Source: Piromyces finnis finn (lineage: Eukaryota; Fungi; Neocallimastigomycota). From it: a DNA stretch of 64,000 nucleotides. Position 1 is the stretch's first letter; each line of letters begins with the position of its first letter. Below are positions 1 through 64,000 of this stretch, one piece after another. Made by a program: the position numbers and the translations under genes. Under the pieces are notes generated by a model, which ran no database searches, was not told the origin of the DNA, and saw only the letters and a list, made by a program, of their open reading frames with translations. Location of the stretch: the NCBI GenBank assembly GCA_002104945.1, contig MCFH01000033.1, forward strand, positions 248,001-312,000. Reading direction: 5' to 3'.

Positions 1-284
1 ATATATACAAAACTAAAATTTAATATTATTTTTTAATTTGTTGAATTTTTTAAATTATAATATTATTGGTTGTTAATTAAGTCTAAATAAATAACTTTAA
101 AAATTATTTTTTTGAAAATTTAAGTATAAAATATTTTTATTTGATTTACAATATTTTTATTTATTTAGTTTATGTTTTAATGTTTTTATATTATTATTTT
201 TTGTATGTTGATGTATTTAAACTTTCTTGATTGATTATTTTTAATAAATTAAAGGATTAATTTTTTTTACATTAATTAAACTTT

Positions 285-2247
285 TTAGGATTCATCCATG
301 GTATCATCTTCCTTTTTTTGGATAGCACGTAAAAAAGCTACAACAGCTCCATCACTAGTAGATATACTGGTATCCAAACCAAGTTCAGCCATTAATGGAC
401 CTAAAGCACCAGAACGTAAAGCATAAGTTAATGAATTAACAGAGTGAATAAATTGTGGAGATCTTAAAACTTCTTCAATAGATTGACTATCTAAAGGAGC
501 ATTATCTGGTAAATGCTAATATTATAACAAAAACAATATATCATTTAATTTATGTAATTATATTTTTTTATTATATTTTTGTTTTCCTTTAATTATTGAA
601 ACTTTAAAATACATACTGGAAATAAAGCATTACACACATCACGATCCTTAAGTAATGGTGATACAATTTCTGGAGTTAAAACATCTTGAAGATTAGCATC
701 TAAAAATATTAAAATAGATGTTTAAGTTAAAAAAGCGTTATCATATTTAAAATACTTACATCATATATTTATAAATTAATCTATAAAAACTTACCATTTG
801 TTTCTATTTTATATTTTAGATATAGGCATAATTGAAAATATGGTAATAATAATTATAATACTTTTAATATTTGTATTTATTGCTTGAATGTAAATATATA
901 TATAATAATAATAATATTCACATTCAAAGTAAAATCTTAAAATATATATAAAATAAAATAAAACAAAAATATACCTGGAACTTGAATATTAGAAAGAATT
1001 TCACTAATTTCCTTTAATTGATCATTTGTAAATTGAGTGGTTGGTTTCTTTTTATCACTAGAATCAGCTTCATTAGCATTATCTTCAGAAGTTTCTTCCT
1101 TTGATTGTTGATAAGATTCACTTAATGCATTTAATAATTCTTGATTATAATCCATAACATCGGACTTATCATCAGAATGAACATTATTAATAATATCATT
1201 TACTTTTTTACAAAGTTCTTCATCTTTATCAGCCTTTGGTTCTGTGTAATGTGTAATAAATATAAATAAATGGAATATAAGTTAATTATAAATTAATATA
1301 TTTTTAAATAACTAAATAATAAAATAAAAAAAATTATAAATAAAAATATCATTAATAATCCTATTATATCAATGTCATAATTGGTTTTATACCTTGCATC
1401 CAGAAGAATAATTTTTGAGAAGAAGATTGGAACTTTAAAATATAAACACGATCTTTGGATTGCTTAACTTTGGAAAATTCAGCTATTAAAATAATACAAT
1501 GAAATCTCCAATTAATATATAAATCATAAAATAACACTTTATATATTCAAAGTAATAACATTACCTTCAAATGGGAAAATGATAAGATCATCTTCAACTC
1601 TGTTTGTTGATCTATCCTATAATTTAAAAGTATAACTCTTTTAATATTTAAAATATAGATATATATATTTGCTTAAAAGTTTATTATACCTTCCAGTAAA
1701 AATGCATTAAAGAATCTTCAGGAGATTGATTTAAATAAATTAAGCCTTTTCTTGTATCTGGCTTAACCATATTACCTTCTCTAAACATTTTTCCTTTTAA
1801 AAATAATTTTAAGTAATCAATAAAAAGGAAGTGAAATAATTGATAGTAAATAATAAATAAGATATAAATAGTTCAATATTAAAATTTTTAAGAATGTTAG
1901 AAATAGATGAATGATACATTAATAATACATTTATATATCTATATACAAAAATACAAAATACTAATATCATAAAAACGTAATTTTATATTTAAATATTTAA
2001 TTATGATATTTTTAATAGTAATATATATGATCAGTGAATAAAAATTTAATAACTTTTTAAATCTCTACATAATTAAAATCACAATATCAATGACTTTTCT
2101 TTAAAAAGTTATTATTATTTCCAATAATTTTTAAAAGAAAATCAAACATATTTTTTGAATATAATAATTAATTTAATTACCAGCACGGAATTCAAGAAGA
2201 TGTCTTGATGTTTGTTGTGTATTAAATAAATTAATTGGAAGACTCAT
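285..2247 (-). CDS. RPN13: Proteasome ubiquitin receptor Rpn13/ADRM1 (multi-exon)
   Basis: Manual splicing gives [23 protein letters not shown] / [17 protein letters not shown]...HFYWK / [17 protein letters not shown] / ...KLFFWMQ (Pru domain). The C-terminus [33 protein letters not shown]...VVAFLRAIQ matches the UCH37-binding domain. GT-AG introns. The track ORF 937..1155 is one internal exon. Confidence 0.92.
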
Positions 2248-4340
2248 ATTAAATTATATAGTAATTATTTATAATTATAAATGGATTTTGTGTCGTTATT
2301 TTTTTTTTAATGCTAATAATAATTGATAATTATAAAATTTCCCAATATAAAGAAGCTATCTAAATAATATAAAAATATTGTTTAATAATTGAATTTATAT
2401 AAGTTCAAAAATAATATTACTTTTATAATAAAAAAGCTTGAAAATTAATTTATTTTATATTAAAATAAATAACTTAGAGAAATATTGCACTTTACTTTTA
2501 TTATTAATTACTATTAAAATATTAATAATATATATTAAATAAAAGTAGAATTTTTATATTTCAAAATATATTTTTTTCTTTTTATTATATTATTTATTAT
2601 TATTTTGGTAGTATTATATATTAATTTCGCTTTACTTTGCTTTGTTTTCTGGGTTTTTATATTTTATTTAAATAAAAAAAAAAAATAGAAAAAGTATACT
2701 TGTTTAATAAATAAACTTAATTTATTATTATATAATTAAAATTATTAGAAACAAAAATTAATTAAAAATAAAAAAATAAATAAAAATTTATAATTTAAAA
2801 TATTATTATTAATATTAAAATTTTAAAAAAATATATATATATGTATATTTAAAAGTTAAATATCCATTCAAAAAAAAATAAATTTTAATAAAAATAAAAA
2901 ATACTTAAATTTTTTGTTATAATTCTTATTTTAATTCTTACTAAAAATTATTAAAATAAAAAAATGATGATAAATATACGTCTATAGTATTTATTACTAA
3001 TAGTTCGTTATTTTTAAAAAGGAATAATTTATTAAATGTTAAAAAAAAAAGTATTTTATTAGGTATTAATTAAAAATGAAAATGTTTAAAAAAAAAGTAT
3101 TTTTACATTTTTTTTTTTAGTTTTTATGTAATATTAATCTTTTTAAATAAAGAAAAACAATAATAAAAAATATAACTTATAAATCAAATATGAAATCATA
3201 AAATATTTAGGTATAATCTTTATTAGCATTTAGAAAGTGTTATATATATATTTTTCTTTTTTGTATTATTGAATGATAAAAGAATTAATTTTATATAACT
3301 TTTAAAATGGTATAATATGAAAAATTTAGTATTGATAAATCTAATCCTTAATCAAAATAAAGATTAGGTTTAATTTTAAAAGTGTTTGTTACATTTTTGT
3401 ATTTGTACTAATATATTAAAATACATTTAATATTTTATGTATGTAACACATATATTAAATAATTATACATATATACATTATAAATCCAATCATGAAATTA
3501 TATTAATATACATTTTAAGCCAATCATATTTAAATTTGATATATTAATTAGTGAAGACGTGGATGAAAAATAGATGAATATTTTGCTTTTAAAATATAAT
3601 ATATCAAATAAAATATATGAATATTAAATATATTTATATAATTAAATGAATAATTAATTAATATATAAATAAATTGTAATTCATTAATGAATAATATTAA
3701 TTTATATTATTTTTATATTATTAAATAGTAATATGAAATATATAATAATTTACATTATATTTCTTTTTTATTATTGTTATTTTGCAGATACTTATGTTGG
3801 TGTAAATATTTAATGTACTATTAGTATTTGAATATAATGAAGTATTATTTTATATTATTACAATTGTTTTAATTTTTTTTATTTTATATTTAAATTGTTT
3901 TTTAAAAAGAATAATTAATTTCGTATTAATTATATTTATTATTAACACTTCTAATATTTATATATATTAATAAAAATAAGTATTAATATATTATTAATAA
4001 ATAAATAAATTTATGATGTATCATTTTCATTTAGATTTACATATATCTTCCATAAATTAAAAATAAATAAATAATTAATATTAAGTAATATATTACTCAA
4101 ATACTACTAATGAAATATTAATTTATTATAATATAATTAAGATTTAATATATATTTAATATACATAATATAATAAATAGTAATTAATTTCTAGTTTATTT
4201 GATAATGTGTATTAAATAATATTTTAACTAGAATATTAAGATTTTCAAAAATATTCTTTTATAGTTTATTTTTTTTTTTAGAAAAAAAAAGAATATATTT
4301 CTATATTCATCTATTTAAATTATAGATTTATAATTACAAA

Positions 4341-6133
4341 ATGTCTACTGCTATTAAGAGAGTTCCAAAGCCAAACCAAGAAGAACACAACGCTGAACTT
4401 CAAAAGATTAGAGATACCGTTGATGCTTTAATTAAGAAGAGAGTAAGATAATATTTAATATTTATTTATATAAAAAAATATAGATAAACGATAAATATTT
4501 TCAAATTTTTTTATATTATTATTATTTTTTGATATTTACATCTCTTAGTATGCATATAGTAATATAGTGAATATGCATATAAATTATAAATATATATTAT
4601 AAATACACAGTGGCAATTAATGTATTTTTTAAAAAAGAAATAAAAACATTTTATTTATTTATTTTGAATAGATCATTATTTATTTATTTATTTAAAAAAA
4701 TTAAATAAAAATAAGCATTACTATTAAATATAATAATTATATTAGTTAAGTTATGAATGTTGAATAATTTAAAATTAATAATAATATAATAATATAATTA
4801 TTTTAATTATTAGAATGAACTTAGTGGAAAATTCAACAAGGATGACAATGACAAGTTAAATAATGAAAGAAATGAATTACGTAAAACTCTTGAAAATATT
4901 CGTATTGAACAAGGTAAGATTAAGAAGGGACGTCAAGAAGCTATTAATAAGGTTAAAGAATTACAAGCTCTTCGTAGAAAGAAGGTAAATAAATAAACAA
5001 ACAAACAAATAAATATATTGTTTGTATTTTAATTATAAAATTAATATTTATTGTATTTATTATAAAAGAACGATGAACTTCGTAATGCTAAGCAAAGACT
5101 CCCAGTCTCTAATGTTAAGGATATTGACTCACAAATTAGCCAATTAGAAAAGAATATTGAAGCTGGTGTTAGCGTTAATGAAGAAAAGCAATTACTTAAG
5201 GAAATTTCTAAACTTAAGCAAGCTAAGAACACTCTTGACAAGGTTGAAAAATCTGTTGCTGAATTCAATGTTGATGACAAAATTAAGGCTTTAGATGCTC
5301 AAATTAAGAAATATGATGAAGAACGTAAGCCATTTGAAAAGCAATACACTGAAGTTAAGGCTAAGCTTGATGCTTTAGAAAGTAAGCGTAAGAACCAATC
5401 TGAAAGCTTCAAAAGTAACAAGGAAGAAAGAGCCAAGATTCAAGAACAAATTGAAGCTAACATTCAAAAGAGACGCGATCTTGTTGCTGCTTTTAAGCAA
5501 CAAAGAGAAGAATACCGTAACTTTGTTAAGGCTGACAGAGAACGCAGAGAAGAAGAACGTAAGAAGAAGATTCAAGCTGAAAGAGATGAAAGACTTGCTA
5601 AGCGTTTTGAAGCTGAACTTGAATTAGCTGAAATCCCAGCCTTTACTGAAGAAATCAATTCTTGCAATACCTTAATTAAACTTCTTAACAGCCAATTAGA
5701 AAGCAAGTCTGACAGTGCTGCTGAACAAGTTGAAAAGAATAATGCTAACCTTGAATCTTCTATCCCAGAAGGTGCTATTTTATTAAACTCTAAGAATGAT
5801 CGTGAAGAAGAAGTCTTCTTCTCAGGTAAGGGTAAGAAGAACAAGAAGCAACACAAGAAGGCTAAGGATGCTGAAAATGCTCCAATTAAGTACGATCTTG
5901 GTGTTATGGAAGCTTTCTGGAAGCTTAAGGTTGATGTTCCATCTTCAATTGAAGAAGTTAAACAAGCTATTAAGACTTTAGAAGAAAAGAGAGACAATTA
6001 CCAAAAGAACAGTGCTGAACAAACTAAGAAGAACAAGGAAGAAGCTCAAAGAAAGATCGAAGAACACCGTAAGAAGCTTGAAGCTGGTGAAGAAATTGAT
6101 ATTGATGACAATGTTGAAGATGACAACGAATAA
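4341..6133 (+). CDS. BFR1: Bfr1-like coiled-coil protein (nuclear segregation/polysome-associated), 3 exons (about 4341-4442, 4814-4984, 5069-6133)
   Basis: Starts MSTAIKRVPKPNQEEHNAELQKIRD, followed by a long E/K/Q-rich coiled coil. It contains IPAFTEEINSCNTLIKLL and a C-terminal YDLGVMEAFWKLKVDVPSSIEEVKQAIKTLEEK, resembling the fungal Bfr1 C-terminus. Codon usage is strongly biased (GCT, GAA, AAG). Confidence 0.7.
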
Positions 6134-7563
6134 ATTATTTAATTCTATAATTATATCTTTTTAAGAAGAAATAATTTGAATACTCTTTAATAGTAATATA
6201 ATTTATTATAATAAACATATATTATTATTAAAAGTTTTCATTTTATTTGTAACTTAAAAAATATAAACATGAATTTTATTATTCGTTTTTATATAATTAA
6301 ATGAAAAAAAGGAGTATATTTTATAAAATTATTAAGAAAACAAAAAGCAAAAATAATAAACAAGAAAAAAAAACAAAAAACAAAACAAAAAAAACGAAAA
6401 GATATTAAAGAACAATACAATACCAAAAAAACAAACAAACAAACAAACAAACAAAGAACAAACAAAAACTAAAGTCATATATATAAAATTAATATTTATT
6501 TATTATATTAATTTTTTATATAGTAAAGAAGATTGTAATATTATTTATATTATAAAAGAGTTAAATAATAAGAGGAAAACATCAAGAAGATGCTTTAAAG
6601 GGAACTTTAATAATTTTCATATATTTTATTTTTACACTTTTAATCATTTATTATATATATAAAAGTTAGATGATATAGAAAATAAATGCATAAATCACTA
6701 TTAATTAAAATATTATTATATAAAAATATGTATAGAATTAATTATAAATATTTTTATATAATAATAATAGATAATTCTAATTTTTTGATATAAAGAAATA
6801 GATAAAACGTTTATATTTAAAATAATAATTCATGTTATAAATTTAAAAATAAAGATTTTATTTAATAATTTAAACACGCACAATAATAATAATAATAATA
6901 AAAAAAATTCATTTATCATAAATAAAATAAAAAATATAATATAAAAAAAAAGGAAAAAATCGCGTTTAAAAAATTTCATTTTTTTAAAGGAAATTATTTT
7001 ATAATTATTTCTATTTTTCTATTTTTTTTTTGTTTCTTTAGCGTTCAATTAAAATTAAATTATTTTCTGTAGTTTAAAAAATAAAAAATTAAAAAGATTT
7101 TAATAGAAAGTAGAAATAATTAAGATAAAAAATTAAAACAATAGCTTTGTTTCGTAATAGATATGTACTTCTCTAAACCTAAAAAATAATATATAATATT
7201 CTTTTTTATCATTTATAAAACCCGCCGGGCCCAATTTGAATCAAGATTTTAACACCAATAAGTATAAAGATAATTATAAAATCAATAACTTGGTGTGTAA
7301 CCTTAAGAATTGAAAGATGTATTAATAGCACTTGAATTAACATTTTCATCTAAATAATAATTTATTTTTCAAATTTAATATCAAAAGAAATTGTTCTTGT
7401 ATCAGCTATAACATTAGTAATTTATATACCATATTTATTATAAATAACAATATTTCAAATATTTTGTTATTTATTTTAAATATCCTTAGTTAATTTATAA
7501 TTAAATGTATTATTGGAATTATTATTTGAATTATATAACCGTCTTTTCTTTTTCTTTTTCTTT

Positions 7564-7602
<39 letters not shown>

Positions 7603-8446
7603 TATAAAATAATAATAAAACTATATGTATAATAAATTGGATTTTTTCAATACAAAAGATAGTTTATAACGACTCAATCCTTTATTATTATAATGTAATA
7701 GTATATTATATAGATAATAACGAAAAGGCAAATAAATATTATTATAATTTTTCACGTTTAAGATCTTCAATGCTAATTGTTTATCAAATAGCACTTTTTT
7801 AAAATTTATATTTCTGATGTATTAAAATTATTATCAAAATAGTAAAAATACAATTAATTTTCTCTTAATAGATGTGTCATTTTTTTTTGTTGGTTTGAAA
7901 AGTATTATTAATTAATAATATTTAGAAATATAGAAATAAAATTACTTCGGATTTTTAAAGATATACTTTCTTTCTCGTCAATTTTATTTCAGTTTTTTGA
8001 AGGTGTAAATGAAATATTTAATTGCAATATGATTGTTGTCCGTTTTATGTCATATAGTATATATAAAAAAAAAGAAAAAAAGATATATTTAGTTAAACAA
8101 AATATACTTTTTAATTAATACCAAGAAATTAAATTTTTTTGTGTAACAAATCAAAATTTTAAATCAAATAGTAATTTTATTGCTTCCAAATTACTATAAG
8201 AAATTTTTTTAAATATACAATTTTATTATTTAGCAATATGAATTATGCTCTTTTTATAAAAAATTTATTCTTTATTATTTGCTTCTATTTAATAGTGAAT
8301 GTAAAAATGACGTACTTGATTTTTAAACTAAAAAAGAATAATAATTTTTTTTTAATAATAAATACTATATTTTAATCAATATCCTTTTTTTTTTTTTTTT
8401 TTTTTAATTTTTAAAATTTAAATTTTTTAAAAAAATATTAAATTTG

Positions 8447-8501
8447 ATTGGTTATAAATGTTTAAATATTTGAAAATTATTATATATCGATGGTTGATTG
8501 G
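8447..8501 (-). promoter_or_regulatory. Two CCAAT boxes (TTGATTGG on +) upstream of the SSB gene
   Basis: ATTGG at 8447-8451 and 8497-8501, both in the context TTGATTGG, about 140-190 bp upstream of the ATG at 8638. Supported only by position and repetition. Confidence 0.3.
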
Positions 8502-8637
8502 CTAAAAATAGTGTTTTTTAATTTTTTTTCTTTTTTTTGTAATATGATAAAAAGAATTTTAAAATTTAAAATTTAAAAATTTGCTCTCAAAAGATTTTAA
8601 AAATTACTATATTTAATATCCTTTTATATAATTAAAA

Positions 8638-10803
8638 ATGTCTAAAACTGAATACGAAGGAGCTATTGGTATTGATCTTGGGTAAATATATATTATATAT
8701 TTAATTATATATAAAAATAAATATGATATATAAATTTATATAAATATAGATGTAAAGTTTTATCAGTAATTTGGTTAAAAGGTTAAAATGATTATTGCTA
8801 ACTTTAAAAAAAATGCATTTATAATTTTATATAAATTAAAATAGTACTACATACTCATGTTGTGCTGTTTGGGAAAATGATAGAGTAGAAATTATTGCTA
8901 ATGAACAAGGTAATCGTACTACTCCATCTTACGTTGCTTTCACTGAAGATGAAAGACTTATTGGTGAATCTGCTCAAAATCAAGGTGCTATGAATCCAAC
9001 TAACACCGTTTTTGATGCCAAGCGTTTAATCGGTAGAAGATTCGATGACCCAAGTATTAAGAGTAAGTATATTTTATAAAAATATATAATAAATTAGTAA
9101 TAATAATGCATTAAGAATAAAATAAATATTAATATTTATTATAAAAAATAATAGAGGATATGGAACACTGGCCATTCAAGGTTGTTGAAAATGATGAACA
9201 ACCATTCATTGAAGTTAATTACCAAAATGAAGTTAAACAATTTTCTCCACAAGAAATTTCTTCAATGGTTCTTTACAAAATGAAGGAAATTGCTGAAGCT
9301 AAGCTCGGTAAAACTGTTACTAAGGCTGTTATTACTGTTCCAGCTTATTTCAATGATTCTCAAAGACAAGCTACTAAGGATGCTGGTACTATTGCTGGTT
9401 TAGATGTTTTACGTATCATTAACGAACCAACTGCTGCTGCTATCGCTTATGGTTTAGATAGTAATGTTAAAACTGAACGTAATGTTTTAATTTTCGATCT
9501 TGGTGGTGGTACATTCGATGTTTCATTATTAACAATTGCTGGTGGTATTTTCACTGTTCGTGCAACTGCTGGTGATACTCACTTAGGTGGTGAAGATTTT
9601 GATAACAATCTTGTTGAATACTTCAAGAACGAATTCAAGAGAAAGAACCGTGGATTAGATATTACTGGAAATGCCAGAGCTGTTCGTCGTCTTCGTACTG
9701 CTTCTGAACGTGCCAAGCGTACTCTTTCTTCTGCTGCTCGTACTACTGTCGAAGTTGATTCTCTTTTCAATGGTGTTGATTTCCAAACTACTATTACTCG
9801 TGCCAAGTTCGAAGAAATTAATTCCAAGGCATTTGAATCCACTTTAGAACCAGTTAAGAAGGTTTTAAAGGATGCTAAGATTTTAAAGAGTGAAGTTGAT
9901 GAAATTGTTTTAGTTGGTGGTTCTACTAGAATTCCAAAGATTCAATCTTTACTTCAAGAATTCTTTGATGGAAAGGAATTAAACAAATCTATTAACCCAG
10001 ATGAAGCTGTTGCTTACGGTGCTGCTGTTCAAGGTGCTGTTTTAACTGGTGCTAATGATTCTTCTAAGAAGACTTCTGATTTATTATTATTAGATGTTGT
10101 TCCATTATCTCTTGGTGTTGAAACTGAAGGTGGTTTATTCTCTGTAGTTGTTCCACGTAATTCTTCTATCCCAACTGTTAAGAAGAAGATCTTCACTACT
10201 ACTGAAGACAATCAAACTATTGTTGAATTCCCAATTTATGAAGGTGAACGTACCATGTGTAGTGATAATAATCTTTTAGGTCAATTCACTTTAACTGGTA
10301 TTCCACCAGCTCCAAGAGGTACTGCTGAACTTGAATGTACTTTCGATATCAATGCTGATGGTATTCTTAAGGTTACTGCTCGTGAAAAGGCTACTGGCCG
10401 TTCAGCTAATATTCAAATTAGTAACCAAGCTGGTAGATTATCAAAGGCTGAAATTGATCGTATGGTTAAAGATGCTGAAAAATTCAAGAATGCCGATCGT
10501 AAGAGTGAAGAAAAGGTTCTTGCTAAACAAGAATTAGAAAATTACTTATACCAAGTTGAAAATACTATTTTAGGTGATGAAGCTTTAAGTAGTAAGATGA
10601 AGAGATCTGAACGTAGAAGTATTGAAGATGCTCTTAGTGAAGCTATGTCTTGGATGGATCTTAATGATGATGCTCTTAAGAGTGATTTCTACAGCCAACA
10701 AAAGAAAATAGAAAAGGTTGTTGCTGATGTTATGACCTCTGTTTACAAGAGTGAATCTAAGCCAACCAATGGTACAAGAAGAGAAAGAAGAAGAAGAAAC
10801 TAA
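8638..10803 (+). CDS. SSB1: Ribosome-associated Hsp70 of the fungal Ssb type, 3 exons
   Basis: Exon 1 [15 protein letters not shown], exon 2 [32 protein letters not shown]..., then ORF 9160..10803. Ssb-like features: GAIGIDLG start, [43 protein letters not shown], and no C-terminal EEVD. Confidence 0.93.
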
Positions 10804-12212
10804 GTTGAAAAACAAAATATTTATCAGAATTTTAATATTTCATATTATAGTTTAAAGCATTATCATATATACATTAATATAATTATTTATTGCATTTTAT
10901 TCACCGTGTAGATTTATAATAAATAATGGCAAATTAATTTATTTGATTATAAGAACAAAATAATGAATATATTATTTAAATATTTAATTAGAATATAGAT
11001 ATATATATAAATTTAGTAATTTTTGAAATAACGAGAAAGAAAACTTATTTTTTATAAAAGATATTAAATTATTTTAAAGTTATTTAAATTATATTAAAAT
11101 AAAACTTTATATATTAAAAAAATATAATATTTATGATTTTATTAAAATGAATTATTAAAGTGTTATTTTATTTAGTTCATTCTTTTATAAATGTTATGAT
11201 AAAAGCTATGTATGAAATTTAATCAACTACAACAAAAATTTTATTTAAAGTGTCTCCATTTAATTATTAAGTTATATTTTCATATTGGATTTCATATTTT
11301 CAAAAAAAAAAAAAAGATCATGATATAATCTATGAATATGAATATATGTAAAATAAAAAAATATTAAATGATAAAAAAAAAAAAAAGAAAGCTTTAATGA
11401 TATATAATTTTACATATAAAATTATTAAAAAAAAAAAGGCAATAAATGAGTCTTTATTTATTAATTTATAAACTAATAATAATTCTTTTTAATTTTAATT
11501 TATATCTCTAATTACAAATAATAATAATAATAATTTTATCAAATTTATTTATTATTAAATCACATTATCAATATTAATTGTAATTATACTTTTTAATAAT
11601 CCTAATCATTATTACAATCATAATAATTAATATTATTTACACATTTTTTTTTTTTAAATGATTAGCTATGCTTAATGAATTTCTAAATTATAAATCTATA
11701 GGTTTATTATTATTTTTGTTTAGGTTGTTAATTTTATTATAATACCGATAATATTACTTTTTATTATTAATATTACATTAGCACTAGTTATCAATTTTTT
11801 TTAATTTTATTTCTAGTATTACTTTTATAACTATCATTACTATTAATAGTAATTGTAATGATGAAAACTATTTTTTTTTTGAATAGAAACATTATTTTAT
11901 AATAAATAAAATTAATACTATTTAGAATTATTTCAATATAGTTTAAGATTTAGAAATTTTCTTTTAAATTTAAATAAATATCGAATTAAAATAGAATTAT
12001 TTAGGTTTACTGTTATTTTAAATGTATTTTTATTCTTTAATTCCAAAGTGTAATATTTTTTTAAAATAATTTTAAATAATTACTATTATAAAAATTTATT
12101 TAATAATAATATTAATAAAGAAATAAATCAAACTGAAGTAAAATTATATATATATTATAAAATTAAAAAAAAAAAAAGAAATCAAGTAGTTAAGAAATAG
12201 AAAAATATAAAT

Positions 12213-12764
12213 ATGAATATTGACAATCTTACTCCTGAGTTTCGTCAAGAGACTAAGTTTACAAAGTTTAATCAAGCAAAACTATTTAACGAAAATTCTT
12301 TAGTAAAAATTGAAAAACCATTAAATAAAGATAATCCATCGGATATAACGTTAAATATTAATGATTTTTTAGAAGAACAGGAAGGATATAGGTCATTTAA
12401 ATCGTTTTCATCATATACTCTTCAATATCGCAATAACAGTGGAAATATATATTCAAAGGAAAGGAAATCAAGATATCCAGTAAATGATTCTAAATGTCCA
12501 CTATATTTACGTTTTATGAATATTCTTAGACATGATTATAACAACGTATGAATATATATATACAATAATAATTAGTTTAAACTAATATTCTACATAATTA
12601 TATATTATTATTAACTATATATATTTATTTATTAGTATTATAATAGTGCTTTAATAGATTTATACGATTCTCATAAAAACAATAGTTCAAATAGAATAAA
12701 AAAAAAGGATTTATTAAAAATTGCAACAGTTGATGGAAAAATTAATTGTGGAATTGACTTTTAA
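12213..12764 (+). CDS. Hypothetical protein of about 153 aa, 2 exons (12213-12545, 12636-12764)
   Basis: The 112-aa track ORF has a phase-0 donor (AAC/GTATGA). The intron contains ACTAAT/TTAAC and ends ATTAG. The frame continues for 42 codons (YYNSALIDLYDSHK...KINCGIDF*). No family recognised. Confidence 0.5.
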
Positions 12765-13384
12765 TAAAAGTATTTTAAATACATCAATATAAAATCAAAC
12801 AACAAAGAAAAAGAAAAAAAAAATATATTTTTGGTATTTCGTAATTATATAAAACATAATTAATGATACATCTAAAATATAAATATTGATATCATTAATA
12901 AATATTTTTTTTTGTTATATTATTTAAGATTTTATTGAATATTTTATATTTCTATTATTAAATTATAAAAAAAATATTTATAAAATACAACTATATTAGT
13001 TATTAAAAAAAATACTTCATATTTATATTATAAAAGTTTTGAATGATTATTGTAACTTTATATAGAAAATGTTATAAATCAAAATAATATTTATTTATAT
13101 AAATATACTAAGATAATATAAAATTTATTTTATATTATGAACTAAGACGCTAAACAAATAATAAAATAATAAAGTACTAAAATTAATATTAGCTTTTTTT
13201 TATTATTAATTTGCATATTATTTATTATTATGTATTATTTTGTGTTAACACTTTATTTGTTAAAAATATTTACTTAAAAAAAATGTAATTACAATTATTT
13301 TTTTCCTTGTTTTAATTTATATATATTGTATTATTTATATGTGGGAATATATTAGGTGTTAATATGATATATATGTTAATTTGT

Positions 13385-16300
13385 TTATGCAACCTTTTCT
13401 TTCTTTTTAATGAAGAAACGTTTATATATAAAGTAACTAATAAAAAGTAATATTACAATTAAAATAATTGTTCCAAATACTAATAAAAGTTGCATATATG
13501 TTTTCATTGAGGCACCATAAACATATAGAGCAAATTTTGCTTTAAGTGTACAGTAACTTTATTGCATTATTCAAATTATTAATATAATTATTATTTATAA
13601 CGTTATTAAGAGTTTAAAAATACAATTTAAATAAATTTTAAAAATTTAAAATTTTTAAATGGAAACTTTTAAATTTACCTAAATTCAGGATCTACAACTG
13701 TTGCAGTAAACATTAAATACATATTATTTTGACCTCTCCAATTAATACCATTATTATTATTTAGTGATATAATTTGATATTCATCATTTTTATTAAATTC
13801 GCTTTTATCCTTTTCACAAGACACATAATTCTATAATATAGAATATTCACTATTTTAGTATTATAATTGTTAATCATTTTTTATAATATTTATAAAAATT
13901 ACTTGTGGTGTCCAAACATTAGTGATATCTTTTAATGGGTATTTTAAAATCATTTCCGACCATGTTTGTGCTTTAGATGTGCAGTTTGTCTATATATATT
14001 TATATATATTAACATTAATTTAAATATTATAGATTTTAAAATGAAATGTTTTCTTTTTTACATACATCTTTTAGTTTTTTAGAATATGAGTATGCAATAC
14101 TTCCTTTATCTTCAATTAAAATATACTCAGTATCTACTTCTTTTATAAAAGTGTCACCGTCATACAATGAAAAAGTTGGAATAAATTCACTTGAGTAATA
14201 TACTGGAATTGGAGGTCCATAAATACTGCAATCAAAAAATTCATGCTATTATTAAATGGAATAATTTTCAATTTATTAATTACTTCATTATAATAAATTC
14301 TCAAAATATTATTTTTATCATAAGTTTCTTTACTATCGAATACTTACTTTATCTTTTTTACCAATTTCATTTTTTTGCCAATCTTTCCAATATTTCTTGA
14401 AATATTTAAAGCTAGAAGGATATTCAGTATTATCACAATTCAAACCTATATGATTTTCTGGAACATTAAAACGAATATGTCTGTTTGGTGGACATTTCAA
14501 ATAAATCGTACTACTCTATTTTTTTATTTAAAATAAAATAGTATTAATATATTAGAATCACAATATTTTTTTTAAAAAAAAGGGAGAGAGAAGTAAAAAA
14601 AAGTATAATTACCTTTGGAGCTATTTCACATTCAATTTGATTATTATGAGGTGCTACAACAACATTTGATATTCCATTTTTAGTTTTGTATTTATTTGTT
14701 ATTTGGACATTTCTATTTAATGTTTTTATTGAATTGCTTGAGTACTTATCAACATTTTTAATTTCTTCATCAGTATAAGTAATATTTAACAAATCAATAT
14801 TGGAATAGGTAAACTTTTTTATTTATTAATAAAATATTTTTAATTTATTGGGTTAATTATATATAGAAGATAATTACTGATATGCCATTTAAATATCCTG
14901 ATTTTACTGTCACAGATGAATTAAAACTAAGTGATTCACCTAAATGATTAATTAATAATCAATTTATTATATTTGTTATAATAGCTTATTTAAAATATTA
15001 TATTGGAATAAATTAAAATACCAATATCAATAAAATATTCTGATTTTATGTCACTACTAAATTCATAAATTGGACATTCGCTTATAATGTTATCTTTTGC
15101 TTCTTTGTTAGAATTTTCATATCTATAATATGAAAATTAAGATATTAGTTTTGATAATATTTTTATATTTTTGCAATTTTTGGATTTCTAATGGGAAAAT
15201 GTAAATACCTTTTTATCGAAAGTTCATTATGAATAGGTATCCTTCTTTTTATTAAATATGGATCATCCTTAGATGATGTAATAACAAATAAATTACCAAA
15301 TTCATCAAATTTTATTGTTGATGATGTATCTTGTATTTTAATTGATCATATATCATATATATAATATTAATATAATTTAATAAACAAGATAATCATTGTA
15401 ATATTTGCTTGATAATATTAGTTACCATCTTCTGAGATTCCTGATGTAATTTCATATAATTCTGGTATAACTGAACTTCCATAAAATATTCTAATTTATG
15501 TTGATAGCAATTATAAAATATATAATTAATGTATGCTAAATAAACAGAAATTTAAATACCTATATTTTTTCTTTCTTTCTCTCTTTTTTTTTTCTTTTTT
15601 TTTATCAATTAAATATTTATTATTTTTTGAATGGGTAGTAATAAAATTATTGATTTAATTACCTATTAGCCGAAGTTTGAACTGCAATATTTCCAAATTT
15701 TGAAGTGATTAAATTTTTTATCTTTTCATTTTTAATTGAAGATGCTAATTCATCATCAATATTAATTAATGACATTTCATATACATATTCACCTGAATTT
15801 GGACTTTAAATATCACATTAATAAATCTTTTTTTTTTTTAAAAAATATTTTATAATCAAGATTTTTTTTTTTTTAGTTATTACCTGTAAAAAAGATTCAT
15901 TTTTCCATAGATAAATAATTCATTTGTTCCGAGATCAGATATAACTAATTTTTCAAGTGAATTGATATAATACATCTATATTATTACATTATATATATAT
16001 TTAAATATTTAGATTAATTTAACTTTTCTCTTATCATTATTTAAAATGCTAATTAAAATAGTATTTACATTCCCATCCTTTTGAGATAATCCTTTCTCGA
16101 AATTAAAACCTTCTCTTATTTTATCTTTTTCAGGATCATAAATAAGAATAATGTTGGCATCATTATTATTTTTTATTAAAAGAATGAATGATGTATTCAA
16201 CGGGTGAATTACAATATCAATAATAGAACCATAATGCTTTACATATGTTAGATTTAATGATTCAAATTTATCTGTTGTAAAATAGAAGCGATCATCTTTA

Positions 16301-17720
16301 TATAAGAATGCAACAAAATAATTATTATAATTATCAATCTTGTTATTCTCTCTTGTGATTTTTATATAATTAATATCGGGGGTGCAGAATGAGGTTGTTT
16401 TCAAATTAGTGATTTTTTGATCAACAGGAAATATGTTAATAAGTTCTAAGGTTGACATATTGTTATATTTATATAATTTATTTGAAGATGTCAATATTAA
16501 TATATTTTCTGTATCAACGAGTATAATATCAATAATTGTATCATTATCGTCTATTTGTTTAATAAATTTTGTTTTTATCGTTTTAAAATTATCATTAGAA
16601 TATACAAAGCTCCTTACGCCATAATCTTTATCAGACTTTGCAATAAAAAAATTCTTATAACAAGGATTTTGATAAATACTCAATGTACTATTTGATATAG
16701 TTTTATCATTTCCTAAATCTTCATTTTGATTTTTCAGAAATTTGTTAACAACTGATAATGATAAGTTTGTCTTTTCAATGGTACAATTAAATAAATGAAT
16801 GTTATTATTTTCAATTTCAAATGTTATTAAACCAGCACGATGTGCTAATAACCTTACAGTCCAATACCTTATTTTAAGTAAAAATATTTTAATTTATACT
16901 ATATTAATATAATAGTAATAAAATATAAAAATAAAAAATTATAGAGTTTTTATAGATATATATATATAAATTTAAACTAAATATCATAATTCTATTATTT
17001 TATAAATTACCCATCACTTTTTGAAAATGAAACATCAATAATATCAAAAAAATCTTCCTCATCATGGAATTTTATATTTGGGGATAATCCATTCATATAA
17101 AGACCAACAGTTATATCTTTTTCAAACTTTATACATATTGTATTGTTAATAATAAATCAATTTTAATCTTTATTATATAAATTTATATTCATTAATATAT
17201 ATTTTTAAGAATAATATAAATACATTAGATGGCACAATATTATCGATTTCTTCAACTTGTCCAGATACTACCCATAGTTTTGCTATAAATTCTTCTCCTG
17301 GGGTTATTAAATTTTTTTGTGTTATTATACCTTCTGAATATAATGTTATAAAATTCCATCTATAACAATGATTTCTTTTTTCAATATTCACATTAAAATT
17401 ACTTGTTGTATTACTATTATTTATAATAAATTTGTGAATTCCAGTATTGCTACATTGAATAGACCATAAATTATTATTTTTTTTGTTTATTGCACAGGAA
17501 TTATTATCATTATCATCATTTTTAATATTAATTAAGTCCTTTGAATAAAAATCAAACTAAAGATAAAGAAAAAAGAAATAAAATTAAATATTTTATTTTT
17601 TGTTGTATAAAAAATATTACTATTATTATTAATGCATTTTTTATTTCACACCTTTTCATTAGTATAAAACCTATTTTCATAATTTAATGATTTATAATAA
17701 TATCGTATATTTTTCATCAT
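13385..17720 (-). CDS. CATSPERE: CatSper auxiliary subunit epsilon-like (CATSPERE/CATSPERD family) single-pass membrane protein, about 12-13 exons; 5' end uncertain
   Basis: Manual splicing with phase-consistent GT-AG introns gives, in the order seen in mammalian CatSper-epsilon/delta: IRYYYKSLNY; SCAINKK..IQCSNTGIH; HCYRWNF; GYWTVRLL..IENNNIHLFNCTI; ELFIYGKMNLFYSPNSG; RIFYG; KFDEFGNL; ECPIYEF..YFIDIGE; LKCPPNRHIRF; YGPPIPVYYSSEFIPTFSLYDGDTFIKEVDTEYILIEDKGSIAYSY; CTSKAQTWSEMI..NVWTPQNYVSC; YQIISLNNNNGINW; FTATVVDPEFSYCTLKAKFALYVYGA; one TM helix; SYFIYKRFFIKKKEKVA*. Confidence 0.85.
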
Positions 17721-19117
17721 TTTCGTTAATTATATGAAGCAATAATCTGTAACTAAAATTTTTAATATTTATATTATTAATATTTAATTAAATTTTTAAT
17801 TAAAAAAAAGAGAAAAAAAAAAAAGTAATTAAAATTTATTAATTTAATTTTATTTTATTATTATTAAAAAAAATATAATTGAATTTTTTATAGATAGTTG
17901 AATGTAAGTTAGATTAAATTATAAATAATAAGTAAATATTTCAAAATTATGTTTTTATTTTAGTCATATCTCTTTTTAGGTATTAATCGTATTACTATAA
18001 AACTTCCTCGCAATGGTTTTCCCAAAACATTTGTTAATCCCATTTAAATAGTTCATAAATCCCCTTATTTTCCTTTTTTTTTTCTAAATTTGTTATAAAT
18101 GAATTGTCTTTTTTTTTTTATTAATTTAATATGTAATTCAAATACGGTTAATACATTTTTATTGTATATTTAATGTAATTGTTGTTGAATATAAATTATA
18201 GAAAAAGTTAGATAAATCTAATGTTATATATTATTTATGTAATACTTTATAAAGTAGACAAATTGAATATTGTATAAAAAAAATAAAAGAATATTTTATA
18301 ATATGATAAAAAATATCACCATATTAATATATATTTAATATATTATATAATTCTTTAGTATTTTTAAATATTTTTACTTTTATTCTATACAAAAAAAAAG
18401 ATATAATTAAAACGAATATAATTACATTTTAACTTTAGGGTTAGATTATTATTCATTTTGATTTGTGACACTTTAATTATATTTATTTTGGTATATATTT
18501 AATTAATTATAAATTTTAAATAATAAGTAGTTTAACATTTTGTGTAACCATTTATAATAAATTTATAATTAAAAGTATATTTTGATTTGAAGACATTTAT
18601 TCTTTTCTATAATTATAGCTTTTATTATTACTATATAGATTTATTTTATTTGCCTAATAAATATCTATTAATTATAAATATTGACCAAAATAAATGTTTA
18701 GTTATATTAAATTCTTATAATAAAAAGTTCTATTTGAAACAATATAATAAATTCTATATTAATTTAAATATAGCTTAATATTTTTATAATATTAAAAAAA
18801 TTAATATTGTAATTACTATATAATATAAATGCTATTATTTTCTTTTTTTTTTTTTTTTATTATAGAATTTTTTATTATAAGTAAAACTTTTTCATAAAGC
18901 AATATTAAATAATTTTGTATATAATTAGAGGTTAAGTGATTTTTTATAAACAGGTTATAAAAAAGAAAAAGTATATTTAAATAACCTATTTAAATAATAT
19001 TATTTGCTTTTGGTATTTGAGCCTATATAACGTATCAAAGTGGATAATATCTATTTATTTAAATTATTACCAAATTATCAATAATTTTAATTTGTTATAG
19101 TTTAGAATTTAATATAA

Positions 19118-19297
19118 ATGAAGCAAAACATTATTTTAATTTTCATGGTCGTTTCATTGAGCAATATAATAAATGCAGGCGTTATTAGAGATGCTCGTAT
19201 TTGTTATGATAAAGAAGGAAAAGAAATCCTTTGTAAAAAATTAATATCATCAAAGAAAGATTTTGGAATTAAGGGTTACTCCAAGAGACAATGGAAT

Positions 19298-19330
<33 letters not shown>

Positions 19331-20710
19331 CAAGGAAATTGGTGGAATTTTAACAATTTTAATGCTAAAAATGTTAATAATGATGTAAAGGAAAATAATC
19401 CTTTTTTTAATTTTGATAACAATAACTGGTGGAATAACTGGATGAATAAAAGTGGTGAAAATGAATGGTGGAAATTTGGTAATTGGTGGAATAATTTTAA
19501 CAATAAAGCAATCTCTAGTAGTAAGACAACTAAAAAAACAAATAAAACATCATATAAATTACATTCAACTACTAAAACCATTCCAATTACAACCAAGTCT
19601 ATACCAACTACAACTAATTTACCAACTACTTCAATTAGTAATATTGAAGCCAATCCATCAAGTGTTACAACCAAATCTGTACCAACTACATCAATTATTA
19701 GTACTAGTACTAAAAGTATTCCTTCAGAAATTTATACAAAAACAACCTATTTACCAACTACAACCACTACAACCACTACAACTACTACAACTACAACTAC
19801 AACCACAACCACAACCACTACATCTTCTACTACAACTACTGCTACAACAAATTCAACTAAATCAAATGTTAATACTACCAAATCTAAGTCAACATATTTA
19901 CCAACTACAACTGTTTTAACTACAACTACAACTACTTCAACTACAACAAATACTCCAACTTCTTTTTCTCTTCCAATTAAGAAATTTGCTATATCCAAAA
20001 TTAATAATTGTAGTTTAGAACAAGCTGAAGTGTTAAATAGTCTTATTGAAGATATCAAAACTTACCGTGCTTCAGCTGTTTATCTTCTTGAAAATCAGAA
20101 TGAAGATGAAATGTATAAAAAAGTTTTCTTAAAGTACTACAAAGATATTAACAATTATTCAAAGGTTAAAGAAACATTTAACAACATTAACAATATGTCT
20201 TCTGCCGAAGCTTATTGCGAAACTAATGCTGATGAAGCTTGTGCTGATGGTGCTATGGCTTGGACTTATTTAAATAGTAATGAATTCCATGTTTGCCCTG
20301 ACTTCTTTAAAGATGCAATGTTTGGTACTATTTCAAAACGTACTAGTGAAGCCGCTTCCATTGTTCTTCACGAGTTAACTCACTGCTATGGTACCGAAGA
20401 TTTTGCTTATGGTGAAAAAGACATTAGTAATTTAAATTCCTCAGAAGCTTTAAATAATGCTGATACTTTTCGTCTTTTTGCTATGAGTAGTATATACTAT
20501 CTTAATGAAAAATATAATGGTTTATCAAAGAGAGATGATGATGATTTCTTAAATGAAAATATTGATTTCCGTAGTGAACCATTCAAGGATAAAGTTATTA
20601 TTCGTCCAAATTTAAATAAAAGAAGTGATGATTTTTTAAGTGAAAGCATTGATTTTCGTAACGAGCCATTTAAGGATGTTGTTCGTGTTCGTCCAAATCC
20701 AAACCAATAA
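19118..20710 (+). CDS. Secreted M35 (deuterolysin/aspzincin, lysine-specific metalloendopeptidase-like) zinc peptidase, paralog 1
   Basis: Signal peptide MKQNIILIFMVVSLSNIINA, then a W/N-rich segment and a Thr-rich linker. The catalytic domain has AWTY, HVCPDFF, HELTHCYGTEDFAYG (HEXXH plus GTXD) and ALNNADTF. Intronless. Confidence 0.9.
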
Positions 20711-23700
20711 TAATATTTTTTATATATAAAATTATCATTTATTTTAAGAGTTACTATCGTCAATTCTTTAAAATTTTATAATTTAAATAAATTTCATACA
20801 AATAATGTTAAAAATAATCACTTATAATGATTATAATATGTAAATAGTTAATGTATTTATTAATTTAAGACAAAAACCATATAATAAAATAACATATAAA
20901 AACAATATTTTCTGTGTGTATATTTTAGTAAGTTTTTTATATTTTTATTTAATATTAATATTATATTTTTATTATGATAAATTAAATAATAGTTATATAC
21001 CACAAAAAATATGTATATATAGCTAAAAATATCAAAAATAAGTTAAAAATTCTAGAACTTGTTCAATCTAATAGATATAAAAAATAGACTATGGAATTAT
21101 TCAATAGATGAATTAATATTTATCCTAGATTTTCTGATTAAAAATATCAAAAATAAATTTATTTTTAATATATTATTAATAAATATTTATACTTTACATA
21201 TATAAGTTAATAAAAATATAGAAATAAAATTGAACAAAATAGAACTATTCAATGTATGCACTACTCAATCTAAAGTTGTTATTATTATTCGTATTATTGT
21301 TATTAACATTGTTGATATGATTGACTAGTAGTAGAATATATTCTAAAAAATTTATAATTTGGAAAATATTTTGTGGAAAAATCAAGGACAAGGATAATAT
21401 ATCACTTTTAAAGATAGATAGTATTAACTGAATGACTTTAGTATTTAACTTATATCCATCTTATATTATTAAAACCTAGTAAAAATTATACAAATATTTT
21501 AAATAGTTTATGATATAATTCCAGAGAGATTTTTTATGATTCTTTAAATGCTTTATTTTTTGAAAAGAGGAGTAAATTCATAATTAAATAATTACTTAAT
21601 CTTTATCTTCATTACAATAGATATTAATAAATACTTCATAAAGCTATTTTTATTTGTTAAATAAAAGTAAAATGAGTACTATATAGTAATACTTTATAAT
21701 AACTAAAAAAGAGAAATAATATATTTTCATAAACCGGATTATTACTATTATTATTAATAATTAATAATAACAATAATTAGGAAGAAAAATGAATGGAAAA
21801 TTGTTACGCATTATAATTTAAAATTGTTTTTTCAATAATTAATACTTGATTAATTAAAAAAAAAGTTTAAATGAAAGTATTATAATTTTTATATTAAAAT
21901 TATCATAAGTATGTTAAAAAATAAAAGCATTTTAATTTTAAAAAATATTAAAAAATGAAAATGTCGAGATAGAAACATTATTTTTCATATTAAAAATGAA
22001 AAAAGAAAGTGTTAATCCTATTCTATTTTTCCAATAGTTCTAGTCCTACTGTTTTTTTTTTTTTATTATTTAATACTATTATAACTTATTTAATATTATT
22101 ATTCAAAAAAAGTAATTAATGAAAGAAGTTCCGATCTTCGTTAATTCATATTTTAACGGTTATCATTATTATTCTTAATTAAAAGTTATAATTTTTTGTC
22201 ATATAAGGATCTTAATATTTTCATTTAAAATTATAAATTTTTTAGGGTAAAAAAAAAAAAATTATACAATGATTTATGCAAATAGAGTTATAAAATAATT
22301 TTTAAAATATACATATGCATATATACATAAATATACTTAAAGTATCCTTTTTTACAGGATTTCTTATAATTTTATAATTTTATTATGCTTTCTGTGTCCT
22401 GTGTTGTATGATATTATATTTTAAAGATTGATGCAAAGATGTTAAAAATTTCTATTCATATATTCACGTGTGTGCACATGCCATTAATTCAATACAGATT
22501 AAAAATCTAAAGGAGTTTAATATATATGATAAATTAAAAATGTCTAATTAATTTATTTGTATTATGTATAACGGCAGGTTTCATATGAAAAAAAAATAAT
22601 AATTTAAAAAAAGGAAATTACATATAAATAGAAAAAAGGAATTTATTAAAAATTTTTATATTAATGATTAAAATTTTATTTACTTTATTCTTTTTTCCAT
22701 AGTAATTATTGTTATATTTTAAAAAATATATTTTCTTTAAATTAAGAAATATATTAAAGGCCATAGTTTACATGAATATCCTTTTCTAAATAAAATAATA
22801 AACTTTGCATTCTCTGAAATAGCTATAGTAAAATATATTTAAAAACAATTTATTATATATACCTTTTTATATAAATGAGAATGTATATTTCTATTTTATT
22901 ATTAAATGGAATACAAAATATCATGAAAAAACATCAATCTTTAATAATTAAATCTCTTATTATTTTAATATTTAAATATTAAATAGCGGCAATTTTAATA
23001 AGTTTATATATCGTTTATGTTACACAAACATGAATTACGGAAAATTTTCTTTAATACTTTAATAAATATTATATAATAAAAATAATGTTTATTGCCTTTT
23101 TAATGTAAAAGTAATTAGTTATTCCATATTAATGTAATTTCCATATATTACTCATAAAAATAAATAATAATATTAATAATTAATAATATAAAAAATTATA
23201 TATTAAAATATATATATATTATATACATTATATTAATATATATTTATTCTTATATTTTATTTTAATTAATTTTTTAGTGATTATTTTTCTATTAAATTAA
23301 TAACAAACCAATAATATTTTAATTGAATGAATACAAAATAATTTATTATATGATTATATAATTATAATTTATATTGAAATATTCTTTTAATATTCGAGAA
23401 ATATTAAAAATATATTTATTAATATATATATTTTATTGTTACTTATTCGACATGCCGTAATAATATATAAATAAAAAAAAAAAACCTCTCTAAATTTTTT
23501 TAAAAAGCTTTTTAATCTATAATTTTTAAATATATTGTAAATAAACTTAAAAAAAAAATATTGTAGAATATTATTTATAAATCAATTGACATTGTATAAT
23601 TAATAAAAGAATTTTCAAATATACAGCATTTAAATCAAATTTGAAATTTCTTTTAATACTTTTAATATTATATTATTTATAATCAAAAAATTATTCTTTT

Positions 23701-23736
23701 TTTTTAAATTATTTATTATTTTTTTTTTTTTTAAAA

Positions 23737-24995
23737 ATGAAGTTCCAAAATTTATTTTCTGTCTATATTATCACATTTATCTTTTCCATTTATCCAATAG
23801 TTTCAGAACCAATTGTAAGCATATAACTTAATTTTTTTAAATAAAAAAGTAAATTATTAGATTATTAATTTATTTATATAAAATATTTAAAATAAAGTGT
23901 AAAGATAGTGAAGACAATGTCATTCCATGTCGAAAAGTAGTAGATAAACTTGAAGATTTGGCATTAGCTTCTTCTAAGACTAAAAAGAAAAGAGATTATT
24001 ATTCAGATTGGTTAAGTAATTGGTTTTGGAATCCATGGAATTGGTGGTACACTCCTATTTCTGGTGTTTCAGTAACAACTGTTCCAAAAGAAACTACAAA
24101 TAATGTTGGAAATAAAACTACTAAAACTATTCAAAGTAATAATAGACAAACTTCAAAGACCCTTCCAAAAACCGTTCCAAAAACTGTTCCAAAGACTGTT
24201 GCAAACTCAACAAAGAAGATTACAACTCAAAAAAGAATTACTACTACCCAAGCAAGAACTATAACTGCTCCAAAACCAACACCAATTCCAGTCTCAAATG
24301 GTAATGGAAATAATAATAACAATAATAACAATAATAACAATCTTGGTTTAGATAAGAAACCATTTACTATGACTAATTTCATAAACTGTTCAGCTGATCA
24401 ACAACAAAAAATCCAAAAAACAATTGATGATATTATTACCTATAGAGCCGCTGGTTTACGTGTTGCTCAGGATACATCAGATGAACAAAATAGACAAATC
24501 TTTTTAAAATTCTTTAAGAATGAAAACACTAGATCTCAAGTTGTTAAAGTTTTAACAAATGTAAATAACATGTCTACTGCTAAGGCCTATTGTGAAACTA
24601 ATAGTGATTCAGCATGTAGACAACAAGCTATTGCATGGACATATCTTAATAGTCGTGAATTCCATGTATGCCCAGCTTTCTTTACTCAAATTTTCCATGG
24701 TACCATTGATAAGCATACAAGTGAAGCTGCTTCTGTTATTCTTCATGAATTAACTCACTGTTATGGTACTGATGATTATGCTTATGGTGATGCTGGATGT
24801 AATAGATTAGATGCTGGCAGAGCTTCAAATAATGCTGATTCATTCCGTCTTTTCTGTATGAATTCTATTTATCACCTTAATGATAAGAAATCTGGTATTA
24901 TGAGATTTATTAATGATACTAATATTGATTTCCGTACTGAGCCATTCCAAGATAAAGTTATTATTCGTGCAGTTGATAGAAGAAATTCATATTAA
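23737..24995 (+). CDS. Secreted M35 zinc peptidase, paralog 2 (2 exons: 23737-23814, 23899-24995)
   Basis: The true start is upstream of the track ORF. MKFQNLFSVYIITFIFSIYPIVSEPI/GTAAGC splices in phase 0 to CKDSEDNVIPCRK. Catalytic motifs are HVCPAFF, HELTHCYGTDDYAYG and ASNNADSF, and the protein is colinear with paralog 1. Confidence 0.9.
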
Positions 24996-26959
24996 TTTCC
25001 AAAAAAACATTGATATTTTTTTATTTTGTATATATACTATAAAATCTTTTTTATAAAACTTTTAATTTATACATATATATAGTGCAATTATTTTTTTTAA
25101 ACCTAATAATGAAATATTTATTAATATGAAATATAAATAATATATATATATAATAATTATTATTAAAATTATTTATTCTTTTTTAAACTCTGATAGACAG
25201 TTTTAAATCTATATAAAAATAAAATATTAAAAAAAAAAATAATTAAATAACAAAAAAACTAATATAACTATTAATATGAAAAATACATATTTGGATATAA
25301 ATATTAACCTGTGTTGGTGATATATTAGTTATAAAATAATGTTAGTTCGTTCTTATTGTACTTTTTTTTTTTTATATTTTAATCTCCAAAAATTATTTAG
25401 GGAAAGAAATAAAAGATGTCTTTTTTTTTTTTTATAATTAAAATGTAAAAATAAATTATAAAAGATTCCGTATTTCATGCGTTAAATCTATTAACAATAA
25501 AATATTAGTTTTTTTTTTTTATACTTGCTTTGTGACTGTCTGAAATATTAATAATTGTATAATTTTATATTAATTTTTTTTTTTCTTGCTTCATTCTTTC
25601 TACGGTATGTTTTTTCATTCTTTATCATAAAGCAAAACAAAATAAAAATATTTTATATATTATCACTAAATAATAATAATAGAAATTTTTAAAAGAACAT
25701 TAAAAGGTATACAGAATTCTTATCAATGATCATTAAAATTTAATACATTAATATATTATTAATTAAAATAAGTTTTAATAATTTTAATTTAGTATATATA
25801 TATAAATAATAAATTAATACATTACCAACCATAATAACAACAACCATTATAACCATTTTACCATTTAATATTAATATTGTATTATTTCTCTTTTTTTTTT
25901 TTTATTTATAAAGTGTATTACAGAAGGAATAAAGATTAACCATTACTTCATTACTTTTAATAAATAACTGAAATTTTAAAGGAAAAGATTATTTAATTTT
26001 CAAGTCAATAGGATATTGTAATATTTTAATATAAATTAAAGTTTGTATGCTATTTAATATTTCTGCATATAATCCCAATAAATAAAAAAAAAAAAGTTGA
26101 GAAACAATTTCTAGTTATTATTATGATTTTTTTTTTTTTTTCTTTTCTGTTGTACTCTTTTCCTTCTTTCTTTTCAGTAGTTCTCCTCTTTCAGTTTTAT
26201 ACTAATTACAATAAAAAATATTACAAAGGAAATAGTCATTAAATAAAAATAAAAAATATTTAAATATTTTATATTCATTTTTTTGGATAAGCCCCCACTA
26301 TTTTGAATATTTATTACACCACTAAATCTTATTATATAGTTTTTATTATTCTAAAATTAATTAAAAAAAAAAAATAATATTAAATTTTATTTTAATAGAG
26401 TATACAATAAAATTTTCAAATTTTAATAATAGAGGTTAAACTATTAAAATTAATACAAGTAATGTTATATGAAGCATACACAATAGCATTAAACTAAATA
26501 TTATTTATAATAATAAAGGAGGGAAAAAAAAAAAATAAAATTATTTTTCATAATAAAAAACAAAATAATAAAATAGTTTTAAAAACAAATTACCTCATTT
26601 TTACTAATAGTAAATCAAAAAAAAAAAAAAAAAAAAAAGGAATAATTGAAAAATTTCAATAAAAAAACCTGATTAATGTAATTATACAAATCAATATTTA
26701 AATAAGAATATATTTTTTCTTAATACAATATATATATTAACATCTCACTTATTTTATTTTAATTTCTCTTGATAATCATATATGTTTATTTTACATGATA
26801 TATATTTAAATTATCATTTGCCCATTTATACAATACATCATACACATCGCTTTTCATGTTTTTTTTTTTTGTCCAATTTAATATTTTCAATAAAATTATA
26901 ATTAATATTAAATAGTATACAGAATAAATATATATATATATATATATAAAGAAAAACTT

Positions 26960-29011
26960 ATGAGTGAAGAATTAATTGTACCTTCAGAAAATAAGTTAGA
27001 AACAAAGGAAAAGGAATATGAAACAAAAGTTCCTGTAGTTTCTGTTCGTCTTGTTTCATATAATGATCCAGTAAGAACGACTACTTCCTTACCATTTGAA
27101 CCTGTTGAACGAAATTTAGTAGAAGGTGTTGTTGCAAAAATTGGTAGACAAGTTAATAGACCAAATAATAATGCTGCTCAAGCTAGCAAAGAATCAATTT
27201 GGTTCCAAAGTAAAGTTGTCAGTAGAAGCCATGCTGAAATTTGGGCAAAGGATTGTCAAGTAATAATTAAACAAACAATTATATATAATTTATATATATG
27301 AAGTATAAATTAAAATTAAGAATAATTGGATAGTTAATTTTAAATATTACATATCCATTTAAATAAATTTGTACATATTATAAAGTTTAAATAGATATAA
27401 ATGTTATTATAAATTATTTTTTTTTTCTTCAATTTATAAATATTTATATATAAAAAAGACAATGAAATTATTAGAAATTTGTTAGTAATTTAAAAATACT
27501 CTTTTTTTTTAACATATTATAATAAAATAGGTATATTTAAAAGATGTTGGTAGTTCTTCAGGTACTTTTCTTAATAGAATGAGATTAAGTCCTTCAAACA
27601 AAGAAAGTAGACCTTATCCATTAAAAGATGGTGATATCATTCAATTAGGTATTGATTATCAAGGAAAAACTCAAGGTAATAAAAAAAAATCGAAATATAA
27701 TAATTAATAATTAATATAAATATCAACATGCTATAGAATATAAACCAAATTATTTCCAGTATTTGTAATTAAGATATTATGTATATATATGTTCCTAACA
27801 TAATATAGATATATTTAAATGTGTAATTATAAAAATTCAAATTACTAATCATACTTATGTTCAACAACAAAAAAGAAAGGCAAACCCAGCTCGGTAATTA
27901 CAATGATAGAATAAAATTATTTTAATTATTAATTTTCAGTAATTCATTTATATTGTATATTTGATATTTATTAATATATATATATATATATATACATTTT
28001 AAAATCTACATCTTAAAAAATCTTACTATCCAAATATAACTGGAAATCTAAATATAATTCAATATTATTATTTTATATACTATCAATATTCACATATATA
28101 TATATATATATATCAAAATAACTTAATATATATTACTATAAAATATTCTTTTTCTGCTTTGCCAAAAAAAAAAAAAAAAAAAAATCTTTGAAAAATCTTA
28201 ATCAAATAGTTTCATGTCAGCTTTAAGAGCATTATTATCTGCAACCAATCCATATTCTACCTCATTCCCAGGTATAAATGAACCAGTAAATAATAATTCA
28301 ATTGATTGTTGTATTTGTTTGAGTCATATTGGACCATTCCAAGCATTATTTATTGCACCATGCTCTCACTGTTTCCACTATAAATGTATCAATCCAATTT
28401 TATCCAGTGGTGATATGTTTTTATGTCCTGTTTGTAGACAAGTAGCTAACTTAAAGGCAAGTGTTAGTTCAGACGATCTTTTTGGTGAAGATGATGAAAA
28501 TCTTATTGAAGAGGATAAGATTCATTCAGTGGATTCACCATCTATGTTATCTTCTACACCTGTTAATACTATCTCTAATATCGGTACTCATGGTCATAGT
28601 AATTTAATAACCAATGTCAGCGCTTCTTCTCATCAAACCAATACTAATGCTATCACAAATAATATTGTCTCCTCTCCATCAGGAATGGCACCATCATCCA
28701 TTCACGAAGTAAACCAACCGATAGCTTCATTAAATAACAATGATTTATCAAATAACCATATTCCTTCCACTCTAATTTACGAATTCCAACAAATGAATCT
28801 TAATGAAACTAATTCTAATAATTCATCTAATGAAAATATAACAGAGAATCAATCATTCCATATTACTGAAAATATGAACGTTTCAAATGTTGAAAATAAT
28901 AATGAATCTTCTAATGAATTGAATCATTATTCACAAATGCCTTCAGAAAACATGGTTATTGATTCTTCAAATTTTAATAATTCTAACAATAATAATATAG
29001 CCAACCCATAA
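26960..29011 (+). CDS. DMA1: FHA + RING-H2 E3 ubiquitin ligase, Dma1/Dma2 family, 4 exons
   Basis: FHA motifs KIGRQ, FQSKVVSRSHAEIW, YLKDVGSSSGTFLNRMRLS and LKDGDIIQLGIDYQG. RING domain DCCICL..IGPFQALFIAPCSHCFHYKCI..FLCPVCRQVANL, followed by an N/S-rich tail. Confidence 0.93.
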
Positions 29012-29612
29012 AGTTTTTTTTCTTTTTTTTTTTTTTTTAAAAAAAAAAATACTAAAATTAAAAAAAAAAAAGAACAACAAACTTTTTCTAAAAAACAAAC
29101 AAACATTAATATATATTTTTCTTTTTAATTTTTATATAGCAAAAAACAAAAAGCAAAAAATAAACATAATTAATGAAAAATATTATATAATTAAATAATA
29201 TATATTTTAATAAGGATATCTATTATAGTACATATTCATATTTATAATTGATTGTATAAAAAAAAAAAAAAATCAATGTATTTAAAATAAAATAAAACAA
29301 AACAAAGCAAAACAAAACAAAACAAAAAAAAAAAAAAAAAATAGTTTCAATACCATTTTTTCTTTTTTCTTGTTTTTTTAGTAATTTATTTAAAAAGAAA
29401 AAAAAAAATATAAAGTAAAATTAAGTATAAAACAAAAAATAATAAATAAAAAAATAGTAAATAAACATCATAAGCATAAAAGTATATCACTACGACGACA
29501 AATTGTAGAAAAAAAAATTTTTTTTTTTCTTTTTTTTTGAAAATTAAGTAAATCCTTTATTATTTTATATTATTTTTATTTTTATTTTTATAATTTTTTT
29601 AATCTAATTTAT

Positions 29613-31382
29613 TCATTTATATAAAATTTCATCCTCTTCAGTTGCTTCATCAAAATTTTCAGTCATTTTTTGAATTGTATCGACTTCATAATCAGGTTCT
29701 GGATTAGAATAGTCCATTAATAAGTTTTGTTGACTTTCCGCATATTCTATATACAAAATAAGTTTATTCATCAATTTAGTTGATATATCCATGTAGTGTA
29801 AGAAATCTTCTGTCGTATGAGAAGATTGAAATAAATCTATTGTTTCATGATTATTTTCATTATCGTCAATAACCTTTTTATCAAAGGCATCATCATCCTT
29901 TATGGTCGTATCATTCAAAAATGGAATAGAATATTGATATTCTAATATATAGATAATATATATAAAATTTTAATAAATTAAAAAAAAAAAAAAAAAAAAG
30001 AAATTAAATGATAAGGTTATTTAAATAGTTCTTTTTTTTTTTTTTACCTTGAGAAACTTCTAATAAATTATAAAGTTGTATTAATATATCATCACTATTA
30101 CTTATTTTTTGAGCCCAATTATTATCTGTTAAACTTTTAATCATTAAAAGAGAGGGGAATTAAAAAAAAAATATTTTAACATACATATAATAAATATAAA
30201 CCTAAACATAAATAGAAACATCAATAATAATATTAATAAATAATAATTACCATAAATTATAGAAAATTTTGCATATTAAACAAGCCAAGTCGAAATCAGA
30301 CATATTAATACATAGTTCAAGAATTTCTAAATGCCTATTTATATATATGCATTACAATTACAATATAATTTTATAGGTATAAAAGGTATTAATTATTAGA
30401 ATTAGAATACTGTCTTTTTCCTTTTTGTATAAATTATAAACAGAAAAAAAAAAAGAGAAAAAAGAAAAAGTGTAGGTGGGTTTATTAATTTACATACTTT
30501 TCAACACCTTCATTTTGTAAGTATACATCGCAATGATATTGATAATTAATTAAATTAATTAATACTCCACAAATATTATAGACAACGTCACGATTAGAAT
30601 GATCTAATAAAATAACAAACATTTCACTCGCTTTTTTTTAAAAAGAAAATCTTTTAAGTTTAATACTTTTCAAAAAGTTTTTTTATTTATAAAAGAAAAA
30701 AAAATTATAAATTATATATATTTATACCTTTAGATATTTTTGCAAAATCACATACATCTTGAAATTGTGTTATATTTCCAAACACTCTTGATGCCTCTAT
30801 AACAGCTTCAACATTGTCATAAAACATAAGAGGTAGTAATACTATAGTAATAATAATAGTAATAAAAGTTTTTAGTTTTCCTATATTTTATTTTATTAAT
30901 AGCTAAATAATTAATATGTAAATATATATAAATATATATATACATTTTGCAATAATAATTCGTTGATCTAATATTTCATTATTTGATTCATTATAGTATG
31001 AAATATTTGCAATAGCTCCAATAATATTTAATATTAATTCTTCATTATCATGAATATTTTTGATTTCTATTTTTTTATATTATTTTATAGAAAGATAATG
31101 AAAAAAAAATGATTACATAAGTTTTATTTATTTAGGAAATTATACAAAATCCTTTTTTATTTTATAATATTATTAAAATATAATAATTATAATAAAAAAC
31201 CAATTATTTTTTCTTCTTCTTACTAAATAAATCTACTAGACATTTTATTTCCGGAATTTCAGCTATTATTGGTCCAACTTTGCTATTTAATGCCATGTTG
31301 GCTATCAACCGAATCAACTAATTCAATAAATAATTAAAAAATATGAATAATATAATATTTATAATAATTTTTTAGTTACCTA

Positions 31383-31419
<37 letters not shown>

Positions 31420-34210
31420 TTTATAAATTATAATATATATAAACATAAGTCTGTATATATATATTTAAATGAATACCTTTATTAACACATCTTCTTCTTC
31501 TTTTTCTTTTAAATTTATTTCATAATTTTCTTGTTTATTATTATCTTCTATTTGATTATCATTTGATTTAATTTTTTTATTTATTGTTTTTCTTACTAGT
31601 AATTCTAATAGTTGTACAAGATCCGGTATATAATCAAAGATGATATCTGGTATAGTTGATGTTTTATCACATGATAAATTACCTAAAATAAAACATATTC
31701 TTACAACTAAGGGCTAAATTCATAAATAACAATAAAAAAACCCCCCAATTAAATTTTGTTACTAAATGAAATTAATAGGTTTCTATGGGAAATAAATAAA
31801 TTATAATAATATTTTTCGTCTTGTTTATAATAACTTACATTGTTATTATAATGAGCTAATAATAATTTAGTCAGAGTTACGATTGAACTAGTTGAATTTT
31901 CTAATAAAATTTGGAAATCTGTATATAATGATAGTTTACTTTATTTCCATTCAAATTAAATTGTTAATTAATATTTATTCCTTTGATCCACTAAATTATT
32001 TTAATAGATGATTTTTTGTTTTTTTACCTAAATATTCTAGATATATTTAAAACTAATTCTTCATATTTATTAAATAATGAATATGACTTTAGTAGAAGGA
32101 ATAAGGATTTAATAATATGATCCTTTAATATAATTGAACGAGCATGTTCATTCGTTACAAGATTTCTTATAGTTGCAGTTATCTATGGGTATCATGATGA
32201 TAATTTAATATCAACCGTTAATAATTAATAATAAAATAATTACATTGAATGTATACAAGATGTTTACCTGTATTAATATTTGTGTAGGTCGGTTATTTAA
32301 TGAAGAATTAAGTTGCTTATTTGTATCACTATGCAATTTAATTAACATCTTTTTATTTTATGTGTTGATTTAATATTATTATATTTTTAATATATATATT
32401 TTTTTATAAGAATTGTAATTTTTAAAAAGTATAAAAATATTAATAATAAATTAATAAATTGATATAAATTATTTATTCTATATTATTTTTATTTTTTCTG
32501 CTTTTTATTCCTATTAATTATGATTACCAAAATAATTTTATTGAATATTGATGTTCCATCCATCATATAAATAATATTTTGATTTTCATAGGAATTTGAT
32601 ATATTCTTTAGTGTTGCAATAGAATAAATTAATAAATCGTATTGTTGAAATAGCCTCTCATTATTATTTGTTTTTGTTAAATTAATTGCAGAAATTATTT
32701 TTAAAAGTTGTTCTTTTTTTTTTTTTTTTTTTAATTTTTATTATTATTATTATTTTCAATATGTATGTATGTATATATATAAAAGATAAATAAAAATTAA
32801 TATATTTTATTTCTATTTATTCTATTGTATTTCGAGTGATAATCAAATCTATAATAAGAATGATAAACCATTATTTTTTTTTTTAAAAATTCTTACTTAT
32901 TATTTTATATTCTTCAAATAATCTATCATTTCCATCATTTTTACTTAGTCTGAAGAGTACTTTGCAAACTCCAATTTGTATCACAATGGATGAAACATTC
33001 TTTTTATAATATATAATTATAAATTAAAAAAAAAAAAAGTTAGATATTAGCATTATAAAAATTTTGAGGAGGGGCATTTGAACTGTATCTCTATTATTAA
33101 ATGCTAAAATTTATTTTTGATAAAATTAATATATATGAACTCATACACAAAGTATGTTTCCACAACAATCAATGATAAATTGAGCATGAATTGGTTTAGT
33201 TTTCCAATGATTCATTTTTGATTTTAATGGTATTGAAAAATTATGATTTTTTATAACATTGTTAATTATACTTAATAAATTTTTTTTTTCTTCCGGTTTA
33301 AGGTCTGATAATGGGCAACGAATTAGGGAAACAATTAATTCTGATGTTGTTAATGGTCTATCCTGATTTTTATTTTCTATTTCTTCATTATTAATAGATA
33401 ATTCTTCCATCGACTTATTTAAACAATTATTTCCTTCATATTCCTTCCTTTCAATTAATGTATTTCCATTGTCATTTAAATCACTTTTATTTTGATTGAT
33501 ATTTGAATTATCAAGTATAGTATTATTTTGGTGATCAGTATTTTCATTACTCTGTAATATATGTAACTGAATCATATAAAAATTTATAATAATATTTATT
33601 TTTAATACTATTACTTATTTATAAAATATTTTTATTTATTAATATATTCCTTTTTTTTTTAAATAATATTACATTTTTTAAAGAGGAAGGATCAATTGGT
33701 TTAAGTCGATAGGGCCTAGATATAATTTTTCTGTAGCTTACAATATATTATTTTAATAGATAATTATTAATTTTTTACATCCTTTTTACGATGTATATAT
33801 TAAATAAAAATAAATTTAATTATTTACACTTCATTATTTCTTTTAATTCCTGTATTAATATTTCTTGATTTAAATGGTAGTCCAAAATTAGCACCTAAAT
33901 GTGAAGAATTCTGTTGAACTTCATTATAAGAATCTAAAAGGGAATTTTGACCAGAAGAAAGGGATGATCTTCTTCTTTCTAATGGCGTTATGGGACGTGT
34001 TGGGTGCTTTAAAGATGCACGTGCTTGTTTAATAATATCACAAGCCAAAGGTTCTTTTGTTATTTGCCTTTGAATAAATAATGGATTTTTTCTACTTTTT
34101 ATATTTGAATTATTGAAAAGCGCTAAATAAGGTGAAGAATTGGAATCAGAAGTATCAAAATTAGACGAGGGTTGTGAATTTAATGATGATTGATATATAT
34201 ATGAACTCAT
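29613..34210 (-). CDS. ARMC2: Armadillo repeat-containing protein 2 (flagellar radial spoke/central pair assembly factor), multi-exon
   Basis: Spliced minus-strand segments match the order of ARMC2 motifs as I recall them: VCKVLFRLSKNDGNDRLF; YAIGTLKNIS; ILVQITATIRNLV; LNISRI/SKLS; LVVRICFILGNLS; EEEDVLIK/LIRLIANMALNSKVGP; NEELILNIIGAIANISYY; EAVIEASRVFGNITQ; DLACLICKIFYN. Track ORFs 33824..34210, 33141..33575 and 29613..29918 are terminal or linker exons. Confidence 0.85.
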
Positions 34211-34567
34211 TATGATTCTATATTTTATGGTATAAAAGTATTATGACTATAAGTGAGTGAATTATAAATGGAATATAAATTGTATTAAATTATATTATTA
34301 TTATTATTTTTTTATTGTTGATCCTACTACCTATTATTTTTATTTATTTTAAAAAATAAAAAAATAATTAATAAAATTTTAGCATTTCTAAATATTAATT
34401 AAAAAATTTATATTATAATTTTATTTATTAATAAAGTTTTTAAAATGAATGAAAACTTTAAAGTTTATGTTTTTTATTAAAAAAAAAAAAAAAAGTTATT
34501 TATTGTGTAAAGAATAATAGGTTAGGCTGGAATTATGCTTCTACACCATTTATTTTAATAAAAAAGA

Positions 34568-35655
34568 AACGTGCAAAAAAAAAAAAAAAAATAAATAAAT
34601 TAGTCAAAGGATTATAATTTATGCTACTTCAACATCATCCTAATAGTCAAAGTAGTATCGATAAATTATAAAAAGTTAATATAAAAAAAGTTAATAATAG
34701 AATAATTCTAAACTATTTAAATATTTATATTACCCTATTTATTATTATTATTACTATTATTAAATAGTCTAAAATCAATATAGAGTTTCTTTTAATGTGC
34801 ACCTATTGCTATATGCATGCATCTTTAAAGGGTTATATCTTAATACTTTCTCTCATGTTCACCTCTCTTTTTTGCATGTTTTTTTTTAAAATAATTTTTA
34901 AAAATTTGTAAATTAAATCATATATAAATCAACCAATAAAATTGAAAATAGGAGATTATGCTACAACTATTTAAAAGTTCGCTTTTTATAATTTTATAGG
35001 ATGTAATGATTTATGGATAGCCAATTTTATAGTGTAGTGTTATTTCACCTTATTCTATATTATTATTTTGTATTGTTATTATTTTTTCATCACAACTAAT
35101 TTTTTCAAAGTATTTCTAATAATCTATTTATAAACAACTTTTGATCGTTGTATGAAATTTTCATTTGTAACCTAAATTTCAAATAGTTTCATCGCCTATA
35201 AGCCATTCCTTTTCTTTTCTTTTATAATAATAAAAAATATTTAGGTGTGTTCACCTTTTCATTACCTTTTTTTCTTTTTATTTTTACATATATATATGAT
35301 ATTCAGACATATATGCACCTATATATTATTTCTGTATGAATAATCTATACATACATCACGTGTATAAAATCATTGAAATTAGTTACTTCTGTTTTGAACA
35401 CGTTTACTTTTATGAGTAATGATTGGATAAAATAATTAATATAGAGAAACTTTAAAAAAGTTTAAGAATTAAATTTTAATAAATAATAAAAAAGATTTAT
35501 ATTGTAATTTCACATCATCATCCTAATTAAAAAGTCTATTTTTTAATAATTATTTATAGATAAAAATTAAAATAGATATAATAATTATACATTCAAATAT
35601 ATATATATATATAGAAAATAATAAAACCTATTTTATGAGATATTGACAGCACGTT
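34568..35655. promoter_or_regulatory. Cluster of Pho4-type bHLH sites (CACGTG/CACGTT) in the ARMC2-PHO84 divergent intergenic region
   Basis: AACGTG at 34568-34573, CACGTG at 35357-35362, CACGTT at 35399-35404 and CACGTT at 35650-35655. Confidence 0.35.
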
Positions 35656-36727
35656 CCACTCTACTACACAACTACTCATACTATCTACTATAATATATTT
35701 AATTTTTAATATTGGAATTATAAAATTATTAGAAAAAAAAAAGATATAAATTCGTAATGTTTTCCTTTTCCAATGATTTAAAAAATTTTTATAAAAATAT
35801 TTTATGAACAAAAGTAATCATAGTTTTATACTTGTAATAATTAATAGATAATAACACCAACAACACCAACAACACTAACAACAACAAAGACAATAGTTTT
35901 GAATTATTTTTCAATGTAAAAAATGGGATGATTAAAATGATTTACATAACTTATTACAATATTCTAAAGCCATGTTTATTTCAATCATAAATGTATTAAG
36001 TTGTATTTTTTTAATTCTTTTAATAAATTTTTAATTTCAAAAAAAAAAAAAACATTATTAAAATAATAACACCATAGGATAGTAGTAATAATGATAGTAA
36101 TATAAAATAGATACTTTATATATCATAATAGTTTATTAATTCTTCATAGTATATTCATCATATCAAATAAAATACTATTATAATCCAAAAAAAATAAACT
36201 TTTTTGATTATGTAAATTTTAATTTATTTTTTTATTAATAAAGTTCTAAACACTGTCTATTGTAATATAGGAATTGGTGATATTTTGTTTGAAAAATGCA
36301 TTTAATCTATTAATTCAATGTTGGAATAAAGCCACAATAATTAGAATAAGACAAAATCTCTAAAATGTAAAAGTTGTGTAAATTTATTGTTTTGTAAATA
36401 TTTATTATTAAAAAATAGATTAAAATAATGGAAATAATTTATAAATCCAAATTATTGACGTTGAAAACATTTCATGTTTGATTTAAGCAATTCTATTGGT
36501 TTAATCATTTTTTAAATACAAACTGCATGCTTGATCCATTGGCTGTAAATTCTTCTTGTGAAGAAAGTTAACTAAAAATAATTAAATAATTTATTAGGAT
36601 AAAATCCTATTTACCATACCACTCAGCAGAATAGGAATCATAATGATAATAATAAAATATGATATTATAAAGAAAATGCCAAAGAGTATACTTTCATTAT
36701 TGGCTAAAACTTTATTACTTATGATTT

Positions 36728-36845
36728 TAATAAAGGAAAGTAAGGTTTTTTAATATTATCAAAAAGAATAATAATGATTTCAATAATAAAGGAAAGTAAG
36801 GTTTTTTAATATTATCAAAAAGAATAATAATGATTTCAATAATAA
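36728..36845. repeat. Direct tandem duplication, 56-bp unit x2
   Basis: taataaaggaaagtaaggttttttaatattatcaaaaagaataataatgatttcaa is repeated with no spacer. Confidence 0.9.
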
Positions 36846-37969
36846 TTCATAATTTATAATAGCAGCTCTATGGAATTTTATAAATTTTATAAATATAAGA
36901 TTTAAATCGTATAAGACATTTTTATCAGGCTATGAGTAATCCCAATCCAAAAGATTTTGTAGAATTGTTTTAAGAACAAATCTTTTGAAAATGAAAAAGT
37001 AATGGCATTTTTTTCTTATTAAATAGAATTAGAAATTGCATTATTAAAAGTATAACTGAATTTAAAAGTTTTTTTTTTTTTACTTTATTTTCCCTTTTAC
37101 CAACCAACCTACCTAAAGTGTAATTCGTATTCCAATATCATCTTCCTAATTATATTGATTATAAATTTATAATAAAAAAAATAGGTAGAATTGAATTAAT
37201 TATCAAATTTTCCAATTTAAAAAAGTAATATGTTCAATTTAATGATAATTTATAGGTATTATACTATCTAATTTATTTTAATATATTTTAATTGAATGAA
37301 TTTAATTTAAACTCACATATAATAATAAGACCAACATATTAGTAATTCATTGAGAATTTAATATTATTAGCTAATCTATAATAAAGTTTTAATTCAATGA
37401 AATAATTTAAATGATGATTCATTATAATATATTATTAAGATTATTATAATATATTACAAACACATATTTAAATGAATATATATATTAAAATATAAATTAA
37501 TAATTTGAGGTATTTAATTTAAATTTCATATATATTTTCAACAAGAAATAATATATTATAAGGTATTGTTAGCTAATCTATAATAAAGTTATTAATTCAA
37601 AAAAAATAATTTAAATTATAATTACTCACAATAAATTACTCAATATATTAAGGATGAATTGATATCATATATTAAAATAAGATAATATATTGTATAATAT
37701 AATATCAATGATTCAACACTATGATTCAATAAAAAAATTGAAAATCATATATAAAGACAAAATTTTTTTTTTAAACTTTTATTCAACAACAAAAAAAAAA
37801 TAAATAAAAATTTACAATAAATTATTAAAAAAAAAATAATCATATTAAATTAAAGATAATAATAAATCTTAATTTAATATAAAACAAAAAAAAAAAAATA
37901 AATAATTATTTCAATTTTATATAGAATTATTTATATAGAATAAATTTTATATAGAAAAAAAAAATAAAT

Positions 37970-39747
37970 ATGGGTAAAGATAAAGGAAAAGAAGTTGCTA
38001 TAAATGAACAAGATGCTGGTGATAAGATCACTGCTCTTGCTTCCTTAGATGAAGCTAAACTTTCATGGTTCCACATTAAGGCCATTCTTGTTTCAGGTTG
38101 TGGTTTCTTCACTGATGCTTATGATATTTTCATTATCAATTTAGTTATGCCAATGTAAGCTTAAAAATTATATATATATATTCATAAATGTAAATGAATA
38201 AAATAACTTATAAAAACTATGTAAATATTATATTTGATAATTAAAAAAAAAATAGGATTGGTTATGTTTACTATGCTGATGCTTCTCACAAAAACCATGT
38301 TCCAAATCTTACTGATGGTTTAACTAAGGGTGCTGCCTCATGGGGTACTTTAGTTGGTCAATTAGTTTTTGGTGTTCTTGGTGATAAGATGGGTAGAAAG
38401 AAGAATTACGCTATTGTTTTAATTATTTTAATTGTTTCCACCATTGGTTGTTCCTTAGCTGGTCCATCCAAGGTTGGTTGGGGTATTTGTACTATGATTG
38501 CTATCTGGCGTTTCTTCCTTGGTATTGGTATTGGTGGTGATTACCCAATGTCTGCTGTTATTACTTCAGAATTCGCCACTGTTAACCGTCGTGGTTTCAT
38601 GATTGCCTCTGTATTCGCTATGCAAGGTATTGGTATTCTCTTCGCTTCCGTTCTTACTGTTGTCTTATTACTTATCTTCAAGGGTGGTATTCAAACTGAT
38701 GTTAACAACTTAGATACTGTTTGGAGAATTTGTATTGCTATGGGTGCTGTTCCAGCTATCTTCACTCTTTACTACCGTATTACTTTCCCAGAAACTCCAC
38801 GTTATGCTATGGATGTCCAAGGTGATATTGATGCTGGTATCAAGTCTGCTAAGGCTGCTATGGGTTCTTCTAAGACTACTCCAGAAGAAAATGCCAACAT
38901 TGAAGAAGCTATTGCCGTTCGTGCTGTTGAAAAGCCAGCTGCCGCTGGTCAAGTTGCTACTAGTAGCTGGAAGGGTTTCAAGGATCACTTTGGTCAATGG
39001 AGATATGGTAAGGTTTTATTAGGTTGTGCTCTTTCTTGGTTCTTATTAGATTTAGCTTTCTACGGTTTGAACTTAAATCAATCTATTGTTCTTGAAGCTA
39101 TTGGTTACGGTGATAAGGAAGGACAAACTGCTTACGATTTAGTTTGGAACAAAGCTGTTGGTAATTTAATTATTGCTGCTATTGGTACTGTTCCAGGTTA
39201 CTGGATTTCTGTTCTTTTAATTGAAAAATTAGGTCGTAAGCCAATTCAATTATTAGGTTTCGCTGTTATTGGTACTTGTCTTCTTATCATTTCTATCTTC
39301 TTCCACAAGATTATTGAATACAGTAAAACTTTATTCTTTGTTATTTACATTATCTGTCAATTCTTCTTCAACTTTGGTCCAAACGTTACCACTTTTGTTA
39401 TTCCAAGTGAAGTCTTCCCAACTCGTTTCCGTACTACCGCTCACGGTATGTCTGCTGCCTCTGGTAAGTTAGGTGCTATTATTGCTGCTCACACTTTCAG
39501 TATTATTAAGGATATTGGTGGTCACAACAATTTCATTCAAGGTCTTTTCGGTATCCTTGCTGGTTGTATGTTCTTAGGTTTCATTGTTAGTACCTTCCTT
39601 CCAGAAACTAAGGGTAAGACTTTAGAAGAATTAGCTGGTGAAGAAGTTATTGAAACTGCTCCATCAATGCAAAAGTTAAATCCAAATGGTAATGAAAGTA
39701 ATGAATCTTTAGATGAAGATATCTACGATATTGCCATTCAAAAGTAA
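37970..39747 (+). CDS. PHO84: High-affinity H+/phosphate symporter (MFS, PHS family), 2 exons (37970-38154, 38256-39747)
   Basis: Motifs: LSWFHIKAILVSGCGFFTDAYDIF, GDKMGRKK, WRFFLGIGIGGDYPMSAVITSE, RRGFMIASVFAMQG, PETPRY, SWFLLDLAFYG, FFFNFGPN.TTFVIPSEVFPTRFRTTAHGMSAASGK and PETKGKTLEEL. Confidence 0.95.
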
Positions 39748-41979
39748 ATAACCAAAATAACCACAATAACCACAACATCTTTCCCAAAAATTAAATAATC
39801 AATATTACTAAAATAAAAAATGTGATCATTTATCGTTATTACGTTAATTTTATTTTATTAAGTTGTTTAAAATTCTATTTATTAATTTAGAAAGAATAAT
39901 ATATATAATACAAATAATATTTATTAAAGAAAAAATTTATTTATTAAAATTTAAAGAAGTTAAATTATTTAAAAAATATATACCAAACGCAAAATCAAAT
40001 GGATGAAAATAATCACCATAAAAAAAACAAAAACAAAATTTAGAAGAAATAATATTTATTAAAATGAATACAAAATAAAATTCAGTAAAAAAATTATACC
40101 AAACGCAAAAAAAAAAGATGAAATAAATCATCATAATTTATTGGAAATATTCTATATTAAAATTCAAAAAATAGAAAAATTATTTATAAAAGAAATAATC
40201 AAACAAAACCAAAACAAAAACAGTAATAATACCAAAAAATTAACTATCTATAAAAAAACCAAAAAAAAAATCTATTAAGTTATTATATATATTATTTATT
40301 TAATTTTTTTTATCTATATTTATTGTAGTTTTTTTTCTCATAAAAATTAAAAATTAAAAAATAAAAAAAAACATGAAAATTTTTAAAAAAAAAATAATTA
40401 TTAATTCTAAGTATATAAATTTAGAAATTTTTGATTTTATTAAAGTCAAAAGTTTTAAAGATATATAAAAAAGTAGTAAATTTTATAGAGTTAGTATTAA
40501 TAATTTAAGAAGTAATTTAAATGATAATATAAAAAGGACATTTTTGTCGATTAAATACAAGAATATTATTGTATTTAAAAAAATATTATCAGCTTTAAAG
40601 TTTAATAAATAAAATTGAAAAAATTAACACAAACAACTAAACCAAAAACCCAAAAACCTTAAAATCCCCTCTTCCCTTTTCCCCTTTTTATTTTTAATAT
40701 GTGTGTGTCCTTTTAAAGGTCTTAATGATTTAAAAAGCGACACTTTGAAGTTTGTAAAATTTTTAAGTATACCCTAAATTTTCCCATTTTCATTGAAGAA
40801 ACTAGTTCTTTTATTCCTAAGTGATTGACATAGTTTCTTGCTATGTTTTGTTACTTGAATCGAATTAAAAAAAAAAAAAAAGTTTAAAAATATTTGATGC
40901 CGTTAAAAAAAAAAAAAAAAATAGTTTAGGATTGTATTAGAAACATGTCAACAAAGGAATATGTTGATATGGTTTATCAATGTAGGACCAGGTCCTGATG
41001 GCCATTGTAATTGAATTTTTCAAAAAAAAAAAAAAAAAAACAAACACCTTTTTTTTTTTTTTTGTGATGAAAAAGAATTAACAACAACAACAACAACACC
41101 AAAAAAAAAAAAAAAAAAAAAAAAAAAAGCATTAATCTACTTCTTTAATTTTCAAACTGTAAAATAATTCTTATTCATTTATAGGTTGTGAAAAAAAAAA
41201 AAAAAGTATATATGATTCGATTCTTATTTTTAACATTCTTGACAAAGTTAACTACATGGTGGGTGATAAAATAATTTAAAAACTGGTGTACAGTTTCTTG
41301 GGTATAACAACTTTTTACCATTCATTAAAGTTACGTTCAGTGTATAAAAGGGTCTCATAACTTTTCTTAACTAAAAAAAAAAAAAAAACAATTTTTATAT
41401 CATCATTGAATTAGTTTTAGGATAATCAAGTACGTCCTAGATAACAAAAGAATATTCTATAGACAGAGTTCGCTTCAATATCAGTGTTTCTTTAAAATGA
41501 AAATATTAAGAATTCATGGGAGAGTTTAGTGAACATCACACCACATCATCCTACCTGATATTATTATTATTATTTTTTTTTTATTTCATATGATTTATTG
41601 GGTAGGGACGTATCCCACACACCGTATTAATTAATTACAAAGTTCATCAAAACTTTTATGCAACTTAATTTTATATTTATATCTTTAAAAATATATTTTT
41701 TTTTATTTTATATTTATATATATATATTATTATTATTAATTATTAGTTATTATATCAATATTATTATCAATTATCAATGATTACTATGTAAATTTTTTTT
41801 TAATAAAAATCAACTAAATAAATATTAGTAGAAGAAGAAGTAAATTTTCTTCCTTGTTTAAAAAAAGATAATTCAAAGGAATAGAAATATATTTTACATG
41901 CAAGTGTTAAAATTAAATAAGACAAAATTTTATTATTTGAAAAAGTTAAAAAAAATACAAGATTTGAGTAGAACGGTGG

Positions 41980-42019
<40 letters not shown>

Positions 42020-42794
42020 GAAATGACTAAACACCATTATATATATACCCTAATTTTTATTCATATGTAATTTTATTAAATTTACTTTTTTTTTTTTTTA
42101 ATTTTTAATTATTTTTTTTAAAAAAAAAAAAAAAAACATATGAAATAACTTTAAAGGTTTTAAAATAATTTTGCACTACCATTAATATATCTATTTGATT
42201 CCATTAAAGAAATAAATTTTCACTTGTGTATTGAAATTTCTAATAAGGATTAGTTTGACTTTTCAGATTCCTTGGAAGGAAAAATACTGTTCCGTAATTC
42301 AAATATTTTATCATAAATACTTTTTTTTTTTTTTTTTTTCATTTGAGTTTTGTTATGTTATATATATATATATATTCATTCCCAAATGATGATGCTATTA
42401 AAATTGAATGTATGATATTTAATTTGACCATTTTACAAATCAACAAAAATATGCATATTAATATTTATTTTTTTTTTTTTAAAAAAAAATCTATTCATTT
42501 TTAATAGATAAAAGGTAAAATATAATTAATGATATGTCAAATAAAATAAAAAAAGGTTTTAATAATATTTTATTTATTTATTTTTTTATTTCCCTTTGCC
42601 AAAATTTTTGTTTCTTTTGTGATTTGATTTGGTTCATCCATAAAAATATTATTATTTTTCCAAATACCCAGTTGAAATTAATGATTGAATGGTGGGTATT
42701 TATTTTAATTAAAAAAAAAAAAATTTTTTTAATTTTTTAAACTTTTCTATAATTCTAAAAAATAGATAAAAATTAAAGAAAAAAAAAAAAAAAA

Positions 42795-43399
42795 ATGTCT
42801 GTCAAGGAATACGTTGATAACTTGATTAAAAACGAAAATGTTATGGTTTTCAGTAAGACTTACTGCCCGTAAGTTTATAATTTTATTGATTTAATAATTT
42901 AATTACATTTCAAAAATAATAAATAAATAAATTAAATTTTATAATTTCATCCATAATTATCAATCAATAAAATAGATACTGTGATGCTACCAAAGATTTA
43001 TTAAATAGTTTAAAATGTCAATATAAGGCTATTGAACTTGATGAAATGGGTAAATAATGAATTAATTAATTTTATTATTTTTATTTATTATTATTATTAT
43101 CAAAATAATAAAATTAAAAAATAAATATGTTCAATTAAATAATCAACATTATGGTTATTAATCTTTTTTTATAATCCTCTTTGAAATAATGTCTACTTTT
43201 ATATATTTTTCAATTCTTCGGGTTAACGATATAAAAAGATAATGGAAGACAAATTCAAGATTATCTTTTCGAAATCACAAATCAAAAGACTGTTCCAAAC
43301 ACCTTCATTAGTGGACAACACATTGGTGGAAATGACAAATTACAAGCTAAACACAAGAGCGGTCAATTAATGCCAATCATTAAAGATTTCTGTAATTAA
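42795..43399 (+). CDS. Dithiol glutaredoxin (CPYC), 3 exons, about 100 aa; missed by the ORF track
   Basis: MSVKEYVDNLIKNENVMVFSKTYCP / YCDATKDLLNSLKCQYKAIELDEM / DNGRQIQDYLFEITNQKTVPNTFISGQHIGGNDKL... Contains the CPYC active site, TVP and IGG, with phase-consistent introns. Confidence 0.93.
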
Positions 43400-44575
43400 A
43401 CCGACTAGATAATTTTCAAATAATTGATATTCCATTGAATAAATTTAATAAAATAGGAGGCACACACGCTCTAATATAAAACCAAATCAATTATTAAAAA
43501 TTTGTGAAAAGAAAAAAAGTACACACTTTAAAAAAACTAAAGCATAATCAAAAAATTTAAAGATTTGTAAAAAAAAAAAAAAAAGTAAAAATAAGCAAAT
43601 AAATAAAAATGAAAAACAATTGATTTTTCAGATAAAAATAACAAAAAAAAATATTTTTTATAATATTTAAATATCAATAGTATAATACCATAAAGTTTAA
43701 CATTTATTATTTATTGGAATGTTCTAGTGTTATTTTTTTTATTAAGAATAAAAATGGGTATTTTGTATCCTTGCTACTAATTTCATGAAAATAGCCTTTT
43801 TTTTTTTTATTGGATTAAATGGCTTTTGAAAATATGGGAACTATTGTTTTTGTTTTTATATGTTATATTTTTATAGCTTTTTTTTTCTAAAAAAAAAAAA
43901 AAAAAAAAAAAGAGGACCTTAAAACATGAAAAAAAATAACTTTCTTATTGATATATAAAACACTATTAAAATTAGTATTGTTTTGTGAATACTTTTTTTT
44001 TTCTTTATACAACACTTTTAGGAATGATTATTGTTATTTCACCTATTTTTAAACCATAATTTTTTTTTTTTACCACCTACCACCCACTTTTTATTTTATT
44101 TTTTTTTTAAGAATAATAATGGTAAAGTAGGAGTAGAAAAATTCAATCTTGTCAGTCTTTTATTGGTATTAATTTTTTATTAATGAATAATTAAATTAAA
44201 AAAAAAAAATAATTAAATTATTGAATTAAAAATATATATATATATATTAAAATTCTAATTAAATTTTATTATTAAAAAGAAAAAAAAGAATTATTATTTT
44301 ATTTCAAGGTAAAATCTTTAAAAAAAATTTAAACATCCATTTCTTTTTCAAGAGTAAAAAACGAAAAAGTAACCATTTAATGTTTTTATATTATAAAAAT
44401 AAATAATATATAATCTTTATATTTTTTTTTTCAACTAGAAAAGTTTATTAAAAAGGAAACTTTGAATTTAAAATTATTGTATATATTTTGTAAATAAATA
44501 ATAATATCTATCTATCTATATTTTTTTTAATTTAAAATTTATTAAAAGAAAAGGAATGACAATAATAATATAAAT

Positions 44576-44750
44576 AAAATAAAATAAAATAAAATAAAAT
44601 AAAATAAAATAAAATAAAATAAAATAAAATAAAATAAAATAAAATAAAATAAAATAAAATAAAATAAAATAAAATAAAATAAAATAAAATAAAATAAAAT
44701 AAAATAAAATAAAATAAAATAAAATAAAATAAAATAAAATAAAATAAAAT
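44576..44750. repeat. (AAAAT)35 perfect pentanucleotide microsatellite upstream of Derlin
   Basis: Uninterrupted aaaat units over 175 bp. Confidence 0.97.
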
Positions 44751-44976
44751 AATAAATAATAAATAATCCTATTAAATTGTATAACTATGTTACTATATTT
44801 TTTTTTTTAAAAAAAAAAAAAAGATACTTTATTACTTTTATTAATTATCTAATTTTATTTATATATTACGTTTCCCTCCCCTCTTATCCTAAAGTAACAA
44901 CACGCAGTATATTAAGAAAGATAAAAAAAAAAAGAAAGAAAAGAACAAATAAACAAATAATATATACACTATCAAA

Positions 44977-45246
44977 ATGAATAATTATAATAACCAAAAT
45001 AACAACAATGAAAATACTGAATCCGTATTTACAAAATTTAAAGAATGGTATACAGGAATTCCATTAGTTACTAGATATATTATGACATTATCATTTGCTG
45101 TTCCAATTCTTATGAACTTTGGTATTGTTGGAACTAAAACCATTGCCCTTATTGGTCCTGCTATTTATGAAAAATTACAAGTAATTAAAAATTTTATTAT
45201 TAACATATACTCTCCTATCTATTCCAAATTTTTATTAATATATTTA

Positions 45247-45295
<49 letters not shown>

Positions 45296-46575
45296 TTCAT
45301 TTCTTTAATATAATATTTTCATAAAACGTAACAATTTATTGTCTAATTCATTCGTTTATTATTTGTCAACATACACACACACGTACATACATTATAACTA
45401 AATATTATACATGGATTTACCATCTCAAAAATTGATTAGATATGGCGTTTATTTACTCACTTTTTCGTAAATAAATTAAGTTTTGGTTTCTTGATGAATA
45501 TATTTTTCCTCTACCAATCTTTATCTACTTTAGAAAATCAACAATTTTATGGTCGTAAAGCCGATTATGTTTGGTTCTTTGTATTTGGAATGCTTGTATT
45601 AGATGTAAGATTTTATTTTTATGTTTTATCTAAATTAATAATTTCATCCTAATGTATAATCCATATGGGGATGACCATTATATAATATTATGTTTTACTA
45701 TTACTATTACCACATTATTATTTCTATTTCATATCCCATTATTATTACTACTATATGGATAAATACAAATATAAATTAAAATTTTTTATAATATCAACAA
45801 AAAAAAAAAAATTCACATCATCCATTCTCACCCTATAAATATATCATTTAAATATAAAATCACAAATAAATAGTTAGTTGGTGTAGTTCGTGGTTACTTC
45901 TTTTTACCACAAGCCTTTATGTTCTATATCATGTACTACTGGTCACAAACCAACAGAAATTCTAATGTTTCCTTTATGTTTGGATTCCAATTCAAGGTAT
46001 ATAGCCATACATATATTTAATTTAAAAGAGCACACACGCCAAAATATTAATGATGATAGAATAGTGGTGGTGGTGGTTAAAATAGTATTGTTTATCTATA
46101 AAAAAAGAATATACTATATATCATCAAGAAAAGAAAAGAAAAAAAAAAAAAAAAAAAACATAAAAATATCAGTTCTCTTTATTGTTTTTAAATTGATATC
46201 AATTTTTATAAAATTTGATTCATTCATCTTCAACCTCCCTTTCCATACTATTATTATCATATGCATTAAAATCAATTATTTTTTCTTTTATAATTATTCT
46301 TGAATTAGGCTATATACTTCCCATTTGTTTTAATTGCCTTTGGATTATTAACTGGTGGAGGTCTTGATTTAACTCAACTTCTTGGTATTGGTGTTGGTCA
46401 TATATATTACTTTTTAAAAGATATCTGGCCAAATCAATATGGTGGTCGTCAATTCCTTGCTACTCCAAACTTTATTAAAAAATTATTCCCAGAAGATATT
46501 GAACAAGAACAACCACAAACTGGTCCAACCGATGATGGTAAATACAAATGGGGTTCAGGTCATAAATTAAATTAA
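44977..46575 (+). CDS. Derlin (Der1 family ERAD rhomboid pseudoprotease), 4 exons
   Basis: WYTGIPLVTRY...YEKLQ / IWRLFTHFF...FFLYQ...LENQQFYGRKADY / ...YYWSQTNRNSNVSFMFGFQFK / AIYFPFVLIAF...LLGIGVGHIYYFLKDIWP..GGRQFLATP...KWGSGHKLN*. The WR motif, GxxxG and a C-terminal SHP-like WG.GHKL are present. Confidence 0.93.
45247..45295. repeat. (TAT)n microsatellite in Derlin intron 1
   Basis: A run of tat triplets. It accounts for the poly-Y tail of track ORF 44977..45324. Confidence 0.85.
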
Positions 46576-48873
46576 TTTTTTTTTTTTTTTGAAAAAAGAA
46601 TTTCCAAAAAAAAAAGTCCATCTATATTATATAGCAATAATTGATAATAAAACAAACAAACAAACAAAAAAAAACTATAAAATAATTTAAAATAAATATA
46701 TATATATACCTAATAAAAATAGAATATTATATTTATAATAACAAAGACTAAAATATTTTTAAAAAACATGATAAAAAATAAAAGGGTGGCATTATTTCTT
46801 TTTAATATTTCTATGACTAAATGTTTGGTGGTGGTGATAGTATAAATAGTATATCGAATAAATATATTATGGTGACCAAGTATTTTTTAAAAATAGTTAA
46901 AGTTTACAAATATTAAAATCTACTTGAACTATGTATGTCATTTAAATTGACTTTTTATAAATTGTCTAATATATTTCATTATTAATAATGGTTCGTGGGT
47001 AAAGTCAGAGAGGATTAGGTTATTTAATGGCATGTGAATACATATATTAGATCTATATTTTTACATTAAATAATGGTATCAACATAAATAATGGAAGGTA
47101 TACATAGAAGCATATAGGTATGTAACATCACGTGTATCTGATCATCAAACTCTTATTCTACAGAATGTAGAATGTATTTTAATGTAGTATGTATTCTGTA
47201 TAATGAGGATACCTCTATTGATTGACTTTTTTAGTTTCATAATGGATGGATAAATAAAATAATAACAATGGATTAGCTTAATTTGCACCAATAATATTCA
47301 TTAAAGGATAATAGAATAATAAAAACTAAATTTAATTTATTTATATTAATAATAAAATTTAAATTAAATTTTTTTTTAAATCCAAAAATTTTATTCATTT
47401 TATGTGATACAAACATTGACAGCCACTTTAATAAATATTAGTCATCTTAAATTGTTTTTTTGTTTTTTAGGTTAAATCCTTAGTTGTAGGATATAAATCC
47501 AAAAATAAGAATTTTAAAAGTGAATTATTATTATTTATTATTTATTTACAAAAATACTTTAATAGTATAAAAATAAATATAAAGTATTTTTTATAATATT
47601 CAAGAAATAAAAAAAAAATAATTAAAAATAGAGTCTAATATTAAAAAAAAAATCTTTTTTTTTTATTATTACTTTAATGTGCTTGCCTTTTACATTTCAT
47701 TTCATTCTATTAATACATTTGTGTACATTAATGTATACATAAATGGAATACTTAAAATGGTTTATTTTTTAGGCAAAAAAAGTAAATGGTGTATAGGGTA
47801 GATAGAATCCTTTTTATTTTTTTTAAAATTACTTTCAATAGTCTATTCTTTTTATTCTTTATACTATTTCTCATTATGTTCTATCATGATAATAATATTC
47901 ATTTTTGTCCTTTGTCATGACACTTTTAATCTACTTTATTTTTCCACTTAAATTCTTCTAACCCTTATAAATACTATAACTATTTAATAAATTTAATTTT
48001 TTTAAAAAAAACTGGAGACAAAAACAAAAAATTAATTAAAATAATTTTAATATAGGTTTCGTTTAGTAGAAACTATCTTTTTAAATGTGGTATAAAATTC
48101 TTGGTGGTTTTCTTTTTTTTTTTTGTTTTAAAAAAAAAAACCTTTCATTATTATTATTATAGCATTATATATGAAAATTTTTTACTAAAAAAATTTTTAA
48201 AAATGTTATAATTAAAATAATTTTTATAATCCAATTCTCTTTTTAATTTTACTTTTCATTTATAAAAAAACTATCTATTTCTTTTTTCTTTTTTAAAACT
48301 TTAATATAGACACTAACTTTATTAATTAAAAAAAAATACATTACAAGCTTTTTTTTTTTTTTTACCTTTCTTTCTATATATATCAAAGTACAGATGGGTA
48401 CGACGGTGTGTGTATACGATGCTAAAAATTTTAAAAAAGATTAGAAATTTTAAGGTATTAAGAAAGTTAATAGATAGAATAAATAGAATAATTAAAAAAG
48501 TTTTTTTTTTTTAATTATAATTAATATAAATTTTATATTAATTTTTTTTTTACATGTAACAAAATTTATTGATTAAATTAATATATTATTGAATAGGAAT
48601 ATTTAACTGATTAATATATTTAATTCTATATAAAAAAAATTATTAAAATTTCGAGGGAAATTTTTTTAGAGTTCGAAAGAGTTACTAGAAAGGTAGGTAG
48701 GTGTGGTTAAAGTTAAAAAAAAAAAAAGATATTTATAAATAATGGAATACTTTTTTTTTTATTTCTACTATTCCTATGATAAAAAAAAATATTTGTTGAC
48801 CTTTTTTATGTATTGAATTAATTTTATTACAAGTATTTTTTTTATTATATTATTTCCAATTCTTCTTTTTTTT

Positions 48874-48998
48874 ATTATTATTCCTATTGCTACTATTGCT
48901 ACTATTATTATTATTAGTGTTATTATTAGTGTTATTAATGTTTATTATTATTATTAGTGTTATTGTTATTACTAGTGTTATTAGTGTTATTATTATTA
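48874..48998. repeat. Degenerate TAT/TAG/TGT triplet low-complexity repeat
   Basis: ttattattagtgttattattagtgttattaatg... imperfect units. Confidence 0.7.
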
Positions 48999-51900
48999 TA
49001 AATTATACATTTTTTTATTACAATCATATATGCCTATATAACTATACATGATTATTATGTGTACATTTATCACAAATAATCATCAATCATCAAAAGACTT
49101 GATAAAAAAAGGAGAGATGAATATGGTGCTTGCCATTATCATTATTCAATAATATTATTTATTATTTTTTTTAATTGTATATCAAAAGGAGAATATTTAC
49201 ATAGTTACCTCTTTTAATTTTTTATAAAAAATTAATAAAATGAATAATGAATTCGCATAATTTCATTTCCATTCTAATTCTATTTACTATTAATTATTTA
49301 TTTTTTAATCTATCTTTAATGATATTAATTTATTATTTGAATTTTTCAAACCAATTTATTTTCCATATTTCCAATAATGAATAAGTTGATGAGAGGTGTG
49401 TAAAGCCTAATTAAAAAAAAGTTTATGCGATAATAAATAATGATTAAATAAAATAAATATTTAATAAAACTATGACTATTTAATTATAATTATAATAATA
49501 GATATCATTATTATTTAATTAAAAATACTATTTAATTATAATTATTATTTAATTATAATTATTATTATTATTATTATTATTATTACGCTACTCTAATTTA
49601 TATTATTATTATTATTTCATATACAATTATATACAATTTCATATTTAATATTATTATAACTTTTTCATATTTATTATTTATATATTTAATGAAATAGATT
49701 AATTTTTTTTATATTAAAATAATGATTTAATTTTTTTAATTCCATTTTATTTAATTAAAAATAAAAGTGGATAAACTTTAATTTATAATATTTTAAGATA
49801 AAACATTTTCATATAAATTAATATAAATAATAATATAAATTATTTATTGATTTCAATTCAATTTTAATATATTACTAAATATTATTATCCATTTAAATTA
49901 ATTTTTTTTAGAAAAAACTCACCACCAATAATTTAGGAAGGTTGAAAAAAAAAAAGATCGAATAATAAATAATAATACTATTGAATTATTTCTTCTATAT
50001 AGAACTTTATAGGGTAATTTCTATTAAATAGAATGACCTTGTTGAATATTTCTACTTTATAAATCTATTAACTATTCAATGCATTTATTAAATAGATTGC
50101 TAGGCCATGTCTGTATTTTTTTTTAGCCTATAAGAATGGAAATGTCATTTTCTGATAAATTTTTATGAAATAATTTAATTTCAATAGTATTTTTTTTTTT
50201 TAGATAAAGGTGGCTCTACAATTTTATTAAAAAAAGTTAAAGTTTATATATTTAAATGTAAACAAAAATAAGTCTGTATCATATATTAACAATGTATTGT
50301 AATAATAATTTAATATATGGTAAACTTTGGTTGACATAAATTATATTTTATTTGTTTTTATCTTTTTTTTTTTGATTTAAAGATGGTTTGAATTGAATTC
50401 ATATTAGAATATATTGTAATATACTATAACTATTAATATGATTTAAATATTTAAAATTTATATAGATGAACGCATTATTTAATATATTAAATAATGCTTT
50501 ACCTACAAAGTTTTTTGTGTTAAATAAATTATATATTTATATTAAATAATAACTCTATTAGTATATATTAATAAATATGTTAATATATTATTATATGCTA
50601 ATAGATATATTTACAATAAATTTAAATATATAATGAAATAGAATCATTTTTTTAATAATAAATAAACTTTTATTTATTTACCTATTAATATAATAATTTA
50701 TATTGAATTCATATATTAAACTAACTTTATAATCGATGATTTAAAGTATATTGATTCTGTTTATTCATATATTAGATACATATTAATTAATTAATATAAA
50801 TAGGTAAACTTTTAAAAAAACTCTATATATACTAGGAATACTATTGTTTAATATATTAATATTTATTCTAAATTATTTAGTGAAGGATGCATAAAATAAA
50901 TAATAAAATGCTATTTAATAATAAATAAATCATAAATAAATAATAAATACAACTATTTATTATTTAATATTATTCAATTCTATTTAATACTATTTATTAT
51001 TTATTTATGATTATTTATTTATTCAATACTATTCAATTCTATTTATTATTTATTTATGATTAAATAATAAAACTAAAAAATTTCATCATTAAATAGAGAT
51101 GATGAGTAATTAAAAAAAAAGAAATTAAAAATTTAATTTCATATATAAAGGATTCTATTTTTCTTTTGAAATAAAATTAAAAAAAAAAAAGACTTTTAAA
51201 ATTTTTTTAATAGACATTATTTAAAGTATTTTAGTAGTAGGCAATTTTTTAGAGTCTTTATTTCATTTTTTTAAAGGAAAAAAAAAAGTTTAAAATATCA
51301 CCTTTAATAATAATAATTAATACTATTATGTTTTTACTTCTATAAAATTAAACATTGTTATAGTTTAAAAATATAATAAATACTTTTTGTATTTAAGCTT
51401 TAGAGTTTTTTTATATTAAAAAAAAGTTTTTTTTTTAATAATAATAAAACATTTTTATTTTAAAAAAATTAAATAAATATATTAAACGTCGAAGACTTTT
51501 TTTTCTATTTTTTTTTAAAAAAATACAAAGACAAGTAAAAAAAAATGATATTTTTATTCTAAATTAAAAAAAAAGTCATATACTTTAGGCATAAAAAGAA
51601 GAAAAAAAGTCGATAAAGACTACACTTGTAACATTTAGATAAAAAAAAACTTTAAGAAAAAGAATATCAAAAAATAAATATGAAAAGTTTTATTTCCTAA
51701 AAAAATAAAGCTTTTTTATTAGACACTTTTATACATATCTATTTAAACACTCTTGTATTATTTATTTAAAAAAGTGCATATTAACAATATATATATTAAC
51801 CAATAATGAAATCATTCTATAAAAGCCTATAAAATTAATTTAAGCTTTAAAAAATTTATCATATATTATTATATTATCAATAACTTATTTATATATTAAT

Positions 51901-52172
51901 ATCATATCATAATTATTTAATTACGCAAAATAAATATCTATATTATCCTCATTTATTTAAATAAAAAAAAAGACAATTATCAATATAACTATACAAAACT
52001 TAACTCTACAAAAATTATTATCAAATACACTATATATATATACATTAAAGAAATATAATTTATTACATATATATTTTTAATAAAGAAATCTGAAAAATTT
52101 TCTCAAAAATTAAAACAATTATTTATTTAACGCATACATATATTATCAAATAATTAACTTAATATATCAAAA

Positions 52173-54245
52173 ATGGTTAGAATCGAAAGACTTATCAGTT
52201 ATTTATCTAATGAAAAAAATAATGAAGATATTCTTGGCGAATCCATATTATTCAAGGAAAAATTCAATTATAGAAGAGAAGAAAATAATATAATTAATCC
52301 AACAAGTGATATGAAAAATGCTAGTTATCCAACTAAAAATCGTCGCTCTCCAGCATTCTATCGCGGAAAATTATTGAATGGTTATCAATGTAAAAAATCA
52401 AGCTTACATTATTCCTTCACTGCCGATTCTTTAATCACAGAATCTGACAATAAATCAGAAGATATCATTCCAACCATAGAAATGACAGCTGTCCCAAAGA
52501 AAACTAAATCCTCCAAGGGATTCTTCTCTTCCCTAACTAAAAAATTATTACCAACAAAACGCTCATCTATCTCAAGAAAATACTCAAACCATATTTGTAA
52601 TGGAAAATCCATTTCTAAACAAAAAACTAAATACTATAATAATAATCACTCATTGAACAACAAATATATAATTAATATACCCATGCAAGTCATCGAAACT
52701 TTATATACTATATCCTTTACGAAACACTCTTATTATATTCAACGTTCCTTAAGAAGAAGTACAATGATTGTAAACTTAATTACTAGATTTAGAAATACGT
52801 ATGAAGAACTTCGTGAAATCGATGTTCCAAAACTTAAAAGAAGAATATCTTTCAAGAAACGCGTTCCAACCAACAAACAAGTAAAAAAATCCGATCAACC
52901 AAGAGAAGGAAGTTTAATTGAATTAAGAGAAGAAAGAAGAGCAAGATATTGCTCCATTTTTGGAAATCAATTACCTTATTATAATAATTATTCTAGTTAC
53001 GCAACTTATGGAAATGGTATGGATGATAATACATTTGTTTCCAATGCTGCTACCACCATCAGTCATACCAATCCAAGACGTAAAAAGAAGATTCCAAAGA
53101 AGCCATTACTTGAATTTGGTGAATGTGAATCTCTTCCATCTATCCCAGTTAGTGCTGCTGGCTATAAGGTGAATCAATACTTGACTTGTCATAAGGAAGC
53201 CGAAAGAAAGAAATTGAAACCAATCAAGAGTATCGATAAGGAATTATGTCTTATTTTCAATAAAGAATATATACCAGAAGATGAAATCCAACAACAACAA
53301 CAACAGCAACCAAATGAAAATGAAATGATGATTAAGATGGATGAACCATCCATGAATGAAGATCTTCCACAAGAAACTGCCTCCCCAATATTCTCTCTTT
53401 CATCTAATGATGAAGAAGAAGAAGATTCATTTGTAAAAGAATCAAATGAACCAAATCCAGAAGATCTTTCAGTATTTTCCGATACTGACAGGGAAGAAAG
53501 AAAGGAAGAAAACGAAATTGAAAATGAAAAACCATCAGAAATAATTCCATCACCATCCTCTATTACTACAAAGGTAAACATTGAAAAGGATGATCGTAGA
53601 GAAAGAAAAAGAATTTCTGAAGGTACCTTATATAATGAAGCATTGGATGAAACTCATCCAAGTAATATTTCTGCTGAAAGTAATAGTTCGGACAAGACAT
53701 TAAAGGATGAAGATCTTCCTACCTTGACAACAACAAATAATTCATCCTTTATTATTATGGATGATGCTATCAATACTATTAGTTTCCCAATAGAAGAAAA
53801 AGATTCCAATAATGAAGATGAAGGTGAAGAAGAAGAAGAAGAAGAACCTTCATTTATCTTAAAACTTAATGATTCTTATCTTTTCAAGAATAAGAATGAA
53901 AAATCTTTTTCTCTTACCGAATCCTTTTTATTAAGTAACAATAGTAATGAAAGCATTATACCAGAACATATGTCAAATTTCTTATTAAATAAAACTAATA
54001 TCTCGGTTGGTGAAAGTGATTTCTTTAGTGATTCTATGTCTATATTGAACAATAGTATCCTAAATGAATCCTTTTCATTAACCCTTGATTCCTACGGAGA
54101 AGAAGGCAAAAGCCAATCTTCAATAAAAGACACCTCCTCTTTTATAAAAAAAGAGGAAAGGCCATTAAATAGAATTGACTCTGGAATTGATTTAAGTGGT
54201 ATGAACACTATCAATATTTTAATGGCAAATCAATGCCAAGTCTAA
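52173..54245 (+). CDS. Intronless 690-aa, largely disordered protein (basic N-half, acidic C-half) with a possible Zds_C-like motif
   Basis: A long uninterrupted ORF in very AT-rich DNA is unlikely by chance. The segment PMQVIETLYTISFTKHSYYIQRSLRRSTMIVNLI resembles the Zds1 C-terminal motif. Confidence 0.75.
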   Translation: MVRIERLISYLSNEKNNEDILGESILFKEKFNYRREENNIINPTSDMKNASYPTKNRRSPAFYRGKLLNGYQCKKSSLHYSFTADSLITESDNKSEDIIPTIEMTAVPKKTKSSKGFFSSLTKKLLPTKRSSISRKYSNHICNGKSISKQKTKYYNNNHSLNNKYIINIPMQVIETLYTISFTKHSYYIQRSLRRSTMIVNLITRFRNTYEELREIDVPKLKRRISFKKRVPTNKQVKKSDQPREGSLIELREERRARYCSIFGNQLPYYNNYSSYATYGNGMDDNTFVSNAATTISHTNPRRKKKIPKKPLLEFGECESLPSIPVSAAGYKVNQYLTCHKEAERKKLKPIKSIDKELCLIFNKEYIPEDEIQQQQQQQPNENEMMIKMDEPSMNEDLPQETASPIFSLSSNDEEEEDSFVKESNEPNPEDLSVFSDTDREERKEENEIENEKPSEIIPSPSSITTKVNIEKDDRRERKRISEGTLYNEALDETHPSNISAESNSSDKTLKDEDLPTLTTTNNSSFIIMDDAINTISFPIEEKDSNNEDEGEEEEEEEPSFILKLNDSYLFKNKNEKSFSLTESFLLSNNSNESIIPEHMSNFLLNKTNISVGESDFFSDSMSILNNSILNESFSLTLDSYGEEGKSQSSIKDTSSFIKKEERPLNRIDSGIDLSGMNTINILMANQCQV

Positions 54246-55289
54246 TATTTACTATGGAAAAAAATAAGATTTTTTGGTCATTTTAAAAAATAAATCCTTG
54301 AAAAAAAAAGCAGAAACGTCACACCATTAAAAGAACACATACAACACACACAAACTTTTCCTTACACACCTATTGCACACACACAATACGCATTTTTATA
54401 CCGTTAAAGGAATAAAAAAAATTAACTTTATTTTTAATAAAATTATTAATTTAAAAAAAAAAAAGAAATTATCTATCTATAGATGCGCATAAATATTATC
54501 TATACATAATTTCAAGTCTTGCACTTTTTTTTTTTATATTTATTTGATAATGAATATAAATAATTTATATAAAAAGCAATTAAAATTTTAATAAAATAAA
54601 AATATTATAATCAATATGGTTTATTTATTTTTTAATTTTAACTTTAAAAAAATTAATAATTTTAATTGTTTTTTTTTTTTTTTTCCTTTTTCCTTTTTTT
54701 CCATCATCATTCTATTAAAAAAATATTTAAAGAAAAGAAAGAAAAAAAAAAAAAAAAAAAAAAAACGTTTATTTATTTATTAAAAACAAAACAAAAAAGA
54801 AACTAATTTTTTTTTATTCTTTGAATTACTAAAGAGTTCATTAGTTCTCTTTAAAAAAAAACTAGTTTTTAGTGGAGAACTAATAAAACTCGCTACCACC
54901 ATTCTTTATTTTTTTTTTTAATTAAAAAAAGACTGCCTACTCCTAAAAAGAAAACTACAGAATACAAAAAAAAAATAAATTTCAAATTAAAAAAACAACA
55001 TCGTTGGTATTTATATATGTAAAAAAAAAAAAAAAAAAAAACCAACTTTTACACAATAACAATTACTAAAATAAGTGCAAACCAAAAAAACTTTAAATAA
55101 TATCTATTAAAAAAAAAAATAAAATAAAATGAAATAAAAAAAATTTGACTTTTTCAAAACCAAAAAAAAAAAAGGCCTTTTTTTTTTTTTTTTTAATTTC
55201 TATCTCTTCACTATTCTTTTTTTTTTTTCTTTAAAATTTTTTATTCTTAAAAAAAAGATTTTACTTTATTTTTATACTTTTCAAATTCC

Positions 55290-55324
<35 letters not shown>

Positions 55325-58198
55325 AATTCAATCATTTAACTTTAAAAAAATTTCCTTTTGTGATCATTTTTCTTTTATATTAAAAAAAAAAAAAAAAAAT
55401 AAATTAATATATATATTAATGACCATATTAAATTTTGAAAAAGTTAAATTATTTTTCTCTTTTTATTATTATTAGTGTTATTGCTAAAAAAAAAAAAAAG
55501 GAATAATAATTTATTATTGAAAGAAAACAGGATTAAGAAAAAAAAAAGTTAATATAAAGGATTTATTTTTAACAACAACAACAACAAAAAAAAAAAAAAT
55601 AGTTAGTACATTAGAAAACTGTAATTTTTTATTTTTTTTTAACATAAAAAAAAATTTCATTTCTATATAAAATAGATTAATGTAACATATACATTAAACA
55701 ATGACTAATACCTACAATATTAAAAATAGGTATTCACTACAGCATAATATTAATAAATAATAATTAAATAATAAAAAAAGCAATGAATGTTTTTTTTTTT
55801 TTGTTTTACATTAATATATGATCATAATGTAACAGTATATATTTTTTATAAAGATTTTTTTTATTTTTATTATTATTTTTTTTTTTGCTATAAGCTTTCT
55901 ATACTATTTCTTTTTTTTAAATAGTATTATTCTAATGATTTAAAAATACCTTTTTATTATACTTTTACTTATTACATTTATTGTTTTTTTTTTTCTTTAT
56001 AGTTTTAATTCGTTGGTTGTTTGGCTGGATTTTTTTTTTTTTTTTATTTTCCGTTTTCTTTTTATCTTGTTACATTTAAAAGGAAAAAATTTTTTTTATT
56101 AATAATTAAAGTATAATTAACTATTTAATTAAACTTTTATGAAAAAAAAAAAAAAGTTATTTTAGAATATCCTTTTTTTCTATTGATGACAAGACCTATA
56201 GAATAATAATTATTCAATATATACAATTAAAAAAAGTGTTTCTTTTTCTTTCATTCTTTCATCCTTCATTCTCAGTAATAATGACAAGGAATAATAGTAA
56301 AAAAAAAAAAAAAAAAAAAGGATAAATTTGTTAGATCAAAGATTTGTATGTTTCAGGTAAAATAAAAATTTTTTTAGATTGAAACAATTGAAACAAATAT
56401 TATTTTTTTAAAGTTAATGTTGCCACACATTCATTTTATTATTAAATATTAAAATTGAATGCAAAAGGAGAGGTGAAATACTTGCAGGAATGAAAGACAT
56501 AAAAGTGAAAAATAAAAAGACTATAAAATATAGTTTAGAAGAATAAAATGAATTTTTTTTTTTATTATTTATTAATTCTATTTATATAAATCTTTTTGAA
56601 TTATAATTATAATCAGAATTGATTAAGGTTATGATGCTATTGATCCTTTTTCCTTTTTTTTTTTATTACAATAGGTTCACTCTTTTTTTTTTTAAAAAAG
56701 GTTTATATTATCAATAAAAAAATCACATGTTTCATATTATTTTAAATAACCGCCAATATTCTCATAAATAATAATAGTTTCATTCCTTCCAAGAGATGCG
56801 GGATATCGTCCGATTCCTTATAGATGATATGAAATTAATATGTCTAGCTACATATTAGCCAATATTTAAAATAATTTTTATTATTTAAAATATTCAATTT
56901 CATCTTTAAAAATTTATATATAATATTTCATAATAATATAATAATTGATATATATTATAATACATTATTTATATATTTATATATTAGTTATAGAATTCAT
57001 GTACATATTTCATTATATTCTTAAATATTAATATTATATATTAGTATTAATTTTATTGTAATACTTATTTGTATTACATTACCTTTCCTTATATAGTAAT
57101 ATTTCATATAAAATGTAAAATATATTATATTATATCCTATTTAATTATTATTCATATATTATGAATACATTACATTATATAATTGATATTCAATTATATT
57201 ATAGGAATTTTATAATATAAAAATATTCATGTAAAAATAATTAATAATTAGAAAGGGAAGAGCTTTAATAATTAATAAGAAAATATTATAAGTGAAATTA
57301 TTAATAAGAGAGAAGTTAATAGTAATAAAATATTTTTCACCTAATATAATAAATTATAAATAAACTAATATTAAATTACTACAACATAAAAGAAACTTAT
57401 ATCATAGATGTTATCACATGATATACTTAAAAATTGATAGTATTAATATTTTTATGGTATCAAGTGACAAATATCACATGATACTCTCTCATGACATACA
57501 TTTTGATACATTTTCTTTTTTTTTTTTTTTTTTGTTGTAGCTAGTAGTAATAGTAATGGTGTAAAAAAAAAAAAGTAATAGTAATGGTGATAATTACAGA
57601 ATTATGAATAGAGTAAAGGCCATAAAGGTTTTTTTTTTTTTTTAAAATTTTTAATTACAAATTAAGTAATATATTATATTATTTTAATCTGTAGGAAAAG
57701 AATTTGAATTCATTTCATCCTATGAAATAATTCTTGTTTTTTATTTTAATGCGTTATGCATTTTGTTGAATAATTTGATGGAATATTATGCTGACAAAAA
57801 AAAAAAAATGTTGACTTTATTAAAACTTAAAAATGATATTTTTTATTATAAATTTTATCCAACTTTTATTGTAGGATAATGATGTTTCTTTGGTAATGGA
57901 ATAATTTAACTCTATGAAAGTGTACGGCAGGTTGAAAAAAAAGTCAACATTGTATGTTATTTTTGAAAATAGAATTCAAATGAATATATATATATATGTA
58001 TATATTTTTTATTAAATGGTTTTATTAATTCAATGGACGCTTCACAAATTTTATTTCATTTATAAAATGATTAAAAAAAAAAAAAGTTTTTATAATTAAT
58101 ATTTTTCTTGGTTTTAATATATTTTAATAGATATTATTTAATATTTTATTATTATTATAAATATTATTTAAATTATTACCTACTAGAGATCTTTAATT

Positions 58199-58313
58199 TT
58201 ATTATTTATAACTATCATTATTAGTAATAGCAATCTGTTATATTATTATTATTATTATTTATAACTATCATTATTAGTAATAGCAATCTGTTATATTATT
58301 ATTATTATTATTT
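58199..58313. repeat. Direct tandem duplication, 53-bp unit x2
   Basis: ataactatcattattagtaatagcaatctgttatattattattattatt begins at 58208 and again at 58261. Confidence 0.9.
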
Positions 58314-60130
58314 ATATTAATATCATTTATCTTTCATATTATTAATATTCATTTGTCATAGTATCATTTATATTATTATTTTCCATTATGGAACAACAAT
58401 AACAATAGGTATTTAATATAAATATCATAAAAATACTAGTGATTTTATTGGCTTGAATTGACAGCTTTTCTTGTTCAATTATAATTTAATATAAAATTTT
58501 ATTATATTTTTATTTTCATTAACCTATAAACTTTTTTGTCATCCTTTAATTCTTGGTATTTCTTTGAAATTTAATTATACATTTTATTTTATTTCATTTT
58601 CCTTTTCATATTAATACATAATAAATAGGAATATTGTAGACAATAGAAAATAATAATAATAAAAAAAAAAGAAACATTAAAATAAACATTTTATTTATTG
58701 TTATTTATCACATCTTTTCATTTTTTTTTTAATATATGTGTATAAATATTTTTATAATTTTTAAAGTTTGTGTCACTTTGATAACTTTTATGTGTCATTA
58801 TCCTTCGTATGCCACCTACATCATACCACATCATACCACATCATAATATGGTATCATAAAAAAGAAATCCTATAGAAATCCTAAATATTTAATTTTGTTT
58901 ATTCATTTAAAATTCTTGTTCTTGGATAGTTTTATTAGGGTATGAAACCTTTTTTTTTTTATAATAAAACTATGCTATTAAAGGTACAAATCATAGTGGC
59001 ATATAGATAATGTAGTAAAAGATTTAAAGAAAAGCTAATCCAATATTCACATAGTAAATAGATATTCTAATTTAAAGAATAAATAAAATAAATAAAATAA
59101 AATTATTTACTTTATTCATTCTATATATCCTGAATTAATATCAACATCTCTTTTTTCTTTTTTTTTTTTTTTTTAATATAATATATTTAATCATTTAATT
59201 ATTAATAATAATAATAATAATTTTTTTTTTTAACTATTATTTAATTATTTTAATGAGATTTAAATTTGGTCAGGATAGTTGATACTCTTTCATTTTCCAT
59301 TCCATTCCTTTTCTTTTGCTTTTTTTTTTCTTCTTATTATTGATTTAAATAAGTATACGTTTTATCTATGTGAAACAAACTATACCTGTCATTACACCAT
59401 TAATAATTAATAATAAATAAAGTTTTTTTTTTGACAATTATGAATAAAAAAATAAAAAAATAAAAAAAATAAATAAAAATCTTATTGCTTAGTATTTCAA
59501 TTAAAAATGAGTTTTTTTTTTATTTTCCAATAGCTTTTTCTGATTCATAGAATTTCTTGTCTTTGTTCTTTAATTAAATTATATTTATTCTTTCCTTTTT
59601 TAATTTAAATTTAAAAAACAATTAAATATTAAAAAAGTTAATAATTAAACAAAACAAAACAATATATCAATAATTAATAATTAAAATTATGATAATAAAA
59701 AAAAAAATATGGTTGTATATAAAAAGGTAACACTGTCTTTTTTTTTTTTTATTATTGTATGATAAAAATTTTTATTTATTTGATTTTATAAATAAAATAG
59801 ATAAATAATAAAAACTATATCATTTACCTACCTATATAATATATATAATATATATAATATATATAATTATAATACATATATTTAAATATATAACGTATAA
59901 TATATTAATTAAATAAAATAAATAAATTAATACATATACATATTAATACATATTAATTATTAAATATATAAATATATTTATTAAAAAGAATAAAGACTTG
60001 AAATAATAATAATAAAATAAAAAAAAAAAACAGCAATAAAATTATATAAATATAAATAATTCTTATTAAAAAAAGGGTTTATATTCGTCACTTCGTCACT
60101 TCATTTTATTAAAATAATTAAAAAAAAAAA

Positions 60131-62038
60131 ATGAAATTTTCAAAGGTATTAACTTTAGCTACTTGTTTAGTAGCTTCTAGTTTTGTAGCTTCAGAAATTA
60201 CACTAACTGCTGGTCCAGTGACTTGTGAATATAAAAAAAAGGATTTGGAAACCTCTTATCTTGCTTCCGATAATAATATTAATTGTAGTGGTACTTCTTG
60301 TACAGTTAATGGTGTAGGTGCTACTTCTTCTAATGGAATTGTAAATATTACTCAAGCAGGAACTTACATTGTTAAAGGTTCTTTACAAGGTCAACTTCGT
60401 ATTGAAGCTAGTAAAGAAGATTTTATACATCTTATTTTGGATAGTGCTACTATTTCTAGTGCTAGTGGTCCTGCTATTTATGGTGTTAATGCTGATAAAG
60501 TTACTATTACTCTTGTAGGTAATAATAAACTTGTAGATTCAACAAATTATGCGGTCGTTAATGAAGAACCAGATGCCTGTCTTTTTGTAGACGCTGATCT
60601 TTCTATTAATGGTTCCGGTAGCTTAAATGTAACTGGTAATTATGCCGATGCTATTCGATGCAAAAAGGATTTAAGACTTGTTAGTGGTGAAGTCACCGTT
60701 CCAAAAGCTACTTTAAGAGGTATCAAGGCTAAAAATTCTATTTGTGTAAAGGATGCCACCCTCGACATTACCTCAACTGATACTGGTATAAAGGTTACAA
60801 GAGATGATGATCCAAATAAGGGTTATGTTGTCATTGACGGTGGAGATATTGCTGTCACCACCAATAAAAAGGGTATTCATGCCGAAACTCATTTAACCAT
60901 CAATAATGGTACCATCGATATTAAAAATTGTCAGGAAGGTTTAGAGGCTCAAATGATCGATATTCTTGGTGGTGAAACTAAAATATTTTCTACCGATGAT
61001 GGCATTAACGCTTCAAAAATCTCTTCCGGTAACTCTAGTGGTGGATGGAGAGGAGGTATGAGCCAATCTAGTGGTGGTAGTGCCTATGTAAATATTGTTG
61101 GTGGTAAAACTACAATTAATCTTCAAGGTTCTGATCTTGATGGTATTGATTCTAATGGTGATCTTTACATTGGTGGTCAGGCTGAAGTTTATGTTAGTAA
61201 TCAAGGTGGTGCTATCTATGGTAATATGGCCGCCTTTGATGCTGATGGTATCAATGCTATTAGTGCTGGTGCTACTATCCTTGCTACTGCTGGTGGTAGT
61301 AGTGGTGGAGGTTTTGGTGGTAATAATGGTGGTAATAATGGTGGATGGAACCGTCCATGGAAACGTCAATTTACAAGACCAGGTGGTCCAGGTGGTTTTG
61401 GTGGAGAAACTGGTAGTGTTTATCAACCTTATATTCATACCTCCATTACAACTCAAGGTGCTGGTACAACTGTCACCATCAAGGATAGTAATAATGATAT
61501 CATTGCTACATTTACTCCAATTAATTCTTATTCCTCCATTCTTGTCACTTCACCAAAAATGGTAGCTGGTCAAACCTATACTATTATTACTGGTAGTACT
61601 TCTCAAACTGCTACTGCTTCTGACGCTGCTTCTGGTAGTGTTAATCCACCATCCGTGACATCTCCTTCACAAGGTAGTTCATCTTCTGCTTCATCTACCA
61701 CTCGTACCATTACTCGTACTACTACAGCTACAGCTAAACCAACTGGATCTTCATCTTGTTCTCAATCTATTTTAAATCAAGGTTATTCATGCTGCTCCAG
61801 CGGTTGTGAAGTTATCTATACCGATTCTGATGGTACTTGGGGTGTTGAAAATAATCAATGGTGTGGTTGTGATGCATCCTCTTCTAATGCTACCACTCCA
61901 AATACTTGTCCAAGCACCATTACCTCTCAAGGTTATTCATGTTGTAGTCCAAACAATTGTAGCATTTATTATGTTGATGAAGCCGGTAATTGGGGTGTTG
62001 AAAACAATCAATGGTGTGGTATTTCCAATAGTTGTTAA
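60131..62038 (+). CDS. Secreted Cthe_2159-like (DUF4353) beta-helix carbohydrate-binding protein with two C-terminal CBM10/fungal dockerin domains
   Basis: Signal peptide, then VNITQAGTYIVKGSLQGQLRIEA, TISSASGPAIY, ACLFVDADLSINGSGSLNVTGNYADAI, KGIHAE, CQEGLEA, DDGINAS and DGIDSNG, which are typical of Cthe_2159 repeats. A S/T linker leads to CSQSILNQGYSCC...WGVENNQWCG and CPSTITSQGYSCC...WGVENNQWCG. Intronless. Confidence 0.9.
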   Translation: MKFSKVLTLATCLVASSFVASEITLTAGPVTCEYKKKDLETSYLASDNNINCSGTSCTVNGVGATSSNGIVNITQAGTYIVKGSLQGQLRIEASKEDFIHLILDSATISSASGPAIYGVNADKVTITLVGNNKLVDSTNYAVVNEEPDACLFVDADLSINGSGSLNVTGNYADAIRCKKDLRLVSGEVTVPKATLRGIKAKNSICVKDATLDITSTDTGIKVTRDDDPNKGYVVIDGGDIAVTTNKKGIHAETHLTINNGTIDIKNCQEGLEAQMIDILGGETKIFSTDDGINASKISSGNSSGGWRGGMSQSSGGSAYVNIVGGKTTINLQGSDLDGIDSNGDLYIGGQAEVYVSNQGGAIYGNMAAFDADGINAISAGATILATAGGSSGGGFGGNNGGNNGGWNRPWKRQFTRPGGPGGFGGETGSVYQPYIHTSITTQGAGTTVTIKDSNNDIIATFTPINSYSSILVTSPKMVAGQTYTIITGSTSQTATASDAASGSVNPPSVTSPSQGSSSSASSTTRTITRTTTATAKPTGSSSCSQSILNQGYSCCSSGCEVIYTDSDGTWGVENNQWCGCDASSSNATTPNTCPSTITSQGYSCCSPNNCSIYYVDEAGNWGVENNQWCGISNSC

Positions 62039-62822
62039 AGAAAAAAAAAAGTATAATATATAATATATAATTTTTTTTAGTTTATATTAGCTTTTTTTTT
62101 TTTTTTAAAAAAAAAAGATTCAAAATTTGAACTATCTCATAATTTATTATAGGTTAGAAAATAAAATTTGGGAACTTTTATAATTCATTATAGATAGAAT
62201 TAAAATTGAATCTCTTATAGATTTGAAATATTATATATCACCATATTTTATATTTTATATGATATTTATATATAATATTATAAACAATATTTTTTTTCTT
62301 CTTTTTTTTTTTTTTTTAAAAAAAGAGAAAAATTAAAAAAAAAAAATTTTTATATCAAAAATAAGTAAAATCTTTGTATATATATATAAAGATTATATTA
62401 AAGATTTATTAATATATTGTAATTATTTTCCTATATTTTTATCATTTTATATATTATATATATATATATACATCTTTTGTAAACTATTATAGTAAATAAA
62501 TAAATAAATAAATTATAAATATATATATCGACAACAAAAGGAATAATCAACGAATTTAAATAATATGTTTAATTTTTTATGATGTTTATTTTGTAATTTA
62601 GTAAATTATAAATATATCAGATATAAAAAAAGTTATAATATCTTATAAAAATAAATATACATATATATATTTTAATATTTTTTAATATAAATCAATAAAA
62701 TCAATAATATTACTAATATATTCATATAAAGAAAGAAAAAACGATTTTTTTTTAAAAAGTATACAATTTCTTTTTCATTATTTACATTAATTTGTATATT
62801 TCAAAAATTTATGTTGAAAAGT

Positions 62823-64000
62823 TTATGAATTACGAGGGGTTTGTAGTTGGATTTGGGAGGATTGTACAATTTGGGAATGACTACCCGCTGAATAATTACA
62901 TGTGGATATTGGTGTATTTTTGGATGTATTACTTTCCATTCCTGCATTGTAATGACAATTGACAACCTTTGATATAAGGGATGGGGTTGATCCATTTTTA
63001 GTTATATTGTTATTTGATTTGCTACAAGTACGGGAAGAAAGCGTGGTACTTCTAATATTACTTAATTCTGAATCATCTTCTTCTAATTTCCATAAAAATC
63101 TTATATCAAATAACAATATAAAGTTTGAAATCGAAATTAAAGTGTATAATAACCAATGAGTAATAAAGTAGATGTTGAAACTATTAATGTTTAAACTATT
63201 GATTATATCTAGTAATAATAATAAAAACATATAGACAACAATGGAAGATTGTATTGCTCTTATATCTTTAATTACTCTTGCCATATGCCATTCTAAAAAG
63301 GCATAGAAAGAAAGAGTTACAAACATGGCCACTTCTTCTAATATTAATACAATAGTAATAAGAGATTTATCACCACTACAAACTCTAAAGTTTTTTCCAT
63401 GTTCTACTTTAAAATTAACTGCTTTAATTGGTGCTGTAAATGATAATCCACATAATATAATATTTAATGCAACCATTGCGAGTAAAAATACATATCTTTT
63501 AGAATCAAGCCATATGGATAATCGGGTTTTTATTGGTGAAATTATAACTAATCGATAGAGTAAAGGGGTGTAGGTGAAAACTAAACCGAATACTCTAAAT
63601 ATATATTTGGTGCGACATTTGAAATCCGAGATAGTACCATATTCCAAAAAACTCATACTCATATATAAAATAGATCCGAAAATAATTAAAAACCAGAAAT
63701 CTTTTGGTAAAAAGGCAAATTTTGGTTTGAAATCTTTTTTAAAAATTAAAGTATATGATAGTATCATAATTATGATGAACAAAATGGTGAGTATTAATGA
63801 AACAAAACCAAAGGATGATTCTTTTGGGTTAATTGAGATAGAATAATAGGCAATTAAATCATTGACATTATTTAATGCTTCAGCTGCTGTAAGATTACCA
63901 TTTAAAAATTGAAGAACATTTCTTCTAAAACCATACGAAAATTCGTCATAATCATCTGTTTCAAAACTAGGTCTTGCAATTGGTTGAAATTGTTTCTCTG
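62823..64000 (-). CDS. 3' part of a class C-like (7tm_3) GPCR preceded by the C-terminus of an extracellular solute-binding domain; 5' part outside the window
   Basis: The frame is open from the window edge: EKQFQPIARPSFETDDYDEFSYGFRRNVLQFLNGNLTAAEALNNVNDLIAYYSISINPKESSFG. About 7 hydrophobic helices follow, with CRTKYIFRVFGLVFTYTPLLYRL, GKNFRVC and FLEWHMARVIKDIRAI, then a S/T-rich tail. This fits the binding-protein-7TM receptors expanded in anaerobic fungi. Confidence 0.75.
   Translation of the reverse strand, partial: EKQFQPIARPSFETDDYDEFSYGFRRNVLQFLNGNLTAAEALNNVNDLIAYYSISINPKESSFGFVSLILTILFIIIMILSYTLIFKKDFKPKFAFLPKDFWFLIIFGSILYMSMSFLEYGTISDFKCRTKYIFRVFGLVFTYTPLLYRLVIISPIKTRLSIWLDSKRYVFLLAMVALNIILCGLSFTAPIKAVNFKVEHGKNFRVCSGDKSLITIVLILEEVAMFVTLSFYAFLEWHMARVIKDIRAIQSSIVVYMFLLLLLDIINSLNINSFNIYFITHWLLYTLISISNFILLFDIRFLWKLEEDDSELSNIRSTTLSSRTCSKSNNNITKNGSTPSLISKVVNCHYNAGMESNTSKNTPISTCNYSAGSHSQIVQSSQIQLQTPRNS

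Follow-up and report, generated by a model that had tools for sequence, protein, structure and literature searches.

A transcribed 16-exon gene of the gut fungus Piromyces finnis that probably encodes a full-length CatSper delta/epsilon-family subunit of epsilon-type architecture

We asked whether a series of short minus-strand exons in Piromyces finnis DNA encodes a full-length auxiliary subunit of the sperm-type Ca2+ channel CatSper. Within the window, the whole 64,000-nucleotide stretch that was analyzed, the locus is very probably an intact, transcribed 16-exon gene whose product is a 952-amino-acid, single-pass CatSper delta/epsilon auxiliary subunit with epsilon-type architecture. The spliced coding sequence comprises 2,859 nucleotides on the minus strand and keeps a single open frame across the 16 exons from an ATG at 17720 to a stop codon at 13387-13385, with canonical GT..AG boundaries at all 15 introns and a GC content of 0.16-0.33 in exons compared with 0.08-0.17 in introns. 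An earlier sequence-only reading of this DNA had set the limits of the gene at 13385-17720, which are exactly the start and stop codons of our model, and the motifs that it listed all lie in stop-free minus-strand pieces where it had placed them. It had counted about a dozen minus-strand exons; these do splice into one protein, but they number 16.

The exon structure was borne out by alignment to orthologues, in which all 15 junctions were gap-free, including against the open reading frames of intronless transcript contigs. Orthologues of 950-953 amino acids from Anaeromyces, Neocallimastix and rumen transcript contigs aligned end to end with the window protein, and the orthologues share its start and C-terminus. 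Identity to the window protein was 66-79% across four genera of Neocallimastigomycota, with the A. robustus protein ORX78828.1 being 73% identical and gap-free across the junctions. The gene is also transcribed and spliced, as supported by RNA run X1, in which all of the sampled exon-4 words were present (1.00) and the word share across 13300-18000 was 0.53, close to the 0.51 predicted for a fully spliced mRNA; this support for splicing comes from word shares in the RNA contigs. A spliced transcript, the absence of which the sequence-only reading had said would count against it, is thus supported.

Exon 1 (17652..17720; all exons are on the minus strand) consists of 23 codons (MMKNIRYYYKSLNYENRFYTNEK) beginning with the start codon at 17720, lacks a signal peptide, and has the same start in eight orthologues. 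Exon 2 (17224..17556) carries an epsilon-type N-terminal domain with CSNTGIH and HCYRW, and is followed by exon 3 (17011..17126) and by the 799-nt exon 4 (16069..16867), which covers N-terminal domain 2 and the first beta-propeller blades. Beyond exon 5 (15884..15975), the last propeller blades fall in exon 6 (15663..15803), and the corresponding region of the orthologues matches PF15020 and PF22844. Exons 7 (15426..15490) and 8 (15209..15329) lead to exon 9 (15022..15122), where CPIYEF...YFIDIGE aligns with CPYLAF...YHMDKGE of mouse epsilon; exons 10 (14878..14939) and 11 (14613..14813) are followed by exon 12 (14348..14515), which encodes CPPNRHI. The CATSPERD/E C-terminal (stem) domain begins in exon 13 (14066..14245), with exon 14 (13903..13989) bearing AQTW...VWTPQ and exon 15 (13679..13830) covering profile positions 111-162 (E 3.6e-5). 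Exon 16 (13385..13556) encodes the end of this domain (profile positions 163-210, E 5.2e-5), the transmembrane helix and a K/R-rich tail of 12 amino acids before the stop codon. The sole transmembrane helix, residues 918-940 (QLLLVFGTIILIVILLFISYFIY; 13424..13492, minus strand), was the one sustained hydrophobic segment (peak 2.98) in a Kyte-Doolittle analysis using 19-residue windows >1.6, and it aligns to the transmembrane helix of mouse epsilon and delta.

Family membership was evident from both domain models and solved structures. Exons 13, 15 and 16 match the Pfam CATSPERD/E_C model (PF22850) in colinear order; exon 13 alone exceeds the gathering cut-off of 27.4 bits (34.1 bits, E 2.6e-8, profile positions 31-84), and the orthologues match at 115-121 bits (E 1.5e-33 to 7.5e-35). 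In the PDB, exon 13 has CatSper epsilon as its best match (E 4e-4), and phmmer returned only CatSper chains, with E-values of 1.6e-28 for mouse epsilon and 2.3e-19 for delta, while a profile search gave 7e-32 and 5e-27, respectively. The top feature neighbors in the ESM Atlas were likewise CatSper epsilon clusters. These matches and the single transmembrane helix uphold the earlier claim that the locus encodes a full-length, single-pass member of the delta/epsilon family.

The domains ahead of the stem were less readily matched. The propeller tail of the orthologues scored 29 and 25.5 bits against PF15020 (cut-off 27) and 20.6 and 17.5 bits against PF22844 (cut-off 27.1), in the last blades only. 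A Pfam scan of the middle segments detected no match at E<=10 to the Ig-like models PF22849 and PF23747, and the Ig-like region aligned loosely to epsilon in phmmer; the epsilon N-terminal-domain models were not matched in a scan of the N-terminal and middle segments. Exon 4 alone (274 aa) matched nothing in the PDB, and among 1.84 billion representative proteins its matches were limited to the Piromyces sp. E2 orthologue and a single spurious repeat protein, so that no genuine sequence match to this exon was found outside Neocallimastigomycota. An AlphaFold2 model built from a 6-sequence alignment (pLDDT 39, pTM 0.28) was too poor for fold comparison.

The best-scoring solved relative of the fungal protein is mouse CATSPER epsilon (PDB 7EEB chain H; 9UBW chain H), which has 985 residues compared with 952 in the fungus. 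The two proteins have in common an RYY..C..C..GIH..CYxW N-terminus, colinear last propeller blades, a CP..F..GE segment, the whole stem domain, the transmembrane helix and a short tail, and seven fungal cysteines line up with cysteines of mouse epsilon. Colinearity from the N-terminus to the transmembrane helix, as claimed earlier, was found for fungal residues 9-104 (epsilon 52-150) and 461-939 (epsilon 490-964), but the ~350 residues between 104 and 461 show no detectable sequence match to mouse epsilon, and the fungal sequence gives no match to the Pfam model of the epsilon Ig-like domain. CPPNRHI, which had been put forward as an epsilon/delta match, is conserved among the fungi but is not aligned with an identical motif in mouse epsilon. 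When the first 140 residues of an orthologue were searched against the PDB, only epsilon chains were recovered, at a marginal E of 0.024, with orthologue residues 9-95 aligned to epsilon 52-138 at the start of the 9ubw epsilon chain; exon 2 of the window alone did not recover epsilon in the PDB.

Mouse CATSPER delta (PDB 7EEB chain G) has the propeller tail, stem and transmembrane helix in common with the fungal protein, and some fungal motifs, such as VVDP.YSYC...VYV.GA, resemble delta more closely. However, delta has a lower total score than epsilon and ~150 fewer residues, and it does not have the N-terminal domain common to epsilon and the fungal protein. The region ahead of the shared part is ~455 amino acids long in the fungus and ~440 in 9ubw epsilon numbering, compared with ~250 in delta. 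At the level of sequence, length, overall score and N-terminus therefore lean towards epsilon, but the split from delta is not clean: for the propeller tail, the Pfam models of delta and epsilon give about the same score.

This ambiguity leaves a serious, if not favored, alternative, namely that the fungal protein descends from a delta/epsilon ancestor that predates the duplication, with one product or recent paralogues filling both canopy positions. The same 480 residues align with both delta and epsilon, at E-values that differ by just a few orders of magnitude; for the propeller tail, the delta Pfam model has a slight edge in two orthologues and the epsilon model in a third. In Piromyces and Anaeromyces, each genome yielded only one family, and the two Neocallimastix copies group together, indicating a recent duplication, in a tree that, like the homologue set, covers Neocallimastigomycota only. 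Chung 2017 dated epsilon to early eukaryotes, making it ancient alongside CatSper1-4, beta and gamma, and placed delta later in evolution, while the literature treats the epsilon-type architecture as the ancestral form. Against this alternative, epsilon is favored by the first 100 residues as well as by the overall length and the overall score.

One feature of the epsilon-type subunit stood apart from its mouse relative. No signal peptide was found in the window protein or in any of the eight full-length orthologues (8/8), including at the mRNA level, and the maximum hydropathy over residues 1-60 was 0.08. Mouse epsilon has ~50 residues ahead of RYY, whereas the conserved RYYY is preceded by 5 residues in the window protein and by 5-8 in the orthologues, a difference indicating that the fungal proteins encode no signal peptide. 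In the window, an in-frame TAA (17732-17730) lies 4 codons upstream of the start, and no AG acceptor separates it from the conserved IRYYY codons; in a relative, an in-frame stop occurs 3 codons upstream in two transcript contigs. The missing signal peptide is an oddity that does not fit a simple type-I ectodomain. A subunit made in this way would have to enter the membrane by an unusual route or adopt an unusual topology, and the conserved absence of the signal peptide is a point that channel specialists might follow up. The protein contains 13 NxS/T sites.

By analogy with the mammalian CatSpermasome, the large N-terminal part of the protein (N-terminal domains, beta-propeller, Ig-like region and stem) would lie outside the membrane and form a canopy with the beta and gamma subunits, while the C-terminal helix would pack against the voltage-sensor domain of one CatSper pore subunit. 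By the same analogy, the subunit may be required for channel assembly and for delivery to the flagellar membrane, where the channel would gate Ca2+ entry that alters the flagellar beat. Unlike the mouse, the fungal host has no known sperm or sexual cycle, and since gut fungi have no known flagellated stage other than the zoospore, the channel would act on the beat of the zoospore flagellum. It is conceivable, though doubtful, that gut fungi without a known sexual cycle steer their asexual zoospores by Ca2+ using a sperm-type CatSper with a single epsilon-type canopy subunit made without a signal peptide. To our knowledge, heterologous reconstitution of CatSper has never been achieved, so a fungus with most of the complex and with free-swimming zoospores could offer a simpler system for its study.

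We consider it unlikely that the delta/epsilon-family protein no longer works in a CatSper channel, having become a relic or been recruited elsewhere, possibly with a different topology. The lack of a signal peptide in every full-length orthologue would fit such a change, as would a published survey which reports that not all flagellated fungi have kept CatSper components. However, the strong conservation across four genera, the cysteines aligned to mouse epsilon, and the retention of the transmembrane helix and basic tail argue against a loss of channel function. A sortilin/Vps10-type or generic beta-propeller receptor that merely resembles CatSper subunits, or a dead pseudogene, is highly improbable and is refuted as far as sequence methods allow: although the ESM Atlas structure neighbors of an animal delta model include BNR/sortilin-like propellers at low TM-scores, no segment matched a sortilin, Vps10 or BNR Pfam model at E<=10 (a better score against such families had been named beforehand as telling against a CatSper subunit), the PDB sequence matches are to CatSper chains only, the frame is intact with canonical splice sites, and RNA is present.

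A CatSper delta/epsilon-family subunit thus remains the preferred identification, and one already implied by automatic annotation and by two published surveys. Annotated orthologues are public from A. robustus (ORX78828.1), N. californiae (ORY43206.1 and ORY85269.1, the latter without ~145 N-terminal residues), N. lanati (KAG4095578.1 and KAG4103147.1) and Piromyces sp. E2 (OUM69390.1, a model of the N-terminal half only), and UniRef names the orthologues "CATSPERD/E C-terminal domain-containing protein". A 2026 paper lists fungal orthogroups for CATSPER1-4, B, D/E, G, T, EFCAB9 and TMEM249. Given that copies in sister species are annotated and that the family is reported in swimming fungi, the identification is correct rather than of a new kind. 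Word-index searches and a metagenome scan recovered Neocallimastigomycota sequences only, with no chytrid or animal homologues. Searches of public proteins did not turn up the window copy, which is seemingly missing from the public Piromyces finnis set; the gene is therefore "hidden", as had been suggested, for the Piromyces finnis genome only, since A. robustus, N. californiae and N. lanati have publicly available copies. No such model having been found in public protein sets, the Piromyces genome gains a correct full-length CatSper epsilon-type gene model with clean exon coordinates.

The sequence-only reading had proposed a CatSper-epsilon-like subunit between 13385 and 17720, on the minus strand of the extremely AT-rich window, and stop-free minus-strand pieces within this interval together carry every motif that it named. 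Guided by two partial or full orthologues from database searches, we joined 16 exons across introns that are 64-172 nt long and have canonical GT..AG ends, giving a 2,859-nt coding sequence and a 952-aa protein whose ATG at 17720 and stop codon at 13387-13385 (minus strand) coincide exactly with the proposed limits. The GC content of the exons was 0.16-0.33 compared to 0.08-0.17 for the introns. None of the 15 splice junctions was gapped in alignments with Anaeromyces and Neocallimastix proteins and rumen transcript-contig ORFs. Since the orthologous ORF is intronless in three of these contigs (L001, L002 and L003), these contigs come from mRNA and give independent confirmation of the splicing. 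A low-complexity T/A-rich stretch lies just upstream of the gene, at 17775-17839.

All sampled 31-mers of exon 4 (100%) were present in sequencing run X1, but only 53% of those across 13300-18000 were, when the fully spliced coding sequence predicts 51%; runs X2 and X3 gave a similar pattern at lower coverage. These shares argue against an untranscribed or unspliced locus and fit, indirectly given that the runs are labelled merely "RNA?", a spliced transcript.

In Pfam searches, three separate window exons matched PF22850, the CATSPERD/E C-terminal (stem) domain, in successive stretches of the profile (positions 31-84, 111-162 and 163-210), with the exon at positions 31-84 exceeding the gathering score by itself; the orthologues matched this domain with E values of 1.5e-33 to 7.5e-35. 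CatSper chains were the only matches in the PDB sequence search, and a single window exon ranked epsilon first there. Among ESM Atlas feature neighbours, animal CatSper epsilon clusters came out on top, followed by beta, delta and gamma. A sortilin/Vps10 identity, the main outcome that the sequence-only reading had named as counting against it, did not materialize, as no segment matched the sortilin, Vps10 or BNR families in Pfam at E<=10.

The segment directly upstream of the stem domain scored 29 bits (cut-off 27) on the final blades of the beta-propeller model for CATSPERD and 20.6 bits on those of the CATSPERE model, with other orthologues similarly weak; these propeller-tail scores in Pfam do not discriminate between delta and epsilon. 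Total PDB scores favored epsilon over delta, both with the Anaeromyces robustus orthologue ORX78828.1 as a single-sequence query (mouse epsilon, 7EEB chain H and 9UBW chain H, E 1.6e-28; mouse delta, 7EEB chain G, 2.3e-19) and with a six-sequence profile (7e-32 and 5e-27, respectively). Ahead of the shared part, the fungal protein has a region of about 455 aa; its length is about 440 aa for epsilon in 9UBW numbering, and for delta about 250 aa. The sequence-only reading had suggested that the N-terminus is more epsilon-like. The first 140 residues of the orthologue, searched alone against the whole PDB, matched only epsilon chains, where the 9UBW chain begins, but this match was marginal (E 0.024) and was not reproduced when window exon 2 was searched alone. 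The fungal N-terminus and epsilon share the pattern RYY..C..C..GIH..CYxW. Taken together, total score, N-terminal region length and the N-terminal match favor a predicted epsilon-type architecture. Chung et al. (2017) described epsilon as being as ancient in origin as CatSper1-4, beta and gamma, with delta arising later, and the simplest interpretation is that of an epsilon-type subunit, possibly of pre-duplication form.

The window protein aligned end to end with ORX78828.1 (950 aa, 73% identity), with Neocallimastix proteins of 951-953 aa and with the rumen transcript-contig ORFs. In the tree it sits closest to the protein of Piromyces sp. E2, to which it is 79% identical, with a branch support of 0.998. 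Genomes of Piromyces and Anaeromyces each yielded just one such family. Neocallimastix has two epsilon-type paralogues (ORY43206.1/KAG4103147.1 and ORY85269.1/KAG4095578.1, about 70% identical to each other), which cluster in the tree with a support of 0.86, a grouping indicative of a recent, lineage-specific duplication. Two public models are truncated: OUM69390.1 (Piromyces sp. E2) ends at the exon 6 boundary, at 517 aa, and ORY85269.1 (N. californiae) is missing about 145 N-terminal residues, the identical N. lanati protein being 951 aa long.

The family assignment is not new, given Chung et al. (2017), the UniRef label "CATSPERD/E C-terminal domain-containing protein" carried by the orthologues from Anaeromyces and Neocallimastix, and a 2026 survey including P. 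finnis, in which 15 fungal proteins make up a CATSPERD/E orthogroup alongside orthogroups for CATSPER1-4, B, G, T, EFCAB9 and TMEM249. The gene had been called hidden, which applies to P. finnis but not to these named orthologues: searches of public proteins that recovered the sister-species orthologues yielded no P. finnis protein for the locus, so in the P. finnis genome it is likely to be unannotated or fragmented, and a short C-terminal gene model may exist there. Any novelty is small, comprising this apparent lack of annotation and a conserved absence of a signal peptide that seems to have gone unremarked.

No signal peptide is encoded in the window gene or in any of eight full-length orthologues. 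The window ORF starts 5 residues ahead of the conserved RYYY, whereas RYY lies at residue 52 of the 985-aa mouse epsilon chain. An in-frame TAA is located 4 codons upstream of the window ATG, with no AG acceptor between them (17720-17735). Two transcript contigs of a related species (L001, positions 1-62, and L002, positions 1-102) have 5' UTRs of 59 and 99 nt, each with an in-frame TAG 3 codons ahead of the ATG, and the same type of start was found in all eight full-length orthologues. A predicted ectodomain of roughly 915 aa with one C-terminal helix would have to cross the membrane with no encoded signal peptide.

By homology with the mammalian CatSpermasome (PDB 7EEB), the large N-terminal portion would contribute to an extracellular canopy shared with beta and gamma, the one C-terminal helix, at residues 918-940, would pack against a voltage-sensor domain of a pore subunit, and the subunit would be required for channel assembly and flagellar delivery. 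The protein has 14 cysteines, 7 of them aligned to mouse epsilon cysteines, 13 NxS/T sites and a strongly basic tail beyond the transmembrane helix, features compatible with a predicted extracellular domain. Since the zoospore is the sole known flagellated stage of these fungi, a putative role in Ca2+-controlled zoospore swimming is a natural inference.

The adjoining genes are unrelated to the epsilon-type gene. On the plus strand, a long ORF at 9160-10803 encodes an HSP70 (PF00012, E 3e-193), and because its match does not begin until profile position 82, at least one further exon should lie upstream. Two paralogous metalloprotease ORFs, each with an M35 aspzincin (lysine-specific metallo-endopeptidase) domain, lie on the plus strand at 19118-20710 (domain E 1.7e-21) and 23958-24995 (9e-23).
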